A program made the position numbers and the translations under genes. Source: an uncultured Bacilli bacterium (lineage in GTDB: Bacteria > Bacillota_I > Bacilli_A > RF39 > UBA660). Taken from it: a stretch of 54,734 bases of DNA. How positions within the stretch are numbered: the first letter of the stretch is position 1; each line of letters opens with the position of its first letter. A model generated the notes under the pieces. The model did not search any database. It worked only from the letters and a program-made list of their open reading frames with translations, and was not told the origin of the DNA. Shown here one piece after another: positions 1-54,734 of this stretch. The DNA lies in the NCBI GenBank assembly GCA_947630865.1, contig CANRJE010000001.1, positions 1 through 54,734 on the forward strand. The letters are read 5' to 3'.

Positions 1-22
1 AGCAATTTTTCTTTTTAAAACC

Positions 23-54
23 AAAAAACTCTTAAATCGTTAAATTCAAGAGTT
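23..54 (-). terminator. intrinsic terminator downstream of pflA
   Basis: Minus strand reads AACTCTT-(14 nt)-AAGAGTT followed by TTTTGG, about 80 nt after the pflA stop. Confidence 0.5.
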
Positions 55-132
55 AAAAATTTTACATAATTTTACATTATATTTTTTTATTTCTTTCTAT
101 CATAGTATTTTAAGGTCTAGCCCTTAACTAAA

Positions 133-834
133 TTATAAATTCAAAAATTCTTGGTATAAATTCTCACATTTCTTTTTATCCATAGGTGGAACTTTTTCTA
201 AAGGATAAAGAATTTTAAGTTCTTTATATTTCTCGCTTCCCAATTTATGATACGGAATAAAAACGATATCTTTTACATTTTTAATTTGTTTTACATATTC
301 CTTAAGTCCTTTTATATATTCCAAATTATCATTATAGCCAGGGACAATTACTTGTCTTAAAGATACAGGAATATTAGTCTTGTTAATTAATTCGATGAAT
401 TCTTTTATTTTGGTCATTCTGGATTTCGTTAATTCAAAGTATTCATCTGAATAAATGTGCTTAATATCAAGAATTATTAAATCAACATATTTTAAAAGCT
501 CATTTATATTACCAGCAAAATCACCAGCCGTATCAATTGCAATATGGATTTTTTCTTTTTTTAAATATTTGCAAACCTTTGTTAAAAAATCACTCTGAAG
601 AAGAGGTTCGCCACCTGAAAAAGTAACTCCCCCTCCCCGTTTAAAATAATTTTTGTAACGTAATATTTTTTTAGCTAAATCAATATCTTTATAATTAGGT
701 TTTTCTCTTCGAAACATTTCTGGATTATGACAATATAGACATCTTTTTCTGCAGCCTGATAAGAAAACAATAGTTCTTATACCTGGACCATCAACACTAG
801 TTAATGTTTCAATAGAAGAAACACTTCCCTTCAT
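133..834 (-). CDS. pflA: pyruvate formate-lyase activating enzyme (radical SAM)
   Basis: Has the CxxxCxxC radical-SAM motif (CRKRCLYCHN) and the GGGVTFSGGEP SAM motif. It sits immediately downstream of pflB, overlapping it by 1 nt. Confidence 0.9.
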   Translation of the reverse strand: MKGSVSSIETLTSVDGPGIRTIVFLSGCRKRCLYCHNPEMFRREKPNYKDIDLAKKILRYKNYFKRGGGVTFSGGEPLLQSDFLTKVCKYLKKEKIHIAIDTAGDFAGNINELLKYVDLIILDIKHIYSDEYFELTKSRMTKIKEFIELINKTNIPVSLRQVIVPGYNDNLEYIKGLKEYVKQIKNVKDIVFIPYHKLGSEKYKELKILYPLEKVPPMDKKKCENLYQEFLNL

Positions 835-3047
835 TACATCACCTCATGGAAAGTTCTACTAATTACCTCATCTTGTTGTTCAGGAGTTAAACGATTGAAT
901 CTTACAGAATAACCAGATACTCTTATTGTTAAAAGAGGATATTTATCAGGATTATTTTTTGCATCAATTAATAGTTCTTTCGTTAAAACATTGACATTCA
1001 AGTGATGAGCTCCATTTTCAAAGTAACCATCTAAAATACCACATAAATTATTTATTTGTTCATCAAGTGTTTTACCCAAAGTAGTTGGTACAATTGAAAA
1101 AGTATTACTTATTCCATCACGACAGCAATTTGTATAATCAAGTTTAGAAACACTATTCAAACTAGCAAGTGCTCCACTTGAATCTCTTCCATGCATTGGA
1201 TTTGCTCCAGGGGCAAACGGTGTTTTAGCAAGTCTTCCATCTGGAGTTGTTCCAGTTTTATGACCGTATACAACATTTGAAGTAATAGTTAATACTGACA
1301 AAGTTGGAAAACTATTACGATAAGTTTTATGTTTTGCTAATTCATGATAAAGTTTCTTTAAAACCATTTTGGCTATATTATCAACCCTATCATCATCATT
1401 GCCATATTTCGGATAATCGCCTTTAACTTCAAAATCAACAGCAATTCCATTTTCGTTGCGAATTGGTTTAACTTTAGCATATTTTATAGCTGAAAGAGAG
1501 TCAGCAACAACCGATAAACCAGCAACACCATAAGCCATTAATCTTTTAACATCGGTATCATGTAAAGCCATTTGACTTGCTTCATAAGCATATTTGTCAT
1601 GCATATAATGAATAATATTCATAGCATCAGAATATACTTTAGCCGTTTTTTCAATAACCTTATAAAAATTGTTTTTAACTGTCTCATAATCTAAATATTT
1701 CGTTTTGATTTTAGGAATACCATCTAGTACTTTCATGTATTCCATTTCATCATAACCTTCATTGATGCTATATAGAAGTGCCTTAGCTAAATTACATCTT
1801 GCACCAAAGAATTGCATATTTTTACCAATTGTCATAGCTGAAACACAACAAGCAATAGCATAGTCATCACCGTAAATTGGTCTCATAATATCGTCATTTT
1901 CATATTGAATAGCATCAGTTTTGATACTCATTTTTGCTGCATATTTTTTAAAGTTTTCTGGTAATTTTAAACTCCATAATACTGTCATATTAGGTTCAGG
2001 AGCTGGATCTAAGTTCGTTAAAGTATGAAGAATTCTAAAGGTTGTTTTTGTAACCATAGACTTACCATTTTTCGTAACTCCACCTAATGAACAAGTAACC
2101 CATGTTGGATCACCTGAAAATAATTCATCATATTCTGGGGTTCTCAAATGTCTCACTAAACGAAGCTTAATAACAAATTGGTCAATTAATTCTTGAATTT
2201 CTTCTTCTTTAATTTTACCATTTTTCAAATCTCTTTCAAAGTAAATATCTAAAAATGCATCAACTCGACCTAAACTCATAGCTGCCCCATTATTTTCTTT
2301 AACAGCTGCAAGATATCCAAAATATAGCCATTGAACTGCTTCAAAACTATTTTTAGCAGGTTTTGAGATATCGTATCCATAACTTAAGGCCATTTCTTTT
2401 ATTTTTTCTAAAGCCTTAATTTGCATACTAACTTCTTCTCTTAATCTAATTGATTCATCTAGTTCTACCTTGATATTTTTTAAGTCGTCTTTTTTCTTTT
2501 CAATCAAAAAATCGATTCCATATAGAGCAACTCTTCGATAATCTCCAATAATTCTACCTCTACCGTAAGCATCAGGTAATCCTGTAATTAAACCAACATG
2601 TTTACATAGTTTAATTTCATCATTGTAAGCATCATATACTCCATCATTATGAGATTTTGTAAACATTGGAAAATATTTTTCAATAGTTGGGTCCATTTTA
2701 TAGTCATAAGCCTTCAAAGAATTTTTAACCATACGAAGACCGCCATAAGGATTCATCATTCTTTTTAATGGTGCGTCTGTTTGAAGTCCCACAATTACTT
2801 CAGAATCTTTGTCAATATAACCAGGAGGAAAATTGGTAATTCCAGAAACTCTTGTTGTATCAATATCCAAAACGGATTTTTTTAATTCTTCTTTTAAGAG
2901 TCTTTCACATTTACTCCAAACTCTTCTTGTTTTTTCGCTTGGAGGAGTTAAAAAGCTATCATCACCATCATATCTTGTATAATTTTTCATGATGAAATCT
3001 CTTACATTTATATCTTCTTTGTAATTACCTGTTTTAAAATCTTTCAT
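834..3047 (-). CDS. pflB: formate C-acetyltransferase (pyruvate formate-lyase)
   Basis: 737 aa. Carries the C-terminal glycyl-radical motif RVSGYSVRF and the active-site Cys pair in AIACCVSAM. Confidence 0.95.
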
Positions 3048-3153
3048 ATACTTCTACACCTTTCTATCTTATACTTTATATATTATATAATAGCATATTT
3101 TGAAAAGTAATAAAAGATATAATCGAAAATTAGATAACTAAAAATTAAGTACG

Positions 3154-3175
3154 AAAAAAAGACTATTTCTAGTCT
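3154..3175 (-). terminator. intrinsic terminator of rpsU
   Basis: Minus strand reads AGACTA-GAAA-TAGTCT followed by T7. The stem overlaps the rpsU stop codon. Confidence 0.6.
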
Positions 3176-3363
3176 CTATTGTTTCTTTCACGTTTACGAG
3201 CATTTTTAATTCCAGCCTTTTTAGCTTCACGGCGTCTTACTCCTGGCTTGTCATATGCTTCTCTTTTTTTGAATTCAGAAGGGATACCGTCACGAGCAAC
3301 TTTCTGTTTAAACTTCCTTAAAGCTCCGTCTAGATTACCATTTCGAACAGCAACATGAGTCAT
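3169..3363 (-). CDS. rpsU: 30S ribosomal protein S21
   Basis: Sequence MTHVAVRNGNLDGALRKFKQK... is typical S21. I chose the internal ATG at 3363 because GGAGGG lies 8 nt upstream. The tracked ORF start at 3390 has no SD. Confidence 0.9.
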   Translation of the reverse strand: MTHVAVRNGNLDGALRKFKQKVARDGIPSEFKKREAYDKPGVRRREAKKAGIKNARKRERNNRD

Positions 3364-3399
3364 CTTTTTATTCCCTCCCTTCGTTTTCAAATCAAATAG

Positions 3400-3428
3400 A
3401 TTATATCAAACAAAATCTAAAATTTCAA
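3400..3428 (-). promoter_or_regulatory. sigma-A type promoter for rpsU
   Basis: Minus strand has TTGAAA, a 17-nt spacer, then TATAAT. Confidence 0.55.
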
Positions 3429-3613
3429 CAGAAATCGACGTTTTTTTCAAAAATATTATATGATTTAACTCTAAAAAGGGAACATAGTAACTAAACGATT
3501 TCTACTTCACCGAGTTTTCACTCTCCATAGACCAAATTCCGGTAGTTATTACCGTACTTAAAATATCAATTTATTTTTTTAAAAATTCGTTATAATTTTA
3601 TTTTTTCTTATAA

Positions 3614-3784
3614 CTAAATACTATTTACAACTAATTCAAAAAGTGCTCTCATAAACGTTCCTAAACCTACTCCTATTTTAAAAATAATTTCCATTAGGTT
3701 ACCTGCTATAAAACAAATAAAAGGCATAAGGACAATAGGCAAAATATAATTTAGAAGAATTTTTTTATCTTTTAAAATTTGCAT
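3614..3784 (-). CDS. small hydrophobic protein, candidate bacteriocin immunity protein
   Basis: Hand-translated 56-aa ORF MQILKDKKILLNYILPIVLMPFICFIAGNLMEIIFKIGVGLGTFMRALFELVVNSI. It has two hydrophobic segments. It overlaps the preceding peptide gene by 13 nt and is the last gene of the operon. The SD is weak. Confidence 0.4.
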   Translation of the reverse strand: MQILKDKKILLNYILPIVLMPFICFIAGNLMEIIFKIGVGLGTFMRALFELVVNSI

Positions 3785-3942
3785 AAATTACCACTCTTAA
3801 TTCTTCTTATTGCACTTCCTACTGCTTGTCCAATTCCAAATATCGTTTCAATACAACCACTTATGGCATTTAGAATAGCACCAGATATATCCGTGCCTCC
3901 CCCAATTATTCTTTTCATAGTTTCTTTTTCTAATTCTTCCAT
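3772..3942 (-). CDS. double-glycine-leader bacteriocin precursor (peptide B)
   Basis: Hand-translated 56 aa: MEELEKETMKRIIGG | GTDISGAILNAISGCIETIFGIGQAVGSAIRRIKSGNLCKF. The leader fits LxxxE(L/M)xxIxGG. The mature part has a GxxxG motif (GQAVG) and two Cys. GAAAGGAG lies 5 nt upstream. This ORF is not in the ORF track. Confidence 0.65.
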   Translation of the reverse strand: MEELEKETMKRIIGGGTDISGAILNAISGCIETIFGIGQAVGSAIRRIKSGNLCKF

Positions 3943-3954
3943 ATGAACTCCTTT

Positions 3955-4098
3955 CTACTTATTACAATCAAGAGGTCTTACTATCCCATCAATAACACCT
4001 GCTAAAAAAGTGACTAATGCCCCTATTCCGACAATAGCCCAAACGGAAATCCCTCCGCCTTTAATTTGTTTCATTTCTTCTTTTGTTAAATTATTCAT
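3955..4098 (-). CDS. double-glycine-leader bacteriocin precursor (peptide A)
   Basis: Hand-translated 47 aa: MNNLTKEEMKQIKGG | GISVWAIVGIGALVTFLAGVIDGIVRPLDCNK. It has a classic GG leader and a small-residue-rich hydrophobic core. AAAGGAGAA lies directly upstream, and the ATG abuts the stop of the preceding gene. This ORF is not in the ORF track. Confidence 0.7.
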   Translation of the reverse strand: MNNLTKEEMKQIKGGGISVWAIVGIGALVTFLAGVIDGIVRPLDCNK

Positions 4099-4503
4099 TT
4101 ATTCTCCTTTCATTTTTCGAACCATAAACTGCCATAAATTTTCTTCTTTAATTATTACTTTAATATTTAAAGTTTTTGTATCTAAGTAATAAGCATCTAA
4201 TTTAAGTTTTAAAGTATAATCGTTAACCCCTTCATCAACACCTAAAACTTTATATTTCATTTTCTTATTATCAATTTCTAATCTCTTACTATCGATTATC
4301 ATTCCTGCTTCTAAATAGTCAAGTCCCGAGATAACTAAATTATTATTTTTTGATACAATACCTTTATAATTTAAACTTGTAATATTGTTAAACAATAACA
4401 TTTCTAATATTAAAACAATAATAATTGAGAAAATAACCATAAAATACATAATTTGATAATAGTTTTTGTAACAAGTAAACCGATCTAATAGACTAATATT
4501 CAT
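4099..4503 (-). CDS. small membrane-anchored protein, possible mini accessory/secretion protein of the bacteriocin exporter
   Basis: 134 aa counted from the ATG at 4503, which has GGGGGAG 6 nt upstream and overlaps the ABC gene end. It has one N-terminal TM helix followed by a beta-rich soluble part. It is much shorter than the usual ~450-aa HlyD-type accessory proteins. The function is inferred from position only. Confidence 0.4.
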   Translation of the reverse strand: MNISLLDRFTCYKNYYQIMYFMVIFSIIIVLILEMLLFNNITSLNYKGIVSKNNNLVISGLDYLEAGMIIDSKRLEIDNKKMKYKVLGVDEGVNDYTLKLKLDAYYLDTKTLNIKVIIKEENLWQFMVRKMKGE

Positions 4504-6565
4504 AAACAACTCCCCCTTCAATCGAGATTAATTTCTGATATAAATCTCGATTATTAAAGCGATGACTAATAACAATAACCGTTTTATTTTTTAGATAAGA
4601 AAAAATATTTTTAACAATTTCTCTTTCGTTGTTGATATCTAATGCATTAAATGATTCATCAAAAATATAAATATCACTATTCTTAACTAAAGCTCTAGCT
4701 AAAATAATTCTTTGTCTTTCTCCTCCTGATAAATTCGACGCATTAGTTTCTAATAACATGTCATCTTTTAATAAACTTCTTTCAATTATCTTATCAACTC
4801 CACATAACTTAATAATCTTTAAATAAAGCTCATAAGAAACTTCGTAAGATGTAACTATATTATTATAAATAGTATCTGTAAAAATCACTTCATCTTGAGA
4901 TAAATAAGTTATTCTTTTTCGTAATTCTTTTAAATTATAATTATAAATCTTTCTATCATCTAAATAAATATCTCCTTCATAATTATCAATATATCTTGTA
5001 ATTAATTTCATGAGTGTACTTTTACCTCCTCCACTTTGACCATATAAAAGTACATGCTCACCTCCCTTAATTTCTAAGTCATGACAATTAATAACTTCAT
5101 CTATTCCATTATAAGAATAATGTAAGTTTTGAATTTTAATATTTCCTATAAAATGCTTTCCAATTATCTTTTCATCAAGTGAAAAATCCTCAGTTTTTAC
5201 ATTCAATAGTTCCTTAATTCTAGTAAAAGAAACACTAGCTTCTTTAATTAAAATTTGCAAAGAACAAATATTACTAATTGGACTAAAATAGTAACTAAGT
5301 AAACTATTAAAAACTAGTAATCTTGGAAGTGAAAAATTTCCATCCATAACTTCTTTAATTCCAAAAAAGAAAATTAAAAGTATTCCTATTCCATAAGCCA
5401 AATCTTTATAAAAAGTTTCTTTAGCAAAAGTACCATAAAGTTCAAAACTTAAATCTTGATAATCTTTATATTTAACACTCAACTTATTATTTAAAGTTTC
5501 TTCTAATTGCATTCCTTTAATTGTATTAACAGAAGAAAGTGATTCCATTAAATGATTATCAACCAAAACCTCTTTTTCTTTCATCAAATTCATTTTTTCT
5601 CTTAATAAATTATTATATATAATAATAATCAAAACATAAAAAAATGTAATTATTAAAACAATAAATGTTAATTTCATATTAATTTTTGAAAGAAGAAATA
5701 AAACTACTGTAAGCATTGATAAATCAATTACAATTGTTACTAAAAGTTTACTAATAACATCTCTTATTACATAAACATCTTTTATTCTGGCTATTATGTC
5801 AGCTTTTGATCTGTTTAAAAAATATAAATATGGAAGCTTAATGATATGATTATATACTTCTTTAACAAAAGATTCATCTAACTTATGATTTAAATAATTG
5901 ATCAAATTATTACGAAACAAATTAGTAATTTCTTTTAAAAGGGCAACTACCAATAAAAAAGCAAAAATAAAATTTAATGTCTCGTGATTATTAGTACTTA
6001 TTAAATCAATAAAGAATTGAAATTCATAAGATATTAAAACGTTGCTAATTGTATAAACCAATGAAAGAAAAATAAGAAAGAGAATTGTTGTTTTAAATGA
6101 CGGGATAATTGGAAATATTAAATTTAAAAAACTTTTCTCTTTAGCTTGTTTTAAAATCTCAGTTTTGGGTTTAAAAAGTAAATAAACATTGGTTGTAATA
6201 CTATTCCAAGCACTAATTGAATAACTTTTAAATCCCCCATCTGGATCCATTACACGTATTTCATCATCAAGAACTTTCGTAATGACCACAAAATGTCCTA
6301 TTTTTTTGTCAATTAAAATATGAGCTATGACAGGTAAATTATTTTTAAGTTTAAAAACACTCCCCCTTAATGCTTTCGTTTCAAAACCTAATTTTTCTGA
6401 TGCTGCAACTAAAGAATAAACTGAAACTCCTTCGGTAGTAGTCTTTGTTAGGTCTCTTAAATATTCTCTACTAACATAACCTCCATAATAATTAACTAAA
6501 GACATTAAACAGGCAACTCCGCAGTCTTTCAAATCTGTTTGTTTCGTGTATATAATTTTTCTCAT
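4493..6565 (-). CDS. bacteriocin-processing ABC transporter with N-terminal C39 peptidase domain
   Basis: 690 aa. N-terminus has QTDLKDCGVACLMSLVNYYGG (C39 catalytic Cys) and GHFVVI (His). A six-TM region follows. Walker A is GQSGGGKST, the signature is LSGGERQR, and Walker B is IYIFDE. Confidence 0.9.
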   Translation of the reverse strand: MRKIIYTKQTDLKDCGVACLMSLVNYYGGYVSREYLRDLTKTTTEGVSVYSLVAASEKLGFETKALRGSVFKLKNNLPVIAHILIDKKIGHFVVITKVLDDEIRVMDPDGGFKSYSISAWNSITTNVYLLFKPKTEILKQAKEKSFLNLIFPIIPSFKTTILFLIFLSLVYTISNVLISYEFQFFIDLISTNNHETLNFIFAFLLVVALLKEITNLFRNNLINYLNHKLDESFVKEVYNHIIKLPYLYFLNRSKADIIARIKDVYVIRDVISKLLVTIVIDLSMLTVVLFLLSKINMKLTFIVLIITFFYVLIIIIYNNLLREKMNLMKEKEVLVDNHLMESLSSVNTIKGMQLEETLNNKLSVKYKDYQDLSFELYGTFAKETFYKDLAYGIGILLIFFFGIKEVMDGNFSLPRLLVFNSLLSYYFSPISNICSLQILIKEASVSFTRIKELLNVKTEDFSLDEKIIGKHFIGNIKIQNLHYSYNGIDEVINCHDLEIKGGEHVLLYGQSGGGKSTLMKLITRYIDNYEGDIYLDDRKIYNYNLKELRKRITYLSQDEVIFTDTIYNNIVTSYEVSYELYLKIIKLCGVDKIIERSLLKDDMLLETNASNLSGGERQRIILARALVKNSDIYIFDESFNALDINNEREIVKNIFSYLKNKTVIVISHRFNNRDLYQKLISIEGGVVYEY

Positions 6566-6632
6566 TTAAGCCTCCAATTATAATATAAAACAATTAATTT
6601 ATTTTTGGAAAAATAAATCGTTTTTTTTAAGT

Positions 6633-6682
6633 CCTTGTGGCACAAGGGTTTAGAAAGGCCTCGAGGTGAAATTTGTTCACCT
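6633..6682. promoter_or_regulatory. cluster of GC-rich palindromes in the divergent ABC/lexA-like intergenic region (candidate operators)
   Basis: Three palindromes occur here. CCTTGTG-g-CACAAGG is at 6633-6647. CCTCGAGG is at 6658-6665. AGGTGAA-atttg-TTCACCT is at 6664-6682 and overlaps the -35 of the lexA-like promoter. Confidence 0.4.
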
Positions 6683-6703
6683 TTTTAAAAATTGTGCTAT
6701 AAT
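6673..6703 (+). promoter_or_regulatory. extended -10 promoter of the lexA-like gene
   Basis: TTGTTC (6673-6678), a 19-nt spacer, then TGcTATAAT (6695-6703), about 20 nt upstream of the SD AAGGGTGA. Confidence 0.5.
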
Positions 6704-6724
6704 ACATGACTAAGGGTGATACTA

Positions 6725-7279
6725 ATGTTAACTGAAAAACAAGAAGAATTTTATAATTTAATTTTAAATTCCTATAGTGAATTAAACGAGATTCCCAGTA
6801 TTGGTTATTTAAAAAGAAAAAGTTCTTATAAATCTTACAATACAATCTATAAATATATATTTATTTTAAAAAAGAAAGGTTATATCGATTTTGATGATGA
6901 TAAAAAGAAAATAACTTATTTAAAGAAAACTATCATTAATAGTTCTTTAATAGAAATACCTATTTTAAATGATTTTAGATTTTTATCAGTTCCAAAAAAG
7001 TCACATGATAATAAAGAATATCTCGCTTATATAATTCATAATAATCGTTTAATTAACTATCATATTATTAATAAAGATACATTAATCTTTGAAAAAAGTA
7101 CGAAAAATTTAAATAATAAAATTGTTTTAGCATTTATTGATAATGAATATAAAGTTTTAAAATATAAAAAAGAAGATGAATATATCCACCTTCTAAATAG
7201 TAAAGAAAATTATTTTATTACAAATAATCAAAATATAATTGGTAAATTAGTTACTTTAATAAGAAATACTAAGGATTAA
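6725..7279 (+). CDS. LexA-like repressor (wHTH plus S24-like domain) with degenerate catalytic and cleavage motifs
   Basis: Aligns by eye along its whole length to B. subtilis LexA: N-terminal LTEKQEEFYNLI...KKKGYI, C-terminal KIVLAFIDNEYKVLKYKKEDEYIHLL...IIGKLVTLIR. The GDSM position reads NNRL, and no Ala-Gly site is present. I chose the ATG at 6725, with its SD 6 nt upstream, over the GTG at 6716. Confidence 0.7.
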   Translation: MLTEKQEEFYNLILNSYSELNEIPSIGYLKRKSSYKSYNTIYKYIFILKKKGYIDFDDDKKKITYLKKTIINSSLIEIPILNDFRFLSVPKKSHDNKEYLAYIIHNNRLINYHIINKDTLIFEKSTKNLNNKIVLAFIDNEYKVLKYKKEDEYIHLLNSKENYFITNNQNIIGKLVTLIRNTKD

Positions 7280-8582
7280 GTCTTGTTGGACCACGATAAA
7301 TTAAAGTAGCTTCTCTTATATTATCTATTTCAAAAATTCGCATCATAATACGAGCAAGTCCTACTCCATATCCACCATGAGGAGGACAGCCATATTGAAA
7401 GAAGTCAGTATAGAATTTTAAGTCATCAGGATTGATGCCTTTTTCTTTTATTTGTTTAATTAAAATATCTGGGCGATGTTCTCTTTGAGCACCACTAGTA
7501 ATCTCAATTCCTTTAAAAATTAAATCATATGTTTGGGTAACACCATTTTCATCTTTCATAACATAAAAACTTCTAGCACTATAAGGATAATTTGTAATGA
7601 AAACGAAATCACTTTTATATTTTTGCTTTACATATTTACTTATTAATTCTTCTTCATGGCGATCCATGTCTTCTTCTTGTTCTCCAACATAATGAAATTC
7701 ATCCTGAATAATTTTTTTAGCATCATAGAAATTAATTCTTGGAAATTTTTCTTTAGTATCACTTACTTCAACATGGAATACTTCTTTTATTCTTTCGCCA
7801 TATTTTTCTTTTAATGCACTCATAAAATATCTAATCCATTCTTCTTCACTATCCATTACTTCAGAAACACTATCAATCCAAGATATCTCTGAATCAATCA
7901 TCAATATTTCACTAGCATGATAACTAGTGTGAGAATTTTCAGCTCGGAATACAGGTCCTATTTCAAAAACTTTATCAAAACCTGAAGACATTGTCATTTG
8001 TTTATAAAATTGAGGTGATTGAGATAAAGCAGCCTCATGTCCAAAGTAATCAAGTTTAAAGGTTTCAGCTCCACTTTCTGCAGCTTTAGCACTTATCTTT
8101 GGAGTATGGATTTCTTTAAAACCATTGTTAATCCAATACTCACGCATCTTAGCTTCAATAAATGTTTGACATTCAAATAATAAATTATTCTCGTCTCTCC
8201 TTAAATCTAAAAAACGATAATCAAGTCTTGTTTCTCTTAAAGAATTATCTCGACTTTTATAATCATATGGAAGCTCATTAGCTGACTTACTTGTAATAAT
8301 TATTTTTGTTGGTATTATTTCCATACCATTTAATTTAACACTTGGACTATCAAGTAATTTTCCATAAACTGTAACAGTACTTTCAGCAGTTAAATCTTCT
8401 ATGCTATCAATTATTTCTTTATTTTCATCATTTCTTTCAATTGTCACTTGGACTTTACCTGTTGAATCCCTTAAAATAATAAAGATAACATATTGTAATG
8501 ACCTAATCTTATCAACAAAACCACGAAATTCAATATCGCTTCCTAATTTTTCTTTTAAATCTTTTACATATAAAGTTTTCAT
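7269..8582 (-). CDS. aspS: aspartate--tRNA ligase, short (archaeal/type-2-like) form
   Basis: About 437 aa, class IIb aaRS. Motifs are FRAE, SGAQREH and YGCPPHGGYGVGLARI...RLNP. The T-box leader upstream carries a GAC (Asp) specifier. Start is the ATG at 8582, using the AGGAGG inside the longer tracked ORF. Confidence 0.8.
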   Translation of the reverse strand: MKTLYVKDLKEKLGSDIEFRGFVDKIRSLQYVIFIILRDSTGKVQVTIERNDENKEIIDSIEDLTAESTVTVYGKLLDSPSVKLNGMEIIPTKIIITSKSANELPYDYKSRDNSLRETRLDYRFLDLRRDENNLLFECQTFIEAKMREYWINNGFKEIHTPKISAKAAESGAETFKLDYFGHEAALSQSPQFYKQMTMSSGFDKVFEIGPVFRAENSHTSYHASEILMIDSEISWIDSVSEVMDSEEEWIRYFMSALKEKYGERIKEVFHVEVSDTKEKFPRINFYDAKKIIQDEFHYVGEQEEDMDRHEEELISKYVKQKYKSDFVFITNYPYSARSFYVMKDENGVTQTYDLIFKGIEITSGAQREHRPDILIKQIKEKGINPDDLKFYTDFFQYGCPPHGGYGVGLARIMMRIFEIDNIREATLIYRGPTRLNP

Positions 8583-8597
8583 TTTCTTCCTCCTCAT

Positions 8598-8795
8598 AAA
8601 AAAACTCTAATCATAAGGACTTAATATTTAAGCGGTACCACCTTATTTCATAGAGTTTATGCACTTTATTAGTCTATAACGTAACTACTCGTTTGTCTAC
8701 AATTTAATGTCTTCATTAAGCTATCTTATTAGTTTTCACCTGCCACTAACTCTCTTTAAAGAATTACTTAATTACTCTTTTAAATCTAACAATAT
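8598..8795 (-). promoter_or_regulatory. T-box leader (tRNA-Asp responsive transcription attenuator)
   Basis: On the minus strand:
- AGTA precedes the ATTAAG/CTTAAT stem.
- An AGAGAG bulge and a GGTGAAA distal element are present.
- The specifier loop reads GAA-GAC-A (GAC at 8709-8711).
- The conserved T-box sequence AAGGTGGTACCGCT is at 8631-8642.
- The terminator is AACTCTA..ATAAGG / CCTTAT..TAGAGTT followed by T7. Confidence 0.8.
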
Positions 8796-8801
8796 ATGAA
8801 T

Positions 8802-8830
8802 ATATTAAGTTATTTATTTAATTTTGTCAA
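8802..8830 (-). promoter_or_regulatory. promoter of the aspS T-box leader
   Basis: Minus strand has TTGACA, a 17-nt spacer, then TAATAT. Confidence 0.55.
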
Positions 8831-8885
8831 TTATTTAAAGAGAAATTTCAAAAAAATTAGAAAAAAAGAAATGATTTCTCATCTC

Positions 8886-9353
8886 TTAGGCAATTGAAGT
8901 AATTTCAATTTGATAAACACCATTTGGACTATTAACGTCAACGATGTCTCCAACTTTTCTATTTAATAATGCTTGAGCAATTGGACTTTCATTAGAAATT
9001 TTACTAGCAAATGGGTCGGCTTCTTGACTACCAACAATTTGATATTCATCTTCCTCACCATCATCAACATATTTAATTTTAACAGTATTTCCAATGCTTA
9101 CTTTGCTATTATCAACATTTTCAATTATTGAAACATTTTCCATTATTTGTTCAATTTTACTAATTCTTCCTTCAAGTTCAGCTTGTTCGTTTCTAGCAGC
9201 ATCATATTCAGCATTTTCAGATAAATCTCCTAAAGCTCTTGCTTCCTTTATAGCTTTTATATTAGCTGGTCTTTTTATATTTATTAATTCATCTAATTCT
9301 TTTTTTAATTCTTCATATCCTTCTTGCGTTAAATAAACAGTTTTCTTTGTCAT
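8886..9353 (-). CDS. greA: transcription elongation factor GreA
   Basis: 155 aa with LTQEGYEELKKEL...GDLSENAEYDAARNEQ, typical of GreA. SD is GGAGGTG. Confidence 0.9.
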   Translation of the reverse strand: MTKKTVYLTQEGYEELKKELDELINIKRPANIKAIKEARALGDLSENAEYDAARNEQAELEGRISKIEQIMENVSIIENVDNSKVSIGNTVKIKYVDDGEEDEYQIVGSQEADPFASKISNESPIAQALLNRKVGDIVDVNSPNGVYQIEITSIA

Positions 9354-9380
9354 AACACACCTCCATTAAATTATTAATTC

Positions 9381-9409
9381 ATTATAGTATAATTACCATG
9401 AAAAGTCAA
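9381..9409 (-). promoter_or_regulatory. promoter of greA
   Basis: Minus strand has TTGACT, a 17-nt spacer, then TATAAT. Confidence 0.55.
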
Positions 9410-9479
9410 GGTAAATAGAATAATTGTTTATTTATAAATAATATATTTAATTATATGCTAGATTTAAATATTATGCTAA

Positions 9480-10655
9480 TTAATCTAAATATTTTTTACG
9501 AAGCATGGAAAATTTTGGTAAATCAAAGTCAATTTTTATTTTTAAAATACTATCAGCTTGATTAGCAACAGTAATTTCTTCCATTTTTTCATTATATAAA
9601 TTATCAACTTTATAATTTATTATGTCCATATTAGGAGTAATAATTTCTATTTCATCACCTAATTTAAAGTAATTTCGTTGATTAATAGTATATAAATGAT
9701 TATCTTTATCGATTACTATTCCTAAATAATCTTGATTTGATGATTCTTGTCTTCCAGTATAATATTGATCAGTTAAATCTGCTTCTTTGAAATAAAAATG
9801 TGTACTATTATCACGATTGGCAACTCTTCCTAAAATTTTTAATTCTTTTTCTAATAAATCATCAGTTAATTTATTATCATATATAGCATCAATTATTCTT
9901 CTATAAGATGATAAAACAACTGCTAGATAGAAAGGAGAACGCATTCGTCCTTCAATTTTAAAACTTTTAACACCTATTTCAATTAAATCTTTAATGTATG
10001 AAGCCATATTAAGATCTTTAACTGCCATTGAAAATTTTTCATCTTCTTCATTAATATCAAAACAAAAACGACATATTTGAGCACATCCGCCACGATTAGA
10101 ATCTCGATTCGTAAAATAATTGGATAATACACAACGACCACTTACAAAAGTACACATCGCTCCATGAATAAATACTTCAATATCAACTCCGGTTTTTTCA
10201 ATTATTTTTTTAATATCATCACGACTAACTTCACGAGCTAAAACGACTCTATCAATATGCTCTTGTTTTAAAAAGAGAACACTTTGATAATTAGTAATAC
10301 TAGCTTGTGTACTTAAATGTACTTCAACCGAGAAATTACTCTTAATATAACGAACTAAAAATAAATCACTTACAATAAAAGCATCTATTCCTAAATCTAC
10401 TACATTTTTTATATAATCATAAACACCTTCAATATCTTCATTATGAAAAACAATATTTAAAGCTAAATAAACTTTTTTACCTAATTTATGTGCAAAATCA
10501 CAACCTTCTTTTATATCTTCAAAGTTAAAATTACTAGCATTAGCACGTAGACTATAATCTTTTCCTCCAATATAAATAGCATCAGCTCCATAAATACAAG
10601 CAATTTTTAATCTTTCTAAATCACCAGCTGGTGATAATAATTCAACACGTTCCAT
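9480..10655 (-). CDS. peptidase U32 family protein (YrrO-like)
   Basis: N-terminus VELLSPAGDLERLKIACIYGADAIYIGG is typical U32. It sits in the conserved yrrM-yrrN-yrrO arrangement. Confidence 0.85.
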   Translation of the reverse strand: MERVELLSPAGDLERLKIACIYGADAIYIGGKDYSLRANASNFNFEDIKEGCDFAHKLGKKVYLALNIVFHNEDIEGVYDYIKNVVDLGIDAFIVSDLFLVRYIKSNFSVEVHLSTQASITNYQSVLFLKQEHIDRVVLAREVSRDDIKKIIEKTGVDIEVFIHGAMCTFVSGRCVLSNYFTNRDSNRGGCAQICRFCFDINEEDEKFSMAVKDLNMASYIKDLIEIGVKSFKIEGRMRSPFYLAVVLSSYRRIIDAIYDNKLTDDLLEKELKILGRVANRDNSTHFYFKEADLTDQYYTGRQESSNQDYLGIVIDKDNHLYTINQRNYFKLGDEIEIITPNMDIINYKVDNLYNEKMEEITVANQADSILKIKIDFDLPKFSMLRKKYLD

Positions 10656-11513
10656 TTACTTCACCTTATAGATAGTCTTTCGAAAGAAAAATCCATCATT
10701 ATCCCCTATTAAATTAGAAACTTCTGAAATTAATTTTTCATTCTCAATTTTCTCTTCTAAATTATCATGATATAATTCTAATATTTTTAAAAATAAAGTA
10801 TCTTCTACTAAGTTGTTATCAAGAACAGCATAGTTAATTTTATCTTTAAGCATTGTAAACGCTTTAGTTCCATTTAATATTTCATAAGTCAAAATATTTG
10901 TACCAATTTTATCTTCTTTTATATAATACTTATCATTTTGTCCTTTTTCTTTGATAACATTTAAGTCTTTCGTTTTCTTTTTCTTTATATATTCATAATA
11001 ATTGCTAATTAATTTTCGCTTAGAATGTGAAATAATTGGGTGTCCAATAAAATATGCTATTAAATTGATATTTGTCTTTCCGCTTATCTCTTCTATTTCA
11101 CTTTCAGTTATTTCACTACTTAAAAAAGCATATTTACAATCATGCTCTAAATAATAATTACAGATATTATAATTTGTTATTAAATGATTAGCATGGATAC
11201 CTAAATTTAAATTAAGTTTTAATCTTTGAACAATTTCTAAAATACTTAAATCATAAAACATAATTCCTTGAATAGATAATTGACTTAATTCTTTTAATTT
11301 TTCTTCTAAATCAAATAGGTCATCATTAAAAATATTTTTATTAATTGCTACAAATAATTCAATATTTGGATACTTATTTAATAACTGTTTTATTTCTTCT
11401 AAACTTAAATCATGGTAATTAACACTATAATCCTTTAAACCTATAATAAAAGAATTAGTAAATTTTAAATAATTTTCTAATTCTTTTTTATTTAAACTTA
11501 CTAACAATTTCAT
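10656..11513 (-). CDS. peptidase U32 family protein (YrrN-like)
   Basis: Call rests on position between the methyltransferase and the YrrO-like gene, plus size. Start is the ATG at 11513, just after the upstream stop. The assignment is mostly by synteny. Confidence 0.65.
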   Translation of the reverse strand: MKLLVSLNKKELENYLKFTNSFIIGLKDYSVNYHDLSLEEIKQLLNKYPNIELFVAINKNIFNDDLFDLEEKLKELSQLSIQGIMFYDLSILEIVQRLKLNLNLGIHANHLITNYNICNYYLEHDCKYAFLSSEITESEIEEISGKTNINLIAYFIGHPIISHSKRKLISNYYEYIKKKKTKDLNVIKEKGQNDKYYIKEDKIGTNILTYEILNGTKAFTMLKDKINYAVLDNNLVEDTLFLKILELYHDNLEEKIENEKLISEVSNLIGDNDGFFFRKTIYKVK

Positions 11514-11514
11514 A

Positions 11515-12099
11515 CTATCCCCGTCTTTCTGTAACTGCAATACCGTCTCCTATTTGATAGATAGTTGTTTTATATAACATGTGATTTTCTAAAAAATATG
11601 TATAATCTTTAATTTTTCTAACTAATCCTAAAATATTCTTACTTGGAATTTCTTCTTCTGGCATATCAACATATCCATGAAAACTCATATTATCAGTTAT
11701 AATATAACCATTCATAGATAAATTACCTTCAAATTGTTCAAAGATTGCTTTATTTTGACCTTTAGCAGCATCAATAAAAATCAAATCAAATTCATCTTCT
11801 AAATGAACATTTAAAGCATCATTAAAAATTAAAGTAATTCTGTCTTCCAATTCAAACTTTTTGATATTTTTTAACGCTTCCATATATCTTGCTTCATCAC
11901 GTTCAATTGTTGTTACATGGATATTTTCATTAACTTTTGCCATCTCTATAGCTGAATAACCTATTGCTGTTCCTATTTCTAAAATATTTTTACTTTGCTT
12001 TTTAGCAATAAAAGTCGTTAGAAATTCAATTCCTTCATCATTCATAATTGGAATATTATTAATTGTAGCATATTCTTTTAACTCTTTTATATTAGCCAT
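11515..12099 (-). CDS. trmR: class I SAM-dependent O-methyltransferase (YrrM/TrmR-like)
   Basis: SAM-binding motif ILEIGTAIGYSAIEMA and DLIFIDAAK. Lies downstream of mltG as in Bacillus. Confidence 0.7.
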   Translation of the reverse strand: MANIKELKEYATINNIPIMNDEGIEFLTTFIAKKQSKNILEIGTAIGYSAIEMAKVNENIHVTTIERDEARYMEALKNIKKFELEDRITLIFNDALNVHLEDEFDLIFIDAAKGQNKAIFEQFEGNLSMNGYIITDNMSFHGYVDMPEEEIPSKNILGLVRKIKDYTYFLENHMLYKTTIYQIGDGIAVTERRG

Positions 12100-12108
12100 A
12101 TAATCTCC

Positions 12109-13185
12109 TTAATAGCCTCCATTAACACTATTTAACTCAGCTTTTTTATTTTCAAATTCACGACTAGTCTCAAAGAAGAATGTTTCATCAGTATTAATAT
12201 TTGAAATGAAATATAAATAATTTGTATTAGCAGGACGAATACTTGCTTCAATACTTGATTTTGATACCATAGCAATTGGTCCTACTGGTAATCCTAATTT
12301 AGTAAGTACTCTAGTATTATAAGGATTATCATCATTTAATTCTGATTTCGTTAAAGGTCTTTTGTCATCAAGTTTTATACCATATCTAGCTGTTACATCA
12401 CTTCCAAGTGACATTTTGTTTTTTATTCTATTATTGAAAACACTAACAACTTTCGCTCTATCGGTTTCTTTATTTACTTCTTTTTCAGCAATAGATGCCA
12501 TAGTTAATATCTCATGAACAGATAATTTATTTATTTCAATTAATTCTTTATATGGTTCTAAAACTGTTTCCATCTGGTCAAGTAACACTTTAAATATTTC
12601 TTCAACGGTTACTTTTTTACTTCTAAACTTGTAAGTATCAGGAAATAAATATCCTTCGAGTGGATAATAGATTTTAGAATCTAAAATACTATCTGTTATA
12701 AACCAATAATCTTCTATTAAACTATTTAAATAATCTTTATCTTTTAAAACATTCATTACATCTTCTTCGGTATTTTCTGTATTGTTAGCAATAACTTTAG
12801 CAATTTCTCGCATATTAATACCTTCTTTAAAAGTTATTTGAATTTCTTCATTACTAAATGTATTACCTTTTCTTAAAATTTCAACTATTTTTTTTAAAGG
12901 CATATTTTCACTCAATTCATATGTACCTGCTTTAATATCATTAACCTGATTAAGTTTTAAATAGAAAACAAAGAATTTATCATTTTTAATTAAATTATTT
13001 TCTTTTAAAAGTTTACCTATTTTAATAGATGTCATTCCATTTTCAATTACAACTTCTTTAGTATCAGTATTTTTACTTACAGGACTAATAAAAGAACGAT
13101 ATAAAAGAAAAATTGTTACTACTAAAAATAGTAATACTAAGGATGTACTCATAGTTATTAAAATTATTTTTCGTGACGTTTTCAT
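12109..13185 (-). CDS. mltG: endolytic murein transglycosylase MltG (YceG family)
   Basis: N-terminal TM helix, a LysM-like segment, and the conserved C-terminus PYNTR...GLPVGPI...YLYF. Confidence 0.9.
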   Translation of the reverse strand: MKTSRKIILITMSTSLVLLFLVVTIFLLYRSFISPVSKNTDTKEVVIENGMTSIKIGKLLKENNLIKNDKFFVFYLKLNQVNDIKAGTYELSENMPLKKIVEILRKGNTFSNEEIQITFKEGINMREIAKVIANNTENTEEDVMNVLKDKDYLNSLIEDYWFITDSILDSKIYYPLEGYLFPDTYKFRSKKVTVEEIFKVLLDQMETVLEPYKELIEINKLSVHEILTMASIAEKEVNKETDRAKVVSVFNNRIKNKMSLGSDVTARYGIKLDDKRPLTKSELNDDNPYNTRVLTKLGLPVGPIAMVSKSSIEASIRPANTNYLYFISNINTDETFFFETSREFENKKAELNSVNGGY

Positions 13186-13211
13186 AAACTACTCCTCACC
13201 ATGAAATAATT

Positions 13212-13520
13212 CTAGTCGTTGCTAGAATTATCTCCATTTTCACTTTCAGATTTTCTAATTTCTTCCTGTAATGATTCTAAAATAGTCTCAATTACTTTCC
13301 ATTCTTTTTCAGATTCTATTGGTTGTAATTCTGTTTGATCTTCACATTTTGGATCGAATATTGAAGCATATACTTGAATATTGCCATCATCATCTTTAGT
13401 GTTATCAGTATAAACTATATAACTTTTTTTTGTTTCATCACTATCAAAAGTGAACAAAACATCACATGTTATTTCCTTTCCTTCATCATTAATTACTGTA
13501 AAAGTATTCTTATCACCCAT
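13212..13520 (-). CDS. DUF1292 family protein (YrzB-like)
   Basis: Small acidic protein (EITCDVLFTFDSDETKKSYIVYTD) located between ruvX and mltG, as in Bacillus. Confidence 0.7.
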   Translation of the reverse strand: MGDKNTFTVINDEGKEITCDVLFTFDSDETKKSYIVYTDNTKDDDGNIQVYASIFDPKCEDQTELQPIESEKEWKVIETILESLQEEIRKSESENGDNSSND

Positions 13521-13522
13521 TT

Positions 13523-13933
13523 TTAATTCTCCTTTCTATCTAAATAAGATTGAAGTATTATTGTACTTGCAACCCCATCTACTTTCTTTTTTCTCTTTTG
13601 TCTTCTGATATCAGCTTTAATTAAAACATCATTACTGATTTTAGAAGTTAATCTTTCATCTTCCAAAACAACTTCAACTTTTAAATTATCTTCTAATTTT
13701 TTTTTAAACTCTAAGACAACTCTTGCCATATCACTTAAAGAATTATTCATGTTCTTGGGATATCCTAAAACTATTACATCAACGCCTTCTTTTTCTTTAA
13801 TTTCTTTTAAGCATTCGATTAAGTAATCATAATCCTCTTCATGTCTTATTGTTTTATAAAGTGTTGCAATAACCCCATTTGACTTACTTATTCCAAGTGT
13901 TTTAGTTCCAAGATCAAGTCCTAAATAGGTCAT
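13523..13933 (-). CDS. ruvX: putative pre-16S rRNA nuclease / Holliday junction resolvase-like protein YqgF
   Basis: LGLDLGTKTLGISKSN...DERLTS motif pattern of the YqgF/RuvX family. Confidence 0.9.
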   Translation of the reverse strand: MTYLGLDLGTKTLGISKSNGVIATLYKTIRHEEDYDYLIECLKEIKEKEGVDVIVLGYPKNMNNSLSDMARVVLEFKKKLEDNLKVEVVLEDERLTSKISNDVLIKADIRRQKRKKKVDGVASTIILQSYLDRKEN

Positions 13934-13979
13934 ATAATCACTTCCTTTTTATAATAACATTTTTTTTCTAATTTAACAA

Positions 13980-15275
13980 CTATATTTCAAGATATTCTTT
14001 TAAAGTATTCGTAATTGCCTCAACATATTTATCTTTTTCATTTAATAAAATATTTAAATTAGTAGAACTACTCATATAGCCCATTTCTAATAAATAAGCT
14101 TCACTTCCATAATTACTATTATAATAAGTATTACCTGGTTTTTTAGGATTTCGAAGGTCAACATAAGCCCCACTTACAATACCACCTGTTTCACGAATCA
14201 TAAAGTAATAAGTTGAATTAGTTGATGCTCTCTCGTATGGAGTATAACCATCTTTTTCAGCTGATTTCTTCATATCTAGAATATCTTCTGAAGTAAGTGT
14301 TCGAAGGTAAACACCTTTATCTATTTTATGTTGTTTATTAGTTGAATAAATAGTACTTGTATTTTCTACAATATTTTTAGCAAGTTCCATTGCAAAAGTT
14401 TTAGACGCATTATAAGGTATATAAACTTCTACCCCACCTTCTCCAACATTATAATAAGCTGAATTTTGATGAATCGATAAAAACATTTTGGTTCTTGTCT
14501 CATAAGCAACATTTACTCTACTTCCATCACCATAATTTGGTAAAGTTTCATCAGTTTCTCTTGTTAACTTAACCTTTAAACCTAAATTTTCTAAAGATTC
14601 TTTAAGTTTTAAAGCATAATCTAAATTCATTTTACTTTCATATTGACCATTTTTTGTTGCTCCTGGATCATCTCCTCCATGACCTGGATCAATTACAATA
14701 TCATAAACTTCTGTTGGTAATTTTTCTTTATTAGCAGTTAATCCTAAATAGTTATAGTCTTTATAAGTGTCATAATCTATTAAGATTTTTTTATTCTCGG
14801 AATTTTTGGTAATTGTATAATATTCAATCTCTGGATATTCTGTTCTATTTACTAAAGTATAATAAAGCGTTTCTACTTTTGGCTCCTCTCCTTCTTCAGT
14901 TTCAGAATCTTCTATTACTTTTTCTCCTTTTAAGAGAATAACATAGTTTCCTTCATCAATATGCTCTAAATTGATTCCTTCATTGATAACTTGATTAGTT
15001 TTAAAAGCAATTTTTCCATCTTTTTCTTCCGTTATTAAATCATATTTATATTCTTTATCAGCTTTTTTTAAAATCAAAGATAAATTTTCAGCATCTAAAG
15101 AAACTTCCCCACCTAAATTGAAAAATCTACCATACAACGTAAACGTATCAACATAGGCTTCTCCATCAATCATTTTTATGATTTTATCAAGTTCTGTTTC
15201 TTTTTGCTTTTTATCTTGAATGCTACAACCACATATTAAAATTAAAATTGTTAAAACCAAAAATATTTTTTTCAT
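13980..15275 (-). CDS. N-acetylmuramoyl-L-alanine amidase (Amidase_3) lipoprotein
   Basis: Lipobox LILICGCS. The C-terminal half has IVIDPGHGGDDPGA ... LSIHQNS ... E(A/M)GY, typical of Amidase_3. Confidence 0.8.
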   Translation of the reverse strand: MKKIFLVLTILILICGCSIQDKKQKETELDKIIKMIDGEAYVDTFTLYGRFFNLGGEVSLDAENLSLILKKADKEYKYDLITEEKDGKIAFKTNQVINEGINLEHIDEGNYVILLKGEKVIEDSETEEGEEPKVETLYYTLVNRTEYPEIEYYTITKNSENKKILIDYDTYKDYNYLGLTANKEKLPTEVYDIVIDPGHGGDDPGATKNGQYESKMNLDYALKLKESLENLGLKVKLTRETDETLPNYGDGSRVNVAYETRTKMFLSIHQNSAYYNVGEGGVEVYIPYNASKTFAMELAKNIVENTSTIYSTNKQHKIDKGVYLRTLTSEDILDMKKSAEKDGYTPYERASTNSTYYFMIRETGGIVSGAYVDLRNPKKPGNTYYNSNYGSEAYLLEMGYMSSSTNLNILLNEKDKYVEAITNTLKEYLEI

Positions 15276-15322
15276 ACTAACTCCTACCTTAGATTATACT
15301 ATATCTTTCTAAAAAAAGATAG

Positions 15323-16216
15323 TTATTCTTTTGTAATATTTTCTAAAATTTCCATAAATTCATGAGGTGGCTCTACTTGAAATTCTAAAATTTTACCAGT
15401 TCTTGGATGGGGAAATTTAATTTTATAAGAATGTAATAATTGTCCAAAATTATTATCACTTACTAGTTTAGAATATAAAGGGTCATTTACAACTGGATGA
15501 TTAATATATTTCATATGAACCCTTATCTGATGAGTTCTTCCCGTTTCTAACTTACATTCAATAAGCGTATAGTTTTTATATCTTTTTAAAACTTTGAAAT
15601 GCGTAACTGCTTTTTTACTATTTTGACTAGTAACCGTCATTTTTTCCCTATATTTAGGATCTCTTCCAATTGGAGCATCGATTGTTCCTGTTTCATGATT
15701 AAAAGTTCCATTTACTAATGCAATATAATATCTTTCAACTACTTTATCTTGAATCATTTTAGAAAGTTTATCATGAATATAATCATTTTTAGCAACTATC
15801 ATTAACCCACTTGTATCTTTATCAAGTCTATGAACTATTCCTGGTCTTATTTTATCATGACTTAAATTATATTTTCCCATTAAAGCATTAACTAGTGTAT
15901 CTTCATAATTTCCAGGAGCAGGATGCGTAACCATACCTGATTTTTTATTAATAACTAATAAATCATCATCTTCATAGATAACATCAATTTCTAAATTAGA
16001 TGGTTTTATATCTATTTCTTCTAATTCAGAATTATCTAAAATACATATTTCATCTTCAAGATTAACTTTATAATTATTGTTAACTACTTTTTCATTTACT
16101 AAAATTTTTTCATCTTTTATTAATTTCTGAATTTTACTTCGCGAATATTTGCTTTCACTTGCTAAATATTTATCGAGTCTAAATCCTTCTTTATCTATTA
16201 CTTTTATTTTTTCCAT
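15323..16216 (-). CDS. rluD: RluA-family 23S rRNA pseudouridine synthase (RluD-like)
   Basis: S4 domain RLDKYL and catalytic motif HRLDKDTSGLM. Start is the ATG at 16216, with AAAGGA 6 nt upstream. Forms the conserved lspA-rluD pair. Confidence 0.85.
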   Translation of the reverse strand: MEKIKVIDKEGFRLDKYLASESKYSRSKIQKLIKDEKILVNEKVVNNNYKVNLEDEICILDNSELEEIDIKPSNLEIDVIYEDDDLLVINKKSGMVTHPAPGNYEDTLVNALMGKYNLSHDKIRPGIVHRLDKDTSGLMIVAKNDYIHDKLSKMIQDKVVERYYIALVNGTFNHETGTIDAPIGRDPKYREKMTVTSQNSKKAVTHFKVLKRYKNYTLIECKLETGRTHQIRVHMKYINHPVVNDPLYSKLVSDNNFGQLLHSYKIKFPHPRTGKILEFQVEPPHEFMEILENITKE

Positions 16217-16664
16217 AAATATCCTTTCTAATAATTTCAATTAAAATTAATCCTACTCCTATAACAATAAAAGTATCAGCTAAATTAAAGATTGGAGCAT
16301 CATAAGAAAATATTTTAAAATCTAAAAAATCAACTACATTTTTATAAATAATTCTATCTAGTATATTACCAACTACCCCACCTATTAATAAACTGTAATA
16401 AATAACTTTATAATTAGTTAGTTTTTCTTTAAAAATATAATAAATTAATATTCCTAAAAAGATAATTCCTAAAATAATAAATAATATTTGCTTACCTTGA
16501 AAAAGACTAAAAGCTGCCCCATCATTTAAAACATAAGTAATATTAAAAAAATTAGGAATTAAAGTAATACTATCATATAAATTTAAATTAGTTTTAACTA
16601 AGACTTTTGATAAAATATCAATTGTTAAAAACATTATACTAAATATTAAAATTTTTCTTTTCAT
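16191..16664 (-). CDS. lspA: lipoprotein signal peptidase II
   Basis: NDGAAFS, GNILDR and FNLAD motifs. The start is uncertain: 16664 fits LspA N-termini better than 16688, and neither has a clear SD. Confidence 0.8.
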   Translation of the reverse strand: MKRKILIFSIMFLTIDILSKVLVKTNLNLYDSITLIPNFFNITYVLNDGAAFSLFQGKQILFIILGIIFLGILIYYIFKEKLTNYKVIYYSLLIGGVVGNILDRIIYKNVVDFLDFKIFSYDAPIFNLADTFIVIGVGLILIEIIRKDIYGKNKSNR

Positions 16665-16797
16665 ATAATCACAAATTAATTGTATCATAAAAATAAAAAA
16701 TAGTTAAGAAAAGTGTAACTTCTTAAATTAAGATTTTTAAATTATTAATTTTCTTATTTTAAAATACAACAATTTTTGTAAATTTCTTGGTTAACTC

Positions 16798-16826
16798 TTG
16801 ATAAAATTTTGTTTTCTTAATATAAT
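16798..16826 (+). promoter_or_regulatory. promoter of the ferredoxin gene
   Basis: TTGATA, a 17-nt spacer, then TATAAT, about 15 nt before the SD GGAGG. Confidence 0.55.
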
Positions 16827-16841
16827 TATAGTGGAGGTTAT

Positions 16842-17042
16842 ATGAAAGTAAAAGTAGTAGAAGATGAATGCGTTGGATGTGGTTACTGTGAAGCTAATTG
16901 TCCAGAAGTATTTGAAGTAGATTCTTGTAGTCATGTTAAAGTAGATACAGTTTTAGATGAATATAAAGATAAAGTCATCGAAGCTATGGAAGGTTGTCCA
17001 ACAGGAGCTATCAAAGAAGTAGAAAGTCAAGAAAACAAATAA
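16842..17042 (+). CDS. 4Fe-4S ferredoxin (single cluster)
   Basis: 66 aa with CVGCGYCEANCP ... CP. Confidence 0.85.
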   Translation: MKVKVVEDECVGCGYCEANCPEVFEVDSCSHVKVDTVLDEYKDKVIEAMEGCPTGAIKEVESQENK

Positions 17043-17059
17043 AAACTTACAATCTAAAA

Positions 17060-17079
17060 AATTGGTTTAATCGCCAATT
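17060..17079 (+). terminator. hairpin after the ferredoxin gene (overlaps the end of the convergent gene)
   Basis: AATTGG-(8 nt)-CCAATT followed by TTTTCTTTTTC. Confidence 0.4.
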
Positions 17080-17795
17080 TTTTCTTTTTCTTTTCTTTTT
17101 AAAGAACGAATAAATTTCTTTTCAGGTTCCATAATTCTTCTTGATTCAGTTATTTTACTTAAAGCTTTATTATAAATGAAATCATCTTTTAGATTGACTA
17201 AATATAATAATGTTTTCTCTTTATATTTAATATAGGCAACAGAAAATAACCAAGCAATAGACATTCTTACATAATATTCTTTAGTTTTTATCTTTGATGC
17301 TAATTCTAATGTTTTATCAATGTAATTATCATTTATATAATAATTAAGAAGAATAACAACTGCACATCTTTTAGACCAAGTATTTTTAGAATGAAGTAAT
17401 TTTTTTACATAGACAAAGCCATCTTTTTGATTTCTTTTAAAAGTCTTTAAACTTGAAACTAATAAATCAACATGAGCCCAGTTATTGACTTTTAATAAAT
17501 AACTATCTAAATAATTAGTTAATTCCGAAAAACTAAGTTTTAAATTACCATAGATAAAACCTTCTATCATAATTGGTTCATATAATAAACTTTCGTTTAC
17601 TTCTAAAAAACTTTGATAGTCTCCTTTTGCTATTTCTTTTGCAATATCTTTTAAAATAGATGTTTTAATACCTATTAAATCTTCGCATTCCGTTATTTTA
17701 GAATGAAAATCTTGATACTCTTTATTTCCTAAACTCTTTAAATATTCAATAAATTCTTGATAGTTGTCCTTTGTCCAAGTTGTATTTAAATTCAC
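17067..17795 (-). CDS. DNA alkylation repair protein (AlkD-like HEAT-repeat family)
   Basis: 242 aa, all-helical. N-terminus ...YQEFIEYLKSLGNKEYQDFHSKI and ...WSKRCAVVILLNYY resemble that family as I remember it. Confidence 0.55.
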   Translation of the reverse strand: MNLNTTWTKDNYQEFIEYLKSLGNKEYQDFHSKITECEDLIGIKTSILKDIAKEIAKGDYQSFLEVNESLLYEPIMIEGFIYGNLKLSFSELTNYLDSYLLKVNNWAHVDLLVSSLKTFKRNQKDGFVYVKKLLHSKNTWSKRCAVVILLNYYINDNYIDKTLELASKIKTKEYYVRMSIAWLFSVAYIKYKEKTLLYLVNLKDDFIYNKALSKITESRRIMEPEKKFIRSLKRKEKEKIGD

Positions 17796-18958
17796 TTCAA
17801 TTCCTCTAAAAAACTTGTTCCCATATCAAGTGTTAAATTAAAGTTATCAAGAATTGTTGCCCCAATTGATGCATAAGTATCTAGATCTGGTAAACGTTTA
17901 GGAGTTTTTAAATTTTTATTATAAATTAGGACTGGTATCATTTCTCTTGTATGGTCAGTTCCCTTATAGGTTGGGTCATTTCCATGATCAGCTGTTATTA
18001 TTAATAAATCATCTTCATTAAGTAAAGATTTAATTTCTTCAATATTATCATCAACTTCTTTTAAAGCATTCATATAACCAATTGGATTTCTTCTATGTCC
18101 ATATTTAGAATCAAAATCATTTAGATTAGCAAAACATAAGCCTGTAAAGTCTTTTTTTATTGTTTCTTTAATTTTTAAAATACCATCTGTATTATCTTTT
18201 GTTTTAGTTGAATTAGTAATTCCTCTTCCATTAAAAATATCAGATATTTTTCCAAGAGCTAAAACTTCTAAATTATTTTCTTTTAAGATATCAAGTGCTG
18301 TTGTTTTAGGAGGGTCAAGTGCATAATCATGACGATTACTTGTTCTTTCAAAGTGACCTGGTTCTCCAATAAAGGGACGAGCAATTATTCTTCCTACTTT
18401 CCATTCTTCTTTTAGGGTTATTTCTCTTGCAATGGAACAAATTTTATAAAGTTCTTGAAGAGGAACTATCTCTTCATGAGCAGCAATTTGTAAAACTGAG
18501 TCAGCACTTGTATAAACAATAATACTTCCTGTTTCCATATGTTCCCTACCTAGTCTTTCAATAATTTCTGTACCACTTGCATTGCAATTTCCAATTACCT
18601 TTCGACCACATCTTTTTTCAAGTTCACTTATTAATTCTTTAGGAAAACCTGTTTCTGTAAAAGTTTTTAATGGTATTTCTGTCTTAACTCCCATCATCTC
18701 TAAATGACCTGTTAAAGTATCTTTTCCATTACTAACAGATTGACCTCTTGTATAATATGAATTACTAATAGTATCTCTATCATAAATTAAATTTAAAAGT
18801 CCCATTTTTTCTAAATTAGGTAAACTTCCTTTTGTACTTTCTAAGGTATGTTTTAAAGTATTGACTTTAATATCACCATATTTTTCTTCATCATAAGCAT
18901 TTCCAATTCCCACTGAATCTAAAACAATTAAAAATATTCTTTTATATTTCTTATACAT
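17792..18958 (-). CDS. deoB: phosphopentomutase
   Basis: KRIFLIVLDSVGIG ... TADHGNDPT motifs. Start is the ATG at 18958, with GGAGG upstream. Confidence 0.9.
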   Translation of the reverse strand: MYKKYKRIFLIVLDSVGIGNAYDEEKYGDIKVNTLKHTLESTKGSLPNLEKMGLLNLIYDRDTISNSYYTRGQSVSNGKDTLTGHLEMMGVKTEIPLKTFTETGFPKELISELEKRCGRKVIGNCNASGTEIIERLGREHMETGSIIVYTSADSVLQIAAHEEIVPLQELYKICSIAREITLKEEWKVGRIIARPFIGEPGHFERTSNRHDYALDPPKTTALDILKENNLEVLALGKISDIFNGRGITNSTKTKDNTDGILKIKETIKKDFTGLCFANLNDFDSKYGHRRNPIGYMNALKEVDDNIEEIKSLLNEDDLLIITADHGNDPTYKGTDHTREMIPVLIYNKNLKTPKRLPDLDTYASIGATILDNFNLTLDMGTSFLEELK

Positions 18959-19042
18959 ATTAGCCTCCAACTTTATTATATATTATTTTTATAAAGTCCA
19001 AAAGAAAAATGCCAAAATAAGACACCTTTTTGACATTTAATT

Positions 19043-19780
19043 TTATTTTATAAGTGTTAATTTTTCTAAATTATCTTTCCTTGGCATATAAATTCCCGTA
19101 TAAGTATCATAATATTCTTTTATAAATAAATTTAACTCTTGACGAACTTTTTTAGATGAAATATTTAATTTATCAATATTTGCAATTTGAATATTTTGAA
19201 ATAATTTTAAAAGTTTTAAAGTATTAGGTTGAAATAAATATGTATTTTGATAACAATTTTTACAAACTACTCCTCCTAGATTAACATCAAATGTTAAAAT
19301 ATCAGAGTCTCCACAGGAAATACATTTGGAAAAACTAGGATTAACTCCTAAATATTTTAACATTTTTACTTCATAGATATTCGTAATAATTTCCGGATCG
19401 AAATCTTCGTTTATTTTTATTAAACATGGTATTAATTCTTCAAATATTTCACCTTGATTATTTTCTTTTAAAACATTTTTAGTTAATTCTATTAAATAAT
19501 TAGCATATCCCATCTTTTTAAAATTAGTCATAATATATTTTAAAGAATTAATGGGACTTCCTTCAATTAAGGTTGATAATCCTTTCTCTTTATAAGATAT
19601 TGTAAAACTCGCATAAACTAACTTCATACTAATACCCCGAAGATGACTTTTTAAAGATCTAGAACCTTTAGATATCACCGAAATAAGTCCATATTCTTTG
19701 GTTAAAATATTTAAAATTTTACTCGTTTCACTATAATTAGTTTCATTTAAAACGATTCCCTCGATTGTTATTTTCATCAT
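19043..19780 (-). CDS. recO: DNA repair protein RecO
   Basis: N-terminal OB-fold pattern (EGIVLNETNYSETSKILNILTKEYG) and a CxxC...CxxC zinc motif. Lies downstream of era. Confidence 0.85.
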   Translation of the reverse strand: MMKITIEGIVLNETNYSETSKILNILTKEYGLISVISKGSRSLKSHLRGISMKLVYASFTISYKEKGLSTLIEGSPINSLKYIMTNFKKMGYANYLIELTKNVLKENNQGEIFEELIPCLIKINEDFDPEIITNIYEVKMLKYLGVNPSFSKCISCGDSDILTFDVNLGGVVCKNCYQNTYLFQPNTLKLLKLFQNIQIANIDKLNISSKKVRQELNLFIKEYYDTYTGIYMPRKDNLEKLTLIK

Positions 19781-19900
19781 TTATTCCTCTATATTCATTA
19801 TATAAAAGATAATATTTAATATCTCCAGTTTTTTTAAATAAATTCCAAAGCAAATTTTCCATTATTATCACCAATTATATAATGTTATCTTTTTAAATTT

Positions 19901-20797
19901 TTATTCATTATCTAAATCATCTTTTAAACCAAGTTCCTGTAAATACTTTTCTCTATCTCGCCAATTATCAATGGTTTTTACAAATAATCTTAAATAAACT
20001 TTTTTATTAAAATATTCCTCTAAAGATATTCTTGCTTTAGTACCAATTTTCTTTAACATTGAACCATTTTTACCAATAATAATTTTTTTAAGATTATCTC
20101 TATCAACAACAATTACAACTCCAAGATTAAGGATATTGTCTTCTTCTTCATATTCTTCTAAATAACATGTAATAGAATGTGGTACTTCATCTTCTGTTTC
20201 TCTTAATACTTTTTCTCTTACTAATTCGGTTATAATCATTGACGTTGGTTGATTAGTAATATATTCATCATCATAATATTTATTCTCGTCCGTTAAATAT
20301 TTTTTAATAGTTTTAATTAATTCGGATACGTTTATATCTTTAGCTGCTGAAATTGGAATTATCTCTTTGAAATCATATAAATTTTTTAAATTATCAATTT
20401 CCTTTAACAAAACTTCTTTATCTTTAATTTTATCGATTTTATTTAAAATTAAAATTACATTTTGCTCTTCACTTTTTAATTTTTGAAGTATAAAATTATC
20501 TCCCTTACCAAAACCTGCATCAATATCAACAAGAAATAAAACTAAATCAACAGAGTTTGTCATAGCATAAGCTTTTTTATTTAAAAGAGTTCCTAATTTA
20601 TGATTTGGTTTATGAATACCTGGAGTATCTACAAAAACTATTTGAGAATCAGAATCATTATATACTCCTTCTATAATGTTCCTCGTTGTTCCTCTTTTAT
20701 CGGAAGTAATTGCAACATGACGTTTTAAAATACTATTTAAAAGAGTTGACTTTCCAACATTAGGTCGCCCTACAATGCTTACAAATCCACTTTTCAT
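19901..20797 (-). CDS. era: GTPase Era
   Basis: G1 GRPNVGKST, G3 DTPG and G4 NKID motifs, plus a C-terminal KH domain. Confidence 0.95.
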   Translation of the reverse strand: MKSGFVSIVGRPNVGKSTLLNSILKRHVAITSDKRGTTRNIIEGVYNDSDSQIVFVDTPGIHKPNHKLGTLLNKKAYAMTNSVDLVLFLVDIDAGFGKGDNFILQKLKSEEQNVILILNKIDKIKDKEVLLKEIDNLKNLYDFKEIIPISAAKDINVSELIKTIKKYLTDENKYYDDEYITNQPTSMIITELVREKVLRETEDEVPHSITCYLEEYEEEDNILNLGVVIVVDRDNLKKIIIGKNGSMLKKIGTKARISLEEYFNKKVYLRLFVKTIDNWRDREKYLQELGLKDDLDNE

Positions 20798-20798
20798 A

Positions 20799-21413
20799 TT
20801 ACCCCTTTCTTTCTATATAATCTTTAACTGGTCCATAGCTTTTACGATGTTCTTTTAAAATTCCATACTTATTAATAGCTTCTATATGTTTTTTAGTAGG
20901 ATAGCCTTTATTATGTTTAAAATCATACATAGGATATTTTTTATCAAGTAAGATTAACATTCTATCTCTTGTTACTTTAGCAATTACAGAAGCCGCTGCA
21001 ATACTTAAACTTTTAGCATCTCCTTTAATAATTGAAGTTTCAGGAATATCAGTATCTAATTTCATTGCATCAATAAGTAAATGTTCAGGTTTAATATGAC
21101 AGTTTTTAATTGCTTCTTTCATAGCAAGTTTGGTTGCTTCATAAATGTTAACTTCATCAATTACTTTTTCAGATATTACTCCTATTCCATAACTAATAGC
21201 ATCATGAATTAAAATATCATAGAATCTTTCTCTTTTCTTTTCACTTAATTTTTTAGAATCAGTTAATCCTTCTAATTTGTAGTTAAGTGGTAAAATACAA
21301 CAACAAGCAACTACTGGTCCTACTAAAGGCCCTCTTCCTACTTCATCAATTCCGCCAATTAATTTAATGCCATCTTTAATTAAATCTCTTTCAAAACTAT
21401 ATAAATCTTCCAT
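20799..21413 (-). CDS. rnhB: ribonuclease HII
   Basis: GIDEVGRGPLVGPVV and the DSK motif. Confidence 0.9.
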   Translation of the reverse strand: MEDLYSFERDLIKDGIKLIGGIDEVGRGPLVGPVVACCCILPLNYKLEGLTDSKKLSEKKRERFYDILIHDAISYGIGVISEKVIDEVNIYEATKLAMKEAIKNCHIKPEHLLIDAMKLDTDIPETSIIKGDAKSLSIAAASVIAKVTRDRMLILLDKKYPMYDFKHNKGYPTKKHIEAINKYGILKEHRKSYGPVKDYIERKG

Positions 21414-21856
21414 TATAAATTACTTAATCTATCTTTGATTTTAAGACTAACTTCTTTCATATCAGCTTTACCTTTAACAAGTGGTGTTAAACTCTTCATA
21501 ATAAGTCCCATATCTTTTGCTCCAGTTGGTTTTACTTCATTAAAGACATCATCAATTATTTTATTTAATTCATCATCAGTTAATTGTTCTGGTAAAAATG
21601 TTTCTAATAACTCTATTTCTTTTTTAGTTTTTTCTATTAAATCTTCACGATTACCTTTTTCAAATTCTAAAATAGATTCTTTTCTTGTTTTAATTTCTCT
21701 TGATAAAATATCAATTACAAGTTCATCTGTTATATCTACTTTTTTATTAATATGTTCAAGGTCAACATTTCCTTTAACTCCTCTTAATGTTTGAACTTTT
21801 AGCATATCTTTTTCTTTCATAGCAGTAACTATTTCACTTTTTATTTTCTCGTACAT
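21413..21856 (-). CDS. GatB/YqeY domain-containing protein
   Basis: 147 aa. The pattern I..AMK.KD....TLR ... and the size match the YqeY family. Confidence 0.8.
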   Translation of the reverse strand: MYEKIKSEIVTAMKEKDMLKVQTLRGVKGNVDLEHINKKVDITDELVIDILSREIKTRKESILEFEKGNREDLIEKTKKEIELLETFLPEQLTDDELNKIIDDVFNEVKPTGAKDMGLIMKSLTPLVKGKADMKEVSLKIKDRLSNL

Positions 21857-21926
21857 AATCTCACCTTCCTATTCAATTATATATTAAATTTAAAAAAAAG
21901 TATAGAAAAAGAAGTAAGTTTTTACT

Positions 21927-22373
21927 TCAATATTTTAAATGCTTATCTTGAAATTTACTTAAAAATTCTTGACTAACACTTACTAAGAAAGCTGTTGTTA
22001 AGATATTTTCAACTTTACTATTAAATCCTTCTCTTTCAGAACCAGTTATATCTCTAGGAGTCATAAATAATTCTATTGTTTCCATAAATTCTGCTCTTAA
22101 TATAGGAGTACTATCTTTTGCTTCTTCTAAATATGAAGATATTTCTTTTTTTAAATTATCTAATTCTTCTATACTAAGATTAGCAATCACTTCTAAATAA
22201 AAATTAGAACTTATAATTTTACCAATATCAATAATATTTACAATGTAACCATCAAGTAATTTGATTATTTCTTCAAAGGTAATCGCTACATCTAAATATG
22301 AACTAATTCTCTCAACAATTTCCTCTATTTTGAAACAAGCAAAATCAAACATAATATCATCTCCAAAAAACAT
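21927..22373 (-). CDS. hypothetical protein
   Basis: ORF only; no recognisable motifs. The start is uncertain. Confidence 0.35.
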   Translation of the reverse strand: MFFGDDIMFDFACFKIEEIVERISSYLDVAITFEEIIKLLDGYIVNIIDIGKIISSNFYLEVIANLSIEELDNLKKEISSYLEEAKDSTPILRAEFMETIELFMTPRDITGSEREGFNSKVENILTTAFLVSVSQEFLSKFQDKHLKY

Positions 22374-22417
22374 GTTCTATGATATCATGATGAAAAAGAA
22401 ATATCAATTAGATTTTT

Positions 22418-23119
22418 TTAATATTTCTCTTCCTCAAATCTTATTAATGAATCTTTATCAACAACAAGACCATAATTTTTTATAGATGACCTTTGCTTAA
22501 TTTCAGTATCACTTGGATCTACATAATCATGAAATAATTTTTCTACTTCTAAATAATTACTAGAATTAAAAGTATAAAGTGAAGATACAATTTTTTTATC
22601 TAATTCTTTTGAAACATCTAAGAAAACTTGTTGAATTTCTTCTTTCTTATCACTGATATCCTCTTCATTTATAGCAACTTTTATAAAAAAATCTTCAAAT
22701 GAATATTTTTCCTTATACTCACTATAAGTTATTATTTTAGAATTTCTCTCTCTATCATAATCATTAAAATCTACAATAGTAGCACAAGAAATTGCCTCAA
22801 TTCCTTTATTTTTTAACCCTTCTTCAAGTTTTTTTTGAACGTCATAATATATTACATGATCAATATAATTATCTAATAATTCTCCGTCAGGAAGCATTGC
22901 TTCAAATAAAATTTCAGGATTTCTTTTTGGATATACATAATATCTGCCATTTACAGATAGTAAATCTCTACCTCCAAATTTAGTAGCTTGAAACTCCTCA
23001 TGATATTTTTCTTCTAACTTTTTAATTAAAGTTTTACTATTTGTAGTATCACAGCCAAGAGATAAAAAAGATAGAAATGTTATAACTACAAAACTTACAA
23101 TTATTTTTTTCATTTTCAA
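22418..23119 (-). CDS. hypothetical lipoprotein
   Basis: Signal peptide with lipobox LSLGCD. No other recognisable domain. Confidence 0.5.
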   Translation of the reverse strand: MKMKKIIVSFVVITFLSFLSLGCDTTNSKTLIKKLEEKYHEEFQATKFGGRDLLSVNGRYYVYPKRNPEILFEAMLPDGELLDNYIDHVIYYDVQKKLEEGLKNKGIEAISCATIVDFNDYDRERNSKIITYSEYKEKYSFEDFFIKVAINEEDISDKKEEIQQVFLDVSKELDKKIVSSLYTFNSSNYLEVEKLFHDYVDPSDTEIKQRSSIKNYGLVVDKDSLIRFEEEKY

Positions 23120-23169
23120 TTCTCCTCTATAAAAAGAATATCATGAAGAAAAAATAGAGTCAATAAATT

Positions 23170-25329
23170 CTACATTGTTCTTGGATTAAAATCAACATCT
23201 ATTTTGATTTTATTATTTGTTTTATAATGCTCAAGTAAATTTTCTAAAACTTGATACAAATTATCTTCTTGTTTATATTTGATAATGATATTAAAACGAT
23301 AAACTTCATTTACTCTAAAGGGATTAGCAAGACTTGGTCCTAAAAGAGGAAACGTCAATTTACTACTTAAAAATTCTTTAACTTTTCGAACTTCATTCGA
23401 TAGCATAGTATAATCTTTACTTTTAATTCTTACTAAAACTAAATAATAATAAGGAGGATATCCTAATAACTTACGATTTTTCATTTCTTCTAAATAAAAA
23501 CCTTTATAATCATTATTCTTAGCATAAGTTATAGCATAATGTTCTGGATTAAATGTTTGAATAATAACACTACCACTCTTTTCTCCTCTTCCACTTCTTC
23601 CACTTACTTGATTTAAAAGTTGGAAAGTTACTTCACTACTTCTAAAATCAGGAATATTTAAACTGTTATCTGCATTGATAACTCCAACTAATGTAACATT
23701 AGCAAAATCTAAACCTTTAGCAATCATTTGAGTTCCAATTAAAATATCATATTCATGTTCTTTAAATGAATTAATAATTTTTTCATGACTTCCCTTTTTA
23801 GTTGTTGTATCAAAATCCATTCGAATTGTTTTATAATTAGGAAAAAGTTCATTTAACTCCTCTTCAACTTGTTCTGTTCCGGAACCAGAAATTGTTAGAT
23901 TAGAAGAATTACAACTAGGACATTTATCTTTTTTAACTTCAGCATATCCACAGTAATGGCATCTTAACATTCCACTTGACTTATGATAAGTTAAAGTAAT
24001 TTCACAATTAGGACATAAAAAAGTCTTACCACAATCATCGCAAACAATATTGGAAGCATATCCTCTTTTATTTAAAAATAAAATTACCTGTTCATCTCTT
24101 TTTAAAACTTCTTGCATCTTATTATATAAAGTTTCTGAAAAGAATTTACTTATCTTTTTATTTTTAAACATATCAACAATCAAAACTTTAGGTAAAGGAC
24201 GATTATTAACTCGTTCTTGTAATTCTAATAATTTATAAACTCCTTTTAAAGCTCTTGCATAACTTTCTAAAGTAGGTGTTGCACTTCCAAGAATAACTGG
24301 AGCATTATGATAATTACCTCTCCATTTAGCAATATCAATAGCATCATATCTTGGATTATTATCTTGTTTATAGGAACTTGAATGCTCTTCATCTACAATA
24401 ATAATTCCAATATTTTCAAGTGGTGTAAAAATGGCACTTCTTGCTCCAATTACTATTTTAATGTTTTCTTTTTTTATTTTTCGATATTCATCATATTTTT
24501 CTGAATCGGATAAACCTGAATGAAAAATAGCAATAATACCTCCAAAACGCTCTTTGAATCTTCTTACTGTTTGAGGTGTTAAACTAATTTCTGGAATTAA
24601 AACAATGGCAGTTTTATCTTCATTAATTACTTTTTCTATTAATTCCATATAAACTTCTGTTTTACCACTTCCTGTTACACCATGAAGTAAATAAGTATTA
24701 AAGTTATTTAATTCAACTTTTTTAAAAACACTTTCTTGTAACTTAGTTAAAGGATATTTCTCTTTTTTTAAATAATCTAAGTCTAACCTGTAAACTTCAA
24801 CTTTTTCTTTCGTTAAAATTCCTTTTTTAATTAAAGTATCAACACTTGCATTAATCTTTTTTAAATAAGTATAGGTAACATTTTTCTTAGTTCTTAAAAT
24901 ATTTATAATTATTTGTTGTTTATCACTTATTTTATATTTTGCAAGTTCTAATTCATTTAAATAAACATATGTTTCATATTTAATATTTACTTTTTTATTT
25001 CTTTTAGCTTTATATCCATTTGGAAGCATAACTTGATAACAAGATATTAAAGTTGCTAAAGTTTTAGAACTCATATATTTACCAAGTTCTAATAATTCTT
25101 TTGTTAAAATAATATCTTCATCAATTACTTCAAGTATCTCTTTTAACTCATAATCTTCGTCTTCATATTCTATTATATCTAAAACAAACCCTTCAATTTT
25201 AAGATTAGCAAAAGGAACTAATACTCTAACACCAATTTGAACTTTATCCTCTAAATTCTTAGGTATTAAATAACTAAAAGTCTTATCAATATTTCTATTT
25301 GAAAGTTCAACTAAAACACGTGCTATCAT
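23170..25329 (-). CDS. priA: primosomal protein N-prime (PriA helicase)
   Basis: Walker A GVTGSGKT, DEEH box, and a four-Cys-pair zinc region (CDDCG..CPNC..CHYCG..CPSC). Start is the ATG at 25329, with AGAGGTGA upstream. Confidence 0.9.
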   Translation of the reverse strand: MIARVLVELSNRNIDKTFSYLIPKNLEDKVQIGVRVLVPFANLKIEGFVLDIIEYEDEDYELKEILEVIDEDIILTKELLELGKYMSSKTLATLISCYQVMLPNGYKAKRNKKVNIKYETYVYLNELELAKYKISDKQQIIINILRTKKNVTYTYLKKINASVDTLIKKGILTKEKVEVYRLDLDYLKKEKYPLTKLQESVFKKVELNNFNTYLLHGVTGSGKTEVYMELIEKVINEDKTAIVLIPEISLTPQTVRRFKERFGGIIAIFHSGLSDSEKYDEYRKIKKENIKIVIGARSAIFTPLENIGIIIVDEEHSSSYKQDNNPRYDAIDIAKWRGNYHNAPVILGSATPTLESYARALKGVYKLLELQERVNNRPLPKVLIVDMFKNKKISKFFSETLYNKMQEVLKRDEQVILFLNKRGYASNIVCDDCGKTFLCPNCEITLTYHKSSGMLRCHYCGYAEVKKDKCPSCNSSNLTISGSGTEQVEEELNELFPNYKTIRMDFDTTTKKGSHEKIINSFKEHEYDILIGTQMIAKGLDFANVTLVGVINADNSLNIPDFRSSEVTFQLLNQVSGRSGRGEKSGSVIIQTFNPEHYAITYAKNNDYKGFYLEEMKNRKLLGYPPYYYLVLVRIKSKDYTMLSNEVRKVKEFLSSKLTFPLLGPSLANPFRVNEVYRFNIIIKYKQEDNLYQVLENLLEHYKTNNKIKIDVDFNPRTM

Positions 25330-25410
25330 GTTGTCACCTCTTAAATTGATTTTATCAAATATCAAAAAAAGTTACAATCCAATTTAAAAAGATATAAACT
25401 TTTTTATTCA

Positions 25411-26604
25411 TTAAATGTTATCAAGCGACTCCATAGTTAAAAAATCTTTCAATTTAATATGAATAACTGTACTTGTAGAATAATCTAAATCATCATTAGT
25501 AATTAATATCTTCTTATGAGTATTATCTATACTAGCAAAAGCCTTAAATTCTCTATTATAAGCTTTTTCATCAGCAACACTATAGGCTACTTGAATATAG
25601 TATTCTTTACCATCTTTGATTGCTATAAAATCTATTTCTTTATCATTAAAATCTTTACTTAAAACTTTTAAATCATAATTCATATATATAAGTTCATTAT
25701 AAACAATATTCTCCATATTATGAGTTAAATCATATCTATTATCTAAACATCTTAATGAATTAAAAGAAACATCTTCATCATAAATTTTAAAATAATAAGT
25801 TAATTCACTTTTAGTCTTTGATGAATATGGTTTAATTCTATTAATAAGATATGCTTTTTCTAAATAAGATAAATATTTAATTATTGTATTTACAGAACCT
25901 TTTATATGTTCTTTTTTTAAATAATTTTCAATAGAACGCGAAGAAAAAATTCTTGAATTAGATATTAATACATAATTTACAATTCTTTTAAATAATTCTT
26001 CATTTTTAATATCAAATCTTATAATTAAATCTTTTACTATAATTGAATCATTTAGATCTTTTAAATAAGTAATCATGTTATCTTTGTCAAACTCAAATCT
26101 TTTAGGAAAACCTCCCCAAACAAGATAATCAGTAATACTACATTCTTTATTCAATTCTTTTGTATAATCTAATATTTCTTTATATACAAATGGTCTAATT
26201 CTAAATGAAACATATCTACCACTAAAAGCATCTGTATATTCTTTTGAAAGAATTTTTGAATTAGAACCTGTAATAAATACTGAATTGTTATGTAATCTTA
26301 AAGTTTTTACTGCTTTATTCCAATCGATTACTTCATGTATTTCATCTAAAAATATATAACATTTGCCTTCTTTACGATTTTCTTCAACATATTTTATTAA
26401 CTTTTCACTATTATAAAGATTAGAAATAACACTTTCATCTTCAAAATTCAAATAAATAATATTATCTGTCTTTTTACTTATTTCTTTCATTATTTGCTCT
26501 AAAATAATAGATTTTCCACATCTTCTTATACCTGTTATTATTTTAATTAAATCAGAATCATAAAAACCTCTTATTTGTTTTAAATAATGTTCTCGACTTA
26601 TCAC
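25411..26604 (-). CDS. AAA+ ATPase (AAA_14-type) with DUF4143-like C-terminal domain
   Basis: Walker A GIRRCGKS, Walker B IFLDEI, and C-terminal EIDFIAIKDGKEYYIQV. GTG start with GAGGTGA upstream. The family assignment is from memory of this architecture. Confidence 0.75.
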   Translation of the reverse strand: MISREHYLKQIRGFYDSDLIKIITGIRRCGKSIILEQIMKEISKKTDNIIYLNFEDESVISNLYNSEKLIKYVEENRKEGKCYIFLDEIHEVIDWNKAVKTLRLHNNSVFITGSNSKILSKEYTDAFSGRYVSFRIRPFVYKEILDYTKELNKECSITDYLVWGGFPKRFEFDKDNMITYLKDLNDSIIVKDLIIRFDIKNEELFKRIVNYVLISNSRIFSSRSIENYLKKEHIKGSVNTIIKYLSYLEKAYLINRIKPYSSKTKSELTYYFKIYDEDVSFNSLRCLDNRYDLTHNMENIVYNELIYMNYDLKVLSKDFNDKEIDFIAIKDGKEYYIQVAYSVADEKAYNREFKAFASIDNTHKKILITNDDLDYSTSTVIHIKLKDFLTMESLDNI

Positions 26605-26625
26605 TTTCTAATCACCTCAATTATA

Positions 26626-26654
26626 ATTATAATGAACAATTTTTTAAATGTCAA
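26626..26654 (-). promoter_or_regulatory. consensus promoter of the AAA ATPase gene
   Basis: Minus strand has TTGACA, a 17-nt spacer, then TATAAT. Confidence 0.6.
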
Positions 26655-26705
26655 TATTTTTGTTCAGTCAAATGAACAATTTTTCAAATTTTAAAAATTT
26701 GTTCA
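26633..26705. repeat. two tandem inverted-repeat units TGAACAA-N20-TTGTTCA and TGAACAA-N19-TTGTTCA
   Basis: Heptamers lie at 26633-26639, 26660-26666, 26673-26679 and 26699-26705. Each TGAACAA copy extends to AATGAACAATTTTT. The first unit overlaps the promoter spacer. Confidence 0.6.
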
Positions 26706-26792
26706 ATTGCTTTTTATCGATAATATTTCATCTAATAGAAAATCCTTTGTTTACAATTGTTAGTTACCGTTATATAATTATCTCGTGATGTT

Positions 26793-27107
26793 ATGAAAAG
26801 ATTTAATATGATTTCAGAAAATTTTATATGTGAACATTGTGGATACGATGTTAAAAAATTAGATTATACAGCAAGGGACCATTGTCCTAATTGTTTATAT
26901 TCAAAACATGTTGATATTAATCCAGGTGATAGAAATAATTCTTGTCAAGGTTTAATGAAACCAATTGGTATTGAAAAATTTAAAGATTCTTATAAAATAA
27001 TTTATCAATGTGAAAAATGCCATGAAATCCATAAAAATAAAGTAGCAAATGATGATAATATGGATTTAATAATTGAATTATCCAATTTAAATAGTCATTT
27101 ACAATAA
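26793..27107 (+). CDS. RNHCP domain-containing protein
   Basis: Zinc-ribbon pattern CEHCG...RDHCPNCLYSKHVD...CQG...CEKCH. Confidence 0.65.
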   Translation: MKRFNMISENFICEHCGYDVKKLDYTARDHCPNCLYSKHVDINPGDRNNSCQGLMKPIGIEKFKDSYKIIYQCEKCHEIHKNKVANDDNMDLIIELSNLNSHLQ

Positions 27108-27159
27108 CAAAAAACTCCTTTATGCGTAAACTATTATAGATAATAAAGGAGGTAATATT

Positions 27160-27333
27160 ATGTATTATTACGGTGGTTATCCAAACTATGGATATGGTAA
27201 CTCTTGCTGTAATTCTGGCAACGTAGGTTACATTTATCCAAACTACGGATACAACAACAACTCTAATTATGCTATTATCATTGTATTATTCATTTTATTA
27301 GTTATAATTATTGGTACTAGATGGGGAAGATAG
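27160..27333 (+). CDS. tiny Tyr/Gly/Asn-rich membrane protein (YjcZ-like sporulation-family protein)
   Basis: Hand-translated 57 aa: MYYYGGYPNYGYGNSCCNSGNVGYIYPNYGYNNNSNYAIIIVLFILLVIIIGTRWGR. AAAGGAGG lies 7 nt upstream. The C-terminal AIIIVLFILLVIIIG resembles the YjcZ/tiny-TM family. This ORF is not in the ORF track. Confidence 0.55.
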   Translation: MYYYGGYPNYGYGNSCCNSGNVGYIYPNYGYNNNSNYAIIIVLFILLVIIIGTRWGR

Positions 27334-27350
27334 AATTTCTTCCTTTTTAA

Positions 27351-27379
27351 TTTACATTTTTCCCTATTTGTGATAAAAT
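27351..27379 (+). promoter_or_regulatory. promoter of def
   Basis: TTTACA, a 17-nt spacer, then TGaTAAAAT (extended -10). Confidence 0.5.
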
Positions 27380-27400
27380 GTAAGCCGAGTGGTGATTAGT

Positions 27401-27949
27401 ATGTTAAAAATGAAAGATATATTAGATGAAAAAGATAAAAGACTACATGAAGTATCAAAAGACGTAACCTTTCCTATTTCAGATGAAGATAAAAAGCTAG
27501 TTAAAGATATGATTGAATTTTTAACGGATAGTCAAATTGAAGAATTAGCAGAAAAATATGATTTAAGACCTGGTATGGGACTTGCTGCTATTCAACTTGG
27601 AATTCCTAAAAGATTCTTTGTAGTTGTTCATGAATATGATGAAGGACAATTTGATAATTATGTTATTTTTAATCCTAAATTAGTTAGTAATTCTGAAGAA
27701 ATAATCTATGTTGGAGATGGTGAAGGTTGCTTGTCCGTTAATAGAGAAGTTGCTGGAATTGTACCACGATATGCTAGAGTTACCGTTGAAGGATATGATG
27801 AAAATGGTAATCAAATAAGAATTAGAGCCAGAGAGGAATTAGCAATTGCTTTTCAACATGAATTAGACCACTTAGATGGTATCTTGTTTACCGATAAAAT
27901 TGATCCAAAAGATCCATACAAAAATAAGAATTTATATCGCGAAATATAA
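27401..27949 (+). CDS. def: peptide deformylase
   Basis: GMGLAAIQLG, EGCLS and QHELDHLDG motifs. Start is the ATG at 27401. Confidence 0.9.
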   Translation: MLKMKDILDEKDKRLHEVSKDVTFPISDEDKKLVKDMIEFLTDSQIEELAEKYDLRPGMGLAAIQLGIPKRFFVVVHEYDEGQFDNYVIFNPKLVSNSEEIIYVGDGEGCLSVNREVAGIVPRYARVTVEGYDENGNQIRIRAREELAIAFQHELDHLDGILFTDKIDPKDPYKNKNLYREI

Positions 27950-27956
27950 ATTCTTT

Positions 27957-28748
27957 TTATTTTAAAGTTTTCTTTAAAGTTTTTATAGCATTTTTTTCTA
28001 ATCTTGATACTTGAGCCTGACTTATTCCAAGTTCTTGAGCTATTTCCATTTGGGTTTCTCCATAAATATATCTTTTATCTAAAATATTTCTTTCTCTTGA
28101 AGTTAAATCACTAATTGCTTTTTTTAAGGCTAAACGGGTTTCAATATCACTTTTTTCAGATTTATCTTCAAGTTGTTCATATAGATAAATAGTATCTCCC
28201 CCATCATTATAAATTGGTTCATTGATACTAATCGGGTCAGTTAAAGCTTCAAGACTTGTTAGAACATCAATTTCTGTTTCTCCTAAAGCTTTAGCAATCA
28301 TTTCATAACTAGGAACATATCCTAAAGTATTAGTTAATTCATCTCTTTTAGCTATAGCTTTATAGGCTAAGTCTTTTACACTTCTACTAACTCGAAGTAA
28401 ACTATTATCTCTTAAATATCTTCTTATTTCTCCACTTATCATAGGAATTGCATAAGTTGATAACTTAAGTCCTAAATCAACATTAAAGTTATCAATAGCT
28501 TTTGTTAAACCAATCACTCCTACTTGAAATAAATCATCAAGATTATCGCATTTTAAAACATATTTTTTTAGAATTGATAAAACTAATTTTAAATTACCAT
28601 TAATTAATCTTTCTTTAGCACTTAATTCTCCTTTAGCCATTTCACGAAATAGTTTTTCCGTCTCATCGCTTGTTAAAACCTCGATTTCATTTGTATTAAC
28701 ACCTGTTATTTCAACTTTATGTCTTGCCAAAATAAAATCTCCTTTCAT
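27957..28748 (-). CDS. sigG: sporulation sigma factor, SigG-like (SigF/SigG family)
   Basis: N-terminus HKVEITGVNT..LT.DE..KLF resembles B. subtilis SigG NKVEICGVDTSKLPVL. Also has NGNLKLVLSI, DLFQVGVIGL, EIRRYLRDN, EPIYNDGGD and ISQAQVSRLEK. Confidence 0.8.
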   Translation of the reverse strand: MKGDFILARHKVEITGVNTNEIEVLTSDETEKLFREMAKGELSAKERLINGNLKLVLSILKKYVLKCDNLDDLFQVGVIGLTKAIDNFNVDLGLKLSTYAIPMISGEIRRYLRDNSLLRVSRSVKDLAYKAIAKRDELTNTLGYVPSYEMIAKALGETEIDVLTSLEALTDPISINEPIYNDGGDTIYLYEQLEDKSEKSDIETRLALKKAISDLTSRERNILDKRYIYGETQMEIAQELGISQAQVSRLEKNAIKTLKKTLK

Positions 28749-28782
28749 ATCTATATTGATAAAAAGAAGATTTTTTATTCAA

Positions 28783-29844
28783 TTAAGCTTTAAATATATA
28801 TTTCTTTTGAATTTTATAACCAATAAAATATATACATGTATCAACAATTACTTTAAAAACTGTTTCTAAAACGAAAGGGAAAAGATTATGAAGAATTAAA
28901 ACTAATAAAGCTGAAATAGCCATATTACAAACATTTAATAAATAAAATTTACCAATTATTTTCTCACTTTTCTCTTTGCTATCAAAAACTAAATATTTTG
29001 TCAAATTGAAATTAAGAAAAGCTGAAACTATTCTAGCAATAGCTGTTCCTATAACAATTGCTAAATTCGCATCTATTGTATTAAAAAACTTTATAAATAA
29101 CGTAAAAATAATTAAATCAACCATTGCAGCACATAAACTAGTTAAACCATATTTAATATATTCTGTTAACATTGCTTTATAAATAATTATAGAATCTATT
29201 ATACGGTTAAATTTTGACTCGCTTTTCTTATAGTAAATTGTGTTTATTGGTACAAATAATATATTTATTTTATTCTTAACAAATTTAATTAGCATATTCA
29301 TTTCATATTCGAATCTCTTACCACTAGACTCTAAACATAAATTTAAATGCCTATTAGGGATACCTCTTAAACCTGTTTGAGTATCTTTAATTTTAATGCC
29401 ATATAAAAAATTAAAAACAATAGAAGTCAATTTATTTCCAAACTTACTAGCAAAAGGAACTTTTTTAGAGTTAAAATCACGAACTCCCAAAATCAAACTA
29501 TCTTGATTTCCTAAAAGTCTCAAAGCAACATTGATAATATCAGTTGGTGCATGTTGATAATCAGCATCAACTGTTATAATACCTTTATATTTATTTTTAT
29601 AATTTTCTAAATAATAATTGATACCATACTTTAAAGCAACACCTTTACCTTTATTTGAAGAATATCCAATAACTTCTATATTATCAATTTTTTGTAATTC
29701 TTCAAAAATTTTATTATGTCTAGAATCACTTCCATCATTTATAATTAAAATTTTTCCTATTTCATATTCCTTTAAATCATCAACTAGTTTTTTTAATTTA
29801 TTACTAGGATTATATGCAGGAATTAATATTGCTACGTCTTTCAC
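28783..29844 (-). CDS. family 2 glycosyltransferase fused to a GtrA-like membrane domain
   Basis: N-terminus ILIPAYNPS...INDGSDS...VDADYQH is GT2, polyprenyl-phosphate sugar synthase-like. The C-terminal ~120 aa has four hydrophobic helices (GtrA-like). GTG start with GGAGGA upstream. Confidence 0.75.
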   Translation of the reverse strand: MKDVAILIPAYNPSNKLKKLVDDLKEYEIGKILIINDGSDSRHNKIFEELQKIDNIEVIGYSSNKGKGVALKYGINYYLENYKNKYKGIITVDADYQHAPTDIINVALRLLGNQDSLILGVRDFNSKKVPFASKFGNKLTSIVFNFLYGIKIKDTQTGLRGIPNRHLNLCLESSGKRFEYEMNMLIKFVKNKINILFVPINTIYYKKSESKFNRIIDSIIIYKAMLTEYIKYGLTSLCAAMVDLIIFTLFIKFFNTIDANLAIVIGTAIARIVSAFLNFNLTKYLVFDSKEKSEKIIGKFYLLNVCNMAISALLVLILHNLFPFVLETVFKVIVDTCIYFIGYKIQKKYIFKA

Positions 29845-29895
29845 AAATCCTCCATTTATTATGCAATTATAATTATACTAAAAAAAATAGTATTT

Positions 29896-29940
29896 GAAAA
29901 GAGAAAAAGCAAAGAAAATCTCTTATGAAATCTTTGCTTT
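29896..29940 (-). terminator. intrinsic terminator after the LCP gene
   Basis: Minus strand reads AAAGCAAAGA-(15 nt)-TCTTTGCTTT followed by TTCTCTTTTC. The stem starts at the stop codon. Confidence 0.55.
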
Positions 29941-31232
29941 TATGGATTGTTTTTTGAAGAAGTACTAGAATCAGTACCAGTATTAGTATTTCCTGAAGTT
30001 TCAGCCTCAGTACCTGGAGGAGTTGTTTCAGAACCAGTTGTACTTCCACTTCCTGTTCCTGAACTATCTCCACCATCTGGATTTCCAGGGTTAGGATCAG
30101 TTGGATCAGGACTTGTTTCTCCTGGAGTTGGTTCAGTAGGATTATCTGGATCAGTTGTTGGATTATTAGGATCGATTGGATTCCCTTCTTCATCTAAATT
30201 AGGATCATCTTCTAAATCTGGATTTTCTTCTTCTAAATTCTCATCTGGTTCTTCCTCTTCTGGTTCTTCTTTAGGTGGCACATAAACATGAGGAGTATTA
30301 ACCCAACCACTTGTATTTTCTTGATAACTACTGTCAAGTATCTTACCATCAAACACATCTTTAATAGCTTCCATAGCAGCATCTATCGTTTTTTGATCTG
30401 GCTCCATAACATATTTTTTTATAGTTGGAAATACACTCGAATAGTTTTCACTATCAAAACCATCTAAACTAATTGAAGTAAAATTCCATTTAGGCATTTT
30501 ATCAATCTGCAATTTAATAATTTGTAACATTTTTTCTGATGATAAATTCGTAATAAATTTACCATTAACAGATTCTAATAATGATGAATATTTTGTTAAA
30601 ATAGCTGGAGAAGTTGCTTTTTTAACAACTGCTTGGATTAAGGCTTGTTGATTTTCTCCTCTTGCTCTATCTCCACCTTTTAATACTTTCCTTGTTCTAA
30701 CAAACTCTAAAGCCTGTTTACCATTAATTCGATTATATCCCTTTTCAAAGTAATAATCATAATCAACCGTTCTAAAAGTATATTTGGAATAAACATCTAC
30801 TCCACCTAAAGCATTAACAATATCAACTACAGACATAAAATTAACTTTGAAGTAATAATTTATATCAATTTGCAATAAATCTTCAATAGTTTTAACTGTC
30901 ATCTCTGTTCCATATAAACCAGAATGCGTTAATTTATCACGATTTTCTTGACCATGAAGTTTAACATAATAATCTCTTGGAATATGAATCATTAGTATTT
31001 GATAAGTTTTAGGATTAACAACTACAACAATATTAACATCACTTCTCGTAATTGAAGTAATATCTCCAGCATTATCCATACCAGATATTAAAACAATAAA
31101 AGGATCTTTAGTAACATCAATATCTTTAGTAAAATCTTCTATATCTTCTTTTAAAGAAAACTCATAAATAATTGTATATTTATCTTCAATTGTATCGTCT
31201 TCTTCTGAAATTAATTTATAATCATCTTCCAT
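29940..31232 (-). CDS. LytR-CpsA-Psr (LCP) family catalytic domain with a Pro/Asp/Glu/Thr/Gly-rich C-terminal tail (3-prime part of an interrupted gene)
   Basis: PFIVLISGMD...RSDVNIVVVVNPKT..ILMIHIPRDYYV is the LCP core. No signal peptide or TM helix is present in this ORF. It is in frame with the upstream ORF across a single TAA. Confidence 0.8.
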   Translation of the reverse strand: MEDDYKLISEEDDTIEDKYTIIYEFSLKEDIEDFTKDIDVTKDPFIVLISGMDNAGDITSITRSDVNIVVVVNPKTYQILMIHIPRDYYVKLHGQENRDKLTHSGLYGTEMTVKTIEDLLQIDINYYFKVNFMSVVDIVNALGGVDVYSKYTFRTVDYDYYFEKGYNRINGKQALEFVRTRKVLKGGDRARGENQQALIQAVVKKATSPAILTKYSSLLESVNGKFITNLSSEKMLQIIKLQIDKMPKWNFTSISLDGFDSENYSSVFPTIKKYVMEPDQKTIDAAMEAIKDVFDGKILDSSYQENTSGWVNTPHVYVPPKEEPEEEEPDENLEEENPDLEDDPNLDEEGNPIDPNNPTTDPDNPTEPTPGETSPDPTDPNPGNPDGGDSSGTGSGSTTGSETTPPGTEAETSGNTNTGTDSSTSSKNNP

Positions 31233-31244
31233 TAATAAAGCATC

Positions 31245-31799
31245 TTATTCTTTAAGTTCAAAGGCTTCAAGCATAATCGTTAAATCAATATAATCTTTAG
31301 TATCAATTTTTATTTTACTATTTATGTGTTCAATTGCTTTATCATAATTCATATTTAAAACTTCTACATATCCTAAGTTTTTATTATTAAGATCATCAAT
31401 TTTTTTATAATCAGATTTTTTATCTACTAAAACATAGTAATTTCTAGTTATATAATTATGTGTTATAAAAGTTCTATCTAAAAAATTAAATGTTGTACAT
31501 AAATAATAGAAAATAAAACCTAAAAATATTTCAAATATAATCATTAAACTAGCAAATATTATTTTTAAAATTCTATTTTTTTGTTTCTTTATTAAAATAA
31601 ACAGAGATACACTCGGAACAATTATAATTATAGCAAAATATACTACTAAATATTTATATGGTAAAACATTATATTTTAATATTATATATGTATTCAAAAA
31701 TAAAAGAATTGCTAAAACTAGTATAATAATTAATAAAAATACATTGTATTTTTTTAACTTTCTAGTATGTTTCTTTCTAGTACGCATTTTTTCACCCAC
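31245..31799 (-). CDS. membrane-anchor/N-terminal part of the LCP protein (5-prime part of an interrupted gene)
   Basis: Basic N-terminus, three hydrophobic helices, then a soluble segment. It ends in a TAA that is in frame with, and 4 codons before, the ATG of the LCP-domain ORF. Confidence 0.6.
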   Translation of the reverse strand: MGEKMRTRKKHTRKLKKYNVFLLIIILVLAILLFLNTYIILKYNVLPYKYLVVYFAIIIIVPSVSLFILIKKQKNRILKIIFASLMIIFEIFLGFIFYYLCTTFNFLDRTFITHNYITRNYYVLVDKKSDYKKIDDLNNKNLGYVEVLNMNYDKAIEHINSKIKIDTKDYIDLTIMLEAFELKE

Positions 31800-31907
31800 T
31801 AACTACTTATTCTTTTATATTATTATATAACAATAATAAAATTATTGCAAATCGATGTTAAAGAAATAAATTTCTTTAATTTATAAGGTTTTAACAACAA
31901 GTTTCAA

Positions 31908-32387
31908 TTATTCATCAATTAATTTTTTCATTAATTTTAACATATTTTTTTTATTGCTACAATACTTTTTAGGTTTAAAGTCCGATATTTTATTTAAAGC
32001 ATCTTCAAGACTTGAAACGGATTCTATACCTATAATATACCCTTCATCATTAAAATTATTAATAATTTGAACTTGATGATCATTTACATGTTCTTTATAT
32101 TTTTTATAACGAGGAACAGCAATTACTTTTTTTTCAAATTTTAAACCTGTTAAGATAGAACCTACTCCACCATGTGTAATAATAAAATTCGCATTCCGAA
32201 CTAAATCTTCAAATTCATCTTTACTAATTAAATCCAATATTTCTAAATTCTTGCTTTGATAGTCTTTAGAATATCCCGCTTGAACAATTACTTTTTCTTT
32301 AATTACTTTTTTATCAATTAATCTATCAAGTTCTTCTAAAAGTCTTGTGAACTTTTTATCTTGTGTTCCAAGTGTTACTAATATCAT
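31908..32387 (-). CDS. PssE/Cps14G-like glycosyltransferase subunit (Alg13-like, GT28 C-terminal domain)
   Basis: MILVTLGTQDKKFTRLLEELDRL... ITHGGVGSI pattern. Paired with the Alg14-like gene upstream. Confidence 0.75.
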   Translation of the reverse strand: MILVTLGTQDKKFTRLLEELDRLIDKKVIKEKVIVQAGYSKDYQSKNLEILDLISKDEFEDLVRNANFIITHGGVGSILTGLKFEKKVIAVPRYKKYKEHVNDHQVQIINNFNDEGYIIGIESVSSLEDALNKISDFKPKKYCSNKKNMLKLMKKLIDE

Positions 32388-32397
32388 ACTTCCTCCT

Positions 32398-32871
32398 TTA
32401 AAAGATAAATCCCATATAGATTGCTTTCGGATAAAGTTCTAACATGCTTTCCCATTGAACTAAAAAATAATCAGCAATAGGATAAATTAATTTTCCTGCT
32501 AATGTTTTAGAAGTTCTATTAGCAAGTGTTTCTATATAAATAATTTTTTTTCTAAAAAGTTTTCCAATATAGCACATAAAAAAGGCTGTATGTGTTCCTG
32601 TTGTTACTATAACATCAGGTCTTACTTTTAAAAACAAATAAAAAGATTTAAAAAAATTAAAAATAAATTTAAAAATATATGTGAATATATGAGATTTTGT
32701 TCCATAAACTAAATAATAAACATTTTTATACTTATCTTTTAAATATAAATTAGATTTAGTTTTTTCGGTTACAATAGTTGTATCATAATATTTAAATAAA
32801 TCTTCAAGTTGTAAAAGTTCTGATAAATGTCCACCAGTTGACGATATAAACATTACTTTTTTCTTTTTCAT
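32398..32871 (-). CDS. PssD/Cps14F-like glycosyltransferase membrane subunit (Alg14-like)
   Basis: MFISSTGGHLSELLQL motif, with a hydrophobic middle segment. Confidence 0.75.
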   Translation of the reverse strand: MKKKKVMFISSTGGHLSELLQLEDLFKYYDTTIVTEKTKSNLYLKDKYKNVYYLVYGTKSHIFTYIFKFIFNFFKSFYLFLKVRPDVIVTTGTHTAFFMCYIGKLFRKKIIYIETLANRTSKTLAGKLIYPIADYFLVQWESMLELYPKAIYMGFIF

Positions 32872-32891
32872 ATTATAAGTTTCTCCTTCTT

Positions 32892-34454
32892 TTATTTTTC
32901 TTTAACATAACTAAGAAGTGTTCCTGTTAAAAATCCTAAGAAAAGTGTTACAATCCACTCATCAAAGACATTTCCCGTTAATGGACCTATTAAATAAACT
33001 AACAATATACAAAATACTAAAGTCATGTTCATATAATTAAATTGTTTTTTCTTTTTAAACATTAAATATAAAGCATAAAAAGTAATTCCTAAATATGGCA
33101 TAATAAGTAAAATTATTCCAATTATTCCAATCGTATACATATGAACTAAAATATCATTTTCCATATATATATGAGCATTTCTTGGTCTTGTAAAGGAAAA
33201 GCCAAATAAGTAATCTAATTTATTATTATTTAGTTCAGACACTCTATGCATTAAAAGAGTCTTTAATTCTCGATGATCAGCCCTATCTTTATATCTAATA
33301 TCAAAAGCCGAAAACCAAAAATCAGGGTCTAATTCATAATTATAATATTCAATTATATATTTCTCGTCCATTCCATATATTTCATAATAATCTCTTATAA
33401 ATTCTGTCTTGATTTTTTTTATCTCTTCTTCTTTATTAGATTTTTCTAATTCCTTTATTTTTTCTTTTGTTTCAATTAATTTTAAATCTGCACCTGTTTC
33501 TTTAATTCTTTTCAAGATAATTGCTTCCATTTCATCAGCATAGGTTCTATTAGCAACTGGTAAATAAGGATAAATACTAATTGTTAACATCATAAAAATA
33601 AGTGGAAACAAAACATTTTTTTCAAATCTAATTTTTTCTTTATTTTTAAGTTTAAAAAAGTAATAAAGAACAATTGAAGCAACTAAAACTGCAATCATTC
33701 CTAAAGATGCAATACGAGTTCCTATCATTAGCATTGAAAACATTGTTAAAAATAAAACTATGATGTTTGATACTTTAAATTTATCTTTTAAGACAATATA
33801 CATAAGATACGGAAATAGCATTGTCATTAAAGCACTAATCTGATTTCCCATATGAAATATTCCCTTACTAGCAATATATTCATACCCTACACTATCATAA
33901 ATTCCTGGCTTAAACCAATCAAAAAACGTTGCTTTAATTATTTTATTTCCATCTGCATAAGAAGTTAAAGATATTCCTAAAAAATTAGTTACAATAATTA
34001 CAATAGAAAAAATAAAATATATTGCTAAAACAATTTTTCTAATTTCTTTATAAGTAATTTTTTTTTCATAACTAACAAAAACAAGTAACAAAGGACAAAG
34101 CATTCTAATAATATAAAAAATTTCTTTCACAAATGAAAAACTTTGATAATTAGGAATTGTATCTAAAAAATTAAGAGAATTATAAATATGTAAAACTGTA
34201 TATAAAAAATAAATTATTCCTAACAAGGCCACATATTTAAATTTAATTTTTTTTCTTAATATTAAATATGATGTTATAACTAAATAAATTATAAAAATCA
34301 TTCTGATAATCGTAGATGGAGAAAACTTAAATATACTTATGATTTTATCAGTATAAAGATAATATATATCAAATATTGGTTGAAGAATCATAAAAATGAT
34401 TAAAATAATTCGACTTTTTTCTATAACTTTTTCTAAATTCATACTATCACGCAT
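32892..34454 (-). CDS. polytopic membrane protein, putative polysaccharide polymerase (Wzy / O-antigen ligase-like)
   Basis: 520 aa, more than 10 predicted TM helices, with a large charged loop. The call rests on context between glycosyltransferases and a Wzx flippase. Confidence 0.5.
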   Translation of the reverse strand: MRDSMNLEKVIEKSRIILIIFMILQPIFDIYYLYTDKIISIFKFSPSTIIRMIFIIYLVITSYLILRKKIKFKYVALLGIIYFLYTVLHIYNSLNFLDTIPNYQSFSFVKEIFYIIRMLCPLLLVFVSYEKKITYKEIRKIVLAIYFIFSIVIIVTNFLGISLTSYADGNKIIKATFFDWFKPGIYDSVGYEYIASKGIFHMGNQISALMTMLFPYLMYIVLKDKFKVSNIIVLFLTMFSMLMIGTRIASLGMIAVLVASIVLYYFFKLKNKEKIRFEKNVLFPLIFMMLTISIYPYLPVANRTYADEMEAIILKRIKETGADLKLIETKEKIKELEKSNKEEEIKKIKTEFIRDYYEIYGMDEKYIIEYYNYELDPDFWFSAFDIRYKDRADHRELKTLLMHRVSELNNNKLDYLFGFSFTRPRNAHIYMENDILVHMYTIGIIGIILLIMPYLGITFYALYLMFKKKKQFNYMNMTLVFCILLVYLIGPLTGNVFDEWIVTLFLGFLTGTLLSYVKEK

Positions 34455-35601
34455 CCAATAATTTTTCTATTTTTTTAATAATTGCATTAATATCATACTT
34501 GTAATTTTTTAAATTTTTTTGATATTTTTCTAACTGTTTCTTATTATTAATAACACTTAGAATACCATTATACAACCCTTCTTCACTATTTTCAACAACA
34601 ATGCCATATTTATCTTTAAGAGTTTCTTCTATACTTAATACTTTCGTTGCTAAAATAGGAATTTTTAAAGTTAAAGTTTCTAAGACAACAATACTATATG
34701 CCTCATATCTTGATGGTAATATAAATAAATCAGCAGCAGCTATATAAGGATATGGATTGACTTTTTTTCCTAAAAGTTTTACTTTATCCTCTAAATTATA
34801 TAATGAAACTAAACTTTTAATTTTATCATAATCAACTCCATCTCCAATTAAGTAAAAACAAACATCGTTTAATTTTTTTTCCAAATCTATTTTATGCAAT
34901 ACTTCAACTAATCTATCATATCCTTTTTGATAATGCATTCTACCAACTGATACAATATTAAGTTTAGAATTAGAGTATTTAACTTTTTCTAAAGTACTAC
35001 CTTTAATTATTTTTTCAGAATCAATTAAATTATAAACAACATCTAAAGATTTAGCTTTATAATATTTAGAAAATTCATTAATAACATCATTGCTAACTCC
35101 TATTATTTTATCAAATTTAAAATATATTTCTTGAAATAATTTTTTATATTTTTTAACAGGGTCAGAGATTCCATAATCTGTATGCAACCAATGATATTTT
35201 ACTAAACTATCTCCATATCCTGTAAAAGCAGCTGTAAAACCATCTTTAAAAGCAATTTCAACATCATACTTTTTAGTTAAACACTTTTTTCTTTCTTTTA
35301 TAATTCTTTTGCCAATTAATTTTGTTTTTAAAAGAAAAACTAATCTTATTTTTTTTAATATTAAATTTATATTTTTACTTTTAATTACATCTTTAATTGT
35401 ATAATCAACAGCTCTAAAAAAAGGAGTTCCATATATAATATTAATACGTTTATCTAATTCATTTAAATAATCTCCATTATTATCAAGTATCATAATATCT
35501 ATTTCGTATTTATCTAAATTAATAAAGTTCAAAATATCTTGAAGAACAACTGATACTCCACCCATTTTTCTTTCATCAATAACAAATAATACTTTTTTCA
35601 C
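34447..35601 (-). CDS. glycosyltransferase family 4 (GT-B)
   Basis: The C-terminal half has GRMHYQKGYD...PSRYEAYSIVVLETLTLKIPILAT (EX7E-type motif). Confidence 0.8.
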   Translation of the reverse strand: MKKVLFVIDERKMGGVSVVLQDILNFINLDKYEIDIMILDNNGDYLNELDKRINIIYGTPFFRAVDYTIKDVIKSKNINLILKKIRLVFLLKTKLIGKRIIKERKKCLTKKYDVEIAFKDGFTAAFTGYGDSLVKYHWLHTDYGISDPVKKYKKLFQEIYFKFDKIIGVSNDVINEFSKYYKAKSLDVVYNLIDSEKIIKGSTLEKVKYSNSKLNIVSVGRMHYQKGYDRLVEVLHKIDLEKKLNDVCFYLIGDGVDYDKIKSLVSLYNLEDKVKLLGKKVNPYPYIAAADLFILPSRYEAYSIVVLETLTLKIPILATKVLSIEETLKDKYGIVVENSEEGLYNGILSVINNKKQLEKYQKNLKNYKYDINAIIKKIEKLLDA

Positions 35602-36563
35602 TTATAACCTCCTATTATAGTTAAAATTTTTATATAAAATTTATTAAAAGTTAATAAATAAATTCCTTTTAATGATTTATAAAAATACTTATTTTTTCTA
35701 TAATTAGGAAAATTCTTTTTAACATTATAAGTTGCTTCATTATATGCCTTATTAATCATTTCTAAATCATTATAATTAAGTGCACTTTTCATAAATGTTG
35801 CATATAAATAACGAACATAAGCATACTCTAATTCTAAAGAATATTTATCATATAAATTGTTTTTTTTATAAAAATCTAAAACACCATTAAAATTTGTAAT
35901 ATAATTAAATAATCTTTCATCAAAAGTTCTAGTTATAGCTCCTTCTCTTTGTAAATAATTATATAAAGGCTCTTTAACTACACCAATACTTTTTATATAA
36001 GGAAAAAGTCGATATAAAAATTCAACATCTTCAAACCATACTCCTTCTTTAAATAAAATTTTACTTTCTTTTAATAATTGATGATTAAAAATCTTATTCC
36101 AAGCAGCAGGATATATATTAATCATTGCTTTTTTTAATTCTTCTTCTTTTTCGATATCTTTTAAAATGTTAGATGATGCTAAAACCTTTTTATCAGGATA
36201 AATATAAGTTAAATCAGAAACAACAACAGAAAAATTTTTTTCTAAAGCCTTTTTATACATCTTTTCATACATATCTAATTCAACATAATCATCACTATCA
36301 ACAAATGCTATATATTCTCCTCTTGCTTTTTTTAAACCAGTATTTCTAGCACTTGACAATCCGCCATTTTCTTTTTTATAGGCTTTAATATTTTTATACT
36401 TCTTTTTGTATTCATCAATTATCTCTTGACTATTATCTAAAGAACCATCATTAACAATAATTATTTCAATTTCTTTTAAAGTCTGATTAACTAAACTATC
36501 TAAGCATTTTCTTAAATATGGATAAACATTATAAACTGGTACAATAATACTAACTTTAATCAT
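35598..36563 (-). CDS. glycosyltransferase family 2
   Basis: VSIIVPVYNVYPYLRKCLDSLVNQT...VNDGS...FVDSDD motifs. Confidence 0.85.
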   Translation of the reverse strand: MIKVSIIVPVYNVYPYLRKCLDSLVNQTLKEIEIIIVNDGSLDNSQEIIDEYKKKYKNIKAYKKENGGLSSARNTGLKKARGEYIAFVDSDDYVELDMYEKMYKKALEKNFSVVVSDLTYIYPDKKVLASSNILKDIEKEEELKKAMINIYPAAWNKIFNHQLLKESKILFKEGVWFEDVEFLYRLFPYIKSIGVVKEPLYNYLQREGAITRTFDERLFNYITNFNGVLDFYKKNNLYDKYSLELEYAYVRYLYATFMKSALNYNDLEMINKAYNEATYNVKKNFPNYRKNKYFYKSLKGIYLLTFNKFYIKILTIIGGYK

Positions 36564-37524
36564 TCTTACCTCTTTTTTTATTTAATATAAAATTCAATAT
36601 TTTAATTTGATTATAATAGAAAAGATTACAAACTATTTTATATTTTATATTTTCTTCTTTATAATATTCATTTTTACGAAACTTAGGAAATTCTTTTTTC
36701 ATAACTTCATGAACACGTTTTATATTTTTCCATCCTTCTTTAAATTTTAAAAATCTTAAATTAGCAGCATGAAGCAAATACTCTATATAGATATATTCTA
36801 ATTCTTCTTTACCTTCATCAAAAACACCATATTCTACAAATTTTTCTTTTAAATAGGAAAGAACATAAAAAATATCTTCAAAACGCTTATCATATTCATT
36901 TTTATTTAAAATAGAACCTTCTCTTTGACGATAATAGTAAAGTGGCTCTTTTAAATAGGCTTGACTATTTGTAAGTAAAGAAAGAAGAGGCATAATAGCA
37001 TTATCTTCATGAATATATCCTTCTAAAAATTCAATTTTATTTTTTACATAAAAATCTTTTTTAATTAATTTTCCCCAAGCAGATGGCATAGAGGTTGCCA
37101 TACTTTTTATTTTATCAGAATGAAAATGACTAATCATAGGAATTTCTTCGTAATTATTAGCATCATACCATTTAAAATAATCTGCAAATACTATATCATA
37201 ATTATTTTCTAAAGCCTTGTTATACATTTTTTCTAAGGCTCTAGTTTCCAAAAAATCATCACTGTCGACGAAAAAAAGATATTCTCCTTTTGCATATTTA
37301 ATGGCTACATTTCTAGCATTAGCAAGACCCCCATTTTTTTTATAAACTATTTTTATTCTGTTATCATCATAATGTTCTTCAATTAATTTGATTGAATCAT
37401 CTTTCGTTCCATCGTTTACAACAATAATTTCAAAATCTTTAAATGTTTGATTTACTATACTATCAATACATTCTATTATATAATCTCTCACATTATAAAC
37501 TGGTACAATTACGCTTATTTTCAT
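36556..37524 (-). CDS. glycosyltransferase family 2
   Basis: ISVIVPVYNVRDYIIECIDSIVNQT...VNDGT...FVDSDD motifs. Paralogous to the adjacent GT2. Confidence 0.85.
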   Translation of the reverse strand: MKISVIVPVYNVRDYIIECIDSIVNQTFKDFEIIVVNDGTKDDSIKLIEEHYDDNRIKIVYKKNGGLANARNVAIKYAKGEYLFFVDSDDFLETRALEKMYNKALENNYDIVFADYFKWYDANNYEEIPMISHFHSDKIKSMATSMPSAWGKLIKKDFYVKNKIEFLEGYIHEDNAIMPLLSLLTNSQAYLKEPLYYYRQREGSILNKNEYDKRFEDIFYVLSYLKEKFVEYGVFDEGKEELEYIYIEYLLHAANLRFLKFKEGWKNIKRVHEVMKKEFPKFRKNEYYKEENIKYKIVCNLFYYNQIKILNFILNKKRGKND

Positions 37525-38598
37525 TTATCCTCCTATTATTTTATCAAGTTTTTTTAAGACATCTTTATCATATTTAACTGGATTAAATTTCTTAGTAATT
37601 TTATAACCATTATCCAAAAATTTTTTAACTCCTAAATAATACGCTTCCTCATCAAATTCTGTTACAATACCAAAACCATCTATTTCTAATAAAGCATCCG
37701 ACACATTTGTTGTAATTATAGGTTTTTTTAGAATCTTAGCTTCTAAATAGACAACAGGATTTCCCTCTCTAAACGATGATAACAATACTGCATCTGCTAA
37801 TTTATAAAATGGAAAAACATTACTTTGTTTACCAAAAAATTTAACATGACTAGAAATATTTAATTCCTTTACTAAATCTAAATACATTTGATGATCAGGT
37901 CCATCTCCAACTAGCCACAATTCAAAATCATAACCCTCTTTTAATAATCTATCAATAACTCTAATCATCATTGTAAGTCTTTTAGCACCTTCTTCGTGCC
38001 GTCCTACATTAAGTAATGTTAATTTTTGTTTTTTTACATTAATTTCTTTTTTTAATAAATCATTAATCATTTCATAGTCAATTAAATTATTCATGACAAA
38101 AAGTTCTTGTTTACTATTCTTATAGGCTTTTAAATAATCTTCTTTTATTTTATTAGCAACAAATATAACTTTTTTATATTTCTTAGCATTTATATATTTA
38201 ATAAAATCAATCATTTCTTCTTTTTCTTTAGCATATTCATTATGAATCCAAATTGCATTGTTTTTAGAAAAACGTTTGGCTAAAACATTACAACTTTTAA
38301 CAACAGTTGAAAAACAAGCAGCAAAATAAAACCTATGGTAATATTTAATTGTAAAATAAAGTAAACGAAAAGCATTATGCATTTTTCTTATGAAAATATT
38401 TTTAGAAATAGACATATTAAAATTTAAAATCGTTACATATTCAGGAACTTCATCTAAATAAATTCCTATTTTTCTATTTAACATTAAATAAATATCATAT
38501 TTTTCTTTGTCCAATTTCTTTATAAAATTTAAAATTGCTCTTTCTGTTCCACCTATATCTAAAGTACTAGCTAAAAAAATAATTTTTTTCTTTTCCAT
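37525..38598 (-). CDS. glycosyltransferase family 4 (GT-B)
   Basis: GGTERA at the N-terminus and LLSSFREGNPVVYLEAKILKKPIITT at the C-terminus. Confidence 0.75.
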   Translation of the reverse strand: MEKKKIIFLASTLDIGGTERAILNFIKKLDKEKYDIYLMLNRKIGIYLDEVPEYVTILNFNMSISKNIFIRKMHNAFRLLYFTIKYYHRFYFAACFSTVVKSCNVLAKRFSKNNAIWIHNEYAKEKEEMIDFIKYINAKKYKKVIFVANKIKEDYLKAYKNSKQELFVMNNLIDYEMINDLLKKEINVKKQKLTLLNVGRHEEGAKRLTMMIRVIDRLLKEGYDFELWLVGDGPDHQMYLDLVKELNISSHVKFFGKQSNVFPFYKLADAVLLSSFREGNPVVYLEAKILKKPIITTNVSDALLEIDGFGIVTEFDEEAYYLGVKKFLDNGYKITKKFNPVKYDKDVLKKLDKIIGG

Positions 38599-38599
38599 T

Positions 38600-40144
38600 T
38601 CAGCATCTCCTTAATTTTGAATTTATAAAATATTTAAAACGATTTTTTAAATTATTAAATTCTAAAGTTCTAAAGGTAAATAAAATAAATATAAATGATG
38701 TCATCAAGACTAAAACTATACCTTTTAGTATAAACATAAATATATTAGTAACAATAATTTCTTTTGTTGTATAATAACAAGCAACAAAAGCAATAGCAAC
38801 GATAGCTAAATATTTAAAATATTTAAGAAAATATTCAGATATTTTTTTTTCTTTAAATACATGTTTATAAACTATATAAGGATCAATCCAAGTTGTTGTT
38901 GAAAGACGAGCAACAATAGTACCTATAAAAATACCTGCTAAGCCTATCCATTTGGCTAAAACAATAGAAACAACAATGTTAACAACTGAAGAGACAATAG
39001 GAGCATATCTAAAATATCTAAAATTACCAGATGCATTTCTAAATGAAAAACCAGCAAATTGAATACCATTTATATATAAATGAAAAACAATTGTAAAAAC
39101 TACAAAATTTGGAAGTAAATAATTATTTCCTAACCACAATTTTACAAAATCATTAAAAAGCATAAATGTTGATATACAAACAATACAATATATAAGTTCT
39201 GTAAAATAAAATAATTCGTTAAAAACTAACTTTGTTTTTAAATTCTCTCCCTTAGCAATTAAATTACCTATACTAGATGTAAAAGAATTAAATAATTGAT
39301 TTAATAATTGAATTATAGCATTAAGTAATAATTGATAATTAGAATAAAGTCCTAAAGTAACTAACCCCAACATTTTAGAAATTATAATACTATCAGTTCC
39401 ATTTAAAATAACTGAACCAAACTTATATATAAATAAAGCTTTAACGTTAGTAAATATACCTTTTTTTTCTTTTAAAGTAATTGTTTCCTTACCTAATTTT
39501 TTAACAAATGGATACATTTTTTCAGCCTTTTTAGCCAAATAGAAATTTGTTAAAAAAGTAGTTGCTACTTGAATTCCTAAATAAAGTAAATAGTTTTTAG
39601 TAAAATATAAAATAACTAATTGTACAATAACTTGAATTACTTTAAAAATATGTGTATACACTATTATAATATAATTTTTTTGATCAGCTGAAATAATTGA
39701 AGTTTTATAAGAAAAGAAATAAGAAATTGCTGTATCAGCTAAAAAAAACAAATAGATTACATAAATACTTTCTTTTAAATTTGGAGCATCGGTTATAATC
39801 ATATTTAAAAATGGAATTAATAATATTCCCACTATTAAAATAATTAAGCCAATAGTTGTATACGTTTTTTTATAAAAATTAACTAATTTTTTTAATTTGT
39901 CTTGGTTATTATCAGCAATTGGTTTATACATACTAAAAACAATAGCATTGCCAATTCCAAGTTCTGCAAATGATAAAATTGTTAAAATATTTGTAAAAAG
40001 ACTATTTAGTCCTAAATATTCAGAACTTAAAATATGAATAAAAACCGTTCTTGAAACAAAACCTAAAACAAGTGTTAAAGTATGGAAAAGAATTCCTACC
40101 CAAGCATTACGAAGAACATTTTCACTACGAGCTTTATCATTCAT
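38600..40144 (-). CDS. wzx: oligosaccharide flippase (Wzx, MOP superfamily)
   Basis: 514 aa, about 12-14 TM helices. The N-terminus ...NAWVGIL...LGLNSLFTNILTILSFAELGIGNAIV is typical of polysaccharide biosynthesis flippases. Confidence 0.75.
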   Translation of the reverse strand: MNDKARSENVLRNAWVGILFHTLTLVLGFVSRTVFIHILSSEYLGLNSLFTNILTILSFAELGIGNAIVFSMYKPIADNNQDKLKKLVNFYKKTYTTIGLIILIVGILLIPFLNMIITDAPNLKESIYVIYLFFLADTAISYFFSYKTSIISADQKNYIIIVYTHIFKVIQVIVQLVILYFTKNYLLYLGIQVATTFLTNFYLAKKAEKMYPFVKKLGKETITLKEKKGIFTNVKALFIYKFGSVILNGTDSIIISKMLGLVTLGLYSNYQLLLNAIIQLLNQLFNSFTSSIGNLIAKGENLKTKLVFNELFYFTELIYCIVCISTFMLFNDFVKLWLGNNYLLPNFVVFTIVFHLYINGIQFAGFSFRNASGNFRYFRYAPIVSSVVNIVVSIVLAKWIGLAGIFIGTIVARLSTTTWIDPYIVYKHVFKEKKISEYFLKYFKYLAIVAIAFVACYYTTKEIIVTNIFMFILKGIVLVLMTSFIFILFTFRTLEFNNLKNRFKYFINSKLRRC

Positions 40145-40146
40145 TT

Positions 40147-40965
40147 TTATTCTCCCTTATTAAAATCAACTTTTATTATACTATGATTAACTCTTTTAGA
40201 AACTGGAGGTAATTTCATATAATCTCCATAGATATTTTTTAAAAACTCTTCTGGTTTATTAATAATGTTAAATTTTTCTTTTTCAAATTCTCCTCTTGAA
40301 ACTGGTAAAAAAATATTTTCATTCATATATTCAGTTCTAACAGGATAAACAGTAAAATAACAAACCCTATGACTAGTATCTTTTTTATAATCTTTCATTA
40401 AAAGTTTTTTTTCTATTTTATATAACAATTTAACTGGTAAAATTCTAAATAATGTTACAAAAGCTTTATGCTGACAATTTTTTAATTTACCTGTTTTTCT
40501 TTTAACATGAATAGTAGATGTAATTATTCTTATAATATTAGCTCGAATAATTATTTTTTTATATCCCCCATCTTTAGCTTTATCAAAAGGAAAAACATCA
40601 ATAAATATTTCACTATTAATATTTAAATCTTTATTATTTTCTTCAAGCATTAAAGTGTTACTTTTTCTGATTTTAGCAAAACTTAACCAATAATTAGGAT
40701 CATTTTCCATACATTGCACATACATAGGACTTTTATTGGTTTGAGGAAATATTTTAATAAATTTCTCATAATCTTCTCTAAACATTCCAATATCTAAATC
40801 ATCGTCCCATGGAATAAAACCTTTATGTCTTATACTTCCTAATAAACTACCATATATTAAAAAATAAGTTATATCATTTTTTTTACAAAATTCATCAATC
40901 TCTTTTAGCATATCTACTTCCACTTGGTGTAGTTTTTTTAAATTAGCATCACTAATATACTTCAT
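40147..40965 (-). CDS. licD: LicD-family phosphotransferase
   Basis: LIYGSLLGSIRHKGFIPWDDDLDIGM motif. Confidence 0.85.
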   Translation of the reverse strand: MKYISDANLKKLHQVEVDMLKEIDEFCKKNDITYFLIYGSLLGSIRHKGFIPWDDDLDIGMFREDYEKFIKIFPQTNKSPMYVQCMENDPNYWLSFAKIRKSNTLMLEENNKDLNINSEIFIDVFPFDKAKDGGYKKIIIRANIIRIITSTIHVKRKTGKLKNCQHKAFVTLFRILPVKLLYKIEKKLLMKDYKKDTSHRVCYFTVYPVRTEYMNENIFLPVSRGEFEKEKFNIINKPEEFLKNIYGDYMKLPPVSKRVNHSIIKVDFNKGE

Positions 40966-40998
40966 ATTGCACCTCTTTTTAATTATATCAAATATAAT

Positions 40999-41021
40999 AA
41001 AAAAAAACTACCTAGGTAGTT
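40999..41021 (-). terminator. intrinsic terminator upstream of the glycopolymer operon (after the 155-aa gene)
   Basis: Minus strand reads AACTACC-TA-GGTAGTT followed by T9. Confidence 0.5.
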
Positions 41022-41053
41022 AAAAAGTTTATTATTTTTATTATTAATTTAAA

Positions 41054-41521
41054 TTAACTAACAACAACTCGTCCATTATAATTTAAATTTCCAGTATAAG
41101 TATCACTTATCCAAACTTTTAAGTTAATATCTTTAGTTTCTAAGTTTTTTAGATTATCTATATAAATTACTCCGTCCATATTTAAAGAATGAATAGTTGA
41201 ATTATTAATTTGATATTTAATATAGTTATTGCTAACATTTTCTTCTAACATATCTGAAACAAGAATAATTTTTATATCCATATTTGGACTACCAGTATTT
41301 GATAACTTGAAATTATATCCATCTAATTTATCAATATCTTCATCTTTAACTTTTTCTAAAGAATTAAAAACAATTGGTTCAGATACAACTAAATTCTCTT
41401 TATGATACTCTTCGTAAATGTCTTTATTACGAAAATTAAACCAACAATAAGTAGAACCAACTAAGAACAAGGTTGTCCAAACAATCGATAGAATATGACG
41501 AATCATAATTCTTCTTAACAT
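41054..41521 (-). CDS. hypothetical secreted or membrane-anchored protein
   Basis: N-terminal hydrophobic helix ends in GSTYCWFNF, which resembles a TasA/SipW-type signal. The remainder is beta-rich. SD is AAGGGGGG. Confidence 0.5.
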   Translation of the reverse strand: MLRRIMIRHILSIVWTTLFLVGSTYCWFNFRNKDIYEEYHKENLVVSEPIVFNSLEKVKDEDIDKLDGYNFKLSNTGSPNMDIKIILVSDMLEENVSNNYIKYQINNSTIHSLNMDGVIYIDNLKNLETKDINLKVWISDTYTGNLNYNGRVVVS

Positions 41522-41563
41522 ATTAACCCCCCTTAATAGTGCTACTATTATACCATAAAATCT

Positions 41564-42076
41564 TTATTTTTGCAAGTCTATCGTAATTTTACCGCGTTCT
41601 TTCATATCTAAACTGCGATATTTAACCCCACAAATATCAAATAATGATTTACTAGCAATAACTGAATCTGTATCTTTATATTTATCAGATAAATAGATGA
41701 CTTCCTTTATTCCTGATTGAATAATTAATTTAGCACATTCATTACATGGAAATAAATCTGTATAAATTTTAGCATTTTCTAAATCCTTTCTGCTACCACG
41801 ATAATTTAAAATAGCATTAAGTTCAGCATGACATACATAAACATATTTTGTTTCAAGAGGTTTACCTTCCCTATCCCAAGGAAAAAATTTATCAGAAAAA
41901 CCATTAGGTGCTCCATTATAACCAATTGAAAGAATACGATTTGTTGAATCAACAATACAAGCTCCTACTTGGGTTGATGGGTCTTTACTTCGATAAGAAG
42001 ATAAAATAGCAACAGCCATAAAATATTCGTCCCAATTTAAATGTTCTTTTCTACTTTTATCAATTATTTTCATCAT
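41564..42076 (-). CDS. comEB: dCMP deaminase (ComEB-like)
   Basis: HAELNAI and PCNECAKLI zinc motifs. Confidence 0.85.
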   Translation of the reverse strand: MMKIIDKSRKEHLNWDEYFMAVAILSSYRSKDPSTQVGACIVDSTNRILSIGYNGAPNGFSDKFFPWDREGKPLETKYVYVCHAELNAILNYRGSRKDLENAKIYTDLFPCNECAKLIIQSGIKEVIYLSDKYKDTDSVIASKSLFDICGVKYRSLDMKERGKITIDLQK

Positions 42077-43337
42077 TTACTCCTTCTAAATTTGTATCTA
42101 TTCTCTTAATAATTTTTACTTTTTGAATTGTATTAACATCATATTCACGATCAATTATTACTCTTAAATAATTATCACTATAACCAATTGATTTATTATC
42201 TTCACACTTTTCAACTAATACATCTAAAGTTTTACCAATAAACTTATCCATATATTCTTTTTCAAGTTCCGAACTTAAAGCAATTAATCTTTTTACTCTT
42301 TCTTTTTTAACTACTTCACTTACTTGATTAGGCATTGTCTCAGCCTTAGTTCCCTTTCTAACTGAATAAGGAAAAACATGAACTTTAGCAAAACCAATTT
42401 CTTTAACAAAATCTAAAGTCTCTTGAAATAACTTTTCTGTTTCTCCTGGAAAGCCAACAATTACATCAGTTGTAATACTAATATCTCTTCTAATACTTCT
42501 AATTTTTTCAATTTTCTCTTTAAAATATTTTTTTAAATACTTCCGATTCATAGCCTTTAAAATCGTATCACTTCCAGCTTGAAGTGGAATATGCATATGA
42601 GAAACAATAATAGGATATTTCTTTAAAACATCTAAAAAAGCATCATTTAATTCTGTTATTTCAATTGATGAGATTCTTAATCTTTTTAAACCTTTTATTC
42701 TTGCTATTTCTTCTAATAACTCTGGAAAAGTAGTTTCAATATCACTTCCATAATGTCCCGTATGAATACCTGTTAAAACAATTTCTTGATATCCGTTATT
42801 AACTAAAGTACTAATCTCTTTTAATACTGTTTCTTTTTTCTTACTTCTTTGTCTACCTCTAGTATAAGGAATTATACAATAAGAACAAAAATTCTCACAC
42901 CCATCTTGAATTTTAACAAAAGCTCTAGTATGAGAAGACATTTTATCAATAAACATATCTTCAAATTCTGAATCAAAATCATCAAATAAAATTTTTTTCT
43001 TGTTTTTTTCTTTTATGTATTCTTCAACTAAATCAACAACTTTTGATTTATCTTTATTTCCTAAAATAAGGGAAACATCTTTATTCTCATAATCTTTATG
43101 TGCTTCAATCATACAGCCCATGACAACAACTATAGCATTTGGATTCTCTCTTACTACTTTGTTGATTATTTTTCTACTTTTACTATCACTAGTATTGGTA
43201 ACACTACAAGTATTTATTACATAGATATCTGCATCATTTGAAACTATTTCATATCCTTTTTTCTTAAAAAGCTCCAAAACATATTCTGTTTCATAAGCAT
43301 TTACTTTACACCCTAAATTTATACCTCTAACTTTCAT
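42060..43337 (-). CDS. mtaB: tRNA t6A37 methylthiotransferase MtaB (radical SAM)
   Basis: N-terminus LGCKVNAYE, radical SAM motif CENFCSYCIIP, and a TRAM domain at the end. Lies downstream of rsmE as yqeU-yqeV in Bacillus. Start is the ATG at 43337, with GGGTGGAG upstream. Confidence 0.85.
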   Translation of the reverse strand: MKVRGINLGCKVNAYETEYVLELFKKKGYEIVSNDADIYVINTCSVTNTSDSKSRKIINKVVRENPNAIVVVMGCMIEAHKDYENKDVSLILGNKDKSKVVDLVEEYIKEKNKKKILFDDFDSEFEDMFIDKMSSHTRAFVKIQDGCENFCSYCIIPYTRGRQRSKKKETVLKEISTLVNNGYQEIVLTGIHTGHYGSDIETTFPELLEEIARIKGLKRLRISSIEITELNDAFLDVLKKYPIIVSHMHIPLQAGSDTILKAMNRKYLKKYFKEKIEKIRSIRRDISITTDVIVGFPGETEKLFQETLDFVKEIGFAKVHVFPYSVRKGTKAETMPNQVSEVVKKERVKRLIALSSELEKEYMDKFIGKTLDVLVEKCEDNKSIGYSDNYLRVIIDREYDVNTIQKVKIIKRIDTNLEGVNDENN

Positions 43338-43391
43338 ACTCCACCCTTTTCTCCTAATCGATTGATTTTTATTATAAAACAAAAAGAAAAA

Positions 43392-44207
43392 TCAATCAAG
43401 ATTTTTCTTTAATTCATTTAAGATATGTAAGAACTTATTTGTCTTTCTTATCTCTTTATCAAGCTTTTCTAAGTTGGCTGTATTTTCTAGTTGAATTTCT
43501 GTTAAACTTTCATTTTCATTATAAGGTAACATATAATCTTCATTAGAATTTATTTCAACACTAGCATCTTCTAAATTATTGCCATCAAATTTCTGATATA
43601 CTTCAGTAATTGAAATAGGTTCATCTCCAACATCTTCAAGATTAATAGCTTTCATTTCCTGAGTAACACTTAATAACTCTTGATAACTAATAATAGCATT
43701 TTCTTCTTCTTCAGCTTCAAAATTCGTAATAGTATCTTCTAAAGTCTGAGGACTTGCTAATTCATTTTCAATTTTTAAAAGTTCTATTTGAGCTTTTTCT
43801 TTATTATTTAATTCTGATGTCAGAGGCTCAATATTTTCTTTAAAAGGCGTTATTTCAATAGATGGTACTTCAAAATCATCAATATCTTCAATTACTATAT
43901 TATCATTATTTGCTTCAATCTTTACTAAAGATGGTTCTACAACAACTTCTTTCTTTTCTTCCAAAACTTCCTCTTTAGTTTCTTCTACTTCAACATGTTC
44001 TATCTCTTTATCTTCAATTTTTACTTCTAAGACTGGTCCTTCCTTTTCAGAAACGTTCTCTGTCTCTATAACTTCTACTTTCTTCTTATCACGCTTTCTG
44101 CAAATAAGTTCAATAATAGATAAAATTAAGACAACAAACATCAAAAAACCAATCACACTTACCATAATTATAAGTTCAAATTTTGTGAATAATTCCATAA
44201 TTTTCAC
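43392..44207 (-). CDS. hypothetical membrane-anchored acidic protein
   Basis: One N-terminal TM helix, then a Glu/Val-rich low-complexity region. No recognised domain. Confidence 0.45.
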   Translation of the reverse strand: MKIMELFTKFELIIMVSVIGFLMFVVLILSIIELICRKRDKKKVEVIETENVSEKEGPVLEVKIEDKEIEHVEVEETKEEVLEEKKEVVVEPSLVKIEANNDNIVIEDIDDFEVPSIEITPFKENIEPLTSELNNKEKAQIELLKIENELASPQTLEDTITNFEAEEEENAIISYQELLSVTQEMKAINLEDVGDEPISITEVYQKFDGNNLEDASVEINSNEDYMLPYNENESLTEIQLENTANLEKLDKEIRKTNKFLHILNELKKNLD

Positions 44208-44914
44208 CTCTCATATTCATAATTTATCATACTAAGTGCTACAAGCGAAGCCGTTTCAGTTCTTAAAACTAACTTCCCTAACGATGTCGCAACAAAGCCC
44301 TTTTGGATTAAATAATTTTCTTCTTCTTTTAGAAAGCCTCCTTCAGGACCTATTACTATAATAATAGTATCACACTTATTAGCATTTTGCAAAAGATTTT
44401 TTAAGCTAAGTGTCAACTCATTAACAGTACAAATTATCTTTAAATCATAATCAAGTTCTCCTAATTCCTCTAAAGACATGATATTAAAGACTTTAGGAAT
44501 AACATTCCTTTTAGATTGACGACATGCTTCCTTGACAATTCTTTGCCATCTTTCAATTTTTTTATCCTCTTTACTCTCTAATCTAATAATACTATTTTTA
44601 GTTTTTAAAGGAATAAAAGAATATGCTCCTAACTCTACTCCCTTTTGCAAAATTAAATCCATCTTGGACTCTTTAACCAAACTTTGTGCAATAGTTACCT
44701 TAATACCCATTTCATTATATGTATCAAGTTCTTTTATTATTATTGCTTTAACAGGTCTTAATTCTAAAATTCTCGTGATAAATAATTTAGAGTTATATAT
44801 AACTTCTATTTCATCACCTATTTCCATACGCATAACTTTAACAATATGATATGTATCATCATCACTTAAAGTAAAAGTTTTATCTTCTAAAGAATTACAA
44901 AAATATCGTTGCAT
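44204..44914 (-). CDS. rsmE: 16S rRNA (uracil1498-N3)-methyltransferase
   Basis: MQRYF start, and GPEGGF...E motif near the C-terminus. Confidence 0.85.
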   Translation of the reverse strand: MQRYFCNSLEDKTFTLSDDDTYHIVKVMRMEIGDEIEVIYNSKLFITRILELRPVKAIIIKELDTYNEMGIKVTIAQSLVKESKMDLILQKGVELGAYSFIPLKTKNSIIRLESKEDKKIERWQRIVKEACRQSKRNVIPKVFNIMSLEELGELDYDLKIICTVNELTLSLKNLLQNANKCDTIIIVIGPEGGFLKEEENYLIQKGFVATSLGKLVLRTETASLVALSMINYEYER

Positions 44915-44915
44915 T

Positions 44916-45452
44916 TTAATCAAGCCCTAAAAAAAAGTCAAATAATGTTCGAAAATCATAAACAATTTTAGTATTCGTATTAAAATTATCACCATTATAA
45001 ATAACATAAGCTCTAATTATTCTTCCTTCACTACATTCAGATTTATTAATATCTTCATTAATTACGTCTTCTATTTTAGAAGGTAAAATAGAATCAATTA
45101 TTAATCTATTAAATGGTATTTTATTTTCTTCTAATGAGTTTTTAGTATCTTTATATGAAGAACCTAAATTATTATTACTTTTAGATATAACAATAACAAT
45201 TTCACAACCAATAGATCTTAATTTGTTTAAAACATCAAGAACATCTATATCAACTTCTGTTTTCATTTTAAATAAAGGCAAAACTTTAGATCTAAAACCT
45301 TCTGCTTCTTCTTTAGTCCAATCAAACATCTTTGATATAGAATAAGTATCACTTTTAACAATTCCCGTTCCTCTTAAACTATTATCATATTGAAAAGCCA
45401 AGTCCATAACATCTCTTCTAATATTTGTTATAATATCTTCTAAACTATCCAT
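44916..45452 (-). CDS. hypothetical protein
   Basis: ORF with AGGTGA before the ATG at 45452. No recognised motif. Confidence 0.4.
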   Translation of the reverse strand: MDSLEDIITNIRRDVMDLAFQYDNSLRGTGIVKSDTYSISKMFDWTKEEAEGFRSKVLPLFKMKTEVDIDVLDVLNKLRSIGCEIVIVISKSNNNLGSSYKDTKNSLEENKIPFNRLIIDSILPSKIEDVINEDINKSECSEGRIIRAYVIYNGDNFNTNTKIVYDFRTLFDFFLGLD

Positions 45453-45574
45453 ACAATCACCTAACTTCATTATAAATTTTTTTACCTATTATTGCAAGTA
45501 AGATATAAAAAAATCTAATATTTTTTCATACTAGATTTTAATAATTTACAATTGGTACAGAAATTTTATTTTGA

Positions 45575-45600
45575 TTGTCTCTCCTAAATCGGAGAGACAA
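45575..45600. terminator. perfect 10-bp hairpin downstream of the surface-protein gene
   Basis: TTGTCTCTCC-taaatc-GGAGAGACAA. The T-rich tract (TATTTTGTTG) follows on the plus strand only. On the minus strand it is followed by TCAAAATAAAATTT. Confidence 0.4.
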
Positions 45601-45662
45601 TATTTTGTTGAGATATCTTACTTCTTGCTTTATTATTCCCTTTACTTTATTCTTTATCGGGT

Positions 45663-45688
45663 CCCTCGAAGACGTTCCCTTCGTAGGG
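45663..45688 (-). other. GC-rich hairpin 6 nt after the stop codon of the 791-aa gene
   Basis: Gene-sense CCCTaCGAAG-ggaacgt-CTTCGAGGG (9 bp, one bulge). No U-tract follows. Confidence 0.5.
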
Positions 45689-45693
45689 ATATC

Positions 45694-48069
45694 TTACGCC
45701 TCCAAGATGTATGGGTCTGTGTCAGTCCCTGTCCCGGATTTAATCTTCACATGTGACCCCAGATTAAGGACTGGGAAGGCCCCCCCACCGCCAATCCAGC
45801 CGACGTATCTGGCCTCCACATAATTCCCGAAGTTCCAACCCATCACATTGCTGCTGCCGTCAGAAGAAGGGGCGAGCATCCACAAATATTTACTCTTTAC
45901 CTCCGGCATTGTTCTATACATCCAACTTGTATATCTTAAATGTTCGTAATCTCCAGAACCTAACGATGTATTCCAATATTGTTTATCTGCTGAGAATCCA
46001 TAGTCACTTGGATACATTAATGAAATACTTCCTTTCCAAGTGGCATCATTTCCATTCCATACATTACATCCTGATACAGGGAAATTTGATGAACTACTTG
46101 TTGTTCCTTTGTTATCTATACAATTTAATACATCTCTTTCGTGTTGGTATCCACTTACTGCTGTATCTGTAGCAATTATAAAACTTCCTAAATAATGTAT
46201 TCTTTCTTCTAATAAACTTTTTGTTGATTCACTTAAAAGTCTCATATAATATCCATTTAAATAATGTTGAAGCCCTGCTGTTGCCCAATCATTATTTGAT
46301 GTTCCACTGACTTTATTGTTCCAATATACATTTTCTCCAAAAGATATTTTATAGTCTATTCCATTAACTACTATTTCGCTAGTAAGAACATCGGCAGGTA
46401 ATGCTTCATTTCGAACTAATCTTATATACTTTTCTTTTGTTTCTTCGTCCGTAAATACTCCTATTATTCTCCATAATTCTTTTTGATTATTATTTGTTAA
46501 TTGAACATAATTTCTGACATATTCTCCTGTATATCTATATTCTTTGCAATTTGAATCACATACTGTTCCTTTCTCTGGATTTATTCCATATATTCCTTCA
46601 TATGCACTTGATACTTTTTGAATTAAATCATAAGTTGCTAAATATGTAACTCTAACAGAAAAAGTTGCAGAAATTTTATTATAAGAACTATCATCTGGTA
46701 TAAAGTTTATATTAATATTTGTATTTCCAAGAGAATGGCCTGTAACTGTAACCATCGTTTGATTTCCTTTACTTGGACTAACTATTGCTGTTGCTATTTC
46801 AGAACTATCAGATGTTACAGAAAATGTTCCTGATGTATTGGTATCTACATTAAATGCAGTTTGCTGATTTGGTGATACTTCACCACTTGTCCTACTTAAA
46901 TATATTTTTGTTTCTTTATCGCCAGTATCTTCATATACTAATTCATATGGTGTATCCAAACTTCCATTTCCTTTGGTAATCAAAACCATTGATTTTAAAG
47001 AAAGGGTTGCTCTTGCTCTATTACCATTGTAATTAGCATGATTATTATATAAATATCCTGTTTTACTCCATCTTGAAACATCATTAGTTAAAGTATATGT
47101 AACTGGTGATAAAAGCCATTCATGATTACTATGATTTGCAGCTTGCAACCAACTTGAATTAGCAACTGTTCCTTCAAATGTTCCATATCCTAATATTGTA
47201 TTCCAATATTGGCTATCAACACTATAACCTATATCACTTGGATATAATAATCCAACTTTACCTGTCCACGTTGCTGCCTTATCTGCCCATACTCGACACG
47301 TTTCATTTCCTACTACAGCACTTTGAGTACTATTACTACTTGGTCCTTTATTATCTTGGCATCCACTTACTGCTCTTTCATTTTTATAGGCTTCGCTTGG
47401 GTTATCCTTAATGTAAGATGTGTCATCATAAGTTACTGAACCTAAATAATATTTCGTATCAGCTATCATTGATTGATATTCTTCATCTATAGTTTCTAAA
47501 AAGCCTTCTCCCACTGCTCCTTCAGAGTTTAACCAGGCTTTTAATCCTGCTGTTGCCCAATCATTTGTATAGGTTGAACTATAATTATTCCAGTATACTA
47601 CACTTCCATTAGTAGATAAAGTATATGATGTACCATTTGCTGTAAAAGTAGTTGGTACTCCTGTTAAAGTTTCATTTTGCACTATTTTAACTGTTGTCTT
47701 TCCCCCATCTTTAAATACTCCTACTATTCTCCATAATTGATTATTAAACTTAACATAATTGTTAACATTCAAGCCTGAATATCTATATTCTCTTATATTT
47801 CCATTGTTAGTAGTTGTCATTTGATTATCTCTTGTAACTCCTACTACTCCTCCTTCTTGTCCAAGTGTATTTTGTACAACTTTAGCTAAAGAATTTTCTG
47901 GTAAGTCTTCAGGCATTTCTGATGCTGTATGTATCTCAACTACATTATCAAGCTTAACTGATGTTTGAAATAAAGAATATGATACATTTACTCCTATTGT
48001 TAAAACACTTATCAGTACTAATATTACTAAAATTTTCTTATTTACTGCTATTTCCTTTTTTAAATCCAT
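45694..48069 (-). CDS. large secreted/surface protein with an internally duplicated ~300-aa domain and a central Ig-like (Big_2-type) domain
   Basis: - 791 aa.
- The N-terminal anchor/signal ends in VSYSLFQT.
- The two repeats share motifs: EYRY(S/T)G..V.NYV, LWRI(V/I)GVF, YWNN, NDWATAGL, YYLGS/HYLGS, C.DNKG, ATW.G...L.YPSD.G(Y/F)S.D.QYWNT, W(L/M)L(S/A)P and D.PY.L.
- The middle segment SGTFSVTSDSSEIATAIV...VTVTGHSLGNTNI is Big_2-like. Confidence 0.8.
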   Translation of the reverse strand: MDLKKEIAVNKKILVILVLISVLTIGVNVSYSLFQTSVKLDNVVEIHTASEMPEDLPENSLAKVVQNTLGQEGGVVGVTRDNQMTTTNNGNIREYRYSGLNVNNYVKFNNQLWRIVGVFKDGGKTTVKIVQNETLTGVPTTFTANGTSYTLSTNGSVVYWNNYSSTYTNDWATAGLKAWLNSEGAVGEGFLETIDEEYQSMIADTKYYLGSVTYDDTSYIKDNPSEAYKNERAVSGCQDNKGPSSNSTQSAVVGNETCRVWADKAATWTGKVGLLYPSDIGYSVDSQYWNTILGYGTFEGTVANSSWLQAANHSNHEWLLSPVTYTLTNDVSRWSKTGYLYNNHANYNGNRARATLSLKSMVLITKGNGSLDTPYELVYEDTGDKETKIYLSRTSGEVSPNQQTAFNVDTNTSGTFSVTSDSSEIATAIVSPSKGNQTMVTVTGHSLGNTNININFIPDDSSYNKISATFSVRVTYLATYDLIQKVSSAYEGIYGINPEKGTVCDSNCKEYRYTGEYVRNYVQLTNNNQKELWRIIGVFTDEETKEKYIRLVRNEALPADVLTSEIVVNGIDYKISFGENVYWNNKVSGTSNNDWATAGLQHYLNGYYMRLLSESTKSLLEERIHYLGSFIIATDTAVSGYQHERDVLNCIDNKGTTSSSSNFPVSGCNVWNGNDATWKGSISLMYPSDYGFSADKQYWNTSLGSGDYEHLRYTSWMYRTMPEVKSKYLWMLAPSSDGSSNVMGWNFGNYVEARYVGWIGGGGAFPVLNLGSHVKIKSGTGTDTDPYILEA

Positions 48070-48086
48070 ATTTTCACCTCCACATC

Positions 48087-48132
48087 AAAAAACACTTAAA
48101 AGACTTGGTCTAAGGACCAATCTCTTAAGTGT
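48087..48132 (-). terminator. intrinsic terminator inside the 5-prime leader of the 791-aa gene
   Basis: Minus strand reads ACACTTAAGAGATTGGTC-ctta-GACCAAGTCTTTTAAGTGT (about 17 bp) followed by T6. It ends 5 nt before the SD GGAGGTG. Confidence 0.6.
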
Positions 48133-48159
48133 TATAGTTTTATTATTTATATTTTTTAC

Positions 48160-48181
48160 CTTAGAAAATTTATTTTCTAAG
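48160..48181 (-). promoter_or_regulatory. perfect 9-bp hairpin starting at the uORF stop codon
   Basis: Minus strand reads CTTAGAAAA-taaa-TTTTCTAAG. The TAG within the first arm is the uORF stop. Confidence 0.5.
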
Positions 48182-48230
48182 CCCCCCCCATGGTTGACAA
48201 ATTGTTAACTTTTTTTAATAATTGACTCAT
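48177..48230 (-). CDS. candidate 17-codon leader ORF (uORF)
   Basis: GGAAGGAAG lies 7 nt upstream of the ATG. The peptide is MSQLLKKVNNLSTMGGA. Whether it is translated is unproven. Confidence 0.3.
   Translation of the reverse strand: MSQLLKKVNNLSTMGGA
48182..48189 (-). repeat. poly(G)8 homopolymer tract (C8 on the plus strand) inside the leader ORF
   Basis: Read directly from the sequence: g-cccccccc-a at 48181-48190. Confidence 0.95.
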
Positions 48231-48254
48231 CTTAAAACTTCCTTCCTATTATTA

Positions 48255-48282
48255 ATAGTATCATAATTTGGAATTTTTGCAA
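48255..48282 (-). promoter_or_regulatory. candidate promoter for the surface-protein leader
   Basis: Minus strand has TTGCAA, a 16-nt spacer, then TGaTACTAT (extended -10). Confidence 0.35.
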
Positions 48283-48322
48283 GTATTTTTCAAAAAAATT
48301 AAAGAAAAAGGCTTTATTTTAT

Positions 48323-48351
48323 TTGACTTTTAGAATTTATTATGTTAAAGT
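48323..48351 (+). promoter_or_regulatory. candidate promoter of rpmB
   Basis: TTGACT, a 17-nt spacer, then TGtTAAAGT. Confidence 0.4.
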
Positions 48352-48396
48352 TATAAAGCGAGATGTTTATGAATATAATGAAAAAGGAGTGAGAAT

Positions 48397-48594
48397 ATGG
48401 CAATTAAAGCAACTAGCAAAAAACCTATGTTTGGTAACAGAAGAAGTCATGCCTTAAATGCAACAAGACATATGCAAAAGTTAAATTTGCAAAATGTTAC
48501 CTTACCAGATGGTACTAAAGTTAAAGTATCAACTAGAGAAGCTAAAAAATACAGAAAAGATATTAAATCAAAAGAAGATAAAGTTACTGAATAA
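48397..48594 (+). CDS. rpmB: 50S ribosomal protein L28
   Basis: GNRRSHALNATRHMQKLNLQ matches the L28 core GNN.SHA.N.T.R....NLQ. SD is AAAGGAG. Confidence 0.85.
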   Translation: MAIKATSKKPMFGNRRSHALNATRHMQKLNLQNVTLPDGTKVKVSTREAKKYRKDIKSKEDKVTE

Positions 48595-48636
48595 TCTTCT
48601 TTTTTTTGTTTTTCTTCATATATTTAATTGAGGTCT

Positions 48637-49398
48637 ATGAAAAAAATATTCAATATAGTTCTAACAATTTTATTATTAACTTTTAGTTTTTACTATACTA
48701 GTCTTGTTTCTAACTATATTAAAGAAAAAGATCCAATTATGTTAAAAATTAAAGCAACTAGTTCAAAATATTCTAAAAAACCTAAAAATGCTATAATTAA
48801 GAATAATACAATTATTCCTGGAATAAATGGAATTGAAGTCAATATAGAGGAATCCTACTCCAAAATGAAAAAGGTTAATACTTATAATGAAAGTTTACTT
48901 GTTTTTAATGAAATAAAACCTAAACTATCAATTGATAATAATTTAGATAAAATAATTATAAGCGGTAATCCAAGTGAAAAAAATATTAGTATTATTTTAA
49001 AAACCAATAATCAAGATATATTAAATACATTTTTAGAATTAGATAATGAAAATATAAATTTTATTCTTACTAAAAATTTATATGATAGTAACTATGATAA
49101 TTTAAAAAACTTAAAAAATAATTTGATAAGTGATAGTAATTCATTAAATTCTCTAACTGATTATTGCTATACAACTAATATTAAAGGAAATAATACTTGT
49201 AAAGATAAGTTAATGATTGCCCCTACTTTTATAACTCATGATTATTATTTAAATACTATTAAAAATTTAGAAAATGGTTCTCTTTTAGCCTATAATGTTA
49301 TTACTTTGGAAAATGTTAAAGAAATAAATTTTATTTTAAATAACCTAAAAAACTTAGGATATAAAATTGTTAGTCTCGATGATTTAATAAAAGAATAA
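48637..49398 (+). CDS. hypothetical membrane-anchored protein (weak resemblance to polysaccharide-deacetylase-type sporulation proteins, catalytic motifs not seen)
   Basis: N-terminal TM helix. Contains IPGINGIEVNIEESY and the C-terminus GYKIVSLDDLI. No DD or HxxxH metal motifs are recognisable. Confidence 0.4.
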   Translation: MKKIFNIVLTILLLTFSFYYTSLVSNYIKEKDPIMLKIKATSSKYSKKPKNAIIKNNTIIPGINGIEVNIEESYSKMKKVNTYNESLLVFNEIKPKLSIDNNLDKIIISGNPSEKNISIILKTNNQDILNTFLELDNENINFILTKNLYDSNYDNLKNLKNNLISDSNSLNSLTDYCYTTNIKGNNTCKDKLMIAPTFITHDYYLNTIKNLENGSLLAYNVITLENVKEINFILNNLKNLGYKIVSLDDLIKE

Positions 49399-49434
49399 AA
49401 ATAGAAAAGATATAAATGAGATTATTATATGTAA

Positions 49435-51798
<2,364 letters not shown>

Positions 51799-51815
<17 letters not shown>

Positions 51816-52707
51816 AAGGGTACTCTCCTTTCTCAATCAATTTATTTATTTCACGAACAACTAAATCTTTATCTTCTTTGTAAGTAACTCCTAACCATTT
51901 ATCTGTTGATTCTAAAACACGAACCTTACGATTTTCTTCACTTATTTCTTTAAAAACAACATCTGGTATTAAATACTCACATTTTGTTAAATCATCTTTA
52001 TTATTTTCAAAAAATTTAACAATTCCTTTTTCTAAAGCTTCATACATAACTTGCGTAAATCCAAAGAAATTCATAGATACTAAAGAATTAGGTTCTACTT
52101 TAAAAGATGCTCTTCCATCAAGAGGACTAGCAATTATTTCATCTCCAACTTTTTCAATATTTGATTCAATAATATTTGTTAAATAACCGTTGCTATCTTC
52201 ACATACTCCACGTTTAACACTACCATTTTCTGTCATTGTATTTATAACTCGAAAAGCAACCATTGCATAACAATTAGGATCCGTTTCATTATCAAAAAAT
52301 TCTTTTATTTTCATATAAGCATCTCGTCCATAAAAATCATCAGAGTTAATCATAACAAAATTACCCTTTACTTTAGAACGTGACGATAAAACAGCATGAC
52401 CTGTTCCCCAAGGTTTTTCTCTATCTTTTGGTATAATTACACCACTTGGCACTTCCTTAATATCTTGAAATACATATTCAACTGGTATTTTACCTTCAAT
52501 TCTTTTACCTACTGTTTCACGAAATAAATCATAATTTTCTTCTTTAATAATGAACACTACTTTACTAAAACCAGCCGAAATAGCATCATAGATTGAATAA
52601 TCAAGTAAAAATTCTCCATTTGGACCAATTGGTTCAACTTGCTTTAACCCTCCAAATCTACTTCCCATACCAGCTGCCATAATAACTAATGTTAGTTCTT
52701 TATTCAT
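51799..52707 (-). CDS. sugar-phosphate nucleotidyltransferase family protein
   Basis: N-terminus VIMAAGMGSRFGG is the NTP_transferase G-rich loop. Confidence 0.7.
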
Positions 52708-52709
52708 TT

Positions 52710-54734
52710 TTACACCTTCCTTAAACTCTTATGACTATATATTAAAGTTTTAACCCCATAAGGTAATTTAAAAGCAATTTTCAAAAGTGTTTTTTGAGGA
52801 TCTTTTTTATTTATAATTACTTCAATAACTTTACCATTACCAAAATTCTCATGATAAACAAAATCCCCTACTTGGTAATCCATTTCCTTTTTCTCATATT
52901 TTTCTTCTAAATTTACTTTATCCTCTTCTCTATTACTATTATAATCTATTTCTTTATTTTTTTCGAGACTTTTTTCATTAAAATCAAAAATTAATTCCGA
53001 ATCTATTTCTGATAAAAACCTTGAAACAGGATTTACCCTTTCTTCTCCAAACATAATTCTACTTCTAGCATTAGTAATAAATAACTTCTTCATACATCTA
53101 GTAATAGCAACATAACAAAGTCTTCTTTCCTCTTCTAACTCTTCATTTGAAAACATCGAATTACTATGAGGAAATAAATTCTCTTCCATACCAACAATAA
53201 ATACATATGGAAATTCTAGTCCTTTAACAGCATGAACTGTCATTAAACTAACAGCATTATTTTCTTCTTTAACCTCAGTATTATCACTTATCAAACTAAC
53301 ATTTAAAAGAAAATCTTCTAGCGTTATAACTCCTGCTTCATCTTCAAAAGCTTTAGCAACTGATTTAAATTCTTCTAAGTTTTCTAATCTAACATCAGCA
53401 TCAAGAGTATGTTCTTCCATATATTCTTTTCTAATACCTGATTTTTCTAAAACTAAATCAATAAATTCTACTAAAGGAATAGTATCCTTTTTACTTCTTA
53501 ATTCTTCAATAATATTCTTAAATAATAATTCTTTACCACTAGTAATACTATCATACATACTAATATTATTAGAAAAAGAAATACTAGCTATATTACTAAT
53601 TGTTTTTAAACCAATTCCTCTTTTAGGGACATTAATAATTCTTTCTAAACTAACATTATCTGAACTATTATGAATAAGTCTTAAATAAGCAAGTAAATCC
53701 TTAATTTCTTTTCGATTATAAAAGTTAACTCCACCTATTATTTTATAAGGAATATTTGATTTTAATAAACCATCTTCAAACATTCTCGATTGAGCATTAG
53801 TTCTATATAATATAACTATATCATTTAAATTTGCTCCTTCTTTTAATAAATTTCTTATATTTTCAACAACAAAATTAACTTCATCAAACCCATTATTTCC
53901 TCTAAAATAAACAATTTTATCTCCAATACCTAAATTAGAATATAAATTCTTTTCTTTACGATTCTTATTATTCTTAATAACACTATTAGCAGCATCAAAT
54001 ATTGTTTTAGTACTTCTATAGTTTTCTTCCAAATTAATTATTTTAGTATTCTTATAATCTTTTTCAAAATTTAAAATATTCTTATAATTAGCTCCTCTAA
54101 ACCCGTAAATTGCTTGGTCAATATCCCCAACAGCACATATATTTTTATATTTACTAGCTAATAACTTAGTTAACTTATATTGAGCCTCATTTGTATCTTG
54201 ATATTCATCTATTAATATGTATTGAAACTTATCTTGATAATAAAGAAGTATATCTTTTTTCTCATTAAATAACTTAATTGGTAATACTAACAAATCATCA
54301 AAATCCAAAGAATTATTCTTATATAAATCTTCTTCATATTTTAAATATACATCATATATAACTTCATCAAAATCCCCATTAACTTCTAATTTAAACATCT
54401 TAGGAGATTTAAGTTCATTCTTTAAACTACTAATCTTATTTCTAATTGCCTTAGGACTATATTTAGTAATATCTAAATTCTTATCTTTCAATATCTTTTT
54501 TACAATAGTTAAACTATCATCAGCATCAAAAATAACAAAGTTTTTATCATAACCTAAATAAGAATAATTCTCTCTAATTATTCTAAGTCCAAATGAATGA
54601 AATGTAGATATTTGCATATCACGAGCACTAAAACCAAGTAATCTATAAATTCTTTTTATAGTTAATAAAATAATAAATATTACTAAAACACCTATTATTA
54701 TTAATAAAGCTTTTTTAGCTAAATCTATAGTTTT
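52710..54734 (-). CDS. pcrA: ATP-dependent DNA helicase PcrA/UvrD family (5-prime end not resolved; frame stays open to the window edge)
   Basis: Contains STFHSFG, LIDEYQDTN, GDIDQAIYGFRGA, ENYRST, ILYRTNAQSR, MTVHAVKGLEF and YVAITR motifs. pcrA-ligA synteny is present. Motifs I and Ia are not visible in the 39 in-frame codons upstream. Confidence 0.85.
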   Translation of the reverse strand, partial: KTIDLAKKALLIIIGVLVIFIILLTIKRIYRLLGFSARDMQISTFHSFGLRIIRENYSYLGYDKNFVIFDADDSLTIVKKILKDKNLDITKYSPKAIRNKISSLKNELKSPKMFKLEVNGDFDEVIYDVYLKYEEDLYKNNSLDFDDLLVLPIKLFNEKKDILLYYQDKFQYILIDEYQDTNEAQYKLTKLLASKYKNICAVGDIDQAIYGFRGANYKNILNFEKDYKNTKIINLEENYRSTKTIFDAANSVIKNNKNRKEKNLYSNLGIGDKIVYFRGNNGFDEVNFVVENIRNLLKEGANLNDIVILYRTNAQSRMFEDGLLKSNIPYKIIGGVNFYNRKEIKDLLAYLRLIHNSSDNVSLERIINVPKRGIGLKTISNIASISFSNNISMYDSITSGKELLFKNIIEELRSKKDTIPLVEFIDLVLEKSGIRKEYMEEHTLDADVRLENLEEFKSVAKAFEDEAGVITLEDFLLNVSLISDNTEVKEENNAVSLMTVHAVKGLEFPYVFIVGMEENLFPHSNSMFSNEELEEERRLCYVAITRCMKKLFITNARSRIMFGEERVNPVSRFLSEIDSELIFDFNEKSLEKNKEIDYNSNREEDKVNLEEKYEKKEMDYQVGDFVYHENFGNGKVIEVIINKKDPQKTLLKIAFKLPYGVKTLIYSHKSLRKV

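Follow-up and report, generated by a model that had tools for sequence, protein, structure and literature searches.

The 3' end of a 791-aa gene of this AT-rich contig is very probably a module targeted by a diversity-generating retroelement (DGR), closing the second of two DUF6273-type domains. The GC-rich core of that module can be assigned with high confidence, by its homology to relatives, to the variable region (VR) of a DGR target. Whether the DGR acts on this VR at present, or did so recently, is a separate matter that we place just on the likely side; a cognate template repeat (TR) and reverse transcriptase (RT) would then reside in the same genome and still act on the VR.

The gene (45694–48069, minus strand) ends in a compositional island. 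Positions 45661–45880 contain 121 G or C in 220 nt (55%), against 25% for the contig. Across the window, by which we mean the whole 54.7-kb stretch of DNA analysed here, 220-nt segments average 25.3% G+C (sd 4.8%); the maximum of all of them, 55.9% at 45658, lies about 6.4 sd over the mean, and there is only one further bump (43.6% at 29965–30221). The flanks hold 35% G+C within the gene (45901–46020) and 26.7% on the other side (45601–45660). The counts for the island and its two flanks had been made by hand in a first-pass annotation and are reproduced; its estimate of about 20 adenines in some 124 nt becomes exactly 20 in the 123 nt coding for LAPSS...NLGS. The unusual codons that it reported are equally real: GC3 is 67.6% in the 37 core codons and 13.5% in the other 731 codons of the gene (Fisher p = 6e-13), and A occupies the third position in 2/37 (5%) versus 351/731 (Fisher p = 6e-8). 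Glycine is encoded by GGC, GGT or GGG in the core and by GGA in the rest of the gene, valine by GTG or GTC and by GTA or GTT, respectively. On the coding strand adenine makes up 15% of the core but 40.5% of the gene outside it, and C or T is the last base in 26 of the 37 codons. A near-pure G/C run, also noticed at first pass, is located at 45778–45792 (GGCGGTGGGGGGGCC). The island as a whole is composite, made of the A-poor core, a GC-rich coding tail that is not A-poor, and a hairpin; blastn at word size 7 found no second copy of it in the window.

The 791-aa protein is composed of an N-terminal hydrophobic anchor or signal followed by two tandem DUF6273-type, C-type-lectin-like domains with a linker between them. 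The first spans residues ~86–377 (46939–47814, minus strand) and the second residues ~502–789 (45703–46566, minus strand), with the VR at its C-terminal end. In a BLASTP self-alignment the two halves are homologous right through the island and up to the stop codon (37% identity, E = 3e-50), in agreement with the internal repeat described in the first-pass annotation. The segment of the first domain equivalent to the VR is ordinary AT-rich DNA of 29% G+C, so that amino-acid content does not explain the island, and blastn detects no similarity between the two at the nucleotide level. The first domain is not a DGR target; only the last of the two is. This equivalent segment, which is Asn-rich (YLYNNHANYNGN), was also considered as an internal TR and rejected on the same two grounds, its AT-rich composition and its lack of nucleotide similarity to the VR.

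An AlphaFold2 model of the second domain (pLDDT 90.9) matches best, in the PDB, the N-terminal C-type-lectin-like domain of T. ramosa IgAse (9qa6, E = 4e-8), and its best viral structure matches by Foldseek are DUF6273 phage proteins, at a significant level. The fold guessed at first pass, C-type-lectin-like, is thus the one predicted, of DUF6273/C-type-lectin-like type (PMC12237041, PMC10743442). The VRs of DGR targets sit at the 3' end of an ORF, in a ligand-binding fold of C-type-lectin or Ig type, and DUF6273 has itself been published as a DGR target domain, its VR being C-terminal (PMC10743442, PMC11792537). Because the Pfam DUF6273 match falls below the cut-off (16 bits against 23.5, E = 0.011, first domain only) and the DUF6273 structure matches are nonetheless significant, the protein is DUF6273-like and not a Pfam-level member of the family. 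A search recovered 95 homologues of it; among 5.8 billion clusters it is represented by one sequence only, and the next best match is 38% identical. The neighbours of its gene are chromosomal housekeeping genes (RsmE, MtaB-like, L28, LigA and PcrA). We infer a secreted or surface protein with hypervariable ligand binding.

Could the island merely reflect the amino acids of a Gly/Ala/Ser-rich loop, or a non-coding element, such as a structured RNA, that overlaps the gene? Gly does abound in the segment (GGGG), and in an AT-rich genome a GC-rich island is often an RNA gene. We find either origin barely credible: the signal sits in synonymous third positions, at the GC3 values given above, and this test effectively refutes them. 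The homologous first-domain segment has 29% G+C, a search of the whole window against Rfam gives no match, and the protein homology continues to the stop codon.

The DGR assignment draws instead on the relatives of the gene. The VR is a stretch of 111 nt (45766–45876, minus strand; LAPSSDGSSNVMGWNFGNYVEARYVGWIGGGGAFPVL) coding for residues 732–768 of 791, with bounds taken from homology to the TR/VR pairs of relatives; its G+C content is 59.5%. In the AlphaFold2 model it corresponds to residues 233–269 and contains a beta-hairpin with strands at 242–246 and 252–256 (pLDDT ~89–95). Codon by codon, it aligns with the VRs of loci L123, L124, L125, L128 and L130 and with the TRs of L126 and L130, these AAC-rich TRs covering exactly the VR segment. 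Two local departures are seen: the VR has 37 codons here and 35 in all relatives examined, and it carries A-F-P where the family conserves V-R-P. Three homologues (P0008, P0016 and P0013) possess the same 3' island, of 52–63% G+C in contigs of 25–27%, and, as in the window gene, its start coincides with the W-x-L-[SA]-P-S-S codons; none was found in the two paralogue-like homologues tested (P0002 and P0003). The island-bearing relatives are other uncultured genomes of ~25% G+C.

In several of these relatives the island adjoins DGR genes. Next to the L123 target lies a cassette with a 119-aa MutS_I-like ORF, bAvd (Pfam E = 3e-4) and RVT_1. L126 unites target, MutS-like gene, Avd, RT and TR: its Avd matches NCBIfam DivGenRetAVD with E = 2.5e-8 and 34 bits, under the model's 80-bit cut-off, its RT has the GxxxSQ motif of the DGR clade, and its TR, at ~1953–2063, holds AAC runs. 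In L128 the island is beside MutS-like, Avd and RT genes, and in L130 beside a MutS-like gene, a TR, an RT with a stop-broken frame and a 96-aa ORF. The TR of L130 (901–1002) and its VR (344–447) differ by 19 substitutions, 18/19 of them at TR adenines. The MutS-like ORF of the relatives measures 119–122 aa, and its similarity to MutS_I is weak (Pfam E = 0.027) and derived partly from motif reading; in L131 the RT itself bears a MutS_I motif as a fusion. Together with the recurrent island, the AAC-rich TRs and the predicted fold, these cassettes support the DGR VR that the first-pass annotation had offered as one of two readings.

Its other reading was a patch acquired from a higher-GC homologue through recombination or gene conversion unrelated to DGRs. 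Foreign codon usage does continue past the VR, through the stop codon and up to the hairpin, and resembles a replaced block: the post-VR coding tail of 23 codons and the stop (45694–45765, minus strand), which in relatives is not part of the stretch homologous to the TR, has 48.6% G+C, a GC3 of 61% and 32% A, hence is not adenine-poor. In L130 and L126, TR/VR homology extends no further than CTT in the L-N-L motif. However, several AT-rich genomes have homologues with the island at this very codon position in the gene, and the islands of relatives align with bona fide TRs. The cassette genes beside those islands have 18–24% G+C, the TRs 45–46% and the VRs 51–65%, so that high G+C belongs to the TR and VR themselves and a GC-rich donor is not implied. 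Adenine depletion with an excess of NNC/NNT is, in turn, specific to DGR rewriting. A BLASTN search for a donor, suggested at first pass, returned nothing closer at the nucleotide level among phages or plasmids, nor did pattern searches of IMG/VR and JGI metagenomes. The patch is therefore not needed and, in our judgement, very improbable. A weaker form of it survives, in which a cassette-linked paralogue may have been the source of a graft of the whole 3' module, tail and hairpin included.

DGRs are a known means by which bacteria hypermutate the binding tips of surface proteins. We now propose how the VR of a DGR target would come to look this way, following the relatives and the established DGR model. 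A cassette located elsewhere in the genome would supply a MutS-like protein, Avd, an RT of ~320 aa and the TR. The TR would be transcribed, and the RT would make cDNA from it, misreading template adenines; this cDNA would then take the place of the VR. AAC and AAT codons of the TR would become NNC and NNT in the VR, and every non-adenine position would be reset to the TR sequence. Invariant TR positions would have to avoid A, and randomised ones would have about 50% G+C; because the coding strand of this genome is 40% A and 25% G+C, such a VR would appear as a sharp-edged, A-poor and GC-rich island. The observed loss of adenines and excess of NNC/NNT are as expected from randomised AAC/AAT codons. 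At its 3' end the VR carries an adenine-free, G/C-rich run of 20 nt (45773–45792, minus strand; GGCGGTGGGGGGGCCTTCCC), read from the sequence, which by analogy with Bordetella phage BPP-1 is a candidate IMH-like element; VRs and TRs of relatives close with an equivalent A-free G/C-rich stretch, GGYGTKCGNCC. The cognate TR would be expected to measure ~110 nt and to take the form CTCGCCCCTTCTTCT-(AAC/AAT-rich)-...GGCGGTGGGGGGGCCTTCCC. Several points count against this explanation: the tail is GC-rich, although retrohoming should leave it unrewritten; the hairpin, described below, departs from the BPP-1 type and barely exceeds shuffled sequences in stability; and the searches that follow yielded no cognate TR.

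In the window the first-pass annotation had seen no partner genes; in agreement, tblastn finds no RT, Avd or MutS-like gene in the 54.7 kb, and blastn no TR for the VR. Codon-aware TR patterns built on three parts of the VR detected no cognate TR in IMG/VR or JGI metagenomes, nor did blastn of the island in phage and plasmid records. The TRs of L126, L130 and L131 were tried as partners of the window VR and rejected as not cognate; NCBI-sourced loci with RT homologues (L126, L128, L129, L131 and L132) likewise gave no cognate TR where they had one at all. An adenine-degenerate TR pattern (G to R, C to M, T to W), run on the genome collection, matched at least 42,041 positions in fetched loci, and every readable match was poly-A; the pattern left third codon positions unfixed, making these matches uninformative. 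Either the cassette of the window target lies far from it, or the target is an orphan.

An orphan or relic VR would be a DGR-derived module that no cassette in the genome rewrites now, the cassette having been lost or the module having been recombined from a cassette-linked paralogue and never served here. It shares with the best explanation the identity of the VR and differs on activity only. Beside the empty 54.7 kb, the sibling genome GCA_947630495.1 speaks for such an outcome, as the remote L124 VR does not match the sole TR recovered there, that of L126; that this VR-bearing target and the L126 cassette stand on different contigs counts for the best explanation instead. DGR RTs are moreover broken in several relatives: those of L129, L132 and L133 contain a group II intron, the one of L130 has a stop, and the one of L127 is truncated. 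The two extra codons and the A-F-P variant of the window VR point the same way, as does the GC-rich unrewritten tail, expected from the transplant of a whole module. On the other hand, the core's GC3, its scarcity of third-position A and its sharp 5' edge would erode under AT bias unless recently reset or acquired, neither the reading frame nor the predicted fold is disrupted, and there is ample precedent for distant targets that a cassette serves in trans (PMC5758913). We consider an orphan possible but rather unlikely, and current or recent DGR action on the VR somewhat more likely than not.

Non-phage DGRs typically have targets at a distance, and one cassette can serve targets scattered over the chromosome, as with the TvpA DGR of Treponema denticola (PMC5758913). 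The window target, with no cassette within 54.7 kb, resembles that case; unlike the remote VRs of Treponema, which are linked to their TR by adenine-only mismatches, it is assigned by homology to relatives. By its domain family it is close to the DUF6273 targets of phages, tentaclins/tgt2 (PMC10743442), and of a Faecalibacterium prophage (PMC11792537): in both the VR closes the domain, here with a surface beta-hairpin in the model, and the relatives of the window gene have AAC-rich TRs. In contrast to the phage proteins, it is chromosomal, set among housekeeping genes, with two tandem domains of which the last alone is targeted and with a cassette that is not adjacent. The cassettes of its relatives, consisting of target, MutS_I-like ORF, Avd, RT and TR, recall the MSL class of DGRs, in which a MutS-like accessory gene accompanies avd (Wu et al. 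2018, PMC5758913) and of which the Legionella DGR, with one MSL, is a member; the RT-MutS_I fusion of L131 parallels a few RTs in that DGR survey (PMC5758913). Unlike MSL-class DGRs, none of the cassette genes is in the window, and the host belongs to an uncultured Firmicute-like MAG group of 25% G+C. The DGR system is otherwise an ordinary example of a well-described kind.

More speculatively, and with low confidence, we suggest that the 3' block of VR, 23-codon tail and hairpin could be a portable target module, grafted through recombination onto paralogous DUF6273 genes so that one chromosomal MutS-like/Avd/RT cassette could diversify several dispersed surface proteins of this AT-rich lineage. 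If so, the window gene would be a recent recruit, with only its last domain converted, 37 codons in place of 35 and a tail not yet AT-drifted. Independently of this proposal, the DGR reading gives an annotation to an otherwise nameless gene of an uncultured, very AT-rich bacterium, and adds a chromosomal, non-phage and unlinked member to the DUF6273 class of DGR targets. It also shows that in AT-rich genomes a DGR VR can be spotted from composition alone, as a sharp-edged, adenine-poor and GC-rich patch at the 3' end of a gene, even when the assembly splits VR from cassette and finders of TR/VR pairs fail.

The last part of the module is a GC-rich hairpin at 45662–45689 (minus strand). The first-pass annotation was right to place such a hairpin past the stop; it is not a 9-bp stem 6 nt away, however, since it begins 4 nt past the stop and its stem has 11 pairs (5 + 6) and a single A bulging from the 5' arm, closed by the 5-nt loop GAACG. 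Its stability is modest (-7.9 kcal/mol as DNA, z ~-2 versus shuffles). Stable post-stop hairpins occur in 4/6 VR-bearing relatives: those of L123, L128 and L130 are bulged and of the same build with different sequences, and that of L126 is a 15-pair stem without a bulge. In L124 the post-stop region is no more stable than its shuffles, and a GC-rich stem is missing from L125. In Bordetella phage BPP-1, too, the VR forms the 3' terminus of a gene, Mtd, whose product has a C-type-lectin fold; it has an adenine-free G/C-rich end, and a GC-rich hairpin comes after the stop. BPP-type hairpins, however, have stems of 7–10 bp and a 4-nt GRNA loop and lie 4–34 bp from the VR (PMC3240598); the one in the window, bulged and lacking a GRNA tetraloop, is ~76 nt from the VR end. 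It is a possible target-recognition hairpin or cruciform of the DGR. About 60 nt further on, a terminator scan detects an AT-richer, terminator-like hairpin (45574–45601), which is probably the real transcript end.

The window averages 25.3% G+C over its 54,734 nt, while 45661-45880 reaches 55% (121 of 220 nt), the top 220-nt value of the contig and ~6.4 standard deviations over the mean; the flanks fall to 35% on the gene-internal side and 26.7% on the outer side. This recount agrees with the G+C counts of the first-pass annotation, and the G/C run it had described, GGCGGTGGGGGGGCC, lies at 45778-45792. The island spans the 3' end of a 791-aa minus-strand ORF (45694-48069) and a hairpin just beyond its stop codon. 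In its 37 core codons (45766-45876, minus strand, aa 732-768), GC3 is 67.6%, versus 13.5% in the other 731 codons of the gene (p = 6e-13); third-position adenine occurs in 2/37 versus 351/731, and coding-strand adenine makes up 15% versus 40.5% in the remainder of the gene. Homology between the protein's halves extends to their last residues (37% identity, E = 3e-50), and the first half's equivalent segment has only 29% G+C. The effect is thus synonymous, not an amino-acid artefact.

The 791-aa protein matches DUF6273 in Pfam below threshold and no other Pfam family; the protein database contains a single identical entry, after which homologues share at most 38% identity. For aa 500-791, AlphaFold2 gave a confident model (pLDDT 90.9) from an alignment of 36 domain sequences. 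The model's best PDB match (E = 4e-8) is the N-terminal domain of T. ramosa IgAse (9qa6), which its authors class as C-type-lectin-like but enlarged, and liken to the C-terminal domain of Legionella Lcl (PMC12237041); among viral proteins, those closest to the model belong to DUF6273. DUF6273 is a published C-lectin-type target domain of diversity-generating retroelements (DGRs), with the variable region (VR) at the C-terminus (PMC10743442, PMC11792537). At the other end (window 47980-48069), the protein and its homologues share a run of basic residues followed by a hydrophobic helix and a G-x-[ST]-[YF]-[AS]-L-[WF] motif, replaced in homologue P0065 by a prepilin-type N-methylation domain (PF07963); these sequence features suggest that such proteins may be exported through a specialised signal peptidase or a pilin-like pathway.

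Three homologues from other contigs of 25-27% G+C, P0008, P0016 and P0013 (loci L123, L124 and L125), each end in a like island of 52-63% G+C; none is present in the tested homologues P0002 and P0003 from GCA_947629135.1. Codon-by-codon alignment shows AT-rich codons giving way to GC-rich ones at one shared site in all the island-bearing homologues, just past the Trp of W-x-L-[SA]-P-S-S, and the GC-rich codons stop at an L-[NYF]-L motif. The window VR has 37 codons versus 35 in relatives, and reads A-F-P where theirs read V-R-P. Separately, among the two-domain, 837/838-aa homologues P0022-P0062 from ENA metagenomes, which are otherwise almost identical, most differences fall in the first domain's VR-equivalent segment (for instance ...SLEDYYRRTVSSFYVNNQGVSDMYVCGMDSGKQIFP... 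versus ...SITSDAWKRISSFYIYNHGIGHTEVCGSSGGKQIFP...), a pattern that could result from an internal domain being recombined or being diversified by a DGR.

DGR cassettes adjoin such targets. Behind the L123 target come a 119-aa ORF weakly similar to MutS_I, an ORF resembling bAvd and a reverse transcriptase (RT) of the RVT_1 family that runs off the contig; cassettes combining a MutS-like gene and avd are documented (PMC5758913). Locus L126 has all three genes complete: its Avd matches NCBIfam DivGenRetAVD with E = 2.5e-8, but at 34 bits against the model's 80-bit cut-off, and its RT contains the GxxxSQ motif. A template repeat (TR) of 111 nt, full of AAC runs (...AATGTGAACAACAACAACGTGAACAACAACAACGGTGTTCGCCCA...), lies ~150 nt after the RT and translates to LLSPSSNDPDNVANWNAGNVNNNNVNNNNGVRP, the segment corresponding to the island. 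The contig itself starts directly after a VR, as is typical where assemblies break at repeats. Both partners are found in L130 (TR 901-1002, VR 344-447), where 18 of 19 substitutions fall at TR adenines, alongside two small indels. Shared islands, adjoining cassettes, the L126 TR and these adenine-specific differences together show that, in the protein's family, the very segment that corresponds to window 45766-45876 is what DGRs diversify.

Several features of these cassettes deserve mention. The conserved 119-122-aa ORF (L123:3032-3391; L126:154-513; L130:1221-1589; L132:300-668) adjoins avd or RT, with weak similarity to MutS domain I (Pfam E = 0.027); in L131:1325-2293 the match falls on the C-terminal part of the RT instead. 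Wu et al. 2018 (PMC5758913) described an accessory class, 'MSL', that this ORF fits. In three loci, the RT gene is interrupted within the codons of the catalytic YMDD motif (L129:1360-2155; L132:1710-3600; L133:1640-2436). The insert opens with GTGCGAC and in L132 encodes a 431-aa ORF with RVT_1 and faint GIIM (maturase) matches, the RT frame resuming downstream; it looks like a group II intron. Many database RT homologues end at 245-251 aa, the same spot, and in L127:827-4836 a truncated 245-aa RT is directly followed by three tandem tyrosine-recombinase genes, apparently a recombinase-trio element that entered the RT gene near that position.

The first-pass annotation had offered two readings of the island, a DGR-target VR or a recombination or gene-conversion patch from a higher-GC homologue. 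In relatives, the cassette genes have 18-24% G+C, AT-rich like their hosts, versus 45-46% for TRs and 51-65% for VRs, so high G+C is a property of the TR/VR pair rather than the mark of a GC-rich donor, and the strong form of the patch reading is thereby disposed of. Searches of phages, plasmids, IMG/VR and JGI metagenomes also returned no nucleotide donor. Positions to be held constant would have to be adenine-free, and variable codons would be AAC or AAT in the TR, becoming NNC or NNT in the VR; in a host whose coding strand is 40% A, the VR would stand out as a sharply bounded, A-poor, GC-rich patch. In support of the first of the two readings, we conclude that 45766-45876 is very probably a DGR-type VR. 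In AT-rich genomes, composition alone can flag VRs split from their cassettes by assembly.

As had been noted at first pass, the window itself holds no cassette: tblastn detected no RT, Avd or MutS-like gene, and a repeat search no TR-like repeat. The target is therefore either remote from its cassette or orphaned. Its neighbours are housekeeping genes (RsmE, MtaB/MiaB-like enzyme, L28, LigA, PcrA), and remote targets are documented for non-phage DGRs (PMC5758913). In the sibling genome GCA_947630495.1, a VR-bearing target (L124) and a cassette (L126) sit on different contigs, the cassette's TR not being cognate to that VR. Codon-aware patterns found no cognate TR of the window VR in IMG/VR and JGI viral and metagenome collections; the TRs recovered in L126, L130 and L131 belong to the family but are not its cognates. 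The evidence supports a DUF6273-type DGR target that is chromosomal and unlinked, in an uncultured bacterium of AT-rich composition.

Whether such a VR is still rewritten is a closer call. A relic of DGR origin would agree with the lack of a cassette within 54.7 kb, the frequent RT disruption in relatives and the odd VR length, but the razor-sharp island edge, third positions without drift to the host's AT-rich composition, and the intact reading frame and predicted fold speak against it. We lean slightly towards current or recent DGR activity.

Raised G+C continues into the 23 codons after the VR (48.6%, GC3 61%), which are not A-poor; it is likewise raised in relatives, but more weakly, and TR homology in L130 and L126 ends before this tail. 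Either conserved DNA-level signals lie there or the whole 3' module is a fairly recent transplant. Also in the tail is a perfect 10-nt palindrome, TCACATGTGA (45747-45756), which starts 9 nt past the VR; it is not conserved among relatives and is probably due to chance.

The hairpin described at first pass does follow the stop, but its stem has 11 pairs with one bulge rather than 9 bp, and it is barely more stable than shuffles (z about -2). Hairpins directly after the stop in L123, L128 and L130 share its build but not its sequence: an outer stem, a single bulge on the 5' arm, then an inner stem. In L126 the stem counts 15 pairs and no bulge; the post-stop fold of L124 does not outdo shuffled sequences, and L125 lacks a GC-rich stem there. 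A separate terminator-like hairpin ~60 nt beyond suggests that the GC hairpin is more than just the terminator. It differs from the BPP-1 hairpin/cruciform (PMC3240598) in loop, bulge and distance, and we only infer a DGR role for it. Loci L123:2860-2970, L128:1040-1075 and L130:525-545 add small GC hairpins with GNRA-like loops (in L123, CTCGCC-GTAA-GGCGAG and CTCGCC-GCAA-GGCGAG), and L128 and L130 have a motif in common, AGCGAAGCGAAG, between target gene and cassette.

The sole other G+C bump of the window (29965-30221, 43.6%) is ordinary and was rejected as DGR-like: in it a LytR-CpsA-Psr family protein (29940-31232, minus strand) has its low-complexity C-terminal tail, rich in Pro, Thr, Gly, Asp and Glu.

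Follow-up and report, generated by a model that had tools for sequence, protein, structure and literature searches.

A G tract in a leader open reading frame before an intrinsic terminator as a candidate contingency switch of a surface-protein family in uncultured gut Bacilli

Results

Leader of the 791-aa gene

The window analysed here is a stretch of 54,734 nt from an uncultured Bacilli bacterium, with a GC content of 25.3%. On its minus strand lies the gene of a 791-aa protein (45694..48069), which is proposed to be controlled by its leader. The protein has an N-terminal membrane anchor and an internally duplicated domain and is without known family; profile searches against Pfam, NCBIfam and PDB returned nothing usable. 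No other record of the exact protein was found, and the species appears once in the protein collection. By tblastn, 561 stretches of the protein's own family were confirmed in species-representative genomes, with members on at least 11 contigs of the metagenome-assembled genome (MAG) to which the window belongs and with hosts including rabbits, ruminants and humans.

An earlier note on this DNA had described a promoter, an upstream ORF (uORF), a run of eight G, a hairpin, a terminator and a Shine-Dalgarno (SD) sequence in the leader, and re-reading of the sequence confirmed all of them on the minus strand at their positions. The promoter (48255..48282) consists of the -35 element TTGCAA at 48282-48277, a 16-nt spacer and the extended -10 element TGaTACTAT, whose -10 hexamer lies at 48260-48255. 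The leader SD, AGGAAGGAAG (48238..48247), is placed 7 nt 5' of the ATG at 48230, from which the leader ORF as assembled (48177..48230) runs for 17 codons (MSQLLKKVNNLSTMGGA) to a TAG at 48179-48177. The G8 tract, which is the variable element, occupies 48182..48189. Directly 3' of it, a 9-bp hairpin (48160..48181; -7.4 kcal/mol, z = -3.9) includes the stop codon of this short form. The intrinsic terminator (48087..48133) is made of a stem of ~20 pairs at 48133-48093 and a U6 tract at 48092-48087; the stem had been described as ~17 bp and actually has about 19-20 pairs with one bulge. Its fold reached -22.6 kcal/mol with z = -7.25, and 0 of 200 shuffles were equally stable. The SD of the main gene, GGAGGTG (48075..48081), is followed by the main ATG at 48069.

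A further element, missed in the earlier note, abuts the G tract: an 11-bp-phased direct repeat, GTTAAC-AATTT-GTCAAC (48193..48209, minus strand), lies within the leader ORF and is conserved in all the homologous modules described below.

Folding of the whole leader gave just the two hairpins, and a competing antiterminator pairing of the trp or his type was seen neither in this fold nor on reading the other modules. The Rfam search of the whole window for riboswitches, T-boxes or known leaders gave zero matches at gathering thresholds. A permissive scan of 47900-48500 returned noise only (Hatchet, rox2 and snoR145), far under the gathering scores, the best match being Hatchet, whose 19.9 bits compare with a gathering score of 51.

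Tract length and reading frame of the leader ORF

As had been claimed, the run count showed that the G8 tract is the only G/C homopolymer of at least 8 nt in the window, followed by a 7-mer at 45780-45786 and a 6-mer at 41527. From the base counts, ~0.02 runs of 8 or more would be expected by chance in 54.7 kb. The tract contains the slippery heptamer G_GGG_GGG, a feature of -1 frameshift sites. A G8 run with a synonymous break reads GGTGGAGG.

When different tract lengths were simulated, G9 or G6 gave a uORF of 48 or 47 aa ending at the TGA at 48087-48085, and G7 or G10 added L-R-K only, the short leader forms having 17-19 codons. The outcomes for G9 and G7 had been read by hand before and proved right on recomputation, and the ~5% chance given for a 31-codon open stretch was about right as well (stop frequency ~0.10 per codon; 0.9^31 ~0.04). 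With one extra G, the leader ORF (48085..48230, minus strand) spans both hairpins and the U tract over 48 codons, and its stop lies 3 nt before the main SD. With G8, the stop lies 45 nt 5' of the terminator stem. From these frames, the 17-codon form is predicted to be OFF and the 48-codon form to be ON.

The same module precedes many family members

The same module was present upstream of at least 24 paralogues or orthologues of the 791-aa protein's family, in ~10 genomes of uncultured gut Bacilli. It was always on the gene's own strand and 5' of family members, which is weak evidence because every locus was fetched via family genes. Its layout comprises a strong promoter, an SD with a short ORF, the direct repeat, a tract of 7 to 11 G, a spacer (44-53 nt from tract to terminator in most loci) and a long-stem intrinsic terminator. 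Equivalent extended -10 promoters were found in the matching position in all homologous modules, and the leader SD and ATG were kept in all of them. In most loci a stop codon follows within 1-2 codons 3' of the tract. The 9-bp hairpin was indeed present at 48160-48181 in the window, but it is lineage-specific rather than a conserved part of the device, being retained in loci L093 and L096 and missing from most other modules.

The argument that exactly one frame is open at each locus was discarded as weak, some frame being stop-free in 32-62% of shuffled spacers, and a pre-specified frame was therefore tested instead. This frame was open in 13/13 sequence-diverse groups, with shuffle probabilities of 0.21-0.40 each and a product of ~10^-6.8. 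Conservation of the +1-G frame, on which the earlier note had staked its reading, thus held: 12 of the 13 homologous leaders of diverse sequence kept the frame open, and the thirteenth was already in it. The stop distances in 21 modules fell into two classes with none in between, as the long frame ended 0-3 nt before the stem, inside it or beyond it, and the other frames stopped 22-47 nt before it. L076, L079 and L087 fitted the same short and long geometry. L019 has two long frames instead of one, since loss of one G also gives a long frame there.

Proposed mechanism

We propose, with a probability of roughly 0.6, that this leader is a contingency switch made from a leader-ORF attenuator. A constitutive promoter would give a transcript with a short, well-initiated ORF that holds a hypermutable G tract, and slipped-strand replication errors that add or remove one G would change the frame of this ORF. 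In two of the frames, the ribosome would stop just past the tract, 22-47 nt before the strong intrinsic terminator; the terminator would then fold and transcription would end 5' of the 791-aa gene. This would be the OFF state, in which the window was assembled (G8). The third frame (G9 here) would take the ribosome to, into or through the 5' arm of the terminator, so that the hairpin is blocked, RNA polymerase continues and the surface-protein gene is made, which would be the ON state. Reinitiation may contribute in the window, where the long ORF ends so close to the main SD. The coupling to the main start codon suggested earlier fits some loci and does not fit others. We infer from the sequence that the leader ORF is translated, that transcription ends at the terminator, that ribosome position controls this step and that the tract switches within the population; expression would then follow tract length, through a translating ribosome that prevents termination.

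In Escherichia coli, insertion of one G cut the distance from a stop codon to the downstream terminator tR2 from 28 to 5 bp and lowered termination from ~90% to <10%, and stop-to-terminator distances above ~27-30 nt gave full termination (PMC4824070). The long-form gaps (0-3 nt or overlap) and the short-form gaps (22-47 nt) match these thresholds. The same study reported that, without a polymerase pause, ribosomes seldom catch up with RNA polymerase within the initial ~100 nt (PMC4824070). The leader ATG lies only 82-122 nt from the stem across the modules, which, measured against this catch-up limit, may speak against the switch. Transcription-translation coupling is weak in Bacillus subtilis, and this counts against it too.

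Tract length differs between near-identical sequences

Tract length was not invariant among relatives, and one-G differences were observed directly between near-identical sequences. Between L074 (G8) and L094 (G9), the extra G was the sole indel within the module over ~270 aligned nt, with one additional 2-nt indel 5' of the uORF start. A one-G difference was also found inside the same MAG between L039 (G8) and L095 (G9), and between the window (G8) and both L093 and L096 (G9). Three of the G9 alleles sit on contigs at 1.3-2.6x coverage, and they came from a search able to see long forms only. In other assemblies, 18 long-form leader peptides were annotated as genes; two of them (P0104 and P0109) match the G9 frame of the window and contain ..KKVNNLSTMGGGLENKFSKVKN... 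Same-locus alleles were sought in other samples, yielding three P0012 contigs without the module, and a metagenome scan with TTGTCAACCATGGGGGGG gave 4 chance matches on unrelated contigs of 40-62% GC. Taken together, these comparisons support the interpretation of the earlier note, that tract length may act as a switch.

By tract state, 17 loci (16 plus L019) were one G short, L018 and L093-L096 were in frame, and L087, L076 and L079 were one G long. Among the 21 species-representative modules, 17 were exactly one G short (L019 counted). This bias exceeds what would be expected of a free-running switch unless further assumptions are made, and the need for exactly one more G in so many modules also suits recoding at the RNA level, which we consider unlikely. 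The tract would then be held one G short, and RNA polymerase slippage or -1 frameshifting on G_GGG_GGG would give a graded read-through, replacing DNA switching or adding to it. Consistent with this, neighbouring changes preserve the total length (CAT+G8 vs CT+G9, TAC+G8 vs TC+G9, G8+TC vs G9+T), the stop follows within 1-2 codons of the tract in most loci, a significant hairpin immediately follows the tract in the window lineage and in L087, and ermCL under ketolides is a known case of a leader-ORF frame change that unfolds structure (PMC5009743). However, the frame relation is not fixed, given the five in-frame loci and the three that need one G fewer, and the genomic tract length itself differs between near-identical sequences. 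Tracts of G10 and G11, normally avoided by programmed frameshift sites, also exist, and around half of the modules have no downstream hairpin, which was significant in some lineages only. The homologues did not share the constant 0/-1 frame relation, together with a conserved stimulator 5-9 nt downstream, that marks a programmed -1 site.

Terminators and second promoters

Homologous terminators were found in all modules, with z from -4.7 to -8.6, and their stems are held by two-sided compensatory changes (apical GGUC/GACC vs UUGGUAA/UUACCAA vs ACAGA/UCUGU). RNAalifold predicted zero pairs on the MAFFT alignment of the terminators because this alignment is not structure-aware, and single-sequence folds with stem-by-stem comparison were used in its place. 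The terminator adjoins the SD of the large gene in the window and in L016, L026, L039, L042, L072 and L087. In ~8 modules, about a third, a canonical promoter lies between the terminator and the gene, and thus the switch cannot be the sole control at those loci.

This second promoter would also be expected if the leader ORF were an independent gene for a phase-variable protein of 34-58 aa, with a terminator that merely ends it and a large gene expressed independently. In those ~8 modules the terminator loop contains the end of the long ORF, an arrangement often seen in ordinary small genes; 18 such proteins were predicted by gene callers, and a C-terminal ..RH(I/R)(E/K)(L/V)V.. motif is common to many of them. 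We regard this explanation as quite improbable, since there is no room for a promoter at the seven loci just named, where the terminator abuts the SD, past the tract the groups show no conservation in peptide sequence, and it is the conserved base of the terminator stem that encodes the C-terminal motif. The position of the module 5' of family members in every fetched locus points the same way, weakly, the loci having been fetched through family genes.

The direct repeat

The switch model assigns no function to the conserved direct repeat beside the tract. Constraint at the peptide level was rejected, as the conserved sites include third codon positions under varying amino acids, and an RNA hairpin formed by the repeat was rejected too, as the repeats in the distant modules L072 and L076 are all direct and none is inverted. 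The repeat is conserved as nucleic acid, without codon periodicity.

That the repeat is a -35 or response-regulator box and the G tract a spacer to a -10-like TAnnnT, whose length tunes initiation, is the least probable of the explanations considered and a very doubtful one: TTGTCA-17-GAAAAT spans the tract in the window with 9/12 matches, the repeat has 11-bp phasing, TTnACA-like units and the conservation just described, the second repeat and the first TA past the tract are a constant 10-11 nt apart, and the sister subfamily L088 uses TTGACA-ACC-G10 as a plain promoter spacer, but tract-spanning promoters score just 7-9/12 in most modules, the invariant A2 or T6 is usually missing from their -10 hexamers, which vary by locus, transcription starting there would meet a strong terminator after ~35 nt without an opposing ribosome, and the conserved upstream promoter, SD, ATG and terminator-reaching open frame would be left unexplained. 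Conserved -35/-10 hexamers 16-18 nt apart flanking the tract were not found among the homologues and occurred in L088 only. In L088, which is without uORF and terminator, the G10 tract is followed by TGTTT and TATATAAT, with 18-nt spacing.

Discussion

We rate the proposed contingency switch as a combination of two known kinds, the repeat contingency locus and the leader-ORF attenuator. No precedent for a switch of poly-G, uORF and terminator was found in the literature. On balance, we incline to see here an undescribed class of contingency switch, in which the length of a hypermutable homopolymer in a leader ORF would decide how close to an intrinsic terminator translation ends, so that a replication slip of one base becomes a heritable on/off state of transcription. 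Placed before dozens of paralogues, it would give combinatorial surface variation.

Poly-G/C contingency loci are known in Campylobacter, Neisseria and Haemophilus (reviews PMC6321876, PMC5953494). Like SSR contingency loci, the present ones have a G/C run of at least 8 in an AT-rich genome, before or within surface-structure genes, with single-unit differences between close relatives and many loci per genome; the repeat is of hypermutable length, a unit change alters the frame (24 modules), and the length differs with the same flanks. In SSR contingency loci the tract lies in the frame of the structural gene or in a promoter spacer, whereas the present tract belongs to a leader ORF distinct from the structural gene and is proposed to act through transcription termination.

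As in leader attenuators, the structural gene is preceded by a short ORF close to the promoter, which has its own ribosome-binding site, and by an intrinsic terminator. In pyrBI-type attenuation, the short leader ORF likewise overlaps or abuts the intrinsic terminator and no antiterminator is needed; its principle, that a ribosome close behind the polymerase blocks hairpin folding, is the one proposed here. Classical attenuators sense a metabolite via the speed of ribosome or polymerase, whereas the input here would be a heritable frameshift.

Among Firmicutes, cwpV of Clostridioides difficile similarly encodes a phase-variable large cell-wall protein with a promoter 5' of the switch, and an intrinsic terminator is proposed to form in its leader when the switch is OFF (PMC2784873). 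That switch works by recombinase-driven, site-specific inversion of a 195-bp element (PMC2784873), in contrast to the homopolymer and uORF here, and flanking inverted repeats or inversion of the cwpV type were not found at the present locus. In the ermC leader ORF with ketolide, a frame change lets ribosomes enter the spacer, unfold RNA and activate the downstream gene (PMC5009743). The ermC shift is made by ribosomes under the drug and affects translation initiation, whereas the shift proposed here would be (mainly) genomic and stochastic and would act on a terminator.

Promoter-spacer homopolymer switches include the poly-C of Bordetella fim, Neisseria porA/opc and Mycoplasma vlp. They resemble our modules in having a homopolymer beside a -35-like or activator-box-like repeat, and L088 has exactly that layout; unlike in those switches, the hexamers at 16-18 nt in our modules are poor and inconsistent, and the tract lies inside an ORF that is followed by a terminator. 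In siaD of Neisseria meningitidis, homopolymer slippage causes a premature translation stop and then downstream transcription termination. The polarity in siaD is a Rho-dependent side effect in a structural gene, whereas the leader ORF and intrinsic terminator here are dedicated, compact and conserved.

If true, the proposed switch would be a third route from slippage to expression besides structural-gene frameshift and promoter spacing, namely a leader ORF that gates a terminator. The structural gene would stay intact and be silenced at the RNA level, so that no truncated protein is made, and intrinsic terminators would be under ribosome-dependent control in a Firmicute lineage, where coupling is thought to be weak. 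With the device before many paralogues, each cell lineage could show a different subset of the family. Uncultured small-genome gut Bacilli would then possess a large, Mycoplasma-like phase-variable surface repertoire that has so far gone unnoticed and that bears on evasion of host immunity or phages. Caution would also be needed in MAG annotation, as consensus sequences would systematically mis-state which family genes are expressed.

Paralogues in which the tract is interrupted are fixed, which also fits the proposed switch. The leader ORF of L003 is in frame and ends 3 nt short of the terminator, and the module at L001:3083-3215 lies 5' of a decayed gene.

Anatomy of the leader

Every feature that the earlier note had described in the leader of the 791-aa gene was recovered on the minus strand at the same coordinates. 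On this strand, the leader promoter (48282-48255; TTGCAA, 16 nt, TGaTACTAT) is followed by an SD (AGGAAGGAAG, 48247-48238) and by a uORF running from ATG 48230 to TAG 48179-48177, which encodes MSQLLKKVNNLSTMGGA and contains the G8 tract (48189-48182). Downstream are a 9-bp hairpin (48181-48160; -7.4 kcal/mol, z = -3.9) and a terminator with its stem at 48133-48093 and U6 at 48092-48087 (-22.6 kcal/mol, z = -7.25; 0/200 shuffles equally stable), and the main gene has its SD, GGAGGTG, at 48081-48075 and its ATG at 48069. A run count confirmed G8 as the sole G/C run of at least 8 in the window, where GC content is 25.3% and the base counts predict ~0.02 such runs by chance. The divergent neighbour of the gene is rpmB, and the minus-strand terminator cannot be that of an upstream gene; scanning the window against Rfam gave no matching family.

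The frame effect proposed for tract length also held. G9 gives a 48-codon ORF stopping at TGA 48087-48085, 3 nt upstream of the main SD, and G6 gives a 47-codon uORF with the same end; with G7, and likewise G10, three codons are added to the uORF. A uORF reaching the terminator is called here the long form (predicted ON), and one stopping soon after the tract the short form (predicted OFF).

A module shared by the gene family

The 791-aa product has a hydrophobic anchor at its N-terminus and an internal duplication; it had no match in Pfam, NCBIfam or PDB, and is therefore only a putative surface protein. Its closest relatives (35-38% identity) are paralogues carried by further contigs of a single rabbit-gut MAG, "uncultured Bacilli bacterium Lapin-027__bin5" (GCA_947629135.1). 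Scanning species-representative genomes confirmed 561 family stretches; the 79 family loci retained (numbered L) are mostly from rabbit MAGs, and the remainder are from MAGs of roe deer, rumen and Hadza humans and from "Mycoplasma sp. CAG:611".

The paralogue leaders have a common architecture of extended -10 promoter, AGGAAGG-type SD, small ORF, long-stem terminator, SD and gene. The fetched loci hold 23 G/C runs of at least 7, all of them G on the strand of the gene, and nearly all lie within one motif, GTTRAC-N5-GTYAAC-N2-3-G(8-11)-TA... When aligned on the tract, 18 loci carry the full module, with 44-53 nt between tract and terminator stem; two paralogues from the same genome, L028 and L037, have plain promoters without it. 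The terminator hairpins are each strong (z -4.7 to -8.6), and stem-by-stem comparison showed that their sequences diverge while pairing is kept: apical stems include GGUC/GACC, UUGGUAA/UUACCAA, ACAGA/UCUGU and AGUAUAGU/GCUAUACU, with C-G as the outermost pair in 9 loci and G-C in 6. G7-G9 runs beyond the standard module were seen at L046:582-589, apparently in a membrane-protein coding region, at L077:2467-2475, 3' of a family gene, and at L068:265-271, in a divergent uORF that carries the repeat TGTCAAA-TAAG-TGTCGAA and lacks a clear terminator.

A module profile gave one match in the window (48217-48087) and matched decayed copies as well. At L001:3083-3215 an interrupted tract, GGGTGGG, stands ahead of a truncated family gene, and at L003:3826-3930 GTGGGTGGA lies in an uninterrupted in-frame 34-codon uORF that stops 3 nt before the terminator; these two modules are fixed versions of the switch. 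The L003 uORF was called as a gene (P0110), and the truncation behind the L001 module (L001:3083-3360) is a frameshift in an A run.

In about 8 modules a second promoter, TTGAAA-N17-TATAAT, lies between terminator and gene. Loci with it (L009, L018, L074, L094, L022, L013, L031, L032, L093) have a recurring 5' leader motif after the promoter, TAGAATAG(A/T)GGGAC or GGGGCAA, and in all of them the long uORF ends within the terminator loop.

Tract length, reading frame and terminator geometry

The uORF stop was computed for n-1, n and n+1 G in 21 loci. All short frames stopped 22-47 nt from the terminator stem, and all long frames left a gap of 0-3 nt or stopped inside or beyond the hairpin; gaps of 4-21 nt were absent from the 21 loci, making the distribution bimodal, and L087, L076 and L079 have the same geometry. 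A stop-free frame of some kind across a 45-50-nt AT-rich spacer arises in 32-62% of shuffles and is thus not rare, so a pre-specified frame was tested instead. It was open in 13/13 sequence-diverse groups, whose spacers are barely alignable; the shuffle probabilities of 0.21-0.40 each give a product of ~10^-6.8, in which independence is overstated as the groups share ancestry. In 12/13 groups this is the frame given by one extra G, whose conservation as open had been put forward as a check in the earlier note.

Variation in tract length across relatives, the other comparison proposed there, was found in three sets of near-identical sequences differing by one G. Since this species is present only once in the protein collection, long-form leader peptides called elsewhere were sought with a profile of long forms (E-values up to 0.04), which yielded 18 small proteins (34-58 aa); this search sees long forms only, so state frequencies are not readable from it. 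Two of the proteins, P0104 (..LKKVNNLSTMGGGLENKFSKVKN..) and P0109, match the G9 frame of the window. Between L074 (a MAG, G8) and L094 (another rabbit sample, G9) the G is the sole within-module indel over ~270 aligned nt. L039 (G8) and L095 (G9), both copies from the same MAG, are identical from repeat to terminator except for three substitutions. The window (G8) is identical to L093 (G9) over 69 nt around the tract and differs from L096 (G9) by three substitutions there; L093, L094 and L096 are contigs with 1.3-2.6x coverage.

The assembled state is one G short of the long frame in 17 loci (16 plus L019, where removing one G also reaches it), in frame in L018 and L093-L096, and one G too long in L087, L076 and L079. 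The strong bias towards one G short, together with tract edges that change without a change in length (e.g. CAT+G8 vs CT+G9), would also fit recoding at the RNA level, by polymerase slippage or -1 frameshifting on G_GGG_GGG. However, in-frame and one-G-long alleles both occur, the one-G differences exist in genomic DNA, some tracts reach G10-11, and the modules share no conserved stimulator. Such recoding may form an additional layer.

Proposed mechanism

As anatomy and as an evolutionary fact the device is well supported; its mechanism we infer: expression would depend on where the leader ribosome stops, at a distance from the terminator or right on it, a rule that fits the anatomy. In E. coli, where this distance rule was measured, termination is ~90% efficient with the stop more than ~27-30 nt away, and a single G insert that shortened the distance of the stop from 28 bp to 5 bp lowered termination from ~90% to <10% (PMC4824070). 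Within the first ~100 nt ribosomes rarely catch up with the polymerase, except where it pauses, as in pyrBI (PMC4824070). The uORF ATG lies 82-122 nt from the terminator stem across modules, so a polymerase pause may be needed for the ribosome to reach the terminator. The post-tract hairpin of the window lineage, which is not general among modules, is a possible source of the pause. The long ORF of L042 overlaps the main start, and reinitiation at the main gene could contribute only there and in the window. Transcription-translation coupling is weak in Bacillus subtilis, and weak coupling is the main mechanistic risk for the terminator-gating reading.

The components, contingency loci and leader-ORF attenuation, are already known. 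C. difficile cwpV is also a terminator-based phase switch, but it works via DNA inversion (PMC2784873), and the ermC leader likewise uses a frame change, but a drug-induced one (PMC5009743). Our literature search found neither a homopolymer in a leader ORF gating an intrinsic terminator nor a report of phase variation for this group of bacteria.

The direct repeat beside the tract

The G tract adjoins an 11-bp-phased direct repeat, GTTAAC-AATTT-GTCAAC (48193-48209, minus strand), which we take to resemble OmpR/PhoB-type boxes. It is kept in every module, as TTGACA twice in L072 and TTTACA twice in L076 and L079. Its conservation is not codon-periodic but a nucleic-acid-level pattern, and it has codons ending in C in a gene with a GC3 of 0.12, so the repeat must be read as nucleic acid. 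On the plus strand, 48194-48222 forms a near-consensus sigma-70-like site (TTGACA-17-AATAAT, 11/12 matches), antisense to the leader ORF and directed at rpmB, that arises from the palindromic character of the repeat; it is absent from L039, the one other module inspected by eye, and is therefore probably incidental.

A phased repeat beside the tract, like -35 or response-regulator boxes, might also suggest that tract length sets the spacing of a promoter, and the sister subfamily L088 indeed has TTGACA-ACC-G10-TGTTT-TATATAAT as a plain promoter without uORF or terminator. In window-type modules, however, tract-spanning promoters reach only 7-9/12 with inconsistent hexamers, and a promoter over the tract would fire directly into the terminator. 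G tracts thus apparently serve two different architectures within the gene family. In L088:1430-1475 (ENA contig_28109, 838-aa subfamily) the promoter-spacer G10 lies ~45 nt before the ATG. That the uORF is an independent small gene is plausible only for modules with the second promoter, and the peptide after the tract is not conserved between groups.

Other features of the window

The last ~100 codons and 3' UTR of the 791-aa gene (45694-48069, minus strand) form an island at 45600-45950 with 45-53% GC (genome 25%) and a GC3 of 0.52, vs 0.12 in the rest of the gene. It holds the second-longest G run of the window (G7, 45780-45786) and matched none of the fetched loci at the nucleotide level; it may derive from foreign DNA or gene conversion, or be an assembly chimera. 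The plus strand is strongly skewed (C 8733 vs G 5102), in keeping with the minus-strand position of most genes. A ylxY/pdaA-like sporulation-related gene lies near the leader (48628-49398), and GPR and SpoVIF, also sporulation-related, are on the paralogue contig L001; these genes mark the organism as a spore-former rather than a true mollicute.
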